In this document: positions 1 to 64,000 of the stretch, piece by piece
How the letters are laid out: each line of letters begins with the position of its first letter
How positions within the stretch are numbered: the first letter of the stretch is position 1
Assembly: GCA_963727775.1 (NCBI GenBank)
Contig: CAVSHB010000001.1
Coordinates: forward strand, 1,216,001-1,280,000
Reading direction: 5' to 3'
Source of the DNA: an uncultured Nitrospiraceae bacterium
Lineage (GTDB): Bacteria > Nitrospirota > Thermodesulfovibrionia > Thermodesulfovibrionales > SM23-35
DNA length: 64,000 nt
Program-made: the position numbers and the translations under genes
The notes under the pieces: model-generated
Databases searched by the model: none
What the model was told of the DNA's origin: nothing
The model's input: the letters and a program-made list of their open reading frames with translations, nothing else

Positions 1-171
1 CTTGCAGTCGGCCTTGCGATTATATTTGTAAATTTGATCAGGGCCTTATTCAGGGGTGAAAAGGCGCCGGATAATCCCTGGGGCGGAAGATCTTTGGAAT
101 GGATGATTTCTTCACCCCCGCCAACTGAAAATTTCAAGGAAATTCCTGTTATCAAGGACATCTCGGACTGA
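1..171 (+). CDS. ctaD: cytochrome c oxidase subunit I, C-terminal end (partial)
   Basis: Frame 1 reads LAVGLAIIFVNLIRALFRGEKAPDNPWGGRSLEWMISSPPPTENFKEIPVIKDISD*; NPWGxxxLEWxxxSPPPxxNF is the typical subunit I tail; directly upstream of subunit III. Confidence 0.9.
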   Translation, partial: LAVGLAIIFVNLIRALFRGEKAPDNPWGGRSLEWMISSPPPTENFKEIPVIKDISD

Positions 172-194
172 TATGAAAATGTAATGGAGACGCT

Positions 195-803
195 TTGGAG
201 ATAGAAAAGATCCAGCGTATTGATTATACGGGTAAAAAGCTCGGGATGTGGTTCTTCCTCTTTACAGAACTTCTATTTTTCGGGGGGATGTTTCTCCTCT
301 ATTCGGTTTACCGGTATAGATACCCGGCAGATTTCCATGCTGCCGCGATGGATGAAAATCTGGTCATAGGGTCAATAAATACAGCGATACTCCTCACGAG
401 CAGTTTATCGATCGCGCTCTCCATATCCGCCGTTAAGAAGGGAAAAAAGAATTTGTCCGTCCTGTTTCAGGCCGCAACGATTCTCTGCGGTATCATTTTT
501 ATTGTCAATAAATACTTTGAGTGGACAGAGAAGATTTTTAAAGGGATTTATCCTAATTCATATTTAATGCTTCAGCAAGGTAAGGGTAAGATACTTTATT
601 TCAGTCTCTATTACGTAATGACGGGTATTCACGGGCTGCATGTTTTGATCGGTATCGTCGTAATAACTTTTATGGTTGTTTTTACTTTAAGAGAAGTCAT
701 AACCATGGAAAATATTTCAAAACTTGAAAACACGGGGCTTTACTGGCACTTTGTGGACATCGTATGGATTTATCTCTTCCCGCTCTTCTATTTGATAACG
801 TGA
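195..803 (+). CDS. ctaE: cytochrome c oxidase subunit III
   Basis: GMWFFLFTELLFFGG, TGIHGLHVLIG and GLYWHFVDIVWIYLFPLFY motifs. Confidence 0.95.
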   Translation: MEIEKIQRIDYTGKKLGMWFFLFTELLFFGGMFLLYSVYRYRYPADFHAAAMDENLVIGSINTAILLTSSLSIALSISAVKKGKKNLSVLFQAATILCGIIFIVNKYFEWTEKIFKGIYPNSYLMLQQGKGKILYFSLYYVMTGIHGLHVLIGIVVITFMVVFTLREVITMENISKLENTGLYWHFVDIVWIYLFPLFYLIT

Positions 804-820
804 TACAGCCAAAGCAACAG

Positions 821-1126
821 ATGGAGAAAGAGATAGATATGCAAAGGGAGATGGACACACGCATAGTAGCAAACAAGACGTATATATATGTCTGGGGTGC
901 ATTATTGCTTCTGCTTGGAATAACCATTGTAGCGGCAAAGGTATATTTATCGAGGTACAGCGTGGTTATTAACCTGTTCATAGCTTCAATAAAGGCATTC
1001 TTGGTCCTCATGTTTTTCATGCACCTGAAATATGAGGGATGGTTTTTAAAAAGTCTGGTCTTCCTTACGATTGCGGCCTTAACTCTCATAATAGCCCTTA
1101 CATTTTCTGACGTGTGGTTCAGGTGA
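821..1126 (+). CDS. ctaF: cytochrome c oxidase subunit IV (prokaryotic)
   Basis: Small 3-TM protein with IASIKAFLVLMFFMHLKYE motif; start uncertain (800/821/839/851). Confidence 0.88.
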   Translation: MEKEIDMQREMDTRIVANKTYIYVWGALLLLLGITIVAAKVYLSRYSVVINLFIASIKAFLVLMFFMHLKYEGWFLKSLVFLTIAALTLIIALTFSDVWFR

Positions 1127-1134
1127 GTTGGACA

Positions 1135-2031
1135 ATGTTTTGGGGACCTTCTAATACAGCGGGAAAGGTTGATACCGCGTTTCTGTTTATAGTTGCAGCC
1201 TGCGTTTTTCTGCTTGCGGTGGTCACTTTTGTTATGGTTTTCTTTTTGATCAAATATAACAGAAACAGACATCCGCAGCACGAGGAAGTGAAAGAGAGCG
1301 TCCTCCTTGAAATAATATGGACAGTTATCCCGACTATACTCGTTCTTCTGATGTTTTATTTCGGATGGGTAGATTTCGATTACATTCGCAACTCTCCCAA
1401 AGACGCCATGCCTGTTAATGTAATCGCGCGACAATGGTCCTGGCTATTTCAGTATGAAAACGGGAAACAGAGCGATTTGCTCAGGGTCCCTCTCAATAAA
1501 CCTGTAAAGCTTATTCTCACATCTCAGGATGTTATCCATAGTCTGTATATTCCCGCATACAGGATAAAAGAGGATTGTGTGCCGGGGATGAAGACCCATC
1601 TCTGGTTTACTGCGACCCAAACCGGCTCATATGACATTTTCTGCACGGAATATTGTGGAGTGGGACATTCACACATGCTTTCAAAAGTCATTGTAATGTC
1701 CGGTAGTGATTTTGCGGAGTGGTATAAAAGCGCAGGGGGGCCCGGAGAAAAAGTCCTTAAGTTATTGCAGGAGAAAGGCTGTATCGGATGTCACAGCACA
1801 GACGGCTCCCGGAAAACAGGACCGACGCTGAAGGGTATTTTCGGGACAAAGGTGACCGTGCTGACGAACGGGAAAGAAATAGAGATTATAGTCAATGAAG
1901 AATATCTTAAAAAATCAATCCTTGAGCCAGGGGCTGACGTTGTAAGAGGCTATCAGAATATCATGCCGGCCATTCCTGTAACGAAAGAAGAATTAGAGGA
2001 GATCACCGATTACATCGAGAGTCTTAAGTGA
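1135..2031 (+). CDS. ctaC: cytochrome c oxidase subunit II with C-terminal cytochrome c domain
   Basis: LEIIWTVIP, DVIHS and CuA motif CTEYCGVGHSHM; C-terminal CIGCH haem motif plus distal Met (NIMP). Confidence 0.95.
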   Translation: MFWGPSNTAGKVDTAFLFIVAACVFLLAVVTFVMVFFLIKYNRNRHPQHEEVKESVLLEIIWTVIPTILVLLMFYFGWVDFDYIRNSPKDAMPVNVIARQWSWLFQYENGKQSDLLRVPLNKPVKLILTSQDVIHSLYIPAYRIKEDCVPGMKTHLWFTATQTGSYDIFCTEYCGVGHSHMLSKVIVMSGSDFAEWYKSAGGPGEKVLKLLQEKGCIGCHSTDGSRKTGPTLKGIFGTKVTVLTNGKEIEIIVNEEYLKKSILEPGADVVRGYQNIMPAIPVTKEELEEITDYIESLK

Positions 2032-2927
2032 CGGCTATAATGGAACGCATAAAGACGTATCTTGAGCTCTGTAAGTTGAAGATATCACTCCTGACGGTAT
2101 TTTCAGCGCTCGCAGGATTTTTAATTGTTTCTTCCGGCCTCGGGATAAGGATAGTCGTCATGGCTGCCGGAGTGTTTTCCCTTTCCTGCGGTTCCTGCGC
2201 ATTAAATCAGTACCAGGACAGAGATATTGATGCGCTTATGGGCAGGACGAAGAAAAGACCTATCCCTTCGAGCAGGATCGTTCCCATATTCGCACTGTAT
2301 TTTTCAATTATACTAATAGCGATTGGAGCATTCGCTCTTTATTCGGCAGGCGGTTTTCGATCATCCGTGCCCGGATTGTGTGCGATGGTATGGTATAACG
2401 GCGTCTATACATACCTGAAAAGGAAAAGCGCTTTTGCAGTTATACCGGGCGCGTTAGTCGGAGCTGTACCTCCCGCCATCGGTTGGGTTACAGGAGGAGG
2501 TATGCATATAAATATTGGAATATCAGCGCTATGCTTTTTTTGCTTCATGTGGCAGATTCCCCATTTCTGGCTGCTCCTTCTCCATTATGGAGACGACTAT
2601 AAAAAGGCGGGGCTACCTTCTTTGGCAGGAGTATTTACCGGCGCACAGTTAGAGAGGATTATCCGTCAATGGATATTTGCTGTTTCTTTGAGCTGTTTAT
2701 TTATTACCTTGCGTGGCATTACATTTCCCGTTTTAAAAATAGCCATCCTCGCATTGTCATGCGGGCTTGTCTATACGGGGATAAGTTTTTTACGGGGAAG
2801 CGAATATAACAGGGGGCTGATTTTTACGAGAATTAATATGTACATGACCACGGTTTTATTTTTTATAATGATCGACAAGCTTGTCCGGATTGGGATACCG
2901 GTGAAAATACTTCAGGCGTTCGTGTAA
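2028..2927 (+). CDS. ctaB: protoheme IX farnesyltransferase (haem O synthase)
   Basis: UbiA-family NQYQDRDIDALMGRTKKRPIPS, YTYLKR and WQIPHFW motifs; in the cox operon. Confidence 0.93.
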   Translation: MTAIMERIKTYLELCKLKISLLTVFSALAGFLIVSSGLGIRIVVMAAGVFSLSCGSCALNQYQDRDIDALMGRTKKRPIPSSRIVPIFALYFSIILIAIGAFALYSAGGFRSSVPGLCAMVWYNGVYTYLKRKSAFAVIPGALVGAVPPAIGWVTGGGMHINIGISALCFFCFMWQIPHFWLLLLHYGDDYKKAGLPSLAGVFTGAQLERIIRQWIFAVSLSCLFITLRGITFPVLKIAILALSCGLVYTGISFLRGSEYNRGLIFTRINMYMTTVLFFIMIDKLVRIGIPVKILQAFV

Positions 2928-2995
2928 CATGAAAAAATGAATTGTATGCCCATATTGTTTTTTACTATTATTGTTTAAAGAGGAAAGGAGGAAAA

Positions 2996-3325
2996 ATGAA
3001 AAAGTTTTTTGTATTAACAGTTTTAACAGGTCTGTTGTGTGTGTCGGTAATGGTATGCTACGGAAAGGAATCCGCCAAGAGTGAATCGGGTGAGGCATTG
3101 TTTAAACACCATTGTGCGGTCTGTCACCCTGATGGCGGTAATATAATTAATCCTGATAAAACCCTGCATAAAAAGAGCCTAAAGGTAAACAATATCAAAA
3201 AAGCCCAGGATATTATAAATAAGATGAGAAACCCGGGACCGGGCATGACAAAGTTTGACGAAAAAACCATACCTGATAAGGACGCAAAAAGGATAGCAGA
3301 GTATATTCTGAAGAGCTTCAAATAG
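2996..3325 (+). CDS. periplasmic monohaem cytochrome c (c6-like)
   Basis: Strong RBS AAAGGAGG, signal peptide, CAVCH followed by GGN..KTL as in cytochrome c6, distal Met in GPGM. Confidence 0.88.
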   Translation: MKKFFVLTVLTGLLCVSVMVCYGKESAKSESGEALFKHHCAVCHPDGGNIINPDKTLHKKSLKVNNIKKAQDIINKMRNPGPGMTKFDEKTIPDKDAKRIAEYILKSFK

Positions 3326-3554
3326 AGAAACAAAACCATGCATGAAAGGGTGAACTGCTTCTTTCAGTAAGGTTTTATTCTGCATGGCTGTTTCTTTTTT
3401 ATGGCTGCGTATGATTTAAAACCACGCATCTAACCATGTTTTATCCTGTGTGGCCGGGTTAAAGATACATGGAGTATAAAATGCTTGGAAACAGGAAATA
3501 GAGGAAAGGGCAGGACGTTACTTTTCACTATCAATAAAGGAGGTCAGACGTTGT

Positions 3555-5000
3555 ATGTATCAACTGATATTTCACGATCAAAGTAAAAAAATGGGGCAGG
3601 GTGCGAAAATAAAGCGGAGAGACGTTAGATATGCAGGGCTTACGGTCTTGTTGACGACTTGTTTGCTCATTGCTTTGACTGCATATTCGGAGGCGGGTAT
3701 CGGAGAGAAGGTCTTCGAAAAAGTTTTACCCAACGGGCTCAAGGTAATTCTCCTGGAAAATCACAGGGCGCCGTTGCTCACTTTTCAGGTGTGGTACCGG
3801 GTGGGATCAAGGAATGAGGCCTGGGGGAAGACAGGCCTTTCACATATGCTCGAACATATGATGTTCAAAGGAACGGAAAAAGTCGGACCCGAAGAATTTT
3901 CCAGGATCATACAGGAGAATGGCGGAAATGATAACGCCTTTACGTCCGGTGATTTTACGGCATACTTCGAAAATATCAGCGCCGACCGGGTCCAGGTCGC
4001 CATCGATCTTGAAGCGGACAGGATGCAGAACCTTGTCTTAAATGAAAAGGATTTTGCTCCCGAGCGGCTGGTGGTGATGGAAGAAAGGAGGATGCGTACA
4101 GAGGACAATCCCCAGGCCTATTTTATGGAACAGGTTGAAGCAACCGCATTCCAGATTTCTCCTTATCACTGGCCTACAATCGGATGGAAAGAAGACATCG
4201 AACGCTTTACTCTCGATGACCTAAAGAAGCATTATAAGACTTACTATAACCCCGCTAATGCCTTTCTTGTCGTTGTCGGCGACTTTAGAAAAGATGATCT
4301 TCTTCCAAGGATCGAGAAAGCCTTCGGGAAAATACCAGGGGGAGCTACGCCGGATCAAAAAAGAGATACAGATTCGCCTCAGACAGGTGAACGCAGAATT
4401 ATCGTGAAGAGAGAGGCGGAACTTCTTTCCATTATGATGGGATACCACATACCGAATATGTCCGACCCTGACGCGTATGTGCTCGATGTAGCCGCCGCCC
4501 TGCTTTCGGAAGGTAAAAGCTCCAGGCTTTATCGGGACCTTGTATGGGAAAAAAGGCTTGTTCTCGATGCCGACGCGGACAATTCACTCCTGTCGCATGA
4601 CCCGGGTCTTTTTTCCCTGTCTGCGGAGCTTCTTCCGGGTAAAGATATAATTGACGTGGAGAAGGCGCTCAATCAGGAGATTGAACGTCTGCAGACAAAG
4701 CCGGTCACCGCATATGAACTCGAAAAAGCAAAGAACCAAATCGAGTCGGCTTTTGTTTCCGGACAGGATTCATTGTTTTCCCAGGCTATGCTTTTGGCAA
4801 GATACGAGATTGCGTCCGGATGGAAGAAGATTGATGACTATATCGCATCCGTCCGTAAAGTGACTGCTGATGACATAAAGCGTGTTTCCAATAAATACAT
4901 GGTTCCAGACAATTGTACTATAGGGATTCTTACGCCTTTGCCGTCAAAGGGGAAAAATACAACAGGTGGTTCTTCTCTCAAAGAGCAGATAATAAGGTAG
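3555..5000 (+). CDS. M16 family zinc peptidase, catalytic subunit
   Basis: Inverted zinc motif HMLEHMMFKGT, NAFT and YYNPANA; RBS AAAGGAGG upstream. Confidence 0.93.
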   Translation: MYQLIFHDQSKKMGQGAKIKRRDVRYAGLTVLLTTCLLIALTAYSEAGIGEKVFEKVLPNGLKVILLENHRAPLLTFQVWYRVGSRNEAWGKTGLSHMLEHMMFKGTEKVGPEEFSRIIQENGGNDNAFTSGDFTAYFENISADRVQVAIDLEADRMQNLVLNEKDFAPERLVVMEERRMRTEDNPQAYFMEQVEATAFQISPYHWPTIGWKEDIERFTLDDLKKHYKTYYNPANAFLVVVGDFRKDDLLPRIEKAFGKIPGGATPDQKRDTDSPQTGERRIIVKREAELLSIMMGYHIPNMSDPDAYVLDVAAALLSEGKSSRLYRDLVWEKRLVLDADADNSLLSHDPGLFSLSAELLPGKDIIDVEKALNQEIERLQTKPVTAYELEKAKNQIESAFVSGQDSLFSQAMLLARYEIASGWKKIDDYIASVRKVTADDIKRVSNKYMVPDNCTIGILTPLPSKGKNTTGGSSLKEQIIR

Positions 5001-5012
5001 GAGGATTTTATA

Positions 5013-6353
5013 ATGCCAAGAAACATGCGATCTTTTTTTATGATTTTTATTCTTGTACTGATTGGTTTCAGTCTGACGGCAAATACTTCACAGGCAATGC
5101 AGCCGGTACAGAGGACAGTCCTTACCAATAAACTTGTCCTTCTATCCGGTGAAGAGCACTCAATCCCTCTGATAACGATACAGATTCTCATTGAAGCGGG
5201 CTCAAGAACGGATCCTGCAGGGGAAGAAGGTTTGGCCAATCTGACAGCAAACAGTCTTGTCCTCGGGACTTCTAAACATTCAATCAGTGAAATCAATGAT
5301 GAACTGGATTTTATGGGCGCCTCCCTCCATGCCTCGTGCGGCATGGATTTTATGACTTTGACTCTCCATGTTTTGAAAAAAGATCTGGATAAGGGATTAG
5401 ACCTCCTCATGGAAGTCTTAACACAGCCCTCCTTCCCTGATAAGGAACTTCAAAAAGAAGCAGAGAATACCATTGCGGGCATACAGTCGGATGAAGACAA
5501 ACCTATGTCGGTTGCGGAAAAGACTTTCAGAAAAACCCTTTTTCTGGACAGCCCTTACGCCCATCCGGTAGAAGGTACCAAAGAATCGATGTCAGCTATT
5601 ACCAGAACTTCGGTCATGAAACATTACCAGGCTTATTACCATCCGAATAACGCCATCCTTTCCGTTGCCGGGGACATCACCGGTGACGAAATACAGAATA
5701 AGCTGGTACCGCGTCTTTCAAAGTGGCCGGTTGTTGAAGTTCCGAAAAAGGAATTCACGCCTGTGTTTGCGAAAGGACAGGAAACAGTGAAGATAAGCCG
5801 CAATATCACACAGGCCAACATAATCATCGGACATGCCGGCGTCAGCAGGGGGAATCCCGACTTTTATGCGCTGTCTTTAATGAACTATATTCTTGGAGGC
5901 GGAGGGTTTGCTTCCAGGCTGCAGGAGGAAATAAGGAATAAAAGAGGGCTTGCCTATTCCGTTTCCAGTTTCTTTGAACCGGATAAGTATCCCGGCTCTT
6001 TCCAGATTGTTTTGCAAACGAAAAACACCTCTGCCAAAGAGGCCGTATCTTTGGCACTGCAAGAAATGGATAGGATGCAAAAGGAACAAGTCTCAGACAA
6101 AGAACTGGATAGCGCAAAAAAATATCTTATCGGAAGTTTCCCCATGCGGTTGGATACCCAGTCAAAGCTGGTCAATTTTCTCACACAGGTAGAGTACTAC
6201 GGGCTCGGCATAGATTACCCTGAAAAGTATCCGGCACTTATCGGGTCCGTCACAAAGGAAGATATCCTCAGGGTTGCCGGGACGTATCTCCATCCGAAAG
6301 AATATACACTTGTCATTGTGGCAAATCTGAAGGAAGCCGGATTCGATCAATAA
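5013..6353 (+). CDS. M16 family peptidase, non-catalytic partner subunit
   Basis: M16 fold motifs (EAGS..DP, YYHPNNA, SRLQEEIRNKRGLAY) but no HxxEH (GLANLTANSL instead); signal peptide. Confidence 0.9.
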   Translation: MPRNMRSFFMIFILVLIGFSLTANTSQAMQPVQRTVLTNKLVLLSGEEHSIPLITIQILIEAGSRTDPAGEEGLANLTANSLVLGTSKHSISEINDELDFMGASLHASCGMDFMTLTLHVLKKDLDKGLDLLMEVLTQPSFPDKELQKEAENTIAGIQSDEDKPMSVAEKTFRKTLFLDSPYAHPVEGTKESMSAITRTSVMKHYQAYYHPNNAILSVAGDITGDEIQNKLVPRLSKWPVVEVPKKEFTPVFAKGQETVKISRNITQANIIIGHAGVSRGNPDFYALSLMNYILGGGGFASRLQEEIRNKRGLAYSVSSFFEPDKYPGSFQIVLQTKNTSAKEAVSLALQEMDRMQKEQVSDKELDSAKKYLIGSFPMRLDTQSKLVNFLTQVEYYGLGIDYPEKYPALIGSVTKEDILRVAGTYLHPKEYTLVIVANLKEAGFDQ

Positions 6354-6359
6354 GAGCAG

Positions 6360-9300
6360 ATGACTGATATGAGCGAAGAAAAAACGATCTGCAATCTTGA
6401 CTATTTAATAGGCACTTTGGCCACTGCCTACAAAGGGCTTATTACTTCTCTGGTTCTGAAAGATTTTTGTATGGTGGAAAAGGATGGTTCCACAATCTTT
6501 AAGGGGACCGTTCTCTCAATGCCTGAGGGGACATATATGGCGTCTCTCATACATGAAGGTTTTGAGCTTTCAAGGGGTATTATTCAAAACGGATTTATTG
6601 AATTATATGCTGAAAATGAAATGATAGGATCTGCAAAAAACCTGCAGATCGACATTCTTCAAAGCGGCAGGCATATCGGCACTTTCCTGCTGAAGAAAGA
6701 GAAGAAGGAAGGCTTTTTCATCTCGGCCCTGGAGCTGTCGGAGGAAACCAAGGGCATTAATTTCGGATTGCTCACAGGCCGCTTAAGGAGCAAGGTAGGC
6801 TTATTGAAAAAAGCAGAGGATATCATTTCAGAAATCCTCTCGACAAAACAGGACTGGAAAAAATTCTCCGAAAAAATGAACAGTTTTTCAAAAGACCTTT
6901 TCTGGTTTGACAGAGAAGCTTACTACGCCTGGTATGAAATTATGGTGAAGTGGTCTGTAAATACATGCGAAAGGATAGATTGCATGGTTTGGGACAAAGC
7001 CATATCAAATGTCCTCTCTCTGATAGAGTTGCCTTTGGAGAAAGAGACCGACATGCAAATGCTCGTCTTTTTGGTCAATACATGGCTGAATAGAGTAAAG
7101 GATTCATCTATAAGCCTTGCCGCGGGCCTGACGCATGCAAGAAAGGTATTCTCGCGGATTAATGAGGTATTTCCTGATACAGATATCGGGCCGGCCTTAA
7201 GGGTCCTCATAAATTCTTTGCACGACAGGATCAAAAACACACCCGCATTGAATGCAGATGTTTTACGGGTGGTTAAAGATATTGTTTCAGCCGATGATCA
7301 AATCCTATTGAGCGATTACAGTGAAGAAATGAAAAAAGTATTGGAAGATATTTTATACGGCACAGATGTTTCACCGGGCAATAAGGAATATGCAAAGATC
7401 TTCGAAGTTATAGATTCCGCTGATATGTGGCTTTCAAAAGACAGGGACATGATAACGGTTTTTTCAGATGTCATTGAAAGGAACATATCGAAAGCTTCGG
7501 CGGAGGCATTATCTATGGCTTTCATGAATCTATTCCCTGATTTTAATGCATTACCTTCCGATCTTTACAGAAGGGCCTCAGCCGATACAATCAATCTGAT
7601 GAAAAAACTGATTGACCTGAAAAGCGCCGACATATGTGAAACACTTCTGACCCACTTAGAGAAGCAGTCTGATCCCTTTAAAACAGATATCATCCTCAAT
7701 CCCGAAGCGGCTTCAGCCATACTCGATGCAGGCGACAATAAACTCATCTCGCGCTATAAAGGGATTTTGGCGCAGATCCTGATACCGGCGCCGGGAATTA
7801 CAGGTTTTTCACGAGAGACCTGGGCGGAGATTGTGAATCCGCTTCATCTGACAAGGATTGCAAAGTTTATGGATATCATAAAACTCGGCGCCGGACCTTT
7901 TAAGGAGATCTTAATACGGACAATCTGTAACCTCTATGTTAGCGGGGTTTTTATACCGGACGACAGGCTTTTCCAGAGGGAAATATCAAAATATTTAAAC
8001 TCCGGAATAATCAGGGAGAATTACCTCCTTCATTATATGCTTCTCAAGAAACTGCCTGTTTATTACCATGAAGTCGGCGCTACCGGCAGACTGAGAGATG
8101 ACAGCACGGAGATAGATTCATGGGGCAATGACCCAGTCCTCTATTTCCTTCGTAAACAGGTCCACGTGAATGCAAGCAATCACCTTATTCCTGTTATTGA
8201 AGATATCATTAAGTCGTGGGTATATAAAACAACGGAAGGTTTAAAGCTATCGGTTCCCGAAGATATTTTGAAAACCTTCAATACAGATCTGCTGGAACAT
8301 TACTCCCCGGCTATCCGCCCGCTCTTTGAATCCTTCGGCATAATAAACAACAACGGCATGCATTTTGAAAAACTCCTCAGCACCCCGGAAGATGATATCA
8401 ATCGCAGGCTTTTGTCTTTAAATGTTTCGGATGAAATACGCCTGAAGATACTGTTGTTGTGCAGAATTTATTGCGAGATTGCAAGGAAGTATTCGCTTGT
8501 ACCTTTGGATATCGGCAAAGAAGATATAGCTTCAAGAATTACCATGTCCATACAAAAATTAAAACACCTGAAAGATACAGTCTTATCTCCACAGAAGACC
8601 CAGCCGGAGGAAGCGCTTTTTTTTAAGCGGCATATAGCATTCGGGATACCCTCTGTGATGGGGTCGTATCATGAGCCGAAATTCGATGCGTTTGGAGAGA
8701 CCCTCAGGACCGAGGAAGAGATAAGGACGCTCCATGACGCAATAAGCAATGATATAAAAAACAAAGAAAGCGGGCTTACACTTCAGGATGTCAAACAATG
8801 GATCTGTTGTGTTGGGGACCTCAATGAACTTTTGCAATTGCATGACCTCGGCAATTTTCAGGTGGATGAGGCAGTGGAGATTTTAAGGAGCAATGAGCTG
8901 CATATCTCGCAGATAGTCGATCTGTTGAGGATATGTCAGAGAGAACTTACCTGGCTGGTTGAGATATTTAACATGACTTTTCAGAAACCATTGCTGGAGA
9001 TTCTTGAAAAATTTCCAAAGGATGAATTGCCTGAATACCTCCGGGGGATCAATCCTGAAGACGGCAGTTTTATAATTAAGGCAGCGGATATTATTATCAG
9101 GGCGCTTATGAACAGCATTCCCGGTTTTTTTGAGCTCGACAGACTTTTTAATAATCTCATCGATAAGCTGACCGCTCATATGAGATTACAGCCGGATGAA
9201 ATTTTCAGGCTGACCGATAATCCCCGGATAGCCGGCGATTATTTTTCCATCGACAACCTTTCTGATGAGGACGCAATGAGACTATCTCCGTCTATAGGGA

Positions 9301-10748
9301 ACAAAGCAAAGAACCTTGTTTATCTTAATAACAAGGGCCTGTTCGTTCCCTGTGCCGTTGTTCTGCCTGCCGAACGGACACGGAATTATGAGGAATACAC
9401 CGAAAGCGATGAATTTAAATCAATCCTGAGAAATGCAGTAAGGGAAATAGAAGACAGGACGGGCGCTGAATTCGGCGGTAAACAAAGACCTTTGCTTTTA
9501 TCGGTGAGAAGCGGTTCATATATCTCGATGCCCGGCATTCTCTCATCGATCCTGTACTGCGGCATGAATAAAGAAACCCTTAAAGCCTTTATTGACGATA
9601 CGGAAAACTCCCGGCTTGCGTGGGATTCCTACAGGAGGTTCATTGAGCACTACGGTACTGTAGTCTACGACCTCGACATGGATATATTCGAAACAATAGT
9701 CAATACCTTTATGAAAGGGCAGGGCGTCACAAAAAGGGAAGACCTGAATTCTGAACAGATGGCAAAGATAGTGCATCTTTACAGCGCTGAACTGTCCGCG
9801 AGAGACCGGGAGTTACCTGATGATGTCTATGAACAGTTAAAAGAATCGGTCAAAGCGGTCTTCAGGTCATGGTATTCGGAAAGATCGGTACAATTCAGGA
9901 AAGCAATGGGTATTTCAGAACACTGGGGGACATCTGTAACATTGATGCAGATGATTTACGGCAATGATCCGGGATCAGGAGCTTCGGTGTTTTTTACCAG
10001 AAAACCTCTTACCTTCGAAAAGGGCATTTATGGCGATACAAAAGAGAAGGCGAGCGGAGGCGAGCTTGTCTATGGAAGGACTGCTACGCGTCCTTTGACA
10101 CGGCAGCAGGCATTAATCAATCAACAAAGCCTCGAAGAGATTGATCCGCAATTATTCGGGATGCATGAAGGACTCGCAGGGGACATTGAAAAAGCAATGA
10201 GGGGGCTGCCGCAGGAGGTAGAAGCTACCTATGTAAAGCGAGCTGATGGAGAGAGGATCATCTATGTGCTTCAGACAAAACGGATGGAGTTTCACAGGGG
10301 ATTCACCAAAAGATTTGATGATATATGCAGAATGGAACCCAATATTATCGGTCGCGGAGCGGGTGTGTACGGTGGGGCCCTGAGCGGGACGGTAACGTTT
10401 TCCGTCTCTCCGGAACTTATCAGGAAAAAAAGAGCAATAACGCGTCTTCCGGTAATCCTTTTAAGGAAAGAGGCCAGCACGAATGACGTTGCCCTCATGC
10501 CCGAGATAAACGGCATTATTACATCGACCGGGGGAGCAACATCTCACGCAGCTATTTTGGCACAAAAGTTTCATCTGACTGCAGTCATAGGATGTTCGGA
10601 AATGAAAATAGGACCTGATGAAAAAGGCGGCCTGTCTGCACAGATTGGGACTCTTAAGGTAGCAGAGGGCGACTATATAAGCTTAGACGGTTCAACAGGA
10701 TTGGTCTATTCCGGTTTATGCAGTTCAACTACTCAGGTGGAGGCTTAG
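6360..10748 (+). CDS. giant PEP-utilising dikinase-like protein (long N-terminal region + PPDK ATP-grasp + phosphohistidine domain; no pyruvate-binding barrel)
   Basis: IGNKAKNL, PLLLSVRSGSYISMPG, WDSYRRF, QMIYGN and YVLQTK ATP-grasp motifs; GGATSHAAI His motif; ends just after SLDGSTGLVY. Confidence 0.85.
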   Translation: MTDMSEEKTICNLDYLIGTLATAYKGLITSLVLKDFCMVEKDGSTIFKGTVLSMPEGTYMASLIHEGFELSRGIIQNGFIELYAENEMIGSAKNLQIDILQSGRHIGTFLLKKEKKEGFFISALELSEETKGINFGLLTGRLRSKVGLLKKAEDIISEILSTKQDWKKFSEKMNSFSKDLFWFDREAYYAWYEIMVKWSVNTCERIDCMVWDKAISNVLSLIELPLEKETDMQMLVFLVNTWLNRVKDSSISLAAGLTHARKVFSRINEVFPDTDIGPALRVLINSLHDRIKNTPALNADVLRVVKDIVSADDQILLSDYSEEMKKVLEDILYGTDVSPGNKEYAKIFEVIDSADMWLSKDRDMITVFSDVIERNISKASAEALSMAFMNLFPDFNALPSDLYRRASADTINLMKKLIDLKSADICETLLTHLEKQSDPFKTDIILNPEAASAILDAGDNKLISRYKGILAQILIPAPGITGFSRETWAEIVNPLHLTRIAKFMDIIKLGAGPFKEILIRTICNLYVSGVFIPDDRLFQREISKYLNSGIIRENYLLHYMLLKKLPVYYHEVGATGRLRDDSTEIDSWGNDPVLYFLRKQVHVNASNHLIPVIEDIIKSWVYKTTEGLKLSVPEDILKTFNTDLLEHYSPAIRPLFESFGIINNNGMHFEKLLSTPEDDINRRLLSLNVSDEIRLKILLLCRIYCEIARKYSLVPLDIGKEDIASRITMSIQKLKHLKDTVLSPQKTQPEEALFFKRHIAFGIPSVMGSYHEPKFDAFGETLRTEEEIRTLHDAISNDIKNKESGLTLQDVKQWICCVGDLNELLQLHDLGNFQVDEAVEILRSNELHISQIVDLLRICQRELTWLVEIFNMTFQKPLLEILEKFPKDELPEYLRGINPEDGSFIIKAADIIIRALMNSIPGFFELDRLFNNLIDKLTAHMRLQPDEIFRLTDNPRIAGDYFSIDNLSDEDAMRLSPSIGNKAKNLVYLNNKGLFVPCAVVLPAERTRNYEEYTESDEFKSILRNAVREIEDRTGAEFGGKQRPLLLSVRSGSYISMPGILSSILYCGMNKETLKAFIDDTENSRLAWDSYRRFIEHYGTVVYDLDMDIFETIVNTFMKGQGVTKREDLNSEQMAKIVHLYSAELSARDRELPDDVYEQLKESVKAVFRSWYSERSVQFRKAMGISEHWGTSVTLMQMIYGNDPGSGASVFFTRKPLTFEKGIYGDTKEKASGGELVYGRTATRPLTRQQALINQQSLEEIDPQLFGMHEGLAGDIEKAMRGLPQEVEATYVKRADGERIIYVLQTKRMEFHRGFTKRFDDICRMEPNIIGRGAGVYGGALSGTVTFSVSPELIRKKRAITRLPVILLRKEASTNDVALMPEINGIITSTGGATSHAAILAQKFHLTAVIGCSEMKIGPDEKGGLSAQIGTLKVAEGDYISLDGSTGLVYSGLCSSTTQVEA

Positions 10749-10757
10749 TCTACTTAA

Positions 10758-10894
10758 TTCATAAAATGTGCGGAAGCCGACAAATACAGTATTTGCGCTC
10801 GTTTTCGGCCCGGTACGAATCGGGCCTCCGAGGAAAATTCTTTCTCCGAAAGAATTTAAACCCGCTTAAATACTGTATCTGTCGATTTTATGAA
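10758..10894. repeat. ~140-bp multi-hairpin palindromic element (MITE/REP-like or structured RNA)
   Basis: TTCATAAAAT (10758-67) pairs with ATTTTATGAA (10885-94); CGACAAATACAGTATTT (10778-94) pairs with AAATACTGTATCTGTCG (10868-84); inner hairpins GGCCCG-N8-CGGGCC and AAATTCTTTC-TCC-GAAAGAATTT. Confidence 0.65.
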
Positions 10895-10975
10895 GTATTT
10901 TAAATAACGACGCACTCGGTATTTCAGCTTTTTCACAGCAATGACCTAATGAATAAGAGAGAGTATGAGGAGATT

Positions 10976-11680
10976 ATGACGGCACAAATAATACGGACGA
11001 AATTACAAAAGCTCGCTAACAAAGACAAGGCAAAAATCCTCCAGGGTTTTTTTAAGACCGGGCCGGGGGAATACGGGGAAGGGGACATTTTTCTCGGTAT
11101 CAAAGTGCCGGCGCTCAGGAAGCTGTCAAAAGAGCATGATGGTATCCCGTTGAATGAAACGGTGCAACTCCTTAAGTCCTCCATCCACGAAGAACGTTTG
11201 CTTGCTCTCCTGATGCTTGTCCATGCTTTTTCAAAAGGCGATGAAGCTCTCCAAAAGAAGATCTACGACCTTTACCTTAAGCACACCAGGTACATCAACA
11301 ACTGGGACCTCGTTGACCTGACAGCGCCGAATATTGTCGGGACGTATCTCCTGGACAAGAGCAAAAAGCCGCTTTATGCTCTTGCGAAGTCGAATGATCT
11401 CTGGCAATGCAGGATCGCGATCATGGCTACGTTTTCGTTCATCAGGCAGAATGATTTTGATGATACACTCAAAATTTCAAACACCCTTCTCACTGATGAG
11501 CACGACCTGATCCATAAGGCTGTTGGCTGGATGCTGCGCGAGGTCGGCAAACGGTCGCTCGTGACCGAGGAGCGGTTTCTGCAACAGCATTACAAGAAGA
11601 TGCCGCGGACCATGCTGCGGTATGCGATTGAGCGGTTCCCGGAAGCGAAGAGGAAGAAATACCTGAATGGCGAAATGTGA
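10976..11680 (+). CDS. alkD: DNA alkylation repair protein (AlkD-like HEAT-repeat glycosylase)
   Basis: FFKTGPGEYGEGDIFLGIKVP, INNWDLVD, DLIHKAVGWMLREVGK and MPRTMLRYAIE; RBS GAGGAG before ATG 10976. Confidence 0.9.
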   Translation: MTAQIIRTKLQKLANKDKAKILQGFFKTGPGEYGEGDIFLGIKVPALRKLSKEHDGIPLNETVQLLKSSIHEERLLALLMLVHAFSKGDEALQKKIYDLYLKHTRYINNWDLVDLTAPNIVGTYLLDKSKKPLYALAKSNDLWQCRIAIMATFSFIRQNDFDDTLKISNTLLTDEHDLIHKAVGWMLREVGKRSLVTEERFLQQHYKKMPRTMLRYAIERFPEAKRKKYLNGEM

Positions 11681-11799
11681 TGTTAAAAAATATCATATGG
11701 AATCGCTTCCTGTGATATACCAACTTGGTATATTACGGTAATAAGGAGTAAAAGCCAACTAACCTTTCATCAGACAGCTTGATTTTTATAACAATTTAA

Positions 11800-12371
11800 T
11801 AATTGATACACCCTGCGGTCTCTGCCGCAGGATCCGATGTATGTAGAGTAAATGGAGGGAAAGACCTGTAGACTGATAGAATAAAGAGACGATGGTAACT
11901 CTTGACGACGATATATGGCGATGGTATCACAATATATCGGAGTGTTACTATCACATTCAAATAACGGTGAAATACCGCAAGTCACTTTTGAGTAAAGAAG
12001 TAGAAGGGGCTATAGTTGGAGCGCTGAAAGGATTGAAAGAAAGGTATGCGATAGAGATCAATACAGTTGGATTTGATCGAAACCATGTGCATATTCTGTG
12101 TCGATATTTATCGAAGTATTCTGGGGGGAGGTGATCAAGATAATAAAGAGTATAAGTGGGAAAAGAGTATATGAAGAGGCCCCCGAGGTAAAAAAAGAAC
12201 TTTGGGGTGGTGAGTTCTGGACAGACGGGTACTACATAGCAACGATCAGCGGTAAAGGGAATAAAGGAGTGATTGAGAAATACATAAAGAACCAAGGCAG
12301 AGAGAAGGATGTTGGGCAGTTGAGGTTGTTTGACTTCTGACGCCCTGCGGTCTCTGCCGCAGGGTTCTTCA
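11800..12371 (+). mobile_element. IS200/IS605-family element (tnpA only); boundaries approximate
   Basis: Identical subterminal hairpins CCCTGCGGTCTCTGCCGCAGG at 11811-11831 and 12343-12363 flank a Y1 transposase; right side ends ...TTCTTCAC. Confidence 0.85.
11892..12340 (+). pseudogene. tnpA: IS200-family Y1 (HUH) transposase TnpA, frameshifted in a G6 run at 12123-12128
   Basis: YHIQITVKYRK and HUH motif NHVHIL in the first frame; LWGGEFWTDGYY and catalytic YIKNQ in the second; one extra G would join them (SGGEVIK). Confidence 0.88.
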
Positions 12372-12460
12372 CAATTTTATCTTTCAAGTAATTCCCTACT
12401 ATGTTATATTCTTTTGAAAATGCGGAAAATGCCAAGTTGGTATAATGTTATAAATTTAAT

Positions 12461-12482
12461 TGTAAATACATTTGTAAATACA
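12461..12482. promoter_or_regulatory. tandem palindromic operator (TGTAAATACA x2) upstream of TA operon 1
   Basis: TGTAAATACA at 12461-70 and 12473-82, each TGTA-N2-TACA; position fits antitoxin autoregulation. Confidence 0.5.
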
Positions 12483-12512
12483 ATTAATTTATGATAATAT
12501 GAAATTAAAATT

Positions 12513-12785
12513 ATGAAAGAATTCCGATGGAACGAAGATAAAAATAAATTACTAAAAGAGGAAAGAGGAGTTTCATTCGAAGAAATATTAGACTCAAAAT
12601 TTATTGGAGCAGAAAGGCATCCAACCAGAAAAAATCGAATGGTTTTGAAATTTGAATATAAAAAATATATTTGGATTATTCCTTGTGTTATTGAAGATAA
12701 TTATATATTTTTAAAAACGATGTTTCCAAGCCGTAAATATACAAAATTATTTAAAGTAAAAGAGGCGAAAAATGAAAAAACATAA
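12513..12785 (+). CDS. BrnT-like type II toxin (cassette 1)
   Basis: FRWNEDKNKLLKEERGVSFEEI ... IFLKTMFPSRK; overlaps the downstream antitoxin. Confidence 0.85.
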   Translation: MKEFRWNEDKNKLLKEERGVSFEEILDSKFIGAERHPTRKNRMVLKFEYKKYIWIIPCVIEDNYIFLKTMFPSRKYTKLFKVKEAKNEKT

Positions 12786-13023
12786 ATTAACAAGAGAAGA
12801 AAAGGAAATCGAAAATGCTTTATTGCGCGGTGAATATATTCCGATAAAAGGAAAAGAACTGGCCAATATAGAAAAAGCACTTAAACTGAGGAAAAAAGAT
12901 ATAACGATGACTATAAGAGTTAACAGTGAAGATATTGAAAAAATAAAAAATAAAGCAAAAAAACTCGGGGTAAAATATCAAAGTTATATCTCAGAAGTTA
13001 TTCATCAAGTTGCAGAAGTATAA
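12772..13023 (+). CDS. BrnA/CopG-like antitoxin (cassette 1)
   Basis: C-terminal RHH-like MTIRVNSEDIEKIKNKAKKLGVKYQSYISEVIH. Confidence 0.85.
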   Translation: MKKHKLTREEKEIENALLRGEYIPIKGKELANIEKALKLRKKDITMTIRVNSEDIEKIKNKAKKLGVKYQSYISEVIHQVAEV

Positions 13024-13036
13024 AAATAATAATAAG

Positions 13037-13121
13037 TTATAACAATCGGCTCGACCAGATGGCGAATAACGTTGGTGGTTTCTGCATAGGCTTATTGCCC
13101 CCACTGGTCAGCCGTATCGTT
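13037..13121 (+). other. integron attC recombination site (R' core completed at 13281-13287 after the MITE)
   Basis: R'' TTATAAC just after the stop codon; L'' CGGCTCGACCAG pairs with L' CTGGTCAGCCG leaving one extrahelical base; ends GTT; TTATAAC is complementary to GTTATAA at the cassette start (12447-53). Confidence 0.8.
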
Positions 13122-13280
13122 GAATCTGTAGAAAAAACCACTTGATAAAATATTTTTGACAGGTCAAAAAAAACCGAATGCGTGGGATGCTCCGGATTGA
13201 ACGATCTCGGATCAACGAAGGGGTAGAAGATTCCTCAAATTACGATTATTTGGATCATAAAGGACTTTTTCTACATACTC
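13122..13280. mobile_element. 159-bp MITE (IS1182-like ends) inserted in the attC core
   Basis: GAATCTGTAGAAAAA and TTTTTCTACATACTC are inverted repeats (13/15); flanked by direct GTT at 13119-21 and 13281-83; no ORF. Confidence 0.72.
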
Positions 13281-13360
13281 GTTAGCACAAGACAAGAAAA
13301 TAGAAATGCATAATCTCAAATAGTTGCCAAAAAGCACACAATGTGATAACTTATCAATAG

Positions 13361-13645
13361 ATGAAGCAAATAAATTGGAATACGGAAAAGAGCTTAAACC
13401 TCAAAGAATCAAAAGGAAATTACTTTGAAGATATGGTTTTTTATATTGAAAAGGGCGATATTTTGGAGGACTATTTGCATCCAAATCAGACAAGGTATCC
13501 GGAACAACGTATAATGGTAATCGGAATAAATAATTACGCATACCTTGTTCCATATGTTGAGGATAAGGAAGAAATATTCCTTAAAACCATTATCCCCAGC
13601 AGAAAAGCAACAGAAAATTATTTTGGAGAAAAAAATGAAAACTAA
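13361..13645 (+). CDS. BrnT-like type II toxin (cassette 2)
   Basis: INWNTEKSLNLKE ... HPNQTRYPEQ ... YAYLVPYVE..EIFLKTIIPSRKAT. Confidence 0.88.
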   Translation: MKQINWNTEKSLNLKESKGNYFEDMVFYIEKGDILEDYLHPNQTRYPEQRIMVIGINNYAYLVPYVEDKEEIFLKTIIPSRKATENYFGEKNEN

Positions 13646-13961
13646 ATTAACCAAGGAAGAACAGGAAATATTGGACAGTTTTGAAAAAGGCGAATGGGTG
13701 CCGGTAAAGAATCTTTCAAAGAGAAAAGCGGAACTGATGAGATACGCAAAAAACACTTTAAAGAAGGATAAAAGATTAAACATAAGAATTTCCGAAAGAG
13801 ATTTATATGAATTACAAAGAAAAGCGGTAATCGAGGGATTGCCTTATCAGACTTATGTTTCCAGTATCATTCATAAATTCCTTAACGGCAAACTAATAGA
13901 AGCAAAAAATGCTAATAAGGCGTTCCAAGCACCACAGCGATTAACGAACAGGAATGAATGA
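13635..13961 (+). CDS. BrnA/CopG-like antitoxin (cassette 2); C-terminus runs through a truncated attC
   Basis: RBS GGAG; LTKEEQEILDSFEKGEW ... KDKRLNIRISERDL ... EGLPYQTYVSSIIHK. Confidence 0.87.
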   Translation: MKTKLTKEEQEILDSFEKGEWVPVKNLSKRKAELMRYAKNTLKKDKRLNIRISERDLYELQRKAVIEGLPYQTYVSSIIHKFLNGKLIEAKNANKAFQAPQRLTNRNE

Positions 13962-15468
13962 ACATATGAAATACGACGTAATAATTATAGGCGGTGGTCT
14001 TGGAGGACTCACTGCCGGAGCCAAACTGTCCAGGGAAGGCAAAAAGGTAATGCTGGTCGAACAGCATAATATTCCGGGCGGATGTGCCACGACATTCAAG
14101 CGTCGCGGGTATACGATGGATGTGGGGCTGCATGAGACTGATGGACTTGATGAGACTGATATAAAGACAGAAATATTCAATGATTTAAAAGTATTTGACA
14201 ATGTCGAGTTTTTGCGTGTACCGGAATTCTACCGCTTTGTTAACGGCAATGTCGATATTGCCGTATCTGATGACTGCAGAAAAGCTGAAGAGGAATTTAT
14301 TGAAAAATTTCCCTCCGAAGAGAAAGGGATACGGAAGTTCATGAGGGTCGTTACCGGGATAAAGAAAGAAGTCAATAAAATGCCGAGAGAGATCTGGAAA
14401 ACGTTAATACAGATTCCCATCTTTCCGCTCCTATATCCTAATATTGTTCGTTACAACAATAAAAGCGTCGGAGAATTTGTAGATTTGATTATTAGGGATG
14501 AGGATTTGAAGCTGGCACTGATCGCGAACGTCGGCTATTATCATGACAATCCTTATACACTGTCTATGCTGTATTTCGGCGTAGCGCAGGGGGGATATTA
14601 TCTTGGCGGAGGCCATTATATTAAGGGCGGATCGCAGAAACTTTCAGACTACCTGGCCGGATCTATAAAAGAACGCGGTGGGGAAGTAGTCATGGGGCAC
14701 TTGGTGACAAAAATATTAATCGAAGATAAAAAGGCTGTAGGCATAGATTATAGGAAGACCTCGGGAGAAAAGGAAACAAAGAAGGCTTATGCCGATGTCA
14801 TTATTGCCAACGCAGCAGTTCCGAATGTTGCCAATAAACTCCTTCCGACTGCAGAAGCCAGGGTTCTCAAGAAAGAAATTATGGGAATGGAGGTTGCATG
14901 CTCATTGCTGTCCATATATTTATTTTTTAAAACGCCGGCGAAGGAATATGGTTGTAAACATTATTCAAATTTCTTTTTCAGCTCTAAAATAAAATCAATG
15001 AAAGATCTCAATTACGACATTGATTACAAGGAGAGAGGATTTGTATTTGTCGACTATAGCCAAATAGATTCGAAGTTGGCGCCGGAAGGGAAGGGAGTCG
15101 GAGTGATCTGCACTGTCGATTATCTCAAAAATTGGGAGAATTTGAGTGACGATGAATATAAGGCGAAGAAGGAAGTTGCAGCACGCGATTTCATAAAAAG
15201 ACTTAACGAGCATTTCCCGGGCATAAAAGAGGGGATAGATTTCTATGAAGTCGGCACTCCGAAAACAATAAGGCGCTATACTTTGAATCCCCTGGGAACA
15301 GCATATGGCTTTGCCCAGATTCCGAGCCAGTCGGGAATGAAAAGACTAAAGCATAAATCGCCGGTTAAAAATCTCTATTTCGCTTCCGCCTGGACTATGC
15401 CGGGCGGTGGATTTACCGGGGCGATTCTGAGCGGTTATTTCTGTGCAGAAGAAATATTGAGCAAATAA
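13954..15468 (+). CDS. FAD-dependent oxidoreductase, phytoene desaturase/retinol saturase family
   Basis: YDVIIIGGGLGGL Rossmann motif, VEQHNIPGGCAT, GTPKT..RYTLNPLGTAYG and NLYFASAWTMPGGGFTGAILSG. Confidence 0.88.
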   Translation: MNEHMKYDVIIIGGGLGGLTAGAKLSREGKKVMLVEQHNIPGGCATTFKRRGYTMDVGLHETDGLDETDIKTEIFNDLKVFDNVEFLRVPEFYRFVNGNVDIAVSDDCRKAEEEFIEKFPSEEKGIRKFMRVVTGIKKEVNKMPREIWKTLIQIPIFPLLYPNIVRYNNKSVGEFVDLIIRDEDLKLALIANVGYYHDNPYTLSMLYFGVAQGGYYLGGGHYIKGGSQKLSDYLAGSIKERGGEVVMGHLVTKILIEDKKAVGIDYRKTSGEKETKKAYADVIIANAAVPNVANKLLPTAEARVLKKEIMGMEVACSLLSIYLFFKTPAKEYGCKHYSNFFFSSKIKSMKDLNYDIDYKERGFVFVDYSQIDSKLAPEGKGVGVICTVDYLKNWENLSDDEYKAKKEVAARDFIKRLNEHFPGIKEGIDFYEVGTPKTIRRYTLNPLGTAYGFAQIPSQSGMKRLKHKSPVKNLYFASAWTMPGGGFTGAILSGYFCAEEILSK

Positions 15469-15508
15469 GAAATATGTTCAATATAATTTTTTGAAAGGAG
15501 AAAATGCT

Positions 15509-15838
15509 ATGAAAAGAGTTTTGGCCGGAACGATAGTAGTTGCAGGAATATGTCTGTTTGTCATAAGCGGGTTTGCAGATGAAAAGTCAAATGTAAAAAT
15601 TGGTGAGACAAATTTCAATGAACATTGCGTTGCTTGCCACCCCGGTGGGAAAAATGTTTTTGATCCGCAAAAAACGCTGCATAAAAAGGACCTGGAGGCA
15701 AATAATATCAGAACACCTGAAGACATTGTAAAATTAATGAGGAACCCGGGACCGAATATGACGAGGTTTGACGAGAATAGTCTTCCGGAAAAAGAGGCAA
15801 AGGAAATAGCCGAATATATTCTGGAGACTTTTAAATAG
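15509..15838 (+). CDS. periplasmic monohaem cytochrome c (c6-like), paralog of 2996-3325
   Basis: Signal peptide, CVACH, KTLHKK and MRNPGPNM; RBS AAAGGAG. Confidence 0.88.
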   Translation: MKRVLAGTIVVAGICLFVISGFADEKSNVKIGETNFNEHCVACHPGGKNVFDPQKTLHKKDLEANNIRTPEDIVKLMRNPGPNMTRFDENSLPEKEAKEIAEYILETFK

Positions 15839-15875
15839 AGAACGATAACCAACAGAATTTATTTACTAATTCCCA

Positions 15876-16000
15876 TACCCCGCCGTCTCTGCGGCGGGCA
15901 CCTTGCGTCGTCGGGGTGCAGGGCGTCGGAGCGAAGCGCAGACCCTTGCCGACCCACGGGGTCTAATACCCCGTGGTGTCGAAACGAGCAAAGCGAGTTT
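15876..16000. repeat. GC-rich triple-hairpin element, likely a non-autonomous IS200/IS605 derivative or REP-like element
   Basis: CCCGCCG-TCTCTG-CGGCGGG (15879-98) has the same loop as the IS200 hairpins; central stem 15910-15953; CCACGGGG-TCTAATA-CCCCGTGG (15954-76). Confidence 0.55.
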
Positions 16001-16017
16001 AGTTTATTGTTTGAAAA

Positions 16018-16608
16018 TTATTTTTCCTGAGTAACCTTTTTCAGACATTCAGGGCAAATGCCGTGAGTAACAGCGGCGTCGGTGTTTTTTTCAATATAGG
16101 TTTCCACCTGGCTCCAGTAACCCTTGTCATCGCGTATCTTTCTGCACCAGGCGCACATGGGGATCAGCCCCCGAAGGGTTTTTATTTCTTTGAGGCTGTT
16201 TTCCAATTGTGTCAACAATTTGTGCCGTTCTATGGAATACCGTATTGACCGGACCAGTAATCCGCTTTCGGCCTGTCCTTTGACCAGATAGTCCTGCGCG
16301 CCGTTCTTAACGGCCTTAATCGCAAGTTCCTCATCGGTCAGGCCGGTCAGTACGATTACAGGGACGGAGGGATAAAGAGTATGGACTTTAAGAAATGTTT
16401 CGATACCCTGACTGTCAGGCAGACCCAAATCCGACAGAATGATATCAAACGGTTCGCTCTCAAGAAGTTTAATAGCGGAAGATAATGTGATTGAACGGCT
16501 TATGTAAAAATCCGCACCATTCTCATCCATCAATAATGTGCGTATAAGTTCGGCGTCGCCGAGGTTATCTTCGATCAGCAGGATCTTTATCTGTTTTTTG
16601 GGACTCAA
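16018..16608 (-). CDS. response regulator (REC) with Cys-rich C-terminal tail
   Basis: ILLIEDN, ILSDLGLPDSQG and GAQDYLVK; C-terminal IPMCAWCRKIRDD...THGICPEC. Confidence 0.9.
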   Translation of the reverse strand: MSPKKQIKILLIEDNLGDAELIRTLLMDENGADFYISRSITLSSAIKLLESEPFDIILSDLGLPDSQGIETFLKVHTLYPSVPVIVLTGLTDEELAIKAVKNGAQDYLVKGQAESGLLVRSIRYSIERHKLLTQLENSLKEIKTLRGLIPMCAWCRKIRDDKGYWSQVETYIEKNTDAAVTHGICPECLKKVTQEK

Positions 16609-16711
16609 TTTGTTTTAACCATTAGATATAATCTTATCATTATTTCAGGGGAACACAAAAATATTCATAAAACCGATCATAAATAATGGCGGACATAGTA
16701 TTTGAGCGGCT

Positions 16712-17386
16712 TTAAGGTGAGAATTTTATGTAGTTTTCCCAGTAGAGCAGAAGTTCCCTTGTGGCCTTAAGATCGCCTGCGCAATATTTTGCTATATCGA
16801 AGCACCGTCCTGCTTTGAACAGATCTTTTACCTCATATCCCGTAATGCCGTCTTCTTTGGGGCTCTTTATGCCGAAAGTCCTGCACCACATATCGAGGCT
16901 GAACCTTCTGCGTGAAGCGCCGAAAAATGTGAGCTGATCAAGCAGGTCTATATGAGTGTCGTTATATCTGTTCGGCATTAAGTCTTTTGCGGGTCTTATT
17001 TTATGCACGGCGGAACGGACCAGAATAAAAGGGCAATCAAAACCCCTGCCGTTAAATGTAATAAAATGTTTATGGCCTTTAACGACATTCCAGAATTTCG
17101 TTATTATTTCCTTCTCCGATCCCGTTTCGTAGCGTATACTATCTTCTTCAAACGGGAGCAGGGGGTCGCCTGTAGTCTGAAAAAAGACGGACCCCTTCTG
17201 AGTATCAGCATCAAGCATCCCTATTGCGACTATCTCTGCAGTGAGCGGATAGAATGAAAGGCTGTCTTTGACTCCTTCTTTTTCATCATTGGTTTCGGCA
17301 TACCGCAACATATATCCCTGTGTCGGCTTGTCAAGGGCCTCAAAATCCTTTCCGACTGTTTCTATGTCGAATATAACTCTGGACAA
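16712..17386 (-). CDS. stand-alone PolB-like 3'-5' exonuclease (DEDDy)
   Basis: ExoI FDIET, ExoII TFNGRGFDCP and ExoIII YCAGD. Confidence 0.85.
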   Translation of the reverse strand: MSRVIFDIETVGKDFEALDKPTQGYMLRYAETNDEKEGVKDSLSFYPLTAEIVAIGMLDADTQKGSVFFQTTGDPLLPFEEDSIRYETGSEKEIITKFWNVVKGHKHFITFNGRGFDCPFILVRSAVHKIRPAKDLMPNRYNDTHIDLLDQLTFFGASRRRFSLDMWCRTFGIKSPKEDGITGYEVKDLFKAGRCFDIAKYCAGDLKATRELLLYWENYIKFSP

Positions 17387-17408
17387 TTTTTATAGGACCC
17401 GCCGCTCT

Positions 17409-18719
17409 CTATGACGCCTTAGGCAGTTCTTTGAAGACTTTCCACGTCTTTAATAAGTCCATAGCCCTTTGCAATTGTATGTCCTCTTTCTCATCAACTT
17501 CTACAGGTATCATATCATCCGGTTCGACGGATCTTTCTTCCAGTTCTTCCCCGCCGTTTCTGAGATGCCTTTCGAGGTCTTTTTCTCTTATTGCGGGCCG
17601 GCTTTTCGCTTTATCCTTTACTTCAGGTTTAACCACGATATCCGGTGTAATGCCGGTTGTCTGTATTGATACCCCGTTTGGCGTGTAATATCTTGCAGTT
17701 GTCAGCCTGAGTGCGGACCCGTCTCCGAGCGGCACTACGGATTGCACGGACCCCTTCCCGAATGTCTGGGTGCCGATTAAGACTGCCCTGTTCCAGTCCT
17801 TCAACGCGCCGGCAACAATCTCCGAAGCGCTCGCGCTCCCCTGGTTCACAAGGACAACCATCGGTATAGTTGAGTTTGATTTGTTTTTGCCGCTCCGGTA
17901 CTCGACCTTTTCTCCTTTCCTGTCTTTGATAAACACGACTAATTTGTCCGGCAGAAGGAACTGGCTCGATACGTCCACAGCGCTGTTAAGGAGGCCGCCG
18001 GGATTGTTCCTGAGGTCGAGGACCAATGAATTTATATTTTGCTCCGCCAGTTTTTCCATGGCGGTGGTAAGGTCTGACGCGGTCTGTTCCTGGAATTGGG
18101 TCAACTTTATATAACCGATGCCGTCTTCAAGGAGCTTGGACTTCACGCTGTTTATTTTTATTACCTCGCGCATTAAGTTGAATTCCTTTGTCTCTTTCCA
18201 TCCTTCCCTGAGAATCGTTATTTTTACGGAAGTAGAAGGCGCCCCTCTCATCTTGCTGACAGCGTCATGCAGGGCCATGTCTTTTGTAAAATCATTGTTG
18301 ATCTTTATTATCTTGTCGCCTGATTTTATACCGGCCCGATATGCGGGGGTGTCTTCCAGCGGGGCTATTACGGTCAGCATGTTGTCTTTTACCCCGATCT
18401 GTATACCGATACCGCCGAACTCTCCTTTTGTGTCCACCTGCATTTCCTTGTACTGCTCGGGCGTCATAAAGGCGGAATGCGGGTCAAGAGAGCTGAGCAT
18501 CCCTTTAATTGCGCCGTAAATCAGGTCCTTCGGTTTTACATCTTCTACATAGTTTTTTCTTACCAGCGACAGGGCCTCGGAGAAAACCTTCAGTTCTTCA
18601 TACCCCTCTTCAGCGCTGACGCTGTTTCCCGACAACCTGCCGATAAAAATACCTGTTGAGGCAACGGTAACGATAAGGAACACAATAAGGACCAACTTCT
18701 TGCTCATGAACTTTTTCAT
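17409..18719 (-). CDS. ctpA: carboxyl-terminal processing protease (S41A)
   Basis: LDPHS, GEFGGIGI (PDZ), DLRNNPGGLL, SASASEIVAGAL and TFGKGSVQ. Confidence 0.95.
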   Translation of the reverse strand: MKKFMSKKLVLIVFLIVTVASTGIFIGRLSGNSVSAEEGYEELKVFSEALSLVRKNYVEDVKPKDLIYGAIKGMLSSLDPHSAFMTPEQYKEMQVDTKGEFGGIGIQIGVKDNMLTVIAPLEDTPAYRAGIKSGDKIIKINNDFTKDMALHDAVSKMRGAPSTSVKITILREGWKETKEFNLMREVIKINSVKSKLLEDGIGYIKLTQFQEQTASDLTTAMEKLAEQNINSLVLDLRNNPGGLLNSAVDVSSQFLLPDKLVVFIKDRKGEKVEYRSGKNKSNSTIPMVVLVNQGSASASEIVAGALKDWNRAVLIGTQTFGKGSVQSVVPLGDGSALRLTTARYYTPNGVSIQTTGITPDIVVKPEVKDKAKSRPAIREKDLERHLRNGGEELEERSVEPDDMIPVEVDEKEDIQLQRAMDLLKTWKVFKELPKAS

Positions 18720-18740
18720 ATTCTCTCTATCCTCCAAAAA

Positions 18741-19961
18741 TTATCTCCTTTTCAGCCACTGTAATGGATCAAGGGGTTTACCTTTATAACGCAGTTCAAA
18801 ATAAAGACCCGGGGAATTCACAATGCCCGAATTGCCGACCCGACCTATCGCCTGCTTCCCTTTTATTATATCTCCAACTTTCGTAAAAATCTCTGACAGA
18901 CTTCCGTACAATGTATGATATCCGTCGCCATGGTTCACAATTACGAGTTGTCCGTAACCCTTGAACCACTCGGCAAATACCACTTTGCCGCTGTGCACCG
19001 CCTTTGCAAGGGAATCGGCGTTTGACTGTATGTATGTGCCGCTCCTGAATATCGGCGTGTTGAACTGAGGGTCCTTTTGAGAACCGTAATGAATTGCTAT
19101 CTTTCCCTCCACAGGCCAGGGGAGTTTACCTTTAAGGCCTGAAAAGTCTTTCGTTGCGAACGGCTCTTCCTTTTCGGCCTTCTCGGATTCCCTGATGATA
19201 TCGAGTATCTTTTGCGAAGCGTTTTTCAATTCCTTCAGCATCCTTGAATAGGAGGTTTCTTCTCTTTTTACAGACGCAAGCAATACCTCTTTATGTTTTT
19301 TCTTTTGCGCCAGGGATTCTTCTTCGGCCTTCACCTTCTCTTTGTTTCTTGTGAGCTCTTTTTTCAGTGATACGAGCTGATTTTCTTTTTCAGAAAGGGT
19401 TTCGAGATCGCCCTTATAATTGTCCATGATCCTGTGTTCGTATACCGTAAGATATTGAAGGTACTTTACCCTCCTCATCAACTGGGAAATATCATCGCTG
19501 CTCTGGAACAACATGACGATATCTGAATTGTGTCCGTATTTATGTATCGACCTGAGCTTCCTTTTGATCCACTCCCTGTGCTTTTCAATAATATTCTTAT
19601 TCTGCGAGATGTCGTATTCAACCCGTAAAATGCGGGATTCCGTATCCACAAGTTTGGTCTTGTATTTTTTGAGGGCGGAATCAACTTCTTTCAATTGTTT
19701 GTTGGTGTTTTCCATTTCAGTGAGTATCGATGATTCACGCTTTTTGGCTTCATCGAGTTTTTCTTTGTGAGTTGTTATCTGTTTCTGTATTCTCTTATAT
19801 TCCTCGTGAGGAGACCCGGCCAGGCAGAATGAGGCATTAAGCAGGGTGGAAAGGACCAAGACAGGCAGCATAAAGCAAAAAAGAGAGACGGAAATACAGA
19901 GATCCGGAAATTTGCTTTTTGTATTTTGTGCCTTCTTTACTGCACCCTGAACTTTGCTCAA
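18741..19961 (-). CDS. envC: murein hydrolase activator EnvC (coiled coil + degenerate M23)
   Basis: Long coiled coil, KGKLPWPV, GYGQLVIVNHG and LYFELR; follows ftsEX. Confidence 0.88.
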   Translation of the reverse strand: MSKVQGAVKKAQNTKSKFPDLCISVSLFCFMLPVLVLSTLLNASFCLAGSPHEEYKRIQKQITTHKEKLDEAKKRESSILTEMENTNKQLKEVDSALKKYKTKLVDTESRILRVEYDISQNKNIIEKHREWIKRKLRSIHKYGHNSDIVMLFQSSDDISQLMRRVKYLQYLTVYEHRIMDNYKGDLETLSEKENQLVSLKKELTRNKEKVKAEEESLAQKKKHKEVLLASVKREETSYSRMLKELKNASQKILDIIRESEKAEKEEPFATKDFSGLKGKLPWPVEGKIAIHYGSQKDPQFNTPIFRSGTYIQSNADSLAKAVHSGKVVFAEWFKGYGQLVIVNHGDGYHTLYGSLSEIFTKVGDIIKGKQAIGRVGNSGIVNSPGLYFELRYKGKPLDPLQWLKRR

Positions 19962-20833
19962 TATCGAATCCTCCCGATCGCTATACCGGCACCTGTTATT
20001 CCGAGAAGGAAACCCGTCAGGGGAAGGATAAAGGACATATTAATCGGGAAAATAATTGTGCTGAAAATTGGAAACAGCAGGCCGAGTTTAAGAATGATCA
20101 GATAATAGAGAGAGAGCAGGCCGAAAAGTCCCAGGAGGCCGCCCAAAAAACCGATGACCGCTCCCTCGATAAAAAACGGCGCCCTAATGAAGGTCTTTGA
20201 AGCGCCCAAAAGTTTGTAGGTTTCAATCTCCCTGCTTTTCCTGTAAAAAAGGATCTTTACCGTGCTGTAGCACACAAAGACCATACCTGCGGACATTATT
20301 ATGATAAACGCCATGCCCACAGTTTTAATGCCTCTCCTTAAAGAATAGACAGAGGACAGGAATTTTTCTCCATATTCGACCTCCTGGACGCCATTTATTT
20401 TTGTGAGCCTCGCCGTAAGTTTCTTTACGGTTTCAGGACCTATGGCGTCACTCTTCAATTTGATCTCCAGTGAATCAGGCAGGGGATTTTCATCGAGGCC
20501 GTCGAGGACATATTCCGTGTCCTTTAAGGTAGCCTTCAGCTCCTTCATGGCGGTGTCTTTCGATATGAATTTTACTTTTTCTACTGAGCTCTCATTTTTG
20601 GCGGCATTTGTGATATTTGTTATATCATCTTGTGACAGATTGTCCTTAAGGTAAAGCATTACAGAAAATTTTTCGGGGAGTCTTTTCGTTGCAATATCGA
20701 TATTGTACACGCAGAGGAGTGTGAGGGCGGTAATCAGGATACCCGCTGCTATGGTAAGCACGGAAAGCAGGTTTATCCATTTTTCATGTAATATGCTGCG
20801 GGCGGCGAGTTGAAACGAAAACAGTACAGACAT
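19958..20833 (-). CDS. ftsX: cell division permease FtsX
   Basis: ENPLPDS and REIETYKLLGASKTFIRAPFFIEG; 4 TM segments. Confidence 0.92.
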   Translation of the reverse strand: MSVLFSFQLAARSILHEKWINLLSVLTIAAGILITALTLLCVYNIDIATKRLPEKFSVMLYLKDNLSQDDITNITNAAKNESSVEKVKFISKDTAMKELKATLKDTEYVLDGLDENPLPDSLEIKLKSDAIGPETVKKLTARLTKINGVQEVEYGEKFLSSVYSLRRGIKTVGMAFIIIMSAGMVFVCYSTVKILFYRKSREIETYKLLGASKTFIRAPFFIEGAVIGFLGGLLGLFGLLSLYYLIILKLGLLFPIFSTIIFPINMSFILPLTGFLLGITGAGIAIGRIRY

Positions 20834-21498
20834 CAGCCGATCTCCTCTCCTGAAAAATTTCCGAAATCCAGTTTCAGCACTCTTCTGCCTGAATTCTTAA
20901 AAAGTTCTCTATTATGTGTAGCGATCAGGATTGTTGTCCCTTTTGCGTTGATGTCCTTAAAAGTCCTTATGATCCCTGTTGAAGTATCAGGGTCAACGTT
21001 GCCGGTCGGCTCATCGGCAAGGATAATCATCGGTTCTGAAACGATGGCCCTTGCAATCGCCACCCTCTGCTGCTCTCCGCCTGAAAGGGCGTCAGGATAA
21101 TTGTCCGACTTATGACGGATGTTTACTGTTTTAAGCGAGTCGAACACGCGCGCCTTTAATTCTTTATCATCGTTTATTCCCCTTATCCTTAAAGCGATCG
21201 CGACATTATCATAAACATTCCTGTTGTTAAGCAGTCTGAAGTCCTGAAAGACCACTCCGATATTTCTTCTCAGCAGCGCTATCTTTGATTCCTTAAGCCT
21301 TGTTAACTCCAAATCCGCCACCGTGATATTGCCTTCATCGGGTTTTACGGCCATGAATATTAATTTGAGGAGTGTTGATTTTCCCGAGCCACTCGGTCCG
21401 GTTATGAACACCATCTCACCTTTTTCGACTGAAAAAGTTATTCTTCTCAGCGCCGTATGCTCGTCGTAATGCTTTGATACGTCCTGAAAATGTATCAA
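20833..21498 (-). CDS. ftsE: cell division ATP-binding protein FtsE
   Basis: GPSGSGKST, IGVVFQDFRLL, LSGGEQQRVAIARA and ADEPTGN. Confidence 0.93.
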   Translation of the reverse strand: MIHFQDVSKHYDEHTALRRITFSVEKGEMVFITGPSGSGKSTLLKLIFMAVKPDEGNITVADLELTRLKESKIALLRRNIGVVFQDFRLLNNRNVYDNVAIALRIRGINDDKELKARVFDSLKTVNIRHKSDNYPDALSGGEQQRVAIARAIVSEPMIILADEPTGNVDPDTSTGIIRTFKDINAKGTTILIATHNRELFKNSGRRVLKLDFGNFSGEEIG

Positions 21499-22484
21499 TG
21501 CAATGCCTTTGTGATCATATTTACAATATTGTCGGCGGTAAGACCGTAGAATTTCAATAACTCTTCAGGAGAGCCCGAACATCCGAAGTCGTCTTTTATC
21601 CCGATCCTGAGTAACTTTGTAGGACAGTTTTCAGATATGAATTCACTGACGGCGCTCCCGAGGCCGCCTATTATAGAGTGCTCTTCCGCGGTGACAACCA
21701 GCCTGCAGGACTTTGCGGCTTCAAGCAGGGTTTCGGTATCGAGCGGCTTTACAGTCGACATATTTATTACACCTGTGTCTATGCCTCTCTGTCCGAGGAC
21801 TTTTGCGGCGTCGATAGCCATAGATACCATAATCCCCATAGTTACAATATTCACATCTTTCCCTATGTGGAATGCATGGGCCTTGCCGATCTTGAAATCA
21901 TAGTCATCCGGCATTACAGAAGGGATTTTGGCCCGTCCGAGCCTTACGTAAACAGGGCCGATGTAATCAGATATAGCTTTAATTACCTGCTTTGTCTCGT
22001 TGCCGTCCGCCGGCACGATGACCGTCATGTTCGGAAGGACCCTCATTAGGGCAACGTCTTCTATTGCCTGGTGTGAAGCGCCGTCTTCGCCGACTGTAAT
22101 ACCGCTGTGTGTTGCGACAAGTTTTACGTTCAGGTTCGAATAGCAGACGGTCTGCCTTATCTGCTCCCATGCCCTGCCTGTCTCGAAGACCGCAAACGTA
22201 GAAGCGAAGGGGAGCTTGCCGGTAAGAGAGAGGCCGCTTGCAGTACCGATCAGGTCCTGTTCCGAAACCCCGAGATTATAGAACCTGCCGGGGAACGCCT
22301 TTGCAAACTTTCCAGTCTTTGTAGAACCCGAGAGGTCCGCGTCAAGGACGACCACGTCAGTCCGCTGTTTGCCGAGCTCAAGGAGAGCTTCACCGTAAGC
22401 GTCTCTTGTTGCAACTTTACGTTTAGTGTCCGGGGTATGAAGTCCGGAGGTATGAGTATCCGGTTTTTCTGTTCTTTCGCCCAT
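21495..22484 (-). CDS. tkt: transketolase, C-terminal (pyrimidine-binding) subunit
   Basis: ATRDAYGEAL, DADLSGST, GEDGASHQ and AEEHSIIGGLG. Confidence 0.93.
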   Translation of the reverse strand: MGERTEKPDTHTSGLHTPDTKRKVATRDAYGEALLELGKQRTDVVVLDADLSGSTKTGKFAKAFPGRFYNLGVSEQDLIGTASGLSLTGKLPFASTFAVFETGRAWEQIRQTVCYSNLNVKLVATHSGITVGEDGASHQAIEDVALMRVLPNMTVIVPADGNETKQVIKAISDYIGPVYVRLGRAKIPSVMPDDYDFKIGKAHAFHIGKDVNIVTMGIMVSMAIDAAKVLGQRGIDTGVINMSTVKPLDTETLLEAAKSCRLVVTAEEHSIIGGLGSAVSEFISENCPTKLLRIGIKDDFGCSGSPEELLKFYGLTADNIVNMITKALH

Positions 22485-23317
22485 TATTTTTCGAGTTCCT
22501 TTAAAGCCATTTCGAGTTCCTGATGGGTAGGAGCCAACCCGTGATATTCGACCTTCCCCTCAAAAAATGAAACGCCTTTTCCTTTTATTGTGCGTGCGAC
22601 TATCATCGTCGGCTTGCCTTTTACAGTTTCCGCCTCATTCAGCGCATTGAGGACTGCATCCATGGCATGTCCATTGATATCAATAACGTGCCAGCCGAAG
22701 GCTTCCCATTTCTTGACCAACGGCTCAATATACATGACGTCACAGCAATGCCCGTCGATCTGGAGGCCGTTGTTATCGATAATTGCGCACAGGTTATCAA
22801 GCCTGTAATGTGAAGCGGTCATCGCCGCTTCCCATACCTGTCCTTCCTGGGTCTCACCGTCTCCAAGGAGACAATATACGCGTGAACTCAGTCCGTCCAT
22901 CTTAAGCCCCATCGAGATGCCGTTTGCAATAGATAGTCCCTGACCAAGCGAACCGGTTGATATCTCTACGCCGGGGAGCTTCCAGGAACACGGATGTCCC
23001 TGTAGCGGACTGCCGAGTTTCCGTAATGTCTTCAGTAATGATTTATCAAAATAACCGGTCAAAGCAAGCGCTGCGTAGAGGACCGGGGCCGCGTGGCCTT
23101 TTGAGAGGATAAACCGGTCCCTTTCTTTCCACTGAGGATTTGCCGGATTGTGCCTCATTTTGGAAAAATATAGCGCGGCCACAATATCCGCCGCTGAGAG
23201 TGACCCTCCCGTATGACCCGAGCCCGCCTCGGTAAGCATCTTCAGTATTTCTATCCTGAGCAATCGCGCCTTTTCCTTAAGAAGGTCTATATCTGCTGTT
23301 GTAATATCTGAAATCAT
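22484..23317 (-). CDS. tkt: transketolase, N-terminal (TPP-binding) subunit
   Basis: SGHTGGSLS, RDRFILSKGH, STGSLGQG and GDGETQEGQVWEA. Confidence 0.94.
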   Translation of the reverse strand: MISDITTADIDLLKEKARLLRIEILKMLTEAGSGHTGGSLSAADIVAALYFSKMRHNPANPQWKERDRFILSKGHAAPVLYAALALTGYFDKSLLKTLRKLGSPLQGHPCSWKLPGVEISTGSLGQGLSIANGISMGLKMDGLSSRVYCLLGDGETQEGQVWEAAMTASHYRLDNLCAIIDNNGLQIDGHCCDVMYIEPLVKKWEAFGWHVIDINGHAMDAVLNALNEAETVKGKPTMIVARTIKGKGVSFFEGKVEYHGLAPTHQELEMALKELEK

Positions 23318-23799
23318 TTTTTGGCCCTTTTCATTATATAATTTAACAAAATGTCGTCAAGGCTTTTTGTTATCTGGTCCTTTGCCTCACTCTGCTCCGC
23401 TGTCAGATTTGTATCCATAGAAATTACCGCTTCCGCTGCCGGTTTTGCTCTCAATTTAATTATTACTTCGGCTGTGCGTATATCTTCAGCCTCTTTAGCT
23501 TCATCGACTACACTGTCTTCTACTCCAGCTACTTCCTCGCCTTTGGCATCGCCTGTGAATTTACCGGACAGGAGATCTCTTATGATTAATTTATGCTGCG
23601 CCTTCATTATTTTTGTGACTTTCTCTGTAAAATCAGCGTTATTCAAAATATGCGCGTAACTGGTCTTTTTAGAGGCAAGAATTGCGCCTTTCGAATAGAG
23701 AAGGGTCACTATCACAGGATTATTTTGTCCGCTATCCTCGGTCTGGATATGATATATTTTCTCTTTGTAGGATATGTTTGTATTGTACCCGACAAGCAT
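23314..23799 (-). CDS. conserved hypothetical protein
   Basis: Globular-looking N-terminus GYNTNISYKEKIYHIQTEDSG; C-terminal KSLDDILLNY; stop overlaps the tkt start. Confidence 0.7.
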   Translation of the reverse strand: MLVGYNTNISYKEKIYHIQTEDSGQNNPVIVTLLYSKGAILASKKTSYAHILNNADFTEKVTKIMKAQHKLIIRDLLSGKFTGDAKGEEVAGVEDSVVDEAKEAEDIRTAEVIIKLRAKPAAEAVISMDTNLTAEQSEAKDQITKSLDDILLNYIMKRAKK

Positions 23800-23993
23800 T
23801 ATTTATTTTAAAATAAAAATCAATTTATTATATATAGCAGTGGTGAAAAAAGGGAAGGGGCTGAAGGAATGTTCTGTTCATACAAATAAGCCTTGCAGCA
23901 AACGCAGCTTTTTAACAAGAACACCTGAAACGAGTGACTTCTATGAGAATGGTAAGTTACTTGCTACCGACAAAAAACAAGCAAATAGATATA

Positions 23994-24428
23994 CTATTTT
24001 AGTATCGGATATCCCGCTTCTTTCCATGCTTTTAGACCGCCAATCATGTTTACAGCTTTTTTATATCCAAGATCATTCATTGACTTAGTCGCCAACGGAC
24101 TTCTCAGGTCGAGACCACAATATACAATAATCGTTGAGTTTTTATCCGGTATAATCAGACGCACTTTAAAATCCAGGCTTCCACGGGAAATATTGATCGC
24201 GCCCGGAATATGCCCAGTTTCATATTCTTCTCTGTCCCTGACATCAAGTATAATAATGTTTTCTTTGTTATCCACCATTTTTTTGACTTTATCAATAGAT
24301 ATCTCATTTATTGCGGCTTTTGCCTCTTTTACAAGCTCATCAGGGGTCTTATCAACGGCATAAACAATAAATGAAGGACAAAGTATAAAAAAAGCAACTA
24401 TAAAAATAACACTTAATTTCTTTTTCAT
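23994..24428 (-). CDS. secreted rhodanese-like sulfurtransferase
   Basis: Signal peptide; LDVRDREEYETGHIPGA, active-site YCGLDLRS and MIGGLKAW; RBS GAGG. Confidence 0.9.
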   Translation of the reverse strand: MKKKLSVIFIVAFFILCPSFIVYAVDKTPDELVKEAKAAINEISIDKVKKMVDNKENIIILDVRDREEYETGHIPGAINISRGSLDFKVRLIIPDKNSTIIVYCGLDLRSPLATKSMNDLGYKKAVNMIGGLKAWKEAGYPILK

Positions 24429-24546
24429 GTTTACCTCATTTAAAGCTTTATTTTCAGTATACACCATTGATATCCTTACAAGTAATGGAAATATCAAACC
24501 ATCAGAATTTTAAATCAAAAATATAATGTGAATAAGGAGGAAGGGA

Positions 24547-25074
24547 GTGTCAGGCATTGTTTTGTGGATAACAGGACTTCCTGGGAGCGGGAAGAGCACC
24601 GCTGCCGATGAGATAAAAAAGGCATGTCCCGAGTTTGTTATTATCAGGATGGATGAGCTTAGGAAAATTGTTACTCCAGATCCTACATATTCCGAAAATG
24701 AGAGGGAAACAGTATACAGGGCTTTGGTCTATCTTTCCCAAAAACTTGCTAATCTCGGACACGATGTGATTATAGACGCCACAGGGAATCTCAGGAGGTG
24801 GCGGGAATTTGCCAGACAGCTTATCCCCAAGTTTATAGAAGTATATCTTAACTGCCCGATAGAAGTTTGCATGCAGAGAGAAGAACAGAGAATAGAAAAA
24901 CACGGAGCGCCAGTGGATATTTATAAAAAAGGCACTGAAGGGTGGCCTGTACCCGGCATCTCCGCACCCTACGAAGAACCCGTGAATCCTGAGATTACCA
25001 TTAATACGGACAAAACTTCTTTACGGGAAATTGTAGCACGAATAATTGTGGAAATATCGCGGATTAGGTCTTAA
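24547..25074 (+). CDS. cysC: adenylyl-sulfate kinase-like protein
   Basis: WITGLPGSGKST, FIEVYLNCPIEVC and PGISAPYEEP. Confidence 0.75.
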   Translation: MSGIVLWITGLPGSGKSTAADEIKKACPEFVIIRMDELRKIVTPDPTYSENERETVYRALVYLSQKLANLGHDVIIDATGNLRRWREFARQLIPKFIEVYLNCPIEVCMQREEQRIEKHGAPVDIYKKGTEGWPVPGISAPYEEPVNPEITINTDKTSLREIVARIIVEISRIRS

Positions 25075-27064
25075 TGCTCTTTGTCAGTCCCTTCAATTCC
25101 AACATTATCCGCATGTCGAATTGACCGGGACTCTTGATGGCCTGAAGGCTTATCCCCCAGCACTGTTTTAAATATTTGAAGGTCACCGAGGATTGTGCTA
25201 TCTGCTTTGCTTTCTCGTCATACCAGATGTTGCCTTCCACGTATAAGGGTTTATACGGATGGAATTTAATGTAGCCCGTGTAATATTCAGTATCATCGCT
25301 TACGTTATATCTCTGCCCCATAGAAACAAATACATCGGAAATCGTGACAGAGATATCGGAGTATGCGCTATCGACCTTGCCGGTTTGAAAATTGTAATTT
25401 ACATCGAATCTTAATGAGACCGGCTTTTTAAGGCCGAGCTCAATGTTAAAAGGCAGTAACGCCTGATTACCGAGAAATGTATCGAACCCCTGTGAAACCT
25501 TGAAAACCATAAACTCTCCATCCTTGTTCAGAAACCTGTTCAGCAGGGAAAGGCCGATAGTAGACGTCCTCTTAAACAACTCTGTTGAATCGAATACCGG
25601 GAGATTCGAGAGATTATTCTCGGAATCTGTAATAAGCGTGTAACTTAAAGAAGGCTCGATAATATGGGTAAATGATTCGTACCTTTTCAATAGCCTGGTA
25701 TGCGCCGTCAGGCTGTATTCGAGGGCTTCTTTGTGTGGAGAGGTCTGATCATCATTTCCCTGCAGAGAATAGGCCGTCTCACGCAAGCCGAGCGCCTGTG
25801 ATATCTGGATATCGTTCCCAAAAGTATTTAATATCCTCGGGTATATATCTATCCTCTGTCCGCCTTGGTTTGCGCTGCTGCCGAAATTTGCGAATGTTGT
25901 CGCAGCGGAGATCCAGAAATACCCGATCTTTGTAGGGTTCAGAACATAGCCAGCTTCAGGCAATTTTTGGGCAGGCGCAACGCTGTTTGGTTCAAGGTCG
26001 ATCCAGTATTGAGACAAGAGATAAGCGCGGGAATTTGAAAAGGGAAGGTTTATTTCTCCTGTAGATTCAAGAAAACGGTTAGTGCGGACTTCAATCTCAC
26101 GGCCGAACTCACTGTAATAATCCTTTTCATTTATAAGATTTATGTTCAGGTATCCGCCAATACCTTCCGTTGATCTCTGATCGTGTAACCCCCTAAATTC
26201 CAGGAAATCCTTATCCAGCAATCTGTCCTGTAGGTGGGAAAACCACCATTTGCCTTGTATATTTCCGGGTTCAACATACCGTAATTCAAGGTCTTCTTCA
26301 AGACCTCTTTTTGAATACTCATTCAATGTGAAGGTCATATCCCGGTTTTCAGAAATCGCCCAGTAAAATGGAATATTGAAGTAAAAGCCATTTGTATTGC
26401 TATAACCGGCATAAGGAGTGAGAAATCCCGTAGCTCTGTCGGTGAGGAAGGGTGCCCTGAAATAAGGAGTATAAAAAACAGGGATGTCCTTAATCCGGAA
26501 TGTGACATCCTTTGCCTTTAATGTATCTTCAACTACTGCGTCAATATCTTTGCCGCTGAAACACCATGCAGGCACAGGGGCGTCACAAGTAGTAAAGACA
26601 GACCTGGGACTGGTATAATATTTTTCTCCTTTTTTTTCTATTACCTTTCCTTTGATATGAAAATCGCCTTTTTTGATTATAACTTCCGCATCGTACAGTG
26701 TGCCTGTCTTGTCGTCGAGATTTAATTCCGCTTTACTCGCTGTAAAAGATGCGTCCTTTTCGGTATACTTCACATTACCGACAGCGACCGTTTCAGAGGT
26801 TTGGTCGTTATAGGTCATCTCATCGGCCTCAATATGCTCATCAGCCTTTTGGATCTTTACCTTGCCTTTTGCAATATAGGTTGTCGTCTCCTTATTGTAT
26901 TCAAGGCTTTCGGATACAATGTTTGTTTTCTCCTCCGCGAAACAGAAAGAAGCGGAAAACATATAACAAACAGCAAACAGCATACAGCAAACAGCATACA
27001 GGAAGATTGACCTGTTCTTTTTGCCGTTTGCCGAAACCCGTTTGATGTCTGTTTTTGTTGTCAT
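25064..27064 (-). CDS. lptD: LPS-assembly protein LptD
   Basis: N-terminal OstA-like beta-jellyroll, FTTCD...W, PVFYTPY...RATGFLTP and a C-terminal beta-barrel. Confidence 0.88.
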   Translation of the reverse strand: MTTKTDIKRVSANGKKNRSIFLYAVCCMLFAVCYMFSASFCFAEEKTNIVSESLEYNKETTTYIAKGKVKIQKADEHIEADEMTYNDQTSETVAVGNVKYTEKDASFTASKAELNLDDKTGTLYDAEVIIKKGDFHIKGKVIEKKGEKYYTSPRSVFTTCDAPVPAWCFSGKDIDAVVEDTLKAKDVTFRIKDIPVFYTPYFRAPFLTDRATGFLTPYAGYSNTNGFYFNIPFYWAISENRDMTFTLNEYSKRGLEEDLELRYVEPGNIQGKWWFSHLQDRLLDKDFLEFRGLHDQRSTEGIGGYLNINLINEKDYYSEFGREIEVRTNRFLESTGEINLPFSNSRAYLLSQYWIDLEPNSVAPAQKLPEAGYVLNPTKIGYFWISAATTFANFGSSANQGGQRIDIYPRILNTFGNDIQISQALGLRETAYSLQGNDDQTSPHKEALEYSLTAHTRLLKRYESFTHIIEPSLSYTLITDSENNLSNLPVFDSTELFKRTSTIGLSLLNRFLNKDGEFMVFKVSQGFDTFLGNQALLPFNIELGLKKPVSLRFDVNYNFQTGKVDSAYSDISVTISDVFVSMGQRYNVSDDTEYYTGYIKFHPYKPLYVEGNIWYDEKAKQIAQSSVTFKYLKQCWGISLQAIKSPGQFDMRIMLELKGLTKSIKT

Positions 27065-28389
27065 TCCCTCAGCCCTGTGAGTATGCCTTTCTTTCCGAGC
27101 GCTTCCTTGGCTTCTCCTATTGTATAAAAGGAACCGGTGACCACGATGAGTGAGTCCCTTTGTTTCATTGCCGTATTAAGGGCGTCTTTTACCGCCGGCT
27201 CGATTCTGTAATCATTGAAACCCAAAGATCCGGCGACATGCGCAAGCTGTTCAGGAGAAGCCGCCCGGCTATAAGCGGGAGAGGTAAGGATGATCTCTGA
27301 CGCCAGCGGCAATAACGGTCCCATTGTCCCATTTAAGTCTTTGTCGGCCATGATGCCGAGTATAAGTATAATCGTTTTATATTTTTTAAGGAAAACATTT
27401 TTCAATGCTGCGGAAAGCGCGGTTGCCGCAGCCGGGTTATGTGCGCCATCTACGACAACAGGAGGGTCTTCATGTATAAATTCAAGACGCCCGGGCCATT
27501 TGACATTGTTAAGGCCGTCCCTGATAAATTGATGAATCGTGTTTGATGAAATGTTATTACCCCTCTGCATCAGCAGAATCATTGCCGCCTTTATAGCAAC
27601 AGAGGCATTCTGCATTTGATGTTCACCTGTCAACGGCAGGAATAAATCTCTTATTACAGGCGCCCCGCCTTCATAATAGTCAAACCGGATTCCGGAGATA
27701 GTTACGTCATTAAGCGCAGAAGAAAAATCTTTGCCGCAGGAAAATAATTCGGCATTGCTCTCGCCTGTTTTTTTCTCTATTATTTGCATGACTTCGGAAG
27801 TTTGACGGGACATTACAACAGGGATATGCTCTTTTATGATGCCTGCTTTTTCATGTGCTATTTCTTTGAGTGTGTCTCCAAGGAAATCTTTGTGGTCATG
27901 GCTTATGCCTGTTATTACGGATACCTCCGGCATAATTATATTCGTAGCGTCAAGCCTGCCGCCCATCCCGACCTCTATTACCGCTATATCTATCTTCTTT
28001 CTTTTGAAATACAGCATTGCCATAGCAGTTACAACTTCGAAGAACGTAGGCGAAAAATCTTCAAAACCTGAAACAATTTCCCTGATCTCTCCGGCGAGGG
28101 TGACGACATCGCTTTCGGTGATCTCTGCGCCGTTGATCCTGATCCGCTCGGTGAAACTGATAAGATGGGGTGATGTGAAAAGGCCGACTCTGAACCCGGC
28201 GGATTTCAGAACAGATGCGATAATTGCAGACGTAGACCCTTTGCCGTTTGTGCCTGCAGCATGAACAGACAAAAAAGATTTGTGGGGGTCGCCCAAAGCG
28301 GACATGAGTCTGCTGATATTATCGAGCCCGAATTTTATGCCGTATTTCTGAAGGTTGAAGAGATACTGGACCGTATCGCCGTAACTCAT
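27061..28389 (-). CDS. folC: folylpolyglutamate synthase / dihydrofolate synthase
   Basis: [14 protein letters not shown]...[21 protein letters not shown] and DGAHN. Confidence 0.96.
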
Positions 28390-29219
28390 GCGAGCATTTC
28401 AAATAGTCTTGCGAGCGTTTCCTTCAGGTTTTTTCTATCTACAACCATATCGATCATCCCGTGTTCGAGGAGGAAATCGGCCCTCTGGAAATCATCGGGC
28501 AGGGGTTGTTTTATGGTCTGTTCTATTACTCTCGGACCCGCAAAGCCGATAAGGCTTTTCGGTTCGGCAATGATGATATCGCCCAATGTGGCAAAACTTG
28601 CGGTGACGCCGCCGAAAGTCGGGTCGCACAAAACAGATATATAAAGAAACCCGCTGTCTTTCAGTCTGCCTATCGCGGCAGATACCTTTGCCATTTGCAT
28701 CAATGAGAAAATGCCTTCCTGCATCCTCGCCCCGCCTGATGACGAGACGGCAATAAGTGGCTGTTTTTTTTCAATGGCCCTTTCTGCAGCCCTGGAAACC
28801 TTTTCGCCTACAACAGAGCCCATGCTCCCGCCCATGAAAGAAAAGTCCATGATAATGATACTCACAGGCCGGCCTTTTATTAAGGCGTCGCCTGAAATCA
28901 CGGCTTCTTTAAGGCCGCTTTTTTTCTGGTTCTCCTTAATCCTCTCTTTGTAAGAGATAGAATCTTTAAAATGAAGTGGGTCGACGGACGCGAGGTTTCC
29001 ATCCATCTCCACAAAGCTTCCTTCATCAACCAAAAGTTTCATACGCTCGCGCGCGCTTATCCTGAAATGGTAATTACATTTGGGACATATCTTGAGGTTT
29101 TTCTCAATCTCTTTCTTGTATATTATTTCCTTGCACCCGTCGCACTTGACCCAAAGTCCTTCGGGAACTTTTCCCTTCTTGTCTGTTCTTATTTCTTTTG
29201 TCTTTTTAAACCATGCCAT
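28386..29219 (-). CDS. accD: acetyl-CoA carboxylase carboxyltransferase beta subunit
   Basis: GLWVKCDGC...CPKC zinc ribbon, [13 protein letters not shown] and SGGARMQEG. Confidence 0.97.
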
Positions 29220-29246
29220 TTATCACAAGCCTCTCAAAGGGTGCGT

Positions 29247-30026
29247 TCACTTTATAGCTTCCCTCAGACCGACGAGATAATTTTTTAATTCTTCAGGGGA
29301 CTCATGCAGTCTTTTCACTATAGCGCTCCCGACGATAACGCCATCGGATATGCCGGCGACTGCCGATGCTTCCTCAGGGGTCGATACGCCGAACCCGACC
29401 GCAACCGGTTTGCCCGTATATCCCCTGATTTTTGCAACTGACATATCTATCGAGCCGTCGAGTGATATGTTTGTTCCTGTTATTCCCGTTATAGAAACAT
29501 AGTAGATAAAGCCGCTTGAAGCCCTTGATACTTTTTTTATTCGGTCCTTCGTAGAAGTCGGGGCGAGCAGGAATATAGTATTGAGTGCCTCCTTCTTTGA
29601 GAGGTGAATAAAATCTCCCGCTTCCTCAGGCGGCAGATCCGGGATAATGACGCCGTCAACTCCCGCATCTTTGGCGTCTTTGATAAAATTCTCTGTACCG
29701 TATTTAAATACAGGGTTGAAATAGGTCATAAGGACCAGGGGCACCTGCGTGAACTTTCTCATATCTTTGACCGTGGCAATGACGCTTCGTAAGGTTACGC
29801 CGTTTTTCAGTGCCCTTTCAGCTGCGCGCTGTATAGTAGGGCCGTCCGCCAATGGGTCTGAAAACGGCACGCCTAATTCGACAATATCGGCCCCGCATTC
29901 TTCGAACAAAAGCACGACCTCTTTGGTCTTTTCCAGTGATGGGTCTCCGGCCATAATATAAGGGATAAAAGCCTTTTTGCCTTTGCTCCTCAGTATCCTG
30001 AACGTCTTATCGATCCTGGTCAGCAT
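29247..30026 (-). CDS. trpA: tryptophan synthase alpha chain
   Basis: [24 protein letters not shown] and GVIVGSA. Confidence 0.97.
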
Positions 30027-31216
30027 ATCTCTATCCCTTTTATCCTCGCGACCTGCTGGACATCTTTATCGCCCCTGCCCGAGAGGTTGGCGATAATAAT
30101 TTTATCCGGGGAGAGTTTTGGCGCGACCTTTAACACTTCCGCAACTGCGTGAGCGGATTCGAGAGCGGGTATGATGCCTTCTGTTTCCGACAGTATATCG
30201 AACGCATGGAGCGCTTCCTTATCTGTCGCATATGTATATTCAATGCGGCCGTTGTCCCTGAGGAAAGGGTGTTCAGGACCTATGGACGCATAATCAAGTC
30301 CTGCCGATACGGAATGCGTCCCGAGGACATTTCCGTTCTCGTCCTGCAGGAGATAGCTCTTGCATCCCTGAAAAACGCCGACGGAGCCGCCCGCGAACCG
30401 CGCGGCATGTTCGCCGGTTTCTATCCCTCTTCCTCCAGCTTCAACCCCGGTCATCTTTACCTCATTGTCCTGCAGAAACTCATGAAAAAGGCCTATCGCA
30501 TTGCTTCCTCCGCCTACACAGGCGATCAGATGATCAGGCAATCTACCTTCGGCAGCGAGGATCTGTCTCCTTGCCTCCCTGCCTATGACCGACTGAAAAT
30601 TCCTTACCATAACAGGGAACGGATGCGGCCCGAATACAGTCCCCAGCACGTAATGCGTTGTACTTACATTTGTTGTCCAGTCCCGCAGGGCCTCATTGAT
30701 CGCGTCCTTCAACGTCCTTGATCCAATCGGCACCTCCACAACCTTTGCACCGAGGAGCTTCATCCTGAATACATTCAACGCCTGTCTATGCATATCTTCA
30801 GTGCCCATATAAATATCACATTTTAGACCTACCAACGCCGCGCCTGTCGCGGTAGCCACGCCGTGCTGCCCGGCGCCTGTTTCCGCAATTACCCTTTGTT
30901 TGCCTATTTTTTTTGCCAGCAATACCTGGCCTACGGCATTATTAATCTTGTGCGCTCCGGTATGCGCGAGGTCTTCTCTCTTTAAGTATATCTTCGCACC
31001 GCCGAGACGCGCTGTAAGACGTTTCGCGAAATACAGCGGCGTAGGCCTGCCTATATACGTCTTCTGGAGATGGGCGAGCTCTTTTTGAAAATCCGCGTCT
31101 TTCTTCAAAAGGAAAAAAGCATCTTCAAGCTCTTTAAGCGCGGGCATTAAGGTCTCGGGCACGAACCGCCCGCCGTAAATACCAAAATAACCTTTGCTGT
31201 CGGGTAATTTTTTAAT
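30020..31216 (-). CDS. trpB: tryptophan synthase beta chain (apparent ATT start at 31216)
   Basis: [23 protein letters not shown] and [11 protein letters not shown]; the conserved N-terminal [18 protein letters not shown] extends upstream of the called ORF to an ATT 5 nt after GGAGG. Confidence 0.95.
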
Positions 31217-31651
31217 AGCGTCCTCCCAGGCATGAAGTATTTATTTTAAGTGCATATTATAGCTTATAACAGAGAAATATTTACACAATTTCGCCCGTGC
31301 TTGTGAACAGAATCACGATGGTTTTAAACAATCAGCGGCCCTTCCTGATCTATCGACGCCTTGGCCCCGATATGTTCGACGCGATGATGCCAATTGGAAC
31401 CAAGATAATAAAATCTCGCAAAACAAATATGTAATAAAGACTACGTCAAATAGGCCATCATTCAACTGTGGAAAAAGATTCTTTATAAGTATTTTCAATG
31501 AGATTTATTCTCCTGTATTTTTACTTTATCAAACTTCCCCTACAAAAAAAGTCAAACCTCCCTTACAGACTTTTGCAGAAGAAAAGAGTTAATATTGGGA
31601 GTAGAAACAAAACCGGCTTGTCTATAAATATTAATAAAATTAGGATTCTAA

Positions 31652-32383
31652 ATGAAAAAAGAAACAAAAAGGTTATCATTTCTTCTATTATTGTTATTCT
31701 TGCTTTTTGCGATGTCAGGCATATCGGAGGCGGATTTTGAAGGTACTATCGGAACGAGGTTTACCATAACAGACTCCGGGTTCGGAACAAAAAAACCTCA
31801 GGTGTATATTCAATATGAGAAAAAACCCGGAGTGGTCAAAAAGGTATACGCCAAAGTGGAAAAATGGAGCGGCACCTCGATTCCCTGTCTTTGGACGGAA
31901 ACCCTTTATGCCAGGACTTACAACCTATTTGTAAAGCCCAATATGGCAAAAGCCAATCCTATTGCTGAAGGTACATTCACAATCATGTCACCTTCCATTG
32001 ATGAAGTTACTCCTGACACTCTAATACCAGGGTCAACGATAACAATAAACGGAGAATTCTTCACAAACAAGAAACCGACTGTCTATCTTGTAGACCTTGT
32101 GTCTCTAAAAAGGAAGAGTTGCAGGGTTGTAAAACCCGCTATGGATCCGACAACAGGAGCAAGCTCGTTAAATTTCATTGTACCTAAATGGGGATCGGGC
32201 AAGTATGAGATCATTTTACAAACGTTGATTGGCAATGCGTCAAGTAATCTTTTACTTGCTAACTGGCACTGGCGGAATCCATTGCCGCAAGGCAATACAC
32301 TTAACTGCGTGAGCTATGGCAATGGCACCTTTGTGGCTGTGGGGGAGTTTGGCGGCCCCATTATCCAATCAGACCCTCTGTAG
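31652..32383 (+). CDS. secreted IPT/TIG-domain protein ending in a single beta-propeller-type repeat (possibly internally deleted)
   Basis: Signal peptide; PSIDEVTPDTLIPGSTITINGEFF; C-terminal WHWRNPLPQGNTLNCVSYGNGTFVAVG. Confidence 0.65.
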   Translation: MKKETKRLSFLLLLLFLLFAMSGISEADFEGTIGTRFTITDSGFGTKKPQVYIQYEKKPGVVKKVYAKVEKWSGTSIPCLWTETLYARTYNLFVKPNMAKANPIAEGTFTIMSPSIDEVTPDTLIPGSTITINGEFFTNKKPTVYLVDLVSLKRKSCRVVKPAMDPTTGASSLNFIVPKWGSGKYEIILQTLIGNASSNLLLANWHWRNPLPQGNTLNCVSYGNGTFVAVGEFGGPIIQSDPL

Positions 32384-32593
32384 TAATTGCATATAGTATT
32401 CACTGAAGCTTTATGTTTGTGCTCGTTACCACCGCGCAGCGGTTTAGTTATACTAATGAAAATCATCATTTTTCATTATATGTTCGCCACGCGTGTTTGC
32501 AGGTGCAGTCGAGAAGCAAATCAATAGTTCTTAGAGTGGTTGCCTACAAATCTGTCTTTACAAAAGCAATCGGATAGGAGAGCTACGCCGACG

Positions 32594-33955
32594 CTATTTC
32601 ATAATTCTCGGCTTGATCTCCCGAATGAAGAAGGCGATTGCCTCAGTGACAGGTCTGGACTTCGGTTCCCGTACTAGGGAAAGAGGTATCTGAGCGCTCC
32701 ACCGTGCTATACCTGTTAACCCAAAAAGCACTTGTTCAGGTTCCAGATGAATACTGCCGATGTCAAGATGCTGCGGAAGGAAGAAACCTGAAACAAGCAT
32801 GGTCGTCATCATCGCAAAACCTGAAAATGCGCCGGATACTCCGGAGTAAAGCTGCCTTCTCTCGTTTGGAGCTATTGAAAGAACAAAGTTCGTCGCGACT
32901 AATCCGGCTCCTGCCCACATAATCCCTGATGTGATCGCCTCCAGGTACACAACTTGATAGCTGTGAGGAGTTACAAAGAGCCACACCATGGGGTTGAACC
33001 CCCCCAGCATGATGATAAGACGCATAGCGGTCCTGTTACCGCAGGCATCGATAAGCCTTCCCCACAGACGCAAGACCAGTATGGCTGCTGCAATATTTAT
33101 GCTGCTGTAAATCTGGACCTCAAAAAGCGACATGTGGAGTTTCTGCAACATAAATGGTTGCCAGAAAGGAGCACCTATTCCAACTGCCAGCATCCACCAG
33201 CAGTTGTAAAGGAGAAATCTTCGGAAGTTGCTGTCCCTCATGGGAAGGAAGAACATCCCTGCGGCGCTTTCTTCCTCGATCTTCTTTTCCTTCTCCGGCA
33301 ATCGTGAAAGAACACCCAGCCCGAAGAAGGCGGCAACAACAGCTATAAAAAAAATAATCGCAAAACCGAGAGGCAAATTTTCTGCCCTAAAAAAGGCAGC
33401 TGCCTGTGCATTGATGTCCTGTATGCCTGCTGAACTGAAGTGATCAATGAAGAGACTAAATCCCACCCCCACTCCGACAGCGGTGAGCATCACATACCGC
33501 GAGAGTGTCGAGAAAAAGCGTCCCCTAACAGTTAACGGTACAACGTCCGTTATCCATCCAATCCACGCGTTGCTTGCGATCGACAGCAGGGAAACGCTGA
33601 GAAAAAAGAGGAGGAGTAAAGCGTGAATCGCATTACCGGTGGAAAAAACAAATGGTAGTATTCCGAAGCACAGTACGATACCGCAACCGATGAACTGGAG
33701 GGTAAGCACGACACCCTTTCTTTTTGTTCGCCTTTGCGTTACGAAGACACCGAGGGGCTGAAATATCTGGGAAACCTGTCCTATTGCGGAGAGGATGGCG
33801 AAGTGAAGGGGTGTGGCATTCAGCATAATGGCGAACTTCGTCAGAAATGCCGACCCCGATCCAGAGAGTGTACTAAAAATCTGCCCGAAAATTCCCGACG
33901 TCACAGAGATCCGAAAGATCTTCCTAAGCCCCCTGTCTTTTTTTTGCCTTGTCAT
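32594..33955 (-). CDS. MFS transporter
   Basis: About 12 hydrophobic segments; WITDVVP..RGRFFS and WGRLIDACGNR loop motifs. Confidence 0.85.
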   Translation of the reverse strand: MTRQKKDRGLRKIFRISVTSGIFGQIFSTLSGSGSAFLTKFAIMLNATPLHFAILSAIGQVSQIFQPLGVFVTQRRTKRKGVVLTLQFIGCGIVLCFGILPFVFSTGNAIHALLLLFFLSVSLLSIASNAWIGWITDVVPLTVRGRFFSTLSRYVMLTAVGVGVGFSLFIDHFSSAGIQDINAQAAAFFRAENLPLGFAIIFFIAVVAAFFGLGVLSRLPEKEKKIEEESAAGMFFLPMRDSNFRRFLLYNCWWMLAVGIGAPFWQPFMLQKLHMSLFEVQIYSSINIAAAILVLRLWGRLIDACGNRTAMRLIIMLGGFNPMVWLFVTPHSYQVVYLEAITSGIMWAGAGLVATNFVLSIAPNERRQLYSGVSGAFSGFAMMTTMLVSGFFLPQHLDIGSIHLEPEQVLFGLTGIARWSAQIPLSLVREPKSRPVTEAIAFFIREIKPRIMK

Positions 33956-34188
33956 TAAGTATGCCTTTTCTGGGCGAGAGCCCTAATCATTCTTCTTATT
34001 ATAGAATTATTGATCGGCAGTAGAAGTCATACTTCTTGATAGGTATGCAGGGCGCTTATTCGAACTATGTATTCCATGAAACATTATTCGCGGCGGAACT
34101 CGGATACGGCGAGTTCAGTGGAACCCTCTAAATGCTCCTCTCGATTATATCATTTGGTATTTAGGTTTTCTTCATCCACTTGTATTTT

Positions 34189-34376
34189 TCAGGTCAGATT
34201 CCTGATAAACCGCTCAACATCTTTTTTGTTGAGAATTCGCAAAACTATAGCGCGATTGCCTTCAATCATATAGAACACCCGGTACTTGTCCACCCTGAGC
34301 CTGTAATAATCTGAATTTGTTCCTTTGATCTTTTTGATTGCTTTTCCTCCGGGAAAAGGGTTGTCCCTGAGTGCCT
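34189..34376 (-). pseudogene. truncated RelE/ParE-family toxin (C-terminal part only)
   Basis: Minus-strand frame ALRDNPFPGGKAIKKIKGTNSDYYRLRVDKYRVFYMIEGNRAIVLRILNKKDVERFIRNLT*; no start codon before the upstream in-frame stop; no antitoxin. Confidence 0.7.
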
Positions 34377-34380
34377 GTGT

Positions 34381-34409
34381 TTGACATAGTAAAGAGTTAA
34401 TTTTATACT
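34381..34409 (+). promoter_or_regulatory. sigma70-type promoter (probably leaderless transcript)
   Basis: TTGACA (34381-86), 17-bp spacer, TATACT (34404-09); GTG start at 34416 with no RBS. Confidence 0.7.
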
Positions 34410-34415
34410 TATTTT

Positions 34416-34838
34416 GTGTTTAAGATCGCTTTGATTGATGGTCAGGGGGGCGGTATCGGGAGCCTGATTGTAAAGGGGCTGAGGGAAGTATTCGGAGATG
34501 AGATCGAAATACTCGCGCTCGGCACTAATGCGGCTGCGACATCGTCTATGATGAAGTCGAGGGCGAACAAAGGGGCAACGGGGGAGAACGCAATTGTATG
34601 GAACGCGAACAGGGTCCATATGATTATAGGACCTCTGAGTATTGTATTGCCCAATGCGATGCTCGGGGAAATAACACCGAAGATGGCGGAGGCGATTGCG
34701 TCGTCCGGCGCAAAGAAAATTCTTCTCGCTCTTAATCAGGAGGGGATAGAGGTCATAGGAGTTGAGAAAGAGCCGTTGCCGCATATGATAGAGAAGATCA
34801 TTGAGACTGTGAGGCGGGAGTCAGGAAAGGAGAAGTAA
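34416..34838 (+). CDS. DUF3842 family protein
   Basis: IALIDGQGGGIG, ALGTNAAAT..M, GATGENA and PNAMLGEITPKMAEAIASS. Confidence 0.85.
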   Translation: MFKIALIDGQGGGIGSLIVKGLREVFGDEIEILALGTNAAATSSMMKSRANKGATGENAIVWNANRVHMIIGPLSIVLPNAMLGEITPKMAEAIASSGAKKILLALNQEGIEVIGVEKEPLPHMIEKIIETVRRESGKEK

Positions 34839-34839
34839 T

Positions 34840-35028
34840 ATGTGTGAAGCAAATGCCTATATCTACAAGGATGGAAAAGAAGACCTTTATCTGGAGAGTG
34901 TAGATATCATGAGGCCGGAGGAGGGGAAGATCTTTCTCCGGAATCTTTTTGGAGAGCAGAAAGTTTTTGACGGGGAGATCAGGGAAATATCTCTCCTGCA
35001 GCATAAGATCGTCCTGGAAAAGAAATAG
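34840..35028 (+). CDS. cooT: CooT-family nickel-binding protein
   Basis: MCEANAY start (Cys2), LESVD, NLFGEQK and LLQHKIVL; 62 aa; RBS AAGGAG. Confidence 0.8.
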   Translation: MCEANAYIYKDGKEDLYLESVDIMRPEEGKIFLRNLFGEQKVFDGEIREISLLQHKIVLEKK

Positions 35029-35067
35029 GAGAATGAGCGCTGTGCAAGGTATTCTGCAGGTTTAACC

Positions 35068-35739
35068 GTGGACGGTTCTGTTTCTAAAAATATTACCTGC
35101 TGCCGGCGATGCGGCACATGCTGCCTGAAAGGCGGCCCTGTATTGCACCATGAAGACAAAAAAATCCTCCTCGACGGACACGCGGGGCATCAGCACCTGA
35201 TAACCATCAGGAAAGGGGAATTGGTATTTAATCCTGTCAGGGGCAGACTGGAACACGTCCAGCGCGAGCTTGTCAAAGTAAAAGGGAAGAAAGAAGACTG
35301 GTCATGTTACTTTTATGATGAAAAAGAAAACTCGTGCGGGATTTATGAGCACCGCTTCCTTGAATGCCGCCTTCTGAAATGCTGGGACACGGCTGATATA
35401 ATGTCCGTCATCGGCAAAGATATGATCGTCCGCGCCGACATCGTTAACCCTGAGGACCCGATTATGAGTGTTATTGATATCCACGAGAAAGAATGTCCTT
35501 TTCAGGAAATAGAAAGTCTGGTCTCGGCTTTGTCTCGCGGGACCGATAAACAAAAAACCATTGCGAGTCTGACCGAGCTTGTCAAGAAAGACCTGTCTAT
35601 CCGGTCCTGCACGCTGTCTGAATTGGGGCTGAAGGATGAATTTGAGTCTTTCATTTTCGGTCGCCCTGTTCATGAAATTCTCGAGACCCACGGACTGTCT
35701 ATACGTCATAATCAGGCGGATTTACAGAGAGCAGGGTAA
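35068..35739 (+). CDS. YkgJ-family cysteine-cluster (Zn/Fe-S) protein
   Basis: CRRCGTCC, CYFY...CGIYEHRFLECRLLKC. Confidence 0.85.
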   Translation: MDGSVSKNITCCRRCGTCCLKGGPVLHHEDKKILLDGHAGHQHLITIRKGELVFNPVRGRLEHVQRELVKVKGKKEDWSCYFYDEKENSCGIYEHRFLECRLLKCWDTADIMSVIGKDMIVRADIVNPEDPIMSVIDIHEKECPFQEIESLVSALSRGTDKQKTIASLTELVKKDLSIRSCTLSELGLKDEFESFIFGRPVHEILETHGLSIRHNQADLQRAG

Positions 35740-35836
35740 TGCATCTCCGCTGTTACATAAATCCTTTTTTTTCTTCCGGATTTTCATAAAATAAGATTGA
35801 AACAAAAAAGATGCAGAAATAATCGGAGAAGCGTGA

Positions 35837-36244
35837 ATGGACCGGAAGGCAAAACGTGTTGTTTGTGCAGGGACCTTTGATTATCTTCATCCAGGACATA
35901 TTGATTTTCTCAAACAGGCGAAGTCCTTAGGTGATGAACTTATAGTCATTGTAGCGAGAGATGAGAACGTTGAGAAGATTAAGGGTATTAAGCCTGAGCA
36001 CGAGGATTACCGGAGATTGAATCTTGAAAAAACCGGTATCCCTGATAAGGTCGTACTCGGCAATCTGGGACAATATCCTCTCTCTATACTCAATGAGCTT
36101 TTGCCCGACATAGTTGCGCTCGGGTATGACCAGAGGGTATCCGAAGATGACATAAAGGCGATATTGCCTGAATGCATAGTCGTTCGCCTGAAGCCGTTTC
36201 ATCCCGATTTGTTTAAATCTTCGCTCTACCGGTCCGGTAAATGA
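35837..36244 (+). CDS. cytidyltransferase-family protein, probable monofunctional FAD synthetase (RibL-like)
   Basis: GTFDYLHPGH, LIVIVARD and PDIVALGYDQ. Confidence 0.75.
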   Translation: MDRKAKRVVCAGTFDYLHPGHIDFLKQAKSLGDELIVIVARDENVEKIKGIKPEHEDYRRLNLEKTGIPDKVVLGNLGQYPLSILNELLPDIVALGYDQRVSEDDIKAILPECIVVRLKPFHPDLFKSSLYRSGK

Positions 36245-36279
36245 CAAGTATCAAATTGTTCATATAAATAGGAGGCCTG

Positions 36280-36870
36280 ATGGCAAAAGTAAAGAGCGCT
36301 CTTGAGATCGCCCTGGAAAAAGCAGGAAAGATCGGCGGATTGTCGGAGGAAGAAAAGGAAAAAATCAAAGAGGAAGAGAAAGTGATATCCATCCTCAAAG
36401 AATTCTATCAGGGAAGGCTCGATTCAAACGGCCTATGGGAGAGATTAAAAGGGAGCAAACCCTCTTTGTTGAGGAAGGTCCAGATGAACTTAATCGATTC
36501 TCTCGGTCTGGGGAATGCGCATGAAGAGTTAATTATGAAAAAGACGGGCATTCTGGCTGTAGAAACACTGAAAAAGGACCCGAATACGGCAGTGATCGAA
36601 TCCGGACTGAATTCAATTGAAGAGCTGCAAAGAGATTACGAAGAAACAAAGGAACGAATTATCGAAGATTTAAAGAAGCAGATAGAAATAAACCCGCAGT
36701 TGAGAATGCAGCCGGTAAGAATGCCCGATGGAAAAACGGCAATGCAAATGAAAGTATCTGTTGACGAAGCGGTAAAAGCCAGATTGTCGGATTACCTTTC
36801 GGAACACGAAGAGCAATACAGCGGGGAATTTGCCGGGATCATCGAAGAATTAAAAGAGCATATGCAATAA
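36280..36870 (+). CDS. hypothetical helical protein
   Basis: RBS GGAGG; MAKVKSALEIALEK start; 196-aa ORF. Confidence 0.75.
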   Translation: MAKVKSALEIALEKAGKIGGLSEEEKEKIKEEEKVISILKEFYQGRLDSNGLWERLKGSKPSLLRKVQMNLIDSLGLGNAHEELIMKKTGILAVETLKKDPNTAVIESGLNSIEELQRDYEETKERIIEDLKKQIEINPQLRMQPVRMPDGKTAMQMKVSVDEAVKARLSDYLSEHEEQYSGEFAGIIEELKEHMQ

Positions 36871-36943
36871 TATATTCTGAAATATAGAAAAGCGTCCTGA
36901 TATGAAGTAGAATGATATTCATAATATGCCAGGAGGGAAACAT

Positions 36944-37876
36944 ATGGTGGGTAAAAAGGTTAGCCAGGTTCTTTTCATAGTATTATTTATTTCAGCCGCA
37001 TTCTTTCTCATAGCTCAAACCCGTTCATTTGGTGAAATGAGCGGTATGCAGGACCATCAGCATCATGCCGGCGACAGTATGTATAAGCATGCAAATGCAA
37101 CAGCAGAAGCGGCTGTTGAACTTAAGACAGAGCCCATAAGCATAAAGGCAGGTAATCCCGCAACTTTGCTGGTAACTATCAAAGATCGCGAAGGAAAGCC
37201 GATGCAGGAACTTTTCGTCCATCACGACCGCATCTTGCATGTGGTAATTGCGAGTCAGGACTTCAGTGTATTTGCCCACATCCATCCGGAAGATTTCGGG
37301 ATAATAACCCCGGATATGAAAAAGGCCGCAAGATATCCTGTGCGCTTTACCTTTCCAAAATCCGGGCGTTATATAATCGGAGTTGATTTTGCCGCCAAGG
37401 ACCAACTTTTTTCGAAGCATTTTGTGTTGGATGTCGCGGGTGGACCTGCCTTAAGACATTTGGCGAAGGACTTCTCAAGGGAAAAGGAAATCGGGGACAT
37501 AGACGTGACTTTATCTTTTGCGCCTGAAGGGATTAAGGCCGGGAAAGAAGTGACGCTCAATTATATGTTCAGAAAAAAAGGGAGACCTGTTAACGACCTT
37601 GAGCCCTATCTTTCAGCGCCCATGCATCTTGCGATAATCTCGTCCGATCTGAGCCATTTCATGCATACGCACGGTGAAGTGTCTGATATGTCCGGTATGC
37701 CGGGTATGAGGCACGAAGCTCATCACATGGAGATGGATATGACAGTCCCTGAAAAGTTCGGTCCCAAGATTGAGGTGCATACTGTTTTTCCGGCTAAAGG
37801 TCTGTATCAGATATTCGGCCAGGTGCAACACCATGGCAAGGTAATTCTCACAAGCTTTATGGTCCAGGTTGATTAA
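36944..37876 (+). CDS. secreted His/Met-rich metal-binding protein with two repeated domains
   Basis: Signal peptide, MSGMQDHQHH, repeated LH.VI.S.D.S.F.H.H units and FP..G.Y motifs; RBS GGAGG. Confidence 0.8.
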   Translation: MVGKKVSQVLFIVLFISAAFFLIAQTRSFGEMSGMQDHQHHAGDSMYKHANATAEAAVELKTEPISIKAGNPATLLVTIKDREGKPMQELFVHHDRILHVVIASQDFSVFAHIHPEDFGIITPDMKKAARYPVRFTFPKSGRYIIGVDFAAKDQLFSKHFVLDVAGGPALRHLAKDFSREKEIGDIDVTLSFAPEGIKAGKEVTLNYMFRKKGRPVNDLEPYLSAPMHLAIISSDLSHFMHTHGEVSDMSGMPGMRHEAHHMEMDMTVPEKFGPKIEVHTVFPAKGLYQIFGQVQHHGKVILTSFMVQVD

Positions 37877-37968
37877 GATGATTGTTTGTCCTTTCAAAAA
37901 GGTTGATATTACTATATAAACTGATAGAATTCATTTAGCCGGAAAAATGCAATTGATAGGGGGTACAT

Positions 37969-38112
37969 ATGCTGAAGAACTTGCTAATCGCCGCTTGCTT
38001 TTTTAAAAGACATATGATGCTATGCTGCGCTCTTGGTCTTGCTCTATTGTCAATTCTGCTGATGCCGGTATATGCGTCTGCTCACTTATTTGCCATACAT
38101 GTTTTTGCGTGA
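37969..38112 (+). CDS. putative small hydrophobic protein (47 aa)
   Basis: MLKNLLIAACFFKRHMMLCCALGLALLSILLMPVYASAHLFAIHVFA*; G-rich RBS; upstream TTGATA ... TGnTAGAAT promoter-like motif. Confidence 0.4.
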   Translation: MLKNLLIAACFFKRHMMLCCALGLALLSILLMPVYASAHLFAIHVFA

Positions 38113-38218
38113 TAGCATTTAATATTTGTGTGAAGCTAAATCCTGCATTGTAAAGGTTTTTGTGGCCGTATGCCTGTCTGTAAATTCTCTGATTTGCATT
38201 TTCGCCTTATTATTAATC

Positions 38219-38749
38219 TCACCTTCTTTTATATAAGCCGATAATTTTCGCCTGTTCAATTATATGTCCTTTTATAGCTTTTTCCAGGTCGGTCTTTGTT
38301 GAATTGGGAGTCAAACTGAGGATGGTGTCAATGGCGTAGATTTTAAAAAAATATCTGTGGGTCCCGGGAGGAGGGCAAGGACCATTGTATATTTTTTTTC
38401 TGAAATCATTCGGACCCTGTATCGCTCCTGCCGGAACAGAGTTTTCTTTGATTTCTTTTGTTTCAGGAGGTATATTCCAAACGACCCAATGTACCCATAT
38501 CCCTCCCGGCGCGTCATAATCATCAACAATCAGGGCAAGGGACTTTGTCTTAGGCGGAACATGTTCGATCAGCAGGGGAGGGTTACTGTCGATCCCTTCG
38601 CAGGAATGCTTTGAGGGCACGTAAGCGTTATTCTCAAATGCAGGGCTTGATATTTTTAATCCGTCTGCTGCGGTTGCGTCTTTGCCGATGCCGGCAGACA
38701 CAAATAAAAATAGAACCATTACCGGTAAGAAAAAAATATTTTTTTCCAT
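38219..38749 (-). CDS. YbhB/YbcL (PEBP/RKIP-like) protein, secreted
   Basis: ISSPAF, SLALIVDD.DAPGGIWVHWVVWNIP and YNGPCPPPGTHRYFF. Confidence 0.92.
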   Translation of the reverse strand: MEKNIFFLPVMVLFLFVSAGIGKDATAADGLKISSPAFENNAYVPSKHSCEGIDSNPPLLIEHVPPKTKSLALIVDDYDAPGGIWVHWVVWNIPPETKEIKENSVPAGAIQGPNDFRKKIYNGPCPPPGTHRYFFKIYAIDTILSLTPNSTKTDLEKAIKGHIIEQAKIIGLYKRR

Positions 38750-38794
38750 CTTTTCCCCCTGTGATATAAGAAACGGGTTATTACAAAAGTTTGC

Positions 38795-39637
38795 CTATGG
38801 ATGAAGGCATAACTGATCAGCCTCTCTCTTTAATATTTTGGCAATGTCCGCATCGAGGCCGCTTCTTTTTATGAAATAGGTTTCATCCATGTCCGCAATG
38901 TCCCTGGCTAATATAATATCGTTGCGGAAGAGGACCTCAAGCGAACTCTTTCTTATTGAGGACAGGATTGTTACAGGATAAAGCTTTTTATTATCGATCA
39001 TCTTCTCCAGGCTGTCTTTTTCAGGATATTTCCAACTTACTATTTTCAGCCCGACGCATTCGGCATATTTTATTGCATCTGTGGTGCAGCGTGTGTTGGT
39101 CACAAGCCATCCCTGCTGTATAGTGAAATTCTTTTCAGGCTTTAAGTCATAGGACCTTTTGATGTCCGCAAATCGTGAATGGATATAAAGCGCTATTTTT
39201 ATATCAGTGGGATTTCCCGCGTTGCTGTGGTATTTGCATTCTACAACAAAGCCCTTGTTCTCCTTGCTCGCAACGATATCGACTTCATGCGCAACACAGT
39301 ACCCGTTCATGAGCCTGTCCAGTTCAACAGAATAACCATAAACCTCGAGTATCTTTGCAAAGTATTTTTCGAACTGATAACCGGCAGGGCCGAGGAAATA
39401 GATTGCCTTCTTAATGGAATATCTCATATCTGAAGCGCGGTTATAGCGCCTCAGTAGTTTTTTAGCCATTCTGAAGATGTGTTTTGTATGGGAAGTCGGG
39501 GATATCTGGGATTCAACCTTTTGGGCAATATCCAGGGCGGCGTCTTCTGATGCCCCGGACCGGACTAACGACGCTATTAGTTTCTGAATATTGAATTCCT
39601 CAGACTGCCCTGATGCCTTGATTATTGTGTGTGCCAT
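38795..39637 (-). CDS. ATP-cone + Mrr-like PD-(D/E)xK restriction endonuclease domain protein
   Basis: N-terminal IIKASGQSEEFNIQKL (ATP cone); GPAGYQFEKY, HEVDIVA...ECKYH and WLVTNTRCT. Confidence 0.85.
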   Translation of the reverse strand: MAHTIIKASGQSEEFNIQKLIASLVRSGASEDAALDIAQKVESQISPTSHTKHIFRMAKKLLRRYNRASDMRYSIKKAIYFLGPAGYQFEKYFAKILEVYGYSVELDRLMNGYCVAHEVDIVASKENKGFVVECKYHSNAGNPTDIKIALYIHSRFADIKRSYDLKPEKNFTIQQGWLVTNTRCTTDAIKYAECVGLKIVSWKYPEKDSLEKMIDNKKLYPVTILSSIRKSSLEVLFRNDIILARDIADMDETYFIKRSGLDADIAKILKREADQLCLHP

Positions 39638-42600
39638 ATAAGATTAACAGAATTATTTTATTGATGATGCGGATTTATGTCAAACAAAAGCATCGGGTAT
39701 CATAAATCGTATACCGTAAATTTTCTACTCCTTATCAGTTAAGATGACATCGGTTGCGGAGTACCAATCACAAGTAAACGATTACCTGGGTCCAAAGGTC
39801 TTCATCAATGCTTCATCAAACACGCACTTCTGTCATTTTTCAGCAAGTGTGGAGTATTCTTGTAAATGCGCGAACTCAAGCCTGGTTGGATTGCGAACTG
39901 AGTCTATAGTTTCACTTTTAAATGTATCTTGCACTGACACGAAATTACAAGATCATCCCGATTGACTTCCGGGATTTATTTCCCCAAAACTTCTCTTATT
40001 TTTTGCAAAAGCTTCGTCGGTGAAGCAGGTTTTTCGATATATGCAAATCCTTTTTCAATAATCCCGTGTTTGTGAATGATATCTGCCGGATATCCACTCA
40101 TAAACAGCACCTTGATATCAGGCTTTATTTGCTTGATCTCATCATACGCCTCTTTACCGTTCTTGTTCGGCATTATTACATCAAGGAGTACAAACTGAAT
40201 TTCATTCTTGTACCCCTTGAATTTGTTTATAGCATCCTGACCATCTATCGCGGTTATTACCTGATAACCATTTTCTTCAAGCAATTCCCTTGTGAATTCC
40301 CTTACCTCAGTTTCATCCTCTGCCAACAGCACTGTCTCCGTGCCTTTTTCAACAGTTTGTATAGCTTCAGGTTTTATCTCTTCTGCCTCTGCCCGTATCA
40401 ACGGTAAATAAATTCTGAACGTGGTCCCTCTACCCAGTTCACTGTAAACATTGATATGTCCTTCATGCTGTTTGATTATCCCGTATACCATGGCAAGCCC
40501 AAGTCCTGTACCCTTACCGACTTCTTTTGTAGTGAAGAAAGGTTCAAATATTTTCTCCCTTGTCTCTCTTTCCATGCCGGCGCCTGTATCGGTCAACGAT
40601 ATAAGAGCATATTTTCCTTCTTTTCCAAAACCATGCCCTTTTATGAATCCGTTGTCAATAGCAACAATTTCAGTCCTGATAGTCAAAATCCCGCCTTTAG
40701 GCATTGCGTCCCTTGCATTCGTTGCAAGGTTCATCAATACCTGTTCTGCCTGCCCGGGGTCTGCCATGACAATCAGGGCTTTCTCTGAAAGTGTAGTTTG
40801 TAAGCGGATATCTTCCCCTATAATTCTTGATAGTAAATGATCTATTCTTTTGATAATCTCATTGAGATCTATCGGCCTTGGATTGATTATCTGTTTCCTG
40901 CTGAAGGCAAGAAGGCTTTTGGTCAAATTAGCCGCTTTATCTGATAATAAGAGGATGTTATCGGCATAACTCCTTAAAGGGTCCTCTTCTTTCAGCTTCA
41001 TTTTCAGCAGATGACCATACCCCGTCATTGCGGTGAGGATATTATTGAAGTCGTGGGCAATGCCGCCTGCGAGCTGTCCGACAGTATCCATCTTCTGGGC
41101 ATGAAGAAGCTGGGCATGCAGCTTCTCTTTCTCATGTTCTACCTTTTTTCTTGTAATGATCTCAGCATGGTATCGGCAATAGTACGCAGGAAATCTTCCT
41201 CTTTTTGGCTTCTGATATGCCCTTCTTTAAGATGGATATTTATTACTCCCAATATACTTTTGCCAAACAGGAGGGGCACAGCATAGTGACCGTGAGGAGC
41301 TATCCCTTCGCAACAGATTTCATGTCTTTCATCAATATGGTCGGCAAACTGTATTTGCCGGGTTTGCGCTGCCTTTCCGCAAAGGCACTTTCCGAAAGAA
41401 ATGTGTGATTTTATGAGCGGTTCGGGAAGATTGATTTGAGCTTTCATCACCAGAACATCTGTCTGATCTTCTGCGATAGATATACTGCCAATTGGTTCAA
41501 AGGCAATCCAAGGATTTGAAACTATCATATTCAATGCATTCCGCAGAAATTCCTCTACTGGTATTTGTTTCATTGATTCGATCATAATCATGTTGATCGT
41601 AGTCTGGGCAAAGTAGTTATTATAAAGTTCTGCTTCTGAGGCCCGGAGCGCCTCTTCAGCACGTTTGCTATCGGTGATGTCTCTGACGGTAGCCTGGAGG
41701 AACCGCCTTCCTGCCAGCTCCATTCGTGTTAGTAATACGGTGGCGGGGAACTCCTCTCCGTCAATCCTCTTATGTATCCACTCAAAAAAATGGGAACCTT
41801 CCCGCATAGCTGTTTCAATCATCTCCTTAGCCTTTTCGCCCGAAGCGCGCCCGTCAGGCTGTCGCTCCGGCGATAGCTGCCAAGGCGCGTGGGAAATGAA
41901 ATCCTCCTCATTCTTACACCTGAACATGGTAACTGTTGCCGGATTTCCGGAAGTGAATGCCCAAGAAGGTGGCTCCAAAGTCATTAAAGCGTCGCGAGAG
42001 CTTTCGAAGAGGCTGCGGAACCTCTCTTCGCTATTCTTCAGCGCCTCATCCGCCCGCTTGCGCTCAGCGATTTGGTGCACAAGTTGTTCATTGGCGATTA
42101 AAAGTTCTTCAGAACGTCTGAGATTGACCAAGAGGAAGCCGCTTAGAAGTCCTGTCAATAGCAGTCCAATTGATAAAGCTCCCCAAGGCTGCAGGCTTTT
42201 ATTTTTTGCAATGTAATCGGGTGTTGGCACGCACCGTAGCAGCCATTCCCTCCCTGCCACATTTAACGTTTTGGCAAATGTGAGACCTCTGCTTGGCTCT
42301 GGCCCCTCATCACTTATTGGTGAGGCTGTTGTTATTCGCGTTCTTGCAGGGTGGAAGCAGAGAAGACGCTCTTTCTCTGGTAAAGATCTATCATAAAGAT
42401 AGACATCGATTCCTTCGGGCTTTAGATAAGTAAGGGATTTCTCCATGATATCACCGATCCGAAAGACACCTAGGGCAAAACCCAGCAGCCCTTCCCGACG
42501 AGCCAAGACCGAATTGTCAGGAGCACCTCTCTTATATATTGGAGAAAAAACAAGAAATCCAAATTGATTTGTCTTCTCCTGCACCAGTACTATGCGTGCA

Positions 42601-43069
42601 GTGGCAACCTCCTCCCCCGTGTCGCGCGACCGCTCAAGTGATTCTTTCCGCGTTGGGTTCGAAGCCAGATCGAACCCTAAGGCGATCTCATTGCCCTTGT
42701 AAGGCTCCACAAAATAGACTGGAAAATATTCTGCTCTTTGACCGGCCCGTACCATTTTCCCATGAGCTACCCATTCGGTAATCTGGAAACCGGAGAAACC
42801 ATCTCTTTGAGCGGCCTTTTCATATTCTTCTCGCTGACTATTAGATGTGCGCGGTATCCATTCAAGCGCTTGAATGCTGGGATGCTTCATCAAAAGAGGT
42901 GTTGAGAAAGCGTGAAACTCTGCTTTGGTAATCCTTCCTGAAAGAACATAAAAAGCTTTGAGCATTAAAAGCGCTTGCATATCAGATTCGATTTCTCTCT
43001 TCAAAAAGGCATAGCGGTTTTCTGCGCTCCGATCGAAGTCTTCCAACAACCTTTGGCGCTCCCAGTTAT

Positions 43070-44690
43070 CCCAAAAAATGCAGTTGACCTAAAATAATAT
43101 CCTCAAAGAAATTCTCCTTTCGTATTAGAATCAATAGGTTTGACCGACCATCAACTCTAAACGAAAGGAGAATAGAAATATGCAGTCAAAATGTAGCACA
43201 AACATTGAAATAAATAAAGTGAGGATTGGATTTACGGAGAAGAAGCTGACTGCATATGGGGGCTTCAGTTTATTGGCGGCATTCTTTGAAAAGGTCAAAT
43301 TGAGAGGGATATTGCAAGAGGTGATTCCGGTCCATGAGAGTTCGCCCAATGGAATGGGGATATACAGCAAGGTATTGGCGTACATACTTCTGATCTATGC
43401 GGGAGGCAGCAGGTTTTCTCATCTGCTTTATCTTGGCTGGCAGGAGATTTTCACTGATCTTTTTGCAGTGAAGAGGCTTCCTTTAGCCTCTACGACATTG
43501 GGCAGGCTTTTCAGGAAGATCAGGAAACTGAAGGATGTGGAAGAGATGTCGGAGGGGTTATGGGGATACTTGAAGAAATTGATTCCCTGGGAGGAGCTCA
43601 AAGAGGACTGGTTGACGTTTGATTCTACAGTCCTTGAGAGATACGGCAAACAGGAGGGGGCAAAGAGGGGATATAACCCGAAGAAGAAGGGCCGTGGTAG
43701 CCACAGCCCGCTTCTGGCATTTCTGAACAAGAGCAAATATGTGGTGCATCTGTGGAATCGTCCGGGCAATGTGATGTCATGGAATAATATCATTGGATTT
43801 TTCGAGTCCACATGGCAGAGGATCAGCGAGCATATTGATATTAAGGGTGTTATTGCGGACAGCGGATTTTATCTCAGGGAATTTATCGAGCTTTTGGAGC
43901 GGAGAAAATTAATCTATATCATAGCCGCTCGTCTGTACCATCCTTTGCAGAGAATGGTTTATGCACAACAAAATTGGCAGCAGATAGAGGATGGAATATG
44001 GATCACGGAGTTTCTTTTTCAGCATGCGGATTGGATAACCGACAGGAGATTCATTGCAGTTCGGCAGGATATAAAGAAGAGACCGCACGCGATGGGAAAG
44101 GAGCTGTCTCTCTTTGGAGATGAGTTTGATACAGGTAACTATCGTTATAGCGTATGGATAACCAATTCGCATGATCCTGCATATGAGGTATGGAAGCAGT
44201 GCAGGCCGAGGGCAAACGATGAAAACACTATCAAGGAACTGAAAGAGGATTTTGCGCTTGGTGGGTTCTCGATGAAGTATTTCTATTCAACAGAGGCGGC
44301 GATGCTTATCCGGGTATTCATCTACAATCTGTTTGTCCTGTTTCGACATCAGATACTGGGGCAGCAAGAAAAGATAGAACGCTTGAAGACCTTGCGGTAT
44401 AAGTATTTTGTACTCCCCGCTCATTTGGGATGGGATGGCAGGAAGCCTGTATTGCGAATATCCGTCTTTACGCAGAAAGTACGATCAAAACTGTTATACC
44501 TCTTTAACCGCATAGGACAATACTTTCCGCCCGGTATCGGTATTTGCACTGCAGTTGGAAGATGACAATAAAATTCAAAAGGAGATGTGCCAAGAAACAG
44601 TGCAAAGATTAGCTTTGCTAACGCTAATTCCGATAATGCCTTGATGGGCTTGTATCTACAGGTATGTCTTTTCTATCTGCACTTTTCGGG
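43070..44690 (+). mobile_element. IS1380-family insertion sequence (1621 bp)
   Basis: Inverted repeats CCCAAAAAATGCAG / CTGCACTTTTCGGG; TTAT direct repeats at 43066-69 and 44691-94; removing it restores the host reading frame. Confidence 0.9.
43180..44565 (+). CDS. IS1380-family DDE transposase
   Basis: LTAYGG, FDSTV...YGKQEGAKRGYNPKKKG, ADSGF and RANDENTIKELK. Confidence 0.92.
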   Translation: MQSKCSTNIEINKVRIGFTEKKLTAYGGFSLLAAFFEKVKLRGILQEVIPVHESSPNGMGIYSKVLAYILLIYAGGSRFSHLLYLGWQEIFTDLFAVKRLPLASTTLGRLFRKIRKLKDVEEMSEGLWGYLKKLIPWEELKEDWLTFDSTVLERYGKQEGAKRGYNPKKKGRGSHSPLLAFLNKSKYVVHLWNRPGNVMSWNNIIGFFESTWQRISEHIDIKGVIADSGFYLREFIELLERRKLIYIIAARLYHPLQRMVYAQQNWQQIEDGIWITEFLFQHADWITDRRFIAVRQDIKKRPHAMGKELSLFGDEFDTGNYRYSVWITNSHDPAYEVWKQCRPRANDENTIKELKEDFALGGFSMKYFYSTEAAMLIRVFIYNLFVLFRHQILGQQEKIERLKTLRYKYFVLPAHLGWDGRKPVLRISVFTQKVRSKLLYLFNRIGQYFPPGIGICTAVGR

Positions 44691-44970
44691 TTATGTGCAA
44701 CAATAAAGGCCCCTACAGACAGCGCACCACCAGTGAGAATTATCACTCCGATTGTGATGATTTTTTGTTTGATCACAGAAGTAATCATCTCTTTTTCACG
44801 ACTCCATTTAATGAAACTTTGCTCAGAATATACAAGATCTGACGTGGTTTTGCAAACATGCGACTGGGGGAAGTTCTCATTTCAACAATGCAGAGTATTT
44901 GGATGTATTACTCGCTTATTACATTGTTGCAGAAGAGCGCGTTTCTTTGGGAAAGACCAGCAGTTGGTGT

Positions 44971-47715
44971 TTAATTGTCTATAACATTTCTTACTTTTAT
45001 TAAGAGGTTATCCGGTGAAGTAGGTTTTGAGATAAAGTTCAGACCAACTTCTAAAAGTCCTTTTTTATAAATAACATCCGCACTATATCCACTGACAAAA
45101 ATTACTTTTATATTAGCCTTAATCTTTCTTATCTCTGCATACACTTCTTTCCCATTTTTCTTTGGCATGATAACATCAAGAATAAGTAGATGGATATTAT
45201 CTTTATTTTTATCAAATACCTTTACGGCATCATTTCCGTCAACTGCTTCTATAATGTGATACCCTGCATTTGAAAGTACCTCTTTCAGGAGGTTTCTCAC
45301 CTGCGCATTATCCTCTCCGACAAGGATTGTTTCACTGCCTCCTTTTACCTTCTGTGAGTCCTCAGGTTTAATTTCTTTAACCTCTGATTGAATCAATGGC
45401 AATAAAATCTTGAATGTCGTGCCCCTTCCGGATTCACTGTATACGTTGATATATCCATTATGCTGTTTGACAATCCCATAAACCATTGCAAGTCCAAGGC
45501 CTGTGCCTTTCCCTACCTCCTTTGTTGTAAAAAATGGCTCAAATATTCTCTCCCTGATATTCTCATCCATGCCGGTTCCCGTGTCCTCAACTGACAGCAG
45601 GGCATAAGAACCCGGTTTGCCGTAATCATAGGCCTTGATATACTCAAGATTTATTTCCACACGGTCTGTCCTGATTATGAAACTTCCTCCTTTGGGCATA
45701 GCGTCCTGCGCGTTTGTGGCAAGGTTCATGAGTATCTGATCTATCTGAGTGCTATCAGCCATAATGGTTAAATCAGCATTTGTAAGAATGGTAGTGAGTT
45801 CTATATCCTCACCTATTACCCTCAATAAAAGACTTTCCATATCTTTGATTATCTTGTTCAGATTCACCGGTTGAAGATTGACTATCTGTTTTCTGCTGAA
45901 AGTCAGAAGGTCATTCGTTAAAATAGCAGCCCTATCGGCAGCGCTTAAAATTTGCCCCACATAAGCACTCATGTGGTCATCTAGAGGTGCTTCATTTTTC
46001 AATAGGTGACCATAACCTATGATAGCTGTCAGAAGATTGTTGAAATCATGAGCTACCCCTCCGGCAAGCTGACCTATAGCCTCCATCTTCTGTGCCTGAA
46101 GAAGCTGTTCCTCAAGCTTTTTCTGGACGGTTATATCCCTGAGAAAATTCAGTGTGGCTGGCCTTCCTTCCCAAGTTGATAGCTCTGTGCTGATTTCAAC
46201 CCATAATGTTTCTCCTGCTTTATTGATGATCCTGAAAGAATACACAGATGGAACATCCTCTCCTCGCAATCTTCTCTGGAGTCTATCCATAACCATATCT
46301 TTATCATCGGCATGCAGGAAATGGGAAAAATGTACGCCTGTCAATTCTTTCTTTGTATATCCTAAAATTGCTATCGATTGTCGGTTTCGAAACTTTATTA
46401 TTTCGTCCTGCACAATAAAAATAGCATCATTTGCATTTTCTACGACAAGACGGTATTTCTCTTCAGAGGCCATTAGCGCTTCTTCAGCTCTCTTTCGGTC
46501 GGTGACATCTAGGAAAGTTGCAATCGTGCCCTGTAATCTGCCATCGTCAGATAATAAAGGAGCGCCATAAACCAAAACAATGCGCTTGCCGCCACGTTTT
46601 CCTACCATCTCCAGCTCGTAGCTTGATGCAATTCCTTCTAACCGCTTCCTGTGCTCATGTGCCACTTTTTTCAGACTTTCTGTGGTGAAAAATGATTGCC
46701 ATTCCTGGCCGAATATCTCATTAGCATTCTCAACTTCGAGCATATGACACATAGCTGAATTTATATAAACAGTTCTATGATCCGTGTCGTCCTGCCAAAT
46801 GCCTGTCGGGGTGCTTTCAACAAGAGTGCGAAACAGTTTTTCACTATCACGCAACGCTCCCTCAGCTTTCATACGTTTGGTGATATCTCTGAAACTCCAT
46901 ACGCGACCTTCTATTTCACCATCTCTAAGCAAAGGGGCCGAAAACCGTTCAAACACCCGCTTATCCTTAAAAAATAGCTTATCCACATCTTCTCCGGTTG
47001 ATTTATACAGTTTCTTGACTTTAGAAAGAAAAGTATTTGAGTCTTCTAACTGATCAAGGACATAGCTGAGTAGCTTCGCGTCGTCTTTCTGCACTATGAG
47101 ATCTGACGGAATGCGCCACATCTCTGCAAACCGCTTATTCGAATGTGTTACCTCACCCTTTTTATTAACAACAAGGATACCATCTGCAGTTGCTTCGATA
47201 GTATTTCTAAGAAGATCCTTGCTTTCCTGCAGTGCTTCCTCTGCCTTCTTGCGCTCGGTAATGTCTCGGATTGCTGCATGGAGCATTGGTCGGCCAGCAA
47301 TCGATATAAGAGTACAGATCAGCTCTGTGAGAACCGGAGTCCGGCTTGCATCGTGTTTGAAGTGCGCCCACTCATATCGTGCTGAACCTCGCTCCAGAAC
47401 TGTTTTGAGAATTTCATCCCCCTTCTCCCTGGACAGTGCGCCATTCGGCTGAAACTCAGGCGCAAAATCTTCAGGTGTATGCCCAATAACCTCGGTCTTG
47501 TCTTGTAAGGCAAAAAGATCAAGGAACGCATCATTACAATCGACAACCTTTCCTTCGTGGTTCAAAAGGAGTTGGGCTTCCGCGGATTTCTTGAAAAGTG
47601 TCTTGAACCGCTTCTCACTATCTTGCAATGCCTCTTCAGCCTGCTTGCGCAGAGCCTCCAATTCCTCGATAAGATGTTTTTTTGTCTTTGCTTGGTCTTT
47701 CATTAAAAGTTCCAC
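44971..47715 (-). CDS. cytoplasmic multi-PAS hybrid sensor histidine kinase with receiver domain
   Basis: Four PAS/PAC units ending [35 protein letters not shown] and [13 protein letters not shown]. Confidence 0.93.
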
Positions 47716-48216
47716 ACTGAATGAATTTAAATAAGGTTATTGAAAAAACAATCCATTCTATAAGTTGGGATATGTGAGTGAGTATAAATTTTGCGAAAAG
47801 TCATTTTTGCACCATTGATACTATAGAAATGTTAACTTGATTTCGATTATACCATCTACAAATAATATTGCAACTGAACTGAATGAACTCCGCAAAAACT
47901 GCAAGCATTTAGATGGGTGTCAAGCTAACTTCACATGTCTAATTCCTTACAAAAATTGAAGTGACCCATTGCAGATTTCCCTGTTAGAGCTTACATGACA
48001 GGACAAACATTTATTCTTATTGAGTACAATCATAAATAATTACTTAATGATAAGGAATACCTTGCACATTCCTATGTGTACTCAAATTTTTGAGGATATT
48101 ATCTCGGCTGCGCAGTATAGGTAAAAATAAACAACGGGGTTAAATTTCGTGAATAAGGACGCAGTGAACTCGTCAAAATCCCTCGTGTAATATATTCAAA
48201 TAAAAAGCATATTACG

Positions 48217-48287
48217 CTGTCCATAATACTCCGGAATAGGTTTTCCAAATGATCCGGAATGAGTGACCATAATCACCGGAATACGCT
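48217..48287. mobile_element. IS21-family terminal repeat remnant
   Basis: Three 22-23-bp tandem units with core CCGGAAT (48231, 48254, 48276) ending CCGGAATACGC, as in IS21 ends (TGCGTATTCCG); no istA/istB in the window. Confidence 0.55.
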
Positions 48288-48361
48288 ATCGAGAAAGGAT
48301 TTTCTGCGTATATAAATGACAAAGGCGCAGTAAGTATATCTTGCCCGGCCATCGATATAAA

Positions 48362-48904
48362 TCAGTAATTTGTGATGTGCTCGATGATCTTCATCTGTGA
48401 ATCAGCGTTGCTCCAGATTATCTGGATAGAATCACCCGATATGCTTTTCCAATACAGCCCCGTCGGCGTATACAGGTGGGACTCCGTGGAAAGCCGGTAT
48501 TTGAGAACTATCGGCTCAACATCCTGCCCGACATAGATGCGGCCTTTAAGCACCGAATCAAAAAAAGCAAACTCCAATTTGTATTTCCATAGCAGCAGGC
48601 CGTCCCTGTAAATCGTCAAAAGGTCTGAATAGGCCTCCAGGAGGTCTTTTTCTCTTTTCGTGGTTCCCGCGTTTCTTAATGCTGTAAGTTCGGTTGAAAG
48701 CTGCTGTATATGGTCGGCGACCTGCTGGTAGGATTCGCCTGCGGCTATCGAGGTTTTTACCGAAAGGCCAGCGCTGTTCAATTTATCGAATTTGTTCTTG
48801 TTAATTTCCGGTTCTGATGTACAGGCGCTATTGAGAATAAAAATAATCAATAGCGTCACCAATAAGCTTTTCAGTCCTTTCGTTTCAAATAACAATATTT
48901 TCAC
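48362..48904 (-). CDS. hypothetical lipoprotein
   Basis: Hydrophobic signal followed by lipobox-like NSAC. Confidence 0.7.
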   Translation of the reverse strand: MKILLFETKGLKSLLVTLLIIFILNSACTSEPEINKNKFDKLNSAGLSVKTSIAAGESYQQVADHIQQLSTELTALRNAGTTKREKDLLEAYSDLLTIYRDGLLLWKYKLEFAFFDSVLKGRIYVGQDVEPIVLKYRLSTESHLYTPTGLYWKSISGDSIQIIWSNADSQMKIIEHITNY

Positions 48905-48939
48905 ACCATCTCGCTATATTTATAGTATATTAATAACTT

Positions 48940-50583
48940 ATGAAAAAAGAAGTTGTAAAGATAATTGAAGATTCGCTGAAAAAACTCGGGGTTGAGGCGG
49001 TCCCTGCGATAGAGATCGAAGTTCCGCCGAATGATTCCTTTGGCGATCTGGCTACGCCGGTGGCGATGTCTCTCGCCAAGGTATTGAAAAAAGCTCCTAA
49101 AAGAATTGCGGAAGAGCTTGCAGGTTTAATGAAAGATGAGACTGTTTTCGAGAAGATAGAGATTGCCGGACCCGGGTTCATCAACTTCACGTTCTCAAAG
49201 GAATACCTTTATTCGGAAATAAAAAAAATGATGCAGTACGAAAGCAGTTTTTTTAGGTCAGACATCGGAAAGGGCAGGAGGGTGCAGATTGAGTTTATAA
49301 GCGCAAACCCAACCGGTCCTTTGCATCTCGGGCATGGTAGGGGTGGCGCTATAGGCGAGGCCCTCTCGAATTTACTTAAGGCAGCGGGATATGTTGTCGA
49401 GCGGGAATATTACGTAAACGATGCAGGGAAGCAGGTAAAAATCCTCGGCCTATCTGTATTCGCGCGCTATCAGCAGCTTCTCGGGATTGAGTACCCGTTC
49501 CCTGAAGACGGATATAAGGGTGAGTATATAGAGGACATAGCGAACCGGATAATTAGAGAGCACGGGAAGAAATATATTCAGATGAGCTTTGATGAAGCAG
49601 CGGACTTTTTTATCGATCACTCGTATCAAAAAATATTATCCGGTATAGAAGAAGATCTGAAGGATTTCGGCATAGCCTTTGACACATGGCAGAGTGAAAG
49701 GGAGCTTTTTAAAGCAGGCGAGGTTGAGAAGGCCATGGAGGACCTGAAAATAAAAGGGTTTGTATACGAAAAAGACGGAGCTACATGGTTTAAGGCAACT
49801 GCATTCGGAGATGATAAGGACAGGGTCATCATCAAGCAGGACGGGGAATATACCTACTTTACATCCGATATCGCCTATCACAGGAAGAAGATAGAAAGGA
49901 AATTCGATGAGCTCATCGATATATGGGGCGCGGACCATCACGGCTACATCCCGAGGGTCCAGGCGGTCATCGAGGCCCTCGGTTACCCGAAGGAGAAATT
50001 GAAGGTCGTTCTTGTACAGATGGTCACGTTATTGAGAGGCGGAAAACTTGTCCAGATGTCGAAAAGGGCCGGTGAGTTCGTCACGCTCAGAGAGGTCATG
50101 GATGAGGTCGGCGCGGACACGACAAAATTCATATTCCTCACGAGAAGGCCGGACAGTCACCTCGAATTCGACCTTGAGACCGCGAAGGCCCAGTCGTCGG
50201 AAAACCCGGTATTTTATGTGCAGTATGCGAACGCCCGTATAAACAGCATATTCTCCCATGCAAAGGAGAAAGGAATATCTGTTGATACACTGTACGATTC
50301 GGACTTTACGCTTCTGTCGGAGAATGAGGAAATCAGCATAATCAAGAAGCTCCTTATGTATCCTATGATATTTGAGGGCGCTGCCGATGCCCATGAACCA
50401 CACAGGATCACATTCTACCTTCAGGAGCTCGCGGGGACATTTCATCCTTTCTATAATAGACACCGGGTAGTGCTCGATGATATGGCATTGACCAGGGCGA
50501 GACTTGCGCTATGCGACGCGATAAGGATTGTGCTCCGCCACGGCCTGGAGGTGCTTGGGATAAGCGCTCCGGACAGGATGTGA
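48940..50583 (+). CDS. argS: arginine--tRNA ligase
   Basis: IAGPGFINF, EFISANPTGPLHLGHGRG, WGADHHGY, MSKRAGEF and NPVFYVQYA. Confidence 0.98.
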   Translation: MKKEVVKIIEDSLKKLGVEAVPAIEIEVPPNDSFGDLATPVAMSLAKVLKKAPKRIAEELAGLMKDETVFEKIEIAGPGFINFTFSKEYLYSEIKKMMQYESSFFRSDIGKGRRVQIEFISANPTGPLHLGHGRGGAIGEALSNLLKAAGYVVEREYYVNDAGKQVKILGLSVFARYQQLLGIEYPFPEDGYKGEYIEDIANRIIREHGKKYIQMSFDEAADFFIDHSYQKILSGIEEDLKDFGIAFDTWQSERELFKAGEVEKAMEDLKIKGFVYEKDGATWFKATAFGDDKDRVIIKQDGEYTYFTSDIAYHRKKIERKFDELIDIWGADHHGYIPRVQAVIEALGYPKEKLKVVLVQMVTLLRGGKLVQMSKRAGEFVTLREVMDEVGADTTKFIFLTRRPDSHLEFDLETAKAQSSENPVFYVQYANARINSIFSHAKEKGISVDTLYDSDFTLLSENEEISIIKKLLMYPMIFEGAADAHEPHRITFYLQELAGTFHPFYNRHRVVLDDMALTRARLALCDAIRIVLRHGLEVLGISAPDRM

Positions 50584-50621
50584 TTGACAATATCCATGAT
50601 ATCCTGTTATAAATAACAACT

Positions 50622-51536
50622 ATGTTAAAGAAAACCGAAAAGATATGGATGGACGGCAAACTTGTGAATTGGGATGACGCCAATGTGCATGTCCTTACCC
50701 ATACCTTGCATTATGGGCTCGGTGTGTTTGAAGGTATAAGATGTTATGAAACCGGGAAAGGCCCGGCGATCTTCAGGCTTGATGAGCATGTCGACAGGCT
50801 CTTCAGTTCAGCCCATATCTTTATGATGGAAATCCCCTATTCAAAAAAAGAGATCAGAGATGCGATAATCAAGACAGTAAAAGTTAACAGGATAAAGGAA
50901 TGCTACATTAGGCCTCTGGTTTATATAGGGTATGGCGCAATGGGTCTGTATCCGAAAGAGAACCCGATTAATGTGTCTATCGCTGCATGGCCGTGGGGGG
51001 CCTATCTCGGAGATAAAGGGCTGACCGACGGTATCAGGATTAAAACTTCGTCTTTCATAAGGAACCATGTGAATGCGAACATGACGCGGGGGAAGGTCTG
51101 CGGGTACTATGTGAATTCACAGCTTGCCAAGAATGAGGCCATCTCATGCGGATACGATGAGGCGCTGCTGCTCGACACTGAAGGATATGTGTCCGAAGGT
51201 AGCGGCGAGAACGTATTTATTGTGAGAAACGGCCTGTTAAAGACCACGCCATTGACCTCCATACTCGAAGGTATAACGAGGAGCAGCATTTTGAAAATCG
51301 CTGGTGATGAAAAGATAAGGGTGGTTGAAGAAAGGTTTACACGAGACGAACTGTATATTGCTGATGAGGCATTTTTTACCGGCACCGCTGCAGAGGTGAC
51401 TCCTATCAGAGAGTCTGATGGGAGAGTTGTTGGGAAGGGAAAGCCGGGTGAAATAACCCAAAAACTGCAATCGATATTTTTTAATATTGTGAAGGGTAAG
51501 AATAAAAGATTTGAATCTTGGCTGACGAGGATCTGA
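50622..51536 (+). CDS. ilvE: branched-chain amino acid aminotransferase
   Basis: [35 protein letters not shown] and GTAAEVTPI. Confidence 0.96.
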
Positions 51537-51548
51537 CTTTTAAAATGC

Positions 51549-51585
51549 AAAAGGGGTGCGCATTTTAACTGCGCACCCCTTTTTT
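51549..51585. terminator. bidirectional rho-independent terminator
   Basis: AAAAGGGGTGCGCA-ttttaac-TGCGCACCCCTTTT(TT) between convergent ilvE and cytochrome genes. Confidence 0.9.
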
Positions 51586-51599
51586 GATTATTACTCCTA

Positions 51600-51962
51600 T
51601 TATTTCTTTTCTTCTTTCTTTACTTCTTCCTTTTTATGGCACTTTCCGCAGTCTGATTCTGAGGATTGAGAGAATACTACCTTGCCATTATGGTCTTTCC
51701 CGTCATGACATTTTCCGCAGTAATCGGGTTTCCCGTGGTCTTCTTTTGTCATCTTGAATGAACCTTTTTTCATTCCAAAAGGTTTCGGATGGCAGTCATT
51801 ACATTTCATCCCCTGCTTGGCGCTGTGCGTGTCTCCACTGAATACGACTTTGCCATTGTCTCCACCGGCGTATTCTATCGTTTTGCCCGGACCTACTGCC
51901 ATAGCGCTGCCGACAAACGCGAGAGCTACGAACAGACTAATTATCAAAGTTGCAATCTTCAC
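51600..51962 (-). CDS. periplasmic trihaem cytochrome c (c7-type)
   Basis: Signal peptide; CNDCH, CGKCH and CGKCH; VVFSGDTH. Confidence 0.88.
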   Translation of the reverse strand: MKIATLIISLFVALAFVGSAMAVGPGKTIEYAGGDNGKVVFSGDTHSAKQGMKCNDCHPKPFGMKKGSFKMTKEDHGKPDYCGKCHDGKDHNGKVVFSQSSESDCGKCHKKEEVKKEEKK

Positions 51963-52109
51963 TATATATCACCCCCTTTCATAAAAAATCTCAGACTCTT
52001 GAGAGTCTGTTACAAATTCCATGCCATACGGTTTAAGCACAACCTATAAAGATTTTACTACAAACAGGTCTCCTCAAAAAGGGAGATATTCTTTATTTAG
52101 GAAAATTAT

Positions 52110-53363
52110 CTATTGATAAACCATCGAGGCTATCTTTGCAGTAAGGTCTCCGAGCATATTAGTATAACTTCCGAGTTCGTTGTCGTACCATCCATAGATA
52201 CTCGCCTGTGTAATAGGGATTTCCATGTTTTGAGGGAGTTGTTTCACGAGTTCGGCGGGCATTCCGGAAAACTTTGAAAGGTCGAGAGTGGCAAAGGCCG
52301 TCCTCGTGTGAGTTTCGTGTCCTTCAATGATAGTGGCCGGACCGAAGTGGCCTACAATGTCTGAGGACACATTCTGCTCATCGGTATATTTAATATAACC
52401 TCTTTTTTCTTTTTGCTCGGCCTTGCGGTAAATATCGTTGATAAGCGTCCTGTTGATTGCAGGGCCTCCGACTTCATCGGAAAAGGTCACTACCAAAATA
52501 ATAAGAGAGCCTGAGGAGGTCGGGATACGCACTGATTCGGCGCTGAAGCCGATCTGGTTCATTTCGGGTATCACAAGGCCGAGGGTTTTGGCGGCCCCTG
52601 TGGTAGTCAGAATAATATTGTTCATGATGCTTCTGTTTTTGCGCAGGTCGGTTGCGCCTGACGTCGGCAGCCTGTCAAGCACCTCCTGGGTACCGGTCGC
52701 GGCATGGACAGTGGCCATGGATGCGTTGAGTATCTTCTTCGCGCTGAAGTAATCCAGTAGCGGTTTAATCATATAGGCGAGACAGGTGGTTGTGCAGGAA
52801 GCGGCTGAAATAATGTGATGTTTGGCATTTTCATAGGTGTCGTCATTGATACCTATTACGGTAGTCGTTGCATCCTCAGGAACAGCAAGGCCTTTTTCTT
52901 TTATCTTAAATGGCGCAGAGACAATGACCTTTTCGGATCCTGCTTCAATATGTCCTCTGACAGAGCCTTCTTTGGCATCCGGCGGGACTGTAGGGTCTTT
53001 AAACTTCCCTGTTGCTTCAACCACCACTTTAACGTTATTATTCTTCCAGGCGATATTCCTCGGGTTCCGCGATTCTCTCAGGATAGTAACCGGTATCCCA
53101 TCGATGAGCATTGTACCCTTATCTTCATTGACGTTCTTGATTACCCTTGCCGCTTTATATCCGTGAAGATATTGGTGCAGTGACCCATATGTAGAATCTT
53201 TTTCAATATACAGAGCGACATCCTCAAGCTTTGTCCCTGCTTTTCTGCCTATATTAACGACAATCTCCGAAAAATATTTTCTGCCTATATGGTTCCATAG
53301 TGTCAGCTTGCCGATTCTTCCAAGACCGTTGATGCCCAGGACAGGTTTTTTTTCAGAGATCAT
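52110..53363 (-). CDS. gap: glyceraldehyde-3-phosphate dehydrogenase, atypical long form
   Basis: GINGLGRIG, DSTYG, ASCTTTCL, TVHAATGTQ, TTTGAAK and WYDNE. Confidence 0.9.
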   Translation of the reverse strand: MISEKKPVLGINGLGRIGKLTLWNHIGRKYFSEIVVNIGRKAGTKLEDVALYIEKDSTYGSLHQYLHGYKAARVIKNVNEDKGTMLIDGIPVTILRESRNPRNIAWKNNNVKVVVEATGKFKDPTVPPDAKEGSVRGHIEAGSEKVIVSAPFKIKEKGLAVPEDATTTVIGINDDTYENAKHHIISAASCTTTCLAYMIKPLLDYFSAKKILNASMATVHAATGTQEVLDRLPTSGATDLRKNRSIMNNIILTTTGAAKTLGLVIPEMNQIGFSAESVRIPTSSGSLIILVVTFSDEVGGPAINRTLINDIYRKAEQKEKRGYIKYTDEQNVSSDIVGHFGPATIIEGHETHTRTAFATLDLSKFSGMPAELVKQLPQNMEIPITQASIYGWYDNELGSYTNMLGDLTAKIASMVYQ

Positions 53364-53467
53364 TATTTTCCACCTTCCATATTTTTATTTGTTCATTTTT
53401 AAATGACTCCATGCCCGAAGCCGATACCGTTAAAATCATATCACACTATTATAGCACTACAAAAGTT

Positions 53468-56400
53468 CTATAAGTTGGTACCTGTTTCAGCCCTTATCTC
53501 TTTTACCTGATGTTTGCCTGAATAAACAGAGCCGTTCCGTCCGTCGATGCTCAGGAAATCGCCTACCTTAATGACGCGGTTATTCACCATACACTTTTTT
53601 TCATTCTCCCAGACAACTAAATTATTGCAAGCCACAATGCAGGTTTTCCCCAGCCGGTTGGCAATAATTGAGGCGTGAGATGTTGACCCGCCCCGGGCGG
53701 TCAATAATCCGTCAGTCTCCGAAATATGTCTGATGTCATCCGGGACAGTATCAGACCTGATCAATATAAGGGGCGTAGACGGGTCTTTTTCCCTGAGTTC
53801 CTGTATTTCATCCAGATCAAATACGGCCCTGCCGCTCAATGCGCCGCCGCCGACGCCGATTCCACGTGAAAGGTAGCTGGCAGAGAGTTTCTTTGAGGGC
53901 AGAAATGCCATGAAACTCTCTTTTCTTGTGACAGCCATGTCCCGTGTCTGCAGTATGTACAGGTTTTCGCTGCTCCTGCCTTCGAAAGTGAATTCAATCT
54001 CCTGGGCGCCCCACCTCTCCTGATAAATCAGGTCCTTGCTTATTTTGAGCAATGCGGTATAGATTTCCGGAAAATTGTCCTCGAATGAGATTTCGTTTGT
54101 CCTGTCCTCAAAAGGCTTCTGCTCGTTTGATATGGGTAATGTTCTTACAAGTCCTGATACGATATCTTCACCTTGCGCGCTTGTCGCGAAATCACCCCAT
54201 AGCATGATCCTGTCTCCTGACTCTTGGGGGTTACGCGTAAAAAGTACGCCGGTACCTGAATTCGTATCAAGATTGCCGTAGGCCATCGCCTGTACAATCA
54301 CCGCCGTGCCCCAGTTCTCGGACAGACCCAATATCTCACGATACGCCTGCGCCTTATTTGAATACCATGAGTTAAATACCTGTTCTATAGCCTTATGCAG
54401 CTGGGACCTGGGGTCATCTGTAATTTCTATGCCGTTCAATTTAATAGTCTCCCGGTATGCCAATGCAAGGTCTCTCATCTGCTGCGGAGCAAAATGAATT
54501 TTCTTTAAGACCTTGTGTCTGGACTTGAACGAATTCATGATGTCATCAAATTTGTCTCTTTCCATGCCGTACGACATCCCCCAGCACTGTAAAAAACGGC
54601 GGTAACAATCCCATACAAACCACGGCTTGTGGGTCCGTCTTATTAATCCATTACAGATGGATTCGTTTATGCCGACGTTCAGAAAAGAGATCATCATTCC
54701 CGGCATGGAAATAGCGCCACCGCTTCTTACGGATACAATCAACGGATTTTCAGGATCACCAAAGACTTTTCCGGTCTGTTTTTCGAGCGTGGTAAGCTGT
54801 TCCCTGATCTCTTCTTCGAGATGTTCCCCGGCGTATCTGAACCTGTTGATAGCCTTCTCACAGCGGAACACTTCAGTAGTAATAATAAAACCCGGCGGGA
54901 CGGGTATCCCGAGGGTCGCAAGTTTTATGAGGTTATATCCCTTATTCCCAAGATGGATCCTGTCTTTCGTGGCACTGTTCGGGATATGAATACCGGACAG
55001 TGCTTTCTTCGGATCATAGCTCATCAGCAGATCCAGGTTCTGCACATCAAGACCCTCTGCCTGTTCAAAGAGCGTTTTTAATATCCTGCTTATAAAAACG
55101 TCCAATTGCTGGAGCCCGAATGAAGCCGCAACTACCTCCCTCAAAAATTGTTCGGATATCTTGTTGATAAATTCAGATTCATTCTGTTCGTGATCTGTCT
55201 GAAGATATTTTGAGAGTATATTTTCAGCGCCGAGCTGAGAGATTATATGCTTCAGGTTGTTCTTGAAGATGCCGCTGTAATGCGTATTGAGAATATCCTG
55301 TACGGCCTCGGAGAATCCCCCAAATATGTCTATATACTGAGAAAAGGAAAATCTTCTTACCTCCAAAGCTACGGATAATAGTTCCAGCGCGTTTTCCAGT
55401 TTGTTTGAAGATATACCGTCAAGCTGCAAGGCCCTGAAAAAAAGATTGACATACTTTTCGATCTGGAACAGGGTGGCCCTTGTAATAAATTTGAGGTTGA
55501 TTGAATTAATGAGTTCTTCGAAAAGGATATTCGCCAGGTTTTCCAGTCGAAATGTTACCGCCATAGCATCAAATTTTCTCTCATGATATTTACCGTACAT
55601 CGATTGAATGCCGGCGGCAATATGTCTTTTATGGTAGATATTTTCAACCGCCTCGTATTTTTCGGATGACAGGATGATATCTCTCAAGAGCTCCAGGTAG
55701 CTCAGGACGCCTTCAAGACGCTGTGAAACGTTCCCTTCTTCTAATACGGATATCAGCGCGTCTGTATTTGGAAGCCCAAGGCTCTGGATATATCTTAAGT
55801 GATACTTGATATCCTGAGGGTCCATTTTATATTTTTTAGTGAGCAGCTGATAGAATTTGACCGAGAGCTCCGCGCGTTTCCTTTCCCTTTCAGAGATATC
55901 AGGCATGCCCCGGGTAAATTCGAGGATCTCTTCATCCGAAAGGCGGAGAAGGTCTTTTACGTCGGAAATTCCTTTATTGAGAAATATATCATTGAAGATG
56001 ATATACAGCTCATCGATATATGCTCCTGAAGTCTTGATCCGCTGATAAACATCCCCAGGCAGGAATTCCTTCAACGGCGTCTTGTCCTTTGTCCGCCAGA
56101 AGTGTATGACTGCCTCGATAAAATCAACTACACGGGCGCTGCTTTCGACATGGCTCTGCTTCCGCAGAAAATGCACGAGGATATCCGCCCTGTGAGTTGA
56201 TTCATCGATTTCGGTAGAGACTTCTCTTAGCGGGCCTTCAGCCCCGATCTCGCTGAAATAAGCGGGGAACAACTTTGCCATCTGTTTAATGAGGTGATAG
56301 ACGGGTCTGACGTCGCTGTTCAGGAGTTCCGTTATATCTTTCTGGAAAAGATCAGTGTCGTTGATATGTACGCCGCATAATCGCAGATGGATGATTAAGG

Positions 56401-57631
56401 CCGAGATGAGTGATTTGGACCACTTGGGATTGTTCTCTATTAAATCAAGCCAGGTACGGATATTTTTAAGGTGGGAGCGATTTGACCTGACCTGCCATTC
56501 GTCGGTTACCCCGCATATCCCCGGATGATGGAACCCGAGAGAGATGATATTTTGCAGATACCACTCAACAAGACCGCTGTTACCTTTATTGTATATTTCA
56601 TTGCCGATAACCTGGACGCAATATAAGGCCGTATCTGCATACATGTTAAAATTAATTTTCAGCATGCCGAGTATCCCGGAAAGTACGCTCTTTATCTGCT
56701 CGGGCTTTTCGATCTTCACAATTACGGAGATCGTTCGGTTGATTTCTCTGAGCGTATTCTCATGTATACCCGAAAGTCCCTTGGTCTCCATGATCATCAG
56801 GAGATAAGCAATCTTCAGGTTAAGGTCATTAAGCGCGGTTCCTGTTATCGCCAGCATGCCTGCAAGTTCTTCATAGAATTTCACTAATTGCATATAACCG
56901 GGCAGTCTTAAGATTTCTTTTAACCGCTCGTAACGGTCTGTGGATTTCCCGACATTGTTGAGTTGAACGACCAATTCATTCAGATGCGCGTGTGAAACGG
57001 GATAGCACAGTTTTTCGAGCTCTCCGAGCTTATTTGCGTTTATCAAGAGATTTGCAGTTTGTTTTAGCCGCAGGAACGGATCTTCTTCCTGAATCCAGTA
57101 TTCATATGTTGCAGATAGGTATCTGACAAGCAGGTTATTGAACATGTCAAGGTCAAAGTGCGACGGGGTTTTCCCAAGGACAATCTGTCCCAGCTTTTTC
57201 AGTTGATGGGGGTTCGTGACAAGCAGGAAAAACTGCTTGTCCGGCAGCTGATAAAGTCTTGCAAAACACTCGTCAAATACAGTTTCATATTTCCGCAGAT
57301 CGCCGTTGCCGTCTATGAGTATTTTTTCGATGTAGAATATAATGCCTTCAACAGCCGACTGCTGCACGCTGTAGTCGGGATTGTTTATCGCTTTTAGAAA
57401 TATATCCAGGATAGTCCTGATGACCTCTATACCTTTTTCGTGGTGGTCATGGACATAGAAATTCTTGAGGGCATACGTCCTTGTCTCTTTTACGATAAAA
57501 CCCCAATCCTGAGGATGGTGGTCCAACTCGCGTAAAAGCGGTTCAACGGCGCTGACAATGCCGGGGTAGTCTTTAACTACCTCCCGCAGGATTTCATATT
57601 CTGATGCTGCAGCTTTTGTATCCGAAGACAT
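53468..57631 (-). CDS. giant PEP-utilising dikinase-like protein, paralog of 6360-10748
   Basis: LGNKGYNL, PVPPGFIITTE, PLIVSVRSGGAISMPGMM, QAMAYGN, QGEDIVSG, YILQTR and GGSTSHASI; no C-terminal pyruvate-binding barrel; start 57631 (RBS AAGGA) or 57664. Confidence 0.87.
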   Translation of the reverse strand: MSSDTKAAASEYEILREVVKDYPGIVSAVEPLLRELDHHPQDWGFIVKETRTYALKNFYVHDHHEKGIEVIRTILDIFLKAINNPDYSVQQSAVEGIIFYIEKILIDGNGDLRKYETVFDECFARLYQLPDKQFFLLVTNPHQLKKLGQIVLGKTPSHFDLDMFNNLLVRYLSATYEYWIQEEDPFLRLKQTANLLINANKLGELEKLCYPVSHAHLNELVVQLNNVGKSTDRYERLKEILRLPGYMQLVKFYEELAGMLAITGTALNDLNLKIAYLLMIMETKGLSGIHENTLREINRTISVIVKIEKPEQIKSVLSGILGMLKINFNMYADTALYCVQVIGNEIYNKGNSGLVEWYLQNIISLGFHHPGICGVTDEWQVRSNRSHLKNIRTWLDLIENNPKWSKSLISALIIHLRLCGVHINDTDLFQKDITELLNSDVRPVYHLIKQMAKLFPAYFSEIGAEGPLREVSTEIDESTHRADILVHFLRKQSHVESSARVVDFIEAVIHFWRTKDKTPLKEFLPGDVYQRIKTSGAYIDELYIIFNDIFLNKGISDVKDLLRLSDEEILEFTRGMPDISERERKRAELSVKFYQLLTKKYKMDPQDIKYHLRYIQSLGLPNTDALISVLEEGNVSQRLEGVLSYLELLRDIILSSEKYEAVENIYHKRHIAAGIQSMYGKYHERKFDAMAVTFRLENLANILFEELINSINLKFITRATLFQIEKYVNLFFRALQLDGISSNKLENALELLSVALEVRRFSFSQYIDIFGGFSEAVQDILNTHYSGIFKNNLKHIISQLGAENILSKYLQTDHEQNESEFINKISEQFLREVVAASFGLQQLDVFISRILKTLFEQAEGLDVQNLDLLMSYDPKKALSGIHIPNSATKDRIHLGNKGYNLIKLATLGIPVPPGFIITTEVFRCEKAINRFRYAGEHLEEEIREQLTTLEKQTGKVFGDPENPLIVSVRSGGAISMPGMMISFLNVGINESICNGLIRRTHKPWFVWDCYRRFLQCWGMSYGMERDKFDDIMNSFKSRHKVLKKIHFAPQQMRDLALAYRETIKLNGIEITDDPRSQLHKAIEQVFNSWYSNKAQAYREILGLSENWGTAVIVQAMAYGNLDTNSGTGVLFTRNPQESGDRIMLWGDFATSAQGEDIVSGLVRTLPISNEQKPFEDRTNEISFEDNFPEIYTALLKISKDLIYQERWGAQEIEFTFEGRSSENLYILQTRDMAVTRKESFMAFLPSKKLSASYLSRGIGVGGGALSGRAVFDLDEIQELREKDPSTPLILIRSDTVPDDIRHISETDGLLTARGGSTSHASIIANRLGKTCIVACNNLVVWENEKKCMVNNRVIKVGDFLSIDGRNGSVYSGKHQVKEIRAETGTNL

Positions 57632-57713
57632 TTTAGATTCCTTAATCATTATATAATAGAACATGGCGTTTTTTACATTATTTCAAATGCTGTAAAAAGG
57701 CAGTATAGCCGAA

Positions 57714-58349
57714 ATGAAAGTCTGTGAAGTTTTTACGAGTATACAGGGAGAGTCAAGTTATGCCGGTTTGCCGTGTACGTTTGTTAGGCTGACGGGCTGC
57801 AATCTCAGGTGTTCTTACTGCGATACGCGATATGCATACGATGAAGGCAGCGAGCTTTCGGCGGAAGATATTATGAGGGAAGTACGGATGAGAGGCGTTG
57901 ACCTTGTGGAGATTACCGGAGGTGAGCCGCTGCTCCAGCCGGAAGTTTATCGTCTTATAGGAGAGCTGATAAAGGACGGTTTTACCGTATTGGTAGAGAC
58001 GAACGGGTCAATGAACATCAGCGGTATTGACGCTAAGGCTGTTGTTATCCTCGATATGAAGACGCCCGGCAGCGGTATGCATGAGAAGATGGACTTATCG
58101 AATCTTGACGAGATAAAACGTATTGATGAGGTAAAGTTTGTGATCACGAGCCGGCAGGATTATGAATGGACAATAAAAATAATGAATCAATATGAATTAT
58201 CCAACAAATGCAGTGTCCTCCTGTCTCCTGCATGCGGTATTTTATCCGCGGCGAAACTTGCCCGGTGGATGATCGAGGATAGGCTTAAGGCCAGACTAAA
58301 TCTTCAGCTCCACAAAATCATTTTCGGTGCCGAAATGAGAAGGGTGTAA
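57714..58349 (+). CDS. queE: 7-carboxy-7-deazaguanine synthase (radical SAM)
   Basis: EVFTSIQGE, FVRLTGCNLRCSYCDT, ITGGEPLLQ, ETNG and LQLHK. Confidence 0.92.
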   Translation: MKVCEVFTSIQGESSYAGLPCTFVRLTGCNLRCSYCDTRYAYDEGSELSAEDIMREVRMRGVDLVEITGGEPLLQPEVYRLIGELIKDGFTVLVETNGSMNISGIDAKAVVILDMKTPGSGMHEKMDLSNLDEIKRIDEVKFVITSRQDYEWTIKIMNQYELSNKCSVLLSPACGILSAAKLARWMIEDRLKARLNLQLHKIIFGAEMRRV

Positions 58350-58446
58350 GACTCCCTGGATACGCCCGGGAGGCTACGGAAAAGCCTTTAATAAAGACCG
58401 CGTTAGAGCATTGTAGACGAATAAAGTCGATGAAATAGATTTGACT

Positions 58447-59058
58447 TTATTTCTTAGCCGTTGCCCATATATTCATGAAAAGTTCAAAGTACCCGAGACG
58501 TATTTTCTTTTTTGAAAAGTCTGCCTTTTGAAGCAGTGCCGAAATTTTTGCGTGACTGTATGCATCCTTATGTTCTTCGATTTCAATAGGGCTGACCAAT
58601 CTCAATTTGGCAATGAACCTCAGCAGCATATCGGTCCATCCCGCCGGTGTTGTCATAATAAATATTCCACCTTTGCTTAAGACCCTGTGAATTTCCCCTA
58701 TCGCTTCGGGGAGTCTTCCCGGTTCAATATGTTCAAAAACCGCGAGCATGGTCACTACGTCAAAATATTCGCTGGAGAAGGGGAGCGTATTTTCTTTTTC
58801 TATGTCGTAATTTAGAAGAGTAACGTCCTGGCCATAAATCCGGTTGTCAGAAACTTCCGCCATGACTTTATCAAAACCATACTTGTAAGAAAACTCTGTG
58901 TTCAGCAGGAAAAATGGGTATGCGCCGCAGCCTATATCCAAGATTCTTCCCTTTCTATGGGCGGCATCTATGAGTCTGTTGGCCATTCTGCATCTCTGCT
59001 TTGCCAAGAAACCCTCTAAAATACCATAACCCCTTGTTCCCTCTGGCTGGAATTCCAT
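58447..59058 (-). CDS. class I SAM-dependent methyltransferase
   Basis: ILDIGCG, LPF...FDVV.MLAVFEH and EIHRVLSKGG. Confidence 0.9.
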   Translation of the reverse strand: MEFQPEGTRGYGILEGFLAKQRCRMANRLIDAAHRKGRILDIGCGAYPFFLLNTEFSYKYGFDKVMAEVSDNRIYGQDVTLLNYDIEKENTLPFSSEYFDVVTMLAVFEHIEPGRLPEAIGEIHRVLSKGGIFIMTTPAGWTDMLLRFIAKLRLVSPIEIEEHKDAYSHAKISALLQKADFSKKKIRLGYFELFMNIWATAKK

Positions 59059-59133
59059 ACTCTTCCCGCTTTTTCCTCAATTAATTTTGCAAAATCTTCC
59101 GTAAATGAGCAAGCTTAATTCGACGACGCAATA

Positions 59134-60513
59134 TTAGCAGGATTCTTTTTGCCTGTATCTTTCGCATATCAAATATAAGCCATACCCTGAGAAGACCGAA
59201 ATCATCGGCATAATGGGAAGCCGGAACCTGTGATATCCCACCGGCCCTCCCGACAGCAAGAGGCTGTAACCTATTATGCAAAGGATCAATACCGTCAGAA
59301 AAGAATAGGAAAAATCCTTATCACACAATGAGATCGCAGCGCATAAAAGCGACACAACCAGAAATATTCCAAATATCACAATGGCGCCCATAAAAACGAA
59401 AGATTTTGTGTTGATTATGTTTTGTATTACCTTAATAAACCCTTTGTCCAGTAGCTCGCTGAGGAGCGCACCGGACCTGGGATAAAGTTTAAGAAATATC
59501 AGGTACTCCGTAGAACCCGGGTCTATTAAAGTCCTGACTATCCCTTTGACATACGTTATCGTATAATCGAGGGGATGCGCCATAATTATTCTGACACCCT
59601 CTCTTCTCATATATTCATATATTTTTTTTTGATCCCAATCCCGTTGCTCGGGGTGATTCTGAAGGTATATGTTTTTGTCAGTGCAGCCCATTGTTTGTCG
59701 CATCTCGTTGACGGGCATGCTGGCCTCAGCCGCAAGGAGTGAGGCACTCTGATAACAATACAGACTCACGTCTGAGATGCTGGAGAAGCCCGAATATCCT
59801 GTCGTCGCAAAATTCCTCACCTGCCATATGCCCAGCAACACGACCGAAGAAAAAAGAAACAAAAGGGCATGTGCCAAAAACCTTGTCCTGAATCCCCTTC
59901 GGGTAAGCGCCCATATGATTAAGATTAGAGTTGTAAAAAATGGGAGGAAATAATTTATCGGCTTCACATATACAGTTGCAGACAGCACAGCCGAAGCAAA
60001 AATTATTTTCCTCGGTTGCGCATGTTCCAAATACCTGGCCATAAAGAATAGGAACAGCGTATTAAGAAAGGTAAATAATGTCTCGGACAGAAGTTTGGAA
60101 GCGTAAATTATGGAAACAGGTTCAATCGCACAAAGAAAAGCACTCAACAATGCAGCTTTAATATTATTGAAAAGGAGCAGCGATATTCTGAAAACAAGAT
60201 ATGTTGTCAAACAAGCCAGTACTATCTGTATTGCAATAGTCACGAGTTCTACGTTGCCGAGGAATATTCCGGGGATTAGGAGGACCGGATATCCCGGTGT
60301 CCTGAAAAGCCCAGGGGCTCCATTGGCGTAGAACCGTCCATGAGACAGCAGTTCCTGAGCAGGTCTTATGTATGAAAAGGTATCGGGACTATAAAACAAA
60401 GTATAATCCCTTGTCGTGAGAACAACAAAAAGCGGGACCAGCATTCTTATGCCCAAAGCTATGAACAGGATATACGAAAAGGAGGCAGTTCCAGTGTTGT
60501 ACCTTTTATTCAT
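59134..60513 (-). CDS. GT-C fold membrane glycosyltransferase (ArnT/PMT-like)
   Basis: PDTFSY, FRTPGYP, LLSETLF and RFRLP; multiple TM helices. Confidence 0.8.
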   Translation of the reverse strand: MNKRYNTGTASFSYILFIALGIRMLVPLFVVLTTRDYTLFYSPDTFSYIRPAQELLSHGRFYANGAPGLFRTPGYPVLLIPGIFLGNVELVTIAIQIVLACLTTYLVFRISLLLFNNIKAALLSAFLCAIEPVSIIYASKLLSETLFTFLNTLFLFFMARYLEHAQPRKIIFASAVLSATVYVKPINYFLPFFTTLILIIWALTRRGFRTRFLAHALLFLFSSVVLLGIWQVRNFATTGYSGFSSISDVSLYCYQSASLLAAEASMPVNEMRQTMGCTDKNIYLQNHPEQRDWDQKKIYEYMRREGVRIIMAHPLDYTITYVKGIVRTLIDPGSTEYLIFLKLYPRSGALLSELLDKGFIKVIQNIINTKSFVFMGAIVIFGIFLVVSLLCAAISLCDKDFSYSFLTVLILCIIGYSLLLSGGPVGYHRFRLPIMPMISVFSGYGLYLICERYRQKESC

Positions 60514-60700
60514 GTATCCGATAAATGCGTTCTCTGAAGGTGTTTTTGCGCATTCTTTGTGATATCAAGTATAATTTATCCGCTGATGGATGTTCAACGA
60601 TGACCTTTGAAAAGTATACTATACATGAACAAATGCAGACCAATGTCCCTTAAGAAAACAAAGAGGAATCCGCTTTTTATAAAAAGGGAGGTATTTTCTT

Positions 60701-61417
60701 TTGAGTAACAGGGATCAAGAGATGGGAGCCGGCGTGAAATTGTCGGTCGTAGTTCCTGTTTATAATGAAAGAGATACTATCCTGGCTGTGTATGAAAAAA
60801 TAACGGCCGTTGATCTGGACAAAGAGATTTTGCTGATCGATGATTGTTCGACCGATGGAACCGGGGATATTATCAAAGGATTAGAGGATGAAAATACAAA
60901 AGTTTTTTTCCATGAGAAAAATATGGGGAAAGGCGCGGCGCTCAGGACGGGATTCAAGAATGCAACAGGCGATATACTTGTGATACAGGACGCTGATCTG
61001 GAATATGACCCCGGCGAGTACCCAAAGTTGATTAAGCCCATCCTTGAGGGTAAAGCTGATGTGGTCTATGGGTCGCGTTTTGCTAGTGGAGAATGCCACA
61101 GGGTCCTATTCTTCTGGCATATGGCAGGGAACAAGTTTCTGACCCTTCTTTCAAACCTCTTGACGAACCTGAACTTGACCGATATGGAAACCTGCTACAA
61201 AGTACTTAAACGGCAAATCTTCGAACAAATAAGGATTGAAGAAAATCGCTTCGGCTTCGAGCCCGAAGTTACCGCGAAATTATCTAAGATGGGAGCAAGA
61301 ATCTATGAGGTCGGGATATCGTATTCTGGAAGAACTTATGAAGAGGGGAAAAAAATCAGATGGAAAGACGGATTCTCGGCGATACGCTGTATACTAAAAT
61401 ACAATCTGTTTCGGTAA
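60701..61417 (+). CDS. GT2 polyprenol-phosphate glycosyltransferase (DPM1-like)
   Basis: [40 protein letters not shown] and RFGFEPEVT. Confidence 0.9.
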
Positions 61418-61454
61418 ACTTGATAATTGCGTAATAACGAGGCAAGGCTGTTGC

Positions 61455-63596
61455 TTGGAAGGAGGCGGCGATTTGAGCGGCAAGGACGGCAGAATCATTT
61501 CAGCGCCCGATAAGTTGTCGGGTCTTTCTGAGCTTGCTTCCAATCTCTGGTGGAGCTGGCACCCGGCGGCAAGGATGCTTTTTAAAATGCTGGACAGGGT
61601 TGCATGGAAGGAGAGCGGCCATAATCCTGTGCAGATGCTCAGAGATTTACCGGAAGATATTTTAAAACCTTTTGAGAATGATAATGACTATTTGCAGCAT
61701 TACAGGGAAGTCATTAAGAAGTTTCGTGAGGACATTCAAAAAAAGGTATGCTGGTTCTCTGAAAATATCGCCGACCCGGGTTGCCTGCCGCTGGCCTATT
61801 TTTCTGCCGAATACGGTCTTCATCACTCCCTGCCGTTCTACGCGGGCGGCTTAGGTTTCTTAGCAGGTGATTATCTCAAGGAGTGCAGTGATTTAGGCCT
61901 GCCGATGGTGGCCGTTGGTTTTATGTATCCTGAAGGGTACTTGCTCCAGAAGATCGGAATGGACGGCTGGCAGGAAGATATTGACGAGGTTCTTAACAGG
62001 GACGTTTCTCCTATAGAAAGGGTGATGAATGAAAAGGGTGAACAGCTTATCGTCAGGGTGCCTTTCATGGAACCGCCGATATATATAGCCGTTTGGAAGG
62101 TAGATGTCGGACGTATCCCTTTGTATCTAATGGATACGGACATCGACATGAACGATCCCTGGAACAGGAAAATAAGCGCCCATCTGTACATCGGGAATAT
62201 TGAACAGCGTTTGTGTCAGGAGATGGTGCTCGGCATAGGAGGGAACGCGATGCTGAACACACTCGGCATAAAGCATTCCGTGTTGCACCTGAACGAAGGA
62301 CATTCCGCCTTTGCGTTACTGGAGCGCATAAGAGAAAGGATAGAGGACGGGATGAGTTTTGAAACCGCGGTAGAACAAGTGCGTTCCACAACGGTTTTCA
62401 CTACCCATACACCCATACCGGCGGGCCACGACGTCTTTCCGTTTCACCTTATGGACAAGTATTTCAGCCACTGTTATCCTTTCCTTGGTATCTCACGTGA
62501 AACCTTTCTCCAGATGGGGATCCATCCGAATGAGCCTGCAGCCGGTTTCAATATGACCGCTTTTTCTCTGAGGCTGTCCAGATATAATAACGGCGTCAGC
62601 AAAAAGCACGGCGAGGTGGCGCGGCGTATGTGGCAGCCGCTCTGGCCGGACAAAAAAGAAGAGGAAGTCCCGATTGATTTTATAACAAATGGAATCCATG
62701 TCCCAACATGGACGGAACCGAAGATCGACCTTCTTTTTGATAAGTACCTCGGGCAAAACTGGCTTGAAGATCACGATAATCCCGATATGTGGAAGATGGT
62801 CGACGGCATACCTGAAGCTGAGTTATGGCAGACCCATTACTGGCTCAAGATAAAACTCCTTAACTTCATCCGCGAACAGGCGCGGCATCGATGGATCGAA
62901 AACAAAGTCAATCCGATAAATATCCTGACCGGGGGCACATTGCTCGAAACAACAGCACTGACTATCGGTTTCGCGCGCCGGTTTACATCTTATAAAAGAG
63001 CGGACCTTGTTTTTAAAAACCTCGACAGGCTGAAACGGATCCTGAATAATCGCTGGAGGCCTCTGCAGATTATCTTTGCAGGTAAAGCCCATCCGGCAGA
63101 CGATGAAGGTAAAAGAATATTGCAGAGTATATTCAAATTTGCGCAGGACCCCGAACTGGGAGGACGTATCGCCTTTGTCGAAAACTATGATGAACAACTG
63201 GCGCAATATATGGTGCACGGGGTTGATCTGTGGCTTAATAACCCTGTCCCGCCTTTAGAGGCGTGCGGGACCAGCGGTATGAAGGCGGCCCTGAACGGGG
63301 TCCCTCACCTGAGTATTCTCGATGGCTGGTGGATAGAGGGTTTCAGCGGCAAAAACGGATGGGCTTTTGAGGGGAAAGGTGACGACAGGGACGCTGAAGC
63401 TATTTATGATATATTGGAGACGGAGGTTGTTCCTCTCTTCTATAAGGTGGATGAATTCGGTATTCCCAACGATTGGGTCAAGGTGATGAAAGAGTCTATA
63501 AAGAGTGTAGGCGCAGCCTTCAGCGCCCGGAGGATGGTAAAGGAATACGCGATAAAATTTTATCAGAATGCATTGAAAGCGGCATATATAAAGTGA
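61455..63596 (+). CDS. glgP: alpha-glucan (glycogen) phosphorylase
   Basis: LASNLWWSW, AYFSAEYG...GGLGFLAGD, HLNEGH, GFARRF and EACGTSGMK; start may be TTG 61473. Confidence 0.96.
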   Translation: MEGGGDLSGKDGRIISAPDKLSGLSELASNLWWSWHPAARMLFKMLDRVAWKESGHNPVQMLRDLPEDILKPFENDNDYLQHYREVIKKFREDIQKKVCWFSENIADPGCLPLAYFSAEYGLHHSLPFYAGGLGFLAGDYLKECSDLGLPMVAVGFMYPEGYLLQKIGMDGWQEDIDEVLNRDVSPIERVMNEKGEQLIVRVPFMEPPIYIAVWKVDVGRIPLYLMDTDIDMNDPWNRKISAHLYIGNIEQRLCQEMVLGIGGNAMLNTLGIKHSVLHLNEGHSAFALLERIRERIEDGMSFETAVEQVRSTTVFTTHTPIPAGHDVFPFHLMDKYFSHCYPFLGISRETFLQMGIHPNEPAAGFNMTAFSLRLSRYNNGVSKKHGEVARRMWQPLWPDKKEEEVPIDFITNGIHVPTWTEPKIDLLFDKYLGQNWLEDHDNPDMWKMVDGIPEAELWQTHYWLKIKLLNFIREQARHRWIENKVNPINILTGGTLLETTALTIGFARRFTSYKRADLVFKNLDRLKRILNNRWRPLQIIFAGKAHPADDEGKRILQSIFKFAQDPELGGRIAFVENYDEQLAQYMVHGVDLWLNNPVPPLEACGTSGMKAALNGVPHLSILDGWWIEGFSGKNGWAFEGKGDDRDAEAIYDILETEVVPLFYKVDEFGIPNDWVKVMKESIKSVGAAFSARRMVKEYAIKFYQNALKAAYIK

Positions 63597-63614
63597 AATG
63601 AAAAAGGAGGCAGT

Positions 63615-64000
63615 ATGATTTCAAAAATTCTTGTTACGACAGACGGCTCAAAGCAGGCGCGTAAATCTATTGAATATGCAGCCCGGTTTGCAAAGCAGAC
63701 AGGCGCGACTGTGACCTTACTAAGCGTGATAGATAAAAGTTCTTTTGTACCGCTGTCGATACCGGTTACCGCATCTGCAAAGCTGACCGAGCCTATTGAA
63801 AATTATCTGAAGCGCGCCGCTGAATCTTATATCGAAGAAGCCGAAGAGTTATGCAGGACCAATGAAGTCCCGGTGAGAAAAGTTATCAGGTCGGGACATC
63901 CTGTGGAAGAAATCATCAAAGAAGCTGAAAAATCAAAGGTCGACCTCGTTATTATAGGCTCGCGGGGCAAAAGCGCTTTGAAAGCGGCGGTGCTCGGCAG
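63615..64000 (+). CDS. universal stress protein (partial; runs off the window)
   Basis: RBS AAAGGAGG; MISKILVTTDGSKQA ... GHPVEEIIKEAEKSKVDLVIIGSRGKSALKAAVLGS. Confidence 0.9.
   Translation, partial: MISKILVTTDGSKQARKSIEYAARFAKQTGATVTLLSVIDKSSFVPLSIPVTASAKLTEPIENYLKRAAESYIEEAEELCRTNEVPVRKVIRSGHPVEEIIKEAEKSKVDLVIIGSRGKSALKAAVLG

Follow-up and report, generated by a model that had tools for sequence, protein, structure and literature searches.

The window analysed here, a 64,000-nucleotide stretch of DNA from an uncultured Nitrospiraceae bacterium, carries an intact gene for an unstudied bacterial enzyme, P0001, that combines the ATP and phosphohistidine half of PPDK with a putative distant relative of the GWD/PWD acceptor domain. 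A paralog, P0002, lies in the same window on the opposite strand beside a gene for a long-form GAPDH. The features are:

3555..6353, + strand: pair of M16 peptidase genes, 6 bp upstream of the dikinase start
6360..10748, + strand: dikinase gene, 1462 aa (P0001), dikinase subfamily 1, intact ORF
6387..6761, + strand: N-terminal domain specific to subfamily 1 (residues 10-134), highly conserved; it contains invariant Cys, Asp and His
6762..7709, + strand: variable region (residues 135-450) that cannot be aligned to the paralog
7710..9254, + strand: family core, residues 451-965, predicted acceptor domain, putative remote GWD/PWD central-domain homolog
8052..8177, + strand: motif block with invariant R579, D586, R598 and H602 and near-invariant K599
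8592..8690, + strand: family-only insert with E751, K756, R757, H758 and E772, mostly without GWD/PWD counterpart
9087..9101, + strand: D910-x-x-x-R914, aligned with E900 and R904 of potato GWD1
9285..10289, + strand: PPDK-type ATP-grasp domain with invariant K982, R1050, E1288 and Q1305
10335..10718, + strand: swivelling phosphohistidine domain, catalytic H1396 (10545-10547)
52110..53363, - strand: long-form GAPDH, 417 aa, immediately downstream of the paralog, the usual family partner
53468..57664, - strand: paralog P0002, 1398 aa from the first ATG, subfamily 2

The frame at 6360-10748 contains no internal stops. The only Pfam matches in P0001 are PPDK_N (residues 1006-1220) and PEP-utilizers (1364-1447), with no PEP-utilizers_C barrel, and the closest PDB match is PPDK from C. 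symbiosum, over residues 977-1249 and 1326-1453 (E 8.7e-63). T1394, S1395 and H1396 form the T-S-H motif, which is followed by 66 further residues. ORF, Pfam and PDB matches thus agree with the first-pass annotation, which had described a 1462-aa protein with PPDK-type ATP-grasp and His domains and no barrel; the motifs that it quoted were located at 8052-8177 and 8625-8690. It had also reported the paralog, which exists, although the start given, 57631, is a later ATG and the first ATG gives 57664. P0001 and P0002 share 29% identity over residues 451-1452 (E 2e-118). Residues 400-960 of P0001 have 244 homologs, mostly of 1450-1470 aa with the identical two Pfam domains, and the paralog core has 1691, so the architecture is not the product of a local truncation. 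A search for longer homologs among 2448-5000-aa proteins scored none, which is weak evidence against fusions, and the ESM Atlas returned nothing but dikinase-family clusters, below 0.9. The M16 peptidase genes are probably co-transcribed with P0001 here; none was seen beside 16 P0001 orthologs, and a promoter and terminator scan gave results at chance level. No publication on this dikinase family was found in a literature search that covered few subscription journals.

The ATP-grasp domain is PPDK-like, with a profile E of 1e-156 versus 1e-38 for PEP synthase. K1307 replaces the usual Arg, as it does in 11 of 74 subfamily members, and H1396 is invariant (74/74 and 52/52 aligned members). The catalytic residues of the ATP-grasp domain are present; their roles, other than that of the Lys22 equivalent, are presumed ones. 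Pfam and PDB searches with the family core or the N-terminal domain gave nothing meaningful, the latter being without family or PDB match; by eye, it has a beta-rich look. The variable region is a candidate spacer or partner-docking region.

A likeness of the N-terminal block to GWD and PWD had been tentatively proposed in the first pass, and it holds at the profile level with the quoted motif in register. The family core matched the GWD/PWD central domain by hhalign with an E of 3.6e-5 and a score of 50.7, which none of 99 shuffles and none of 20 decoy profiles reached; the E values ranged from 3.6e-5 to 2e-6, above all controls. Full N-terminal alignments gave a poorer match (E 0.003), and neither the P0001-type profile by itself (E 0.14-0.15) nor hmmsearch of the family against GWD (best E 0.05) reached significance. 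PDB entry 9HA9, on which the GWD1 residue numbering was checked, was not among the best 60 of 74 PDB matches, and a PF22973 search gave no match anywhere, controls included, which makes it uninformative. The Arg-Asp and Lys-Leu-His motifs that are invariant in GWD/PWD have aligned counterparts in the motif block at 8052..8177, and D910 and R914 fall on the proposed transfer residues of potato GWD1, a placement that depends on the remote alignment. Position 910 is Asp or Glu in 51 of 52 aligned members and position 914 is Arg in 51 of 52. These profile matches support the N-terminal core as a putative remote relative of the GWD/PWD central domain, in which the family-only insert is a candidate specificity loop.

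A GAPDH gene on the same strand lies within ~4 kb of the dikinase in 56 of 80 paralog-type loci (40 of the 51 loci with full flanks), and the order gap-dikinase-long gap-pgk-tpi was seen in loci L019, L287 and L296. Among 201 genomes the paralog-type dikinase and the long GAPDH have 55 carriers each, 54 of them in common; a broken gene accounts for each of the two exceptions, and G294 carries two copies of both. The long GAPDH was present in 50/50 genomes of dikinase loci. A second special GAPDH clade, unrelated to the long GAPDH, is the partner of subfamily 1: in one family it is carried by 12 of the 38 genomes, every one of them among the 13 with a P0001-type gene, and the presence of the two agrees in 18/18 genomes of three mixed genera. 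This partner is absent from the genome of P0001 and is missing in 5 of 17 P0001-type genomes, four of which have canonical GAPDH only. The dikinase family is inherited with special GAPDH genes, not with glycogen genes, and this co-inheritance suggests that sugar metabolism has a step or switch, not yet described, at the GAPDH stage.

The partner proteins are class I GAPDHs with intact catalytic Cys, His and phosphate-site residues. Both partner clades have lost Asp32, the second clade (clade II) has Ser188, and the long-form GAPDH in the window likewise retains the catalytic Cys and His and has lost Asp32. PMC3728087 gives both positions a role in cofactor choice and adds that plastid NADP enzymes keep Asp32. 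The residues hint at a preference for NADP(H) in the partner GAPDH. In G224 and G258, each a single-contig genome, no class I GAPDH other than the long form was found, and in G291 the long gap was copied together with pgk, next to RuBisCO and PRK; the long GAPDH therefore appears to act on the normal substrate, and a special acid substrate is unlikely. The G291 duplication does not extend to the dikinase, and many Desulfobulbales have the dikinase beside canonical gap and the long gap at or near pgk.

Replacement of PGK by the dikinase was rejected, as PGK was found in 50/50, 52/52 and 149/151 genomes. The divergent second PGKs of G152, G155 and G178 are not adjacent to the dikinase, and G167 and G226, which have long open frames at gap, showed no gap-pgk fusion there. 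Replacement of NAD kinase (present in 5/5 carriers) and of PPDK (canonical form retained in 21/27 related carriers) was rejected as well. Sfum_2063 of Syntrophobacter fumaroxidans is a probable family member, identified solely from its length, label and gene order. Published proteomes contain ~62 and ~110 times more long GAPDH than Sfum_2063, and ~69 and ~345 times more PGK, although Sfum_2063 is the first gene of its cluster; these values come from one organism and from two papers that possibly share samples.

Our preferred but tentative reading, with a probability of about 0.38, is that P0001 is a swivel-histidine dikinase with an acceptor at the GAPDH step, most likely 3-phosphoglycerate, and AMP + PPi chemistry: 3-PG + ATP + Pi = 1,3-bisphosphoglycerate + AMP + PPi. 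By homology to PPDK, the residues of which are present, the ATP-grasp domain would put the beta-phosphate of ATP on H1396 and the gamma-phosphate on Pi. The His domain would then swing to the GWD-like central domain, where, judging from the remote profile match, D910 and R914 may assist the transfer and the family-only Lys-Arg-His loop may hold the small anion. The product would be supplied to, or drawn from, the partner GAPDH, which probably uses NADP(H); gene order and co-occurrence provide the GAPDH link, and the substrate we infer. In its own genome P0001 would pair with the long or the canonical GAPDH. The reaction could serve as a gluconeogenic push pulled by PPi removal or as a means of recovering ATP from AMP + PPi, the direction being open since the reaction lies near equilibrium (+3.7 kJ/mol, or -15.5 with PPi hydrolysis; +18.8 for PGK).

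The 3-phosphoglycerate reading draws on the GAPDH adjacency, the 54/55 sharing, the second GAPDH clade, the apparently normal substrate of the long GAPDH and the PPDK-like ATP-grasp domain. Two high-energy bonds would suit an acyl-phosphate product, and a pooled metabolite as acceptor fits the four of 17 P0001-type genomes with canonical GAPDH only. Against it, PGK is present in nearly all genomes, so nothing is displaced, and a spare source of 1,3-bisphosphoglycerate does not explain why the long GAPDH is nearly absent without the dikinase. The abundance of Sfum_2063 is low for a flux enzyme and argues against a 1:1 channel there, and the acceptor of GWD is a hydroxyl, not a carboxylate. GWD has many invariant Arg residues despite its neutral substrate, so the basic residues of the dikinase are no proof of an anionic one.

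A close rival, possible but rather doubtful, is that the enzyme modifies protein: the beta-phosphate of ATP would be placed on the partner GAPDH, or on a GAPDH-bound ligand, as a switch that responds to ATP versus AMP + PPi, and the N-terminal variable region would pick the partner. Such an enzyme would fit the almost strict mutual dependence with each of two distinct GAPDH clades, an abundance of ~1/60 to 1/110 of the partner, and the duplication of the long gap and pgk without the dikinase in G291. The N-terminal 450 residues differ between the subfamilies, whose partners also differ, and the long GAPDH has clade-invariant S245, S277, H352, T353 and T355 in or near its insertions. PMC13553574 describes the GWD-type domain as targeting a macromolecule hydroxyl within a groove. 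However, the second GAPDH clade does not share the candidate Ser, Thr and His residues, canonical GAPDH stands alone in 4/17 P0001-type genomes, and many Desulfobulbales keep the dikinase beside the canonical gap, with the long gap at or near pgk. The dikinase of G258 is split into two frames (possibly by a sequencing error) although no GAPDH other than the long one was found there, and the abundance data share the limits given above. We know of no dikinase with another protein as end acceptor. Slightly less likely again is the full form of this proposal, in which the enzyme would be the first such dikinase, switching a dedicated NADP-type GAPDH by reading the balance of ATP against AMP + PPi in sulfur-cycle anaerobes, with an acceptor domain that is sister, on the bacterial side, to the central domain of the starch kinases. 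Such a kinship would give GWD and PWD an origin in central-carbon control.

It is unlikely that the dikinase is a low-flux repair or side-metabolite enzyme at GAPDH, acting on 4-phosphoerythronate, another sugar acid, free triose or a damaged cofactor. The low abundance would suit it, and D/E-x-x-x-R suits hydroxyl activation; unlinked subfamily-1 partner GAPDH copies adjoin genes for a RuBisCO-like protein (4/7), methylglyoxal synthase (3/7), a sugar ABC transporter (5/7) and a transketolase-like protein (2/7). Yet no neighbour gene singles out a candidate substrate, the long GAPDH behaves like an ordinary G3P enzyme, and the retained NAD kinase shows that it has not been replaced.

The first pass had proposed a dikinase acting on an alpha-glucan or other large acceptor. 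We consider a bacterial glucan dikinase acting on glycogen improbable, although the remote GWD/PWD homology with its retained transfer residues favours it, the paralog has a glycogen phosphorylase gene 3.8 kb away in the window, a glycogen-synthase-family gene is present in 65/67 carriers (only carriers were counted) and a glgA-like gene in 32/80 paralog-type loci. In 31 of these 32, mostly from one lineage, gap also lies between glgA and the dikinase; gap occurs without glgA in 25 loci, and glgA in 0/16 P0001-type loci. Pfam and related searches found no CBM45, CBM20 or GWD-type His domain (GWD1_pHisD) in P0001, and separate proteins with the full GWD architecture occur on bacterial-looking contigs, some beside glycogen-type genes. 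A glucan acceptor would also leave the 54/55 link to a special GAPDH unexplained. With neighbours and co-occurrence indicating GAPDH, the alpha-glucan part of the proposal is not supported; the "other large acceptor" part may hold, since the GAPDH protein is itself a candidate. That P0001 is half of a split PPDK is hardly credible: its ATP-grasp and His domains are PPDK-like and its genome (96.8% complete) has no canonical PPDK, but no free-standing barrel gene was found there, the sole barrel belonging to a 797-aa PEP synthase, most related carriers (21/27) keep whole PPDK, and the N-terminal core carries invariant residues of its own that resemble those of an active site.

If either the 3-phosphoglycerate or the GAPDH-modifying reading is true, there is an undescribed reaction or control point in lower glycolysis and gluconeogenesis. 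Carriers make up more than a quarter (55/201) of the sampled genomes of one phylum rich in sulfate reducers, and the family also occurs in Nitrospirota. The gene is currently labelled PPDK, which puts a wrong entry into metabolic models. With its proposed transfer residues retained, the bacterial family offers an outgroup for asking how starch phosphorylation arose and how it works, and S. fumaroxidans is a cultured carrier with a detected protein (a probable member).

Among known systems, PPDK (EC 2.7.9.1; TIGR01828; C. symbiosum 1KBL/1DIK) has the same order of ATP-grasp and phosphohistidine domains, the T-S-H motif and Lys22, equivalent to K982. P0001 differs in lacking the PEP/pyruvate barrel, in ~965 additional N-terminal residues and in scoring 295 bits against the TIGR01828 cut-off of 843, and carriers of its family usually retain true PPDK besides. 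The missing barrel, the sole genomic barrel in PEP synthase and the retention of PPDK bear out the first-pass view that P0001 cannot be a classical PPDK or PEP synthase. PGK would, under the 3-phosphoglycerate reading, share the acceptor and product, and it shares the gap-pgk-tpi neighbourhood, but it is unrelated in sequence and uses ADP/ATP. RPH and phenolic phosphate synthetase, as presented in PMC4844700, use swivel-His chemistry, have an acceptor domain for something other than pyruvate and carry the His domain at the C-terminus. RPH matches to P0001 are weak and confined to the shared domains, its substrate domain had no match to the P0001 core in PDB searches, and its order is ATP-grasp, substrate domain, His domain, whereas the acceptor domain of P0001 precedes the ATP-grasp. 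GWD1 and PWD (StGWD1 central domain, PDB 9HA9/9QVI) share a collinear central-domain profile match of ~330 columns that includes the Arg-Asp and Lys-Leu-His motifs and the E900/R904 counterparts, at ~13% identity to the family core. The domain order is central-ATP-His in P0001 and central-His-ATP in GWD, a difference correctly noted in the first pass. The ATP-grasp domain of GWD is nearer to RPH and PEP synthase than to the PPDK type, and the P0001 family, without the carbohydrate-binding and His domains of GWD, has instead the extra Lys-Arg-His loop and the linkage to GAPDH.

The dikinase under study (P0001, subfamily 1), its paralog (P0002, subfamily 2) and a long GAPDH gene lie in the window as follows.

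6360-10748, plus strand: P0001, dikinase ORF, 1462 aa, unbroken
53468-57664, minus strand: P0002, paralog, 29% identical to P0001 over residues 451-1452
52110-53363: long-form GAPDH, window example of a clade of about 400-480 aa

The first-pass annotation had described P0001 as a 1462-aa protein with an ATP-grasp domain and a His domain, then a stop, and had noted the paralog; both descriptions hold, PPDK_N and the mobile His domain being the sole Pfam matches. P0001 scores 295 bits against the NCBIfam PPDK model (cut-off 843), and its closest solved relative, C. symbiosum PPDK, spans residues 977-1249 and 1326-1453. The absence of a barrel was also correctly read, as the chain ends after the His domain and the single barrel gene of the window's genome (96.8% complete) is a PEP synthase. 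In that region (G000:C1:1444103-1449042), both genes flanking the PEP synthase resemble, by eye, PEP-synthase regulatory kinases. No canonical PPDK was found in the genome. It carries a canonical gap-pgk pair, dsrA, a membrane pyrophosphatase, cytochrome c oxidase and heme o synthase genes (window 195-2927; G000:C3:20392-21648), and a PEP-synthase-like gene, broken by an internal stop, that adjoins a 461-aa transposase-like ORF (G000:C2:687441-690406).

Residues 400-960 of P0001 retrieved 244 homologs and the paralog core 1691. Most of these are full-length proteins that share the pair of Pfam domains and carry the label PPDK or hypothetical. A quick tree (53 rows, FastTree only) splits a P0001 type, so far from Nitrospirota, from a P0002 type of Nitrospirota and Desulfobacterota-like genomes. 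K982, R1050, E1288, Q1305 and H1396 are invariant in all 74 and all 52 aligned rows, while K1307 is a minority state (11/74). Judged from these alignments, the catalytic residues of P0001 and the PPDK-type ATP and His machinery are intact, and the N-terminal core is invariant in the P0001 family. For residues other than Lys22, the roles are those familiar from PPDK. The role of Lys22 follows PMC4844700. T1394 matches the regulated Thr of PPDK, with Ala in its place in 18 of 74 subfamily members. The subfamily-1 N-terminal domain (window 6387-6761) has invariant C11, C37, D98 and H105. Searches of Pfam and the PDB gave no match for it, and it could serve to sense a metal, redox state or ligand. 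The GC content of P0001 is close to the genome mean. Beside its 16 orthologs, neither the peptidase genes that precede P0001 nor the repair gene that follows it was seen.

The dikinase family is tightly linked to special GAPDHs. In the top-ranked 80 of at least 592 P0002-type loci, 56 have a GAPDH gene nearby on the same strand and 10 have pgk; where at least 2.5 kb is available on both sides, GAPDH lies near the dikinase in 40 of 51. The associated GAPDHs form three clades in a quick tree: canonical, long form and clade II, the last an unrelated special GAPDH of subfamily 1 that adjoins 5 of 16 P0001-type genes. Long GAPDH was present in 50/50 genomes tested (50 of the 80 loci). Among 201 genomes drawn evenly from the phylum of one sampled genome (G175), dikinase and long GAPDH are each carried by 55 and occur together in 54. 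The mismatches come from G323, where the dikinase is a fragment of 160 aa, and from G297, where an internal stop interrupts gap; in G294 both genes are present twice. In the window's phylum (151 genomes), 12 of the 14 genomes with long GAPDH have the dikinase, and those without it are G056 (internal stop) and G098. Clade II GAPDH occurs in 12 of the 151, all within one family (f17) and among its 13 P0001-type carriers, unlinked in 7 of the 12, and its presence is concordant with that of the P0001-type gene in 18/18 genomes of three genera (g30, g38, g56), all these co-occurrence tallies counting kin that are not independent of one another. Against a strict pairing rule for the P0001 type stand the window's genome, which has no clade II GAPDH gene, and four genomes with canonical GAPDH only (G089, G104, G131, G129).

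The catalytic Cys and His are intact in both partner clades. Asp32 is missing from both, a loss that suggests NADP(H); the link between Asp32 and cofactor is drawn from PMC3728087. The long form is the sole class I GAPDH found in two single-contig genomes (G224, G258) and a draft (G259), and in G291 an apparently identical copy lies with pgk beside RuBisCO and phosphoribulokinase, without a dikinase; long GAPDH is thus very likely an ordinary G3P enzyme. That cluster (L295, G291:C1:500000-512000), with form III-like RuBisCO, is Calvin-cycle-like. Genes for a RuBisCO-like protein, methylglyoxal synthase and a sugar ABC transporter, together with a transketolase-like gene, lie around unlinked clade II genes (L272-L278) and hint at a sugar catabolic pathway of unrecognised kind. 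PGK is retained in essentially all dikinase carriers checked, as is NAD kinase (5/5); divergent second PGK-like genes of 440-540 aa lie away from the dikinase in G152, G155 and G178 (L281-L285). In L309 (G258:C1:681500-689500) the dikinase is two overlapping frames of 651 and 794 aa, by sequencing error or a real break.

A likeness to alpha-glucan, water dikinase (GWD) and phosphoglucan, water dikinase (PWD) had been suggested in the first-pass annotation; it is borne out as a profile match for the family, which scores above all negative controls with motifs in register, and not for the P0001-type profile alone, which was not significant against GWD/PWD (E 0.14-0.15). A short-motif-pattern scan of metagenomes returned 119 stretches, in which long ORFs bear GWD Pfam domains (7/7 tested); a profile of 30 such ORFs finds the central-domain structures of potato GWD (StGWD1; 9HA9 and 9QVI) at E 1e-135. 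After exclusion of ORFs below 880 aa, the motif windows of the remaining 46 (37 GWD-type, 9 PWD-type) were compared by hhalign with 87 family cores (P0001 residues 451-965, the predicted acceptor domain). The combined profile matched with probability 71.5, E 3.6e-5 and score 50.7 over 331 columns, PWD alone with E 2.8e-4 and GWD alone with E 0.043, against 2e-37 for GWD versus PWD as positive control. Reversed alignments scored 22.8 and 25.9, all 99 column or block shuffles stayed at or below 29.5, and 20 natural decoy profiles reached at most 21.4 and 25.2. Core parts 520-720 (E 0.006) and 775-960 (E 4e-4) each match, collinearly, and removal of a family-only insert (window 8592-8690), a cut picked post hoc with the alignment in view, strengthened the match (probability 89, E 2e-6). 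Other results weigh against the likeness: full N-terminal alignments gave E 0.003 only, hmmsearch of the family against GWD at best E 0.05, and whole-length profile comparison reported ATP-grasp alone.

This alignment places the invariant Arg-Asp of GWD at R579/D580, its Lys-Leu-His at K599/H602 and its Glu-Glu-x-x-Arg helix at D910/R914, a meaningful register. In PMC13553574, E900 and R904 of that StGWD1 helix (numbering confirmed on the 9HA9 chain) are proposed as proton donor and stabilising base, and the GWD central domain is said to have no clear PDB equivalent. We consider it probable that the family core and the GWD/PWD central domain share ancestry; by analogy with GWD, the core may be helical and form a groove.

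We propose that the catalytic His would be phosphorylated with PPi release and that phospho-His would swivel to the GWD-like core, where the acceptor may be 3-PG and the product 1,3-BPG. This tentative reading (probability roughly 0.38) is ranked first because the energies of PPDK chemistry suit an acyl-phosphate as product, because dikinases to our knowledge use small-molecule acceptors as a rule, and because P0001-type genes persist without a partner GAPDH. Phosphorylation of GAPDH itself, though doubtful, is a close second, since it accounts better for the mutual dependence of dikinase and GAPDH and for low dikinase abundance. The abundances are from S. fumaroxidans, in supplementary tables of two proteome papers (PMC8691401, PMC5947623), where the next genes after Sfum_2063, a 1424-aa 'PPDK', are those for a 444-aa and then a 336-aa GAPDH, pgk and tpi. 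Syntrophobacteraceae loci show the same order, and Sfum_2063 is a probable P0002-type member by length and gene order rather than sequence. Total iBAQ is 2.3e5 for the dikinase, 1.4e7 for long GAPDH, 1.6e7 for PGK, 1.3e8 for canonical GAPDH and 1.4e7 for true PPDK (for the first four of these, 5.58, 7.64, 8.12 and 8.60 in the 2018 table, read as log10). The dikinase is made under each of the five growth conditions, at roughly 1% of the level of its partner GAPDH; samples may overlap between the papers, and large proteins may be under-counted by iBAQ. Side-product repair ranks third and is unlikely. A glucan dikinase, fourth, is improbable; of the 80 P0002-type loci above, 32 contain a glgA-like gene, and gap is absent from just one of these. 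A split PPDK is hardly credible; PPDK is retained in 21/27 dikinase carriers.

Eleven metagenome loci (L143, L144, L145, L160, L169, L173, L192, L204, L206, L209, L214) hold GWD-motif ORFs in bacterial-looking contigs, intron-free and mostly about 1160-1210 aa; L143 and L192, the pair scanned for domains, show CBM45-type, GWD His and ATP-grasp domains, the true GWD layout. By eye, the next gene in several loci encodes a sugar-isomerase-like TIM barrel, and glycogen-type genes are close by in some; in L167 a PWD-like protein carries such a barrel as a fusion. These ORFs may encode genuine bacterial glucan dikinases, separate from the P0001 family.

A search of mainly open-access literature listed no publication on this dikinase family. 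PPDK has a barrel, whereas P0001 lacks one and so lies outside PPDK. From GWD and PWD it is set apart by the lack of a CBM, a different ATP-grasp type and, as first annotated, another domain order, and it does not belong to the rifampin phosphotransferases. The way of working that we propose for the P0001 family would be that of the swivel-His dikinases.
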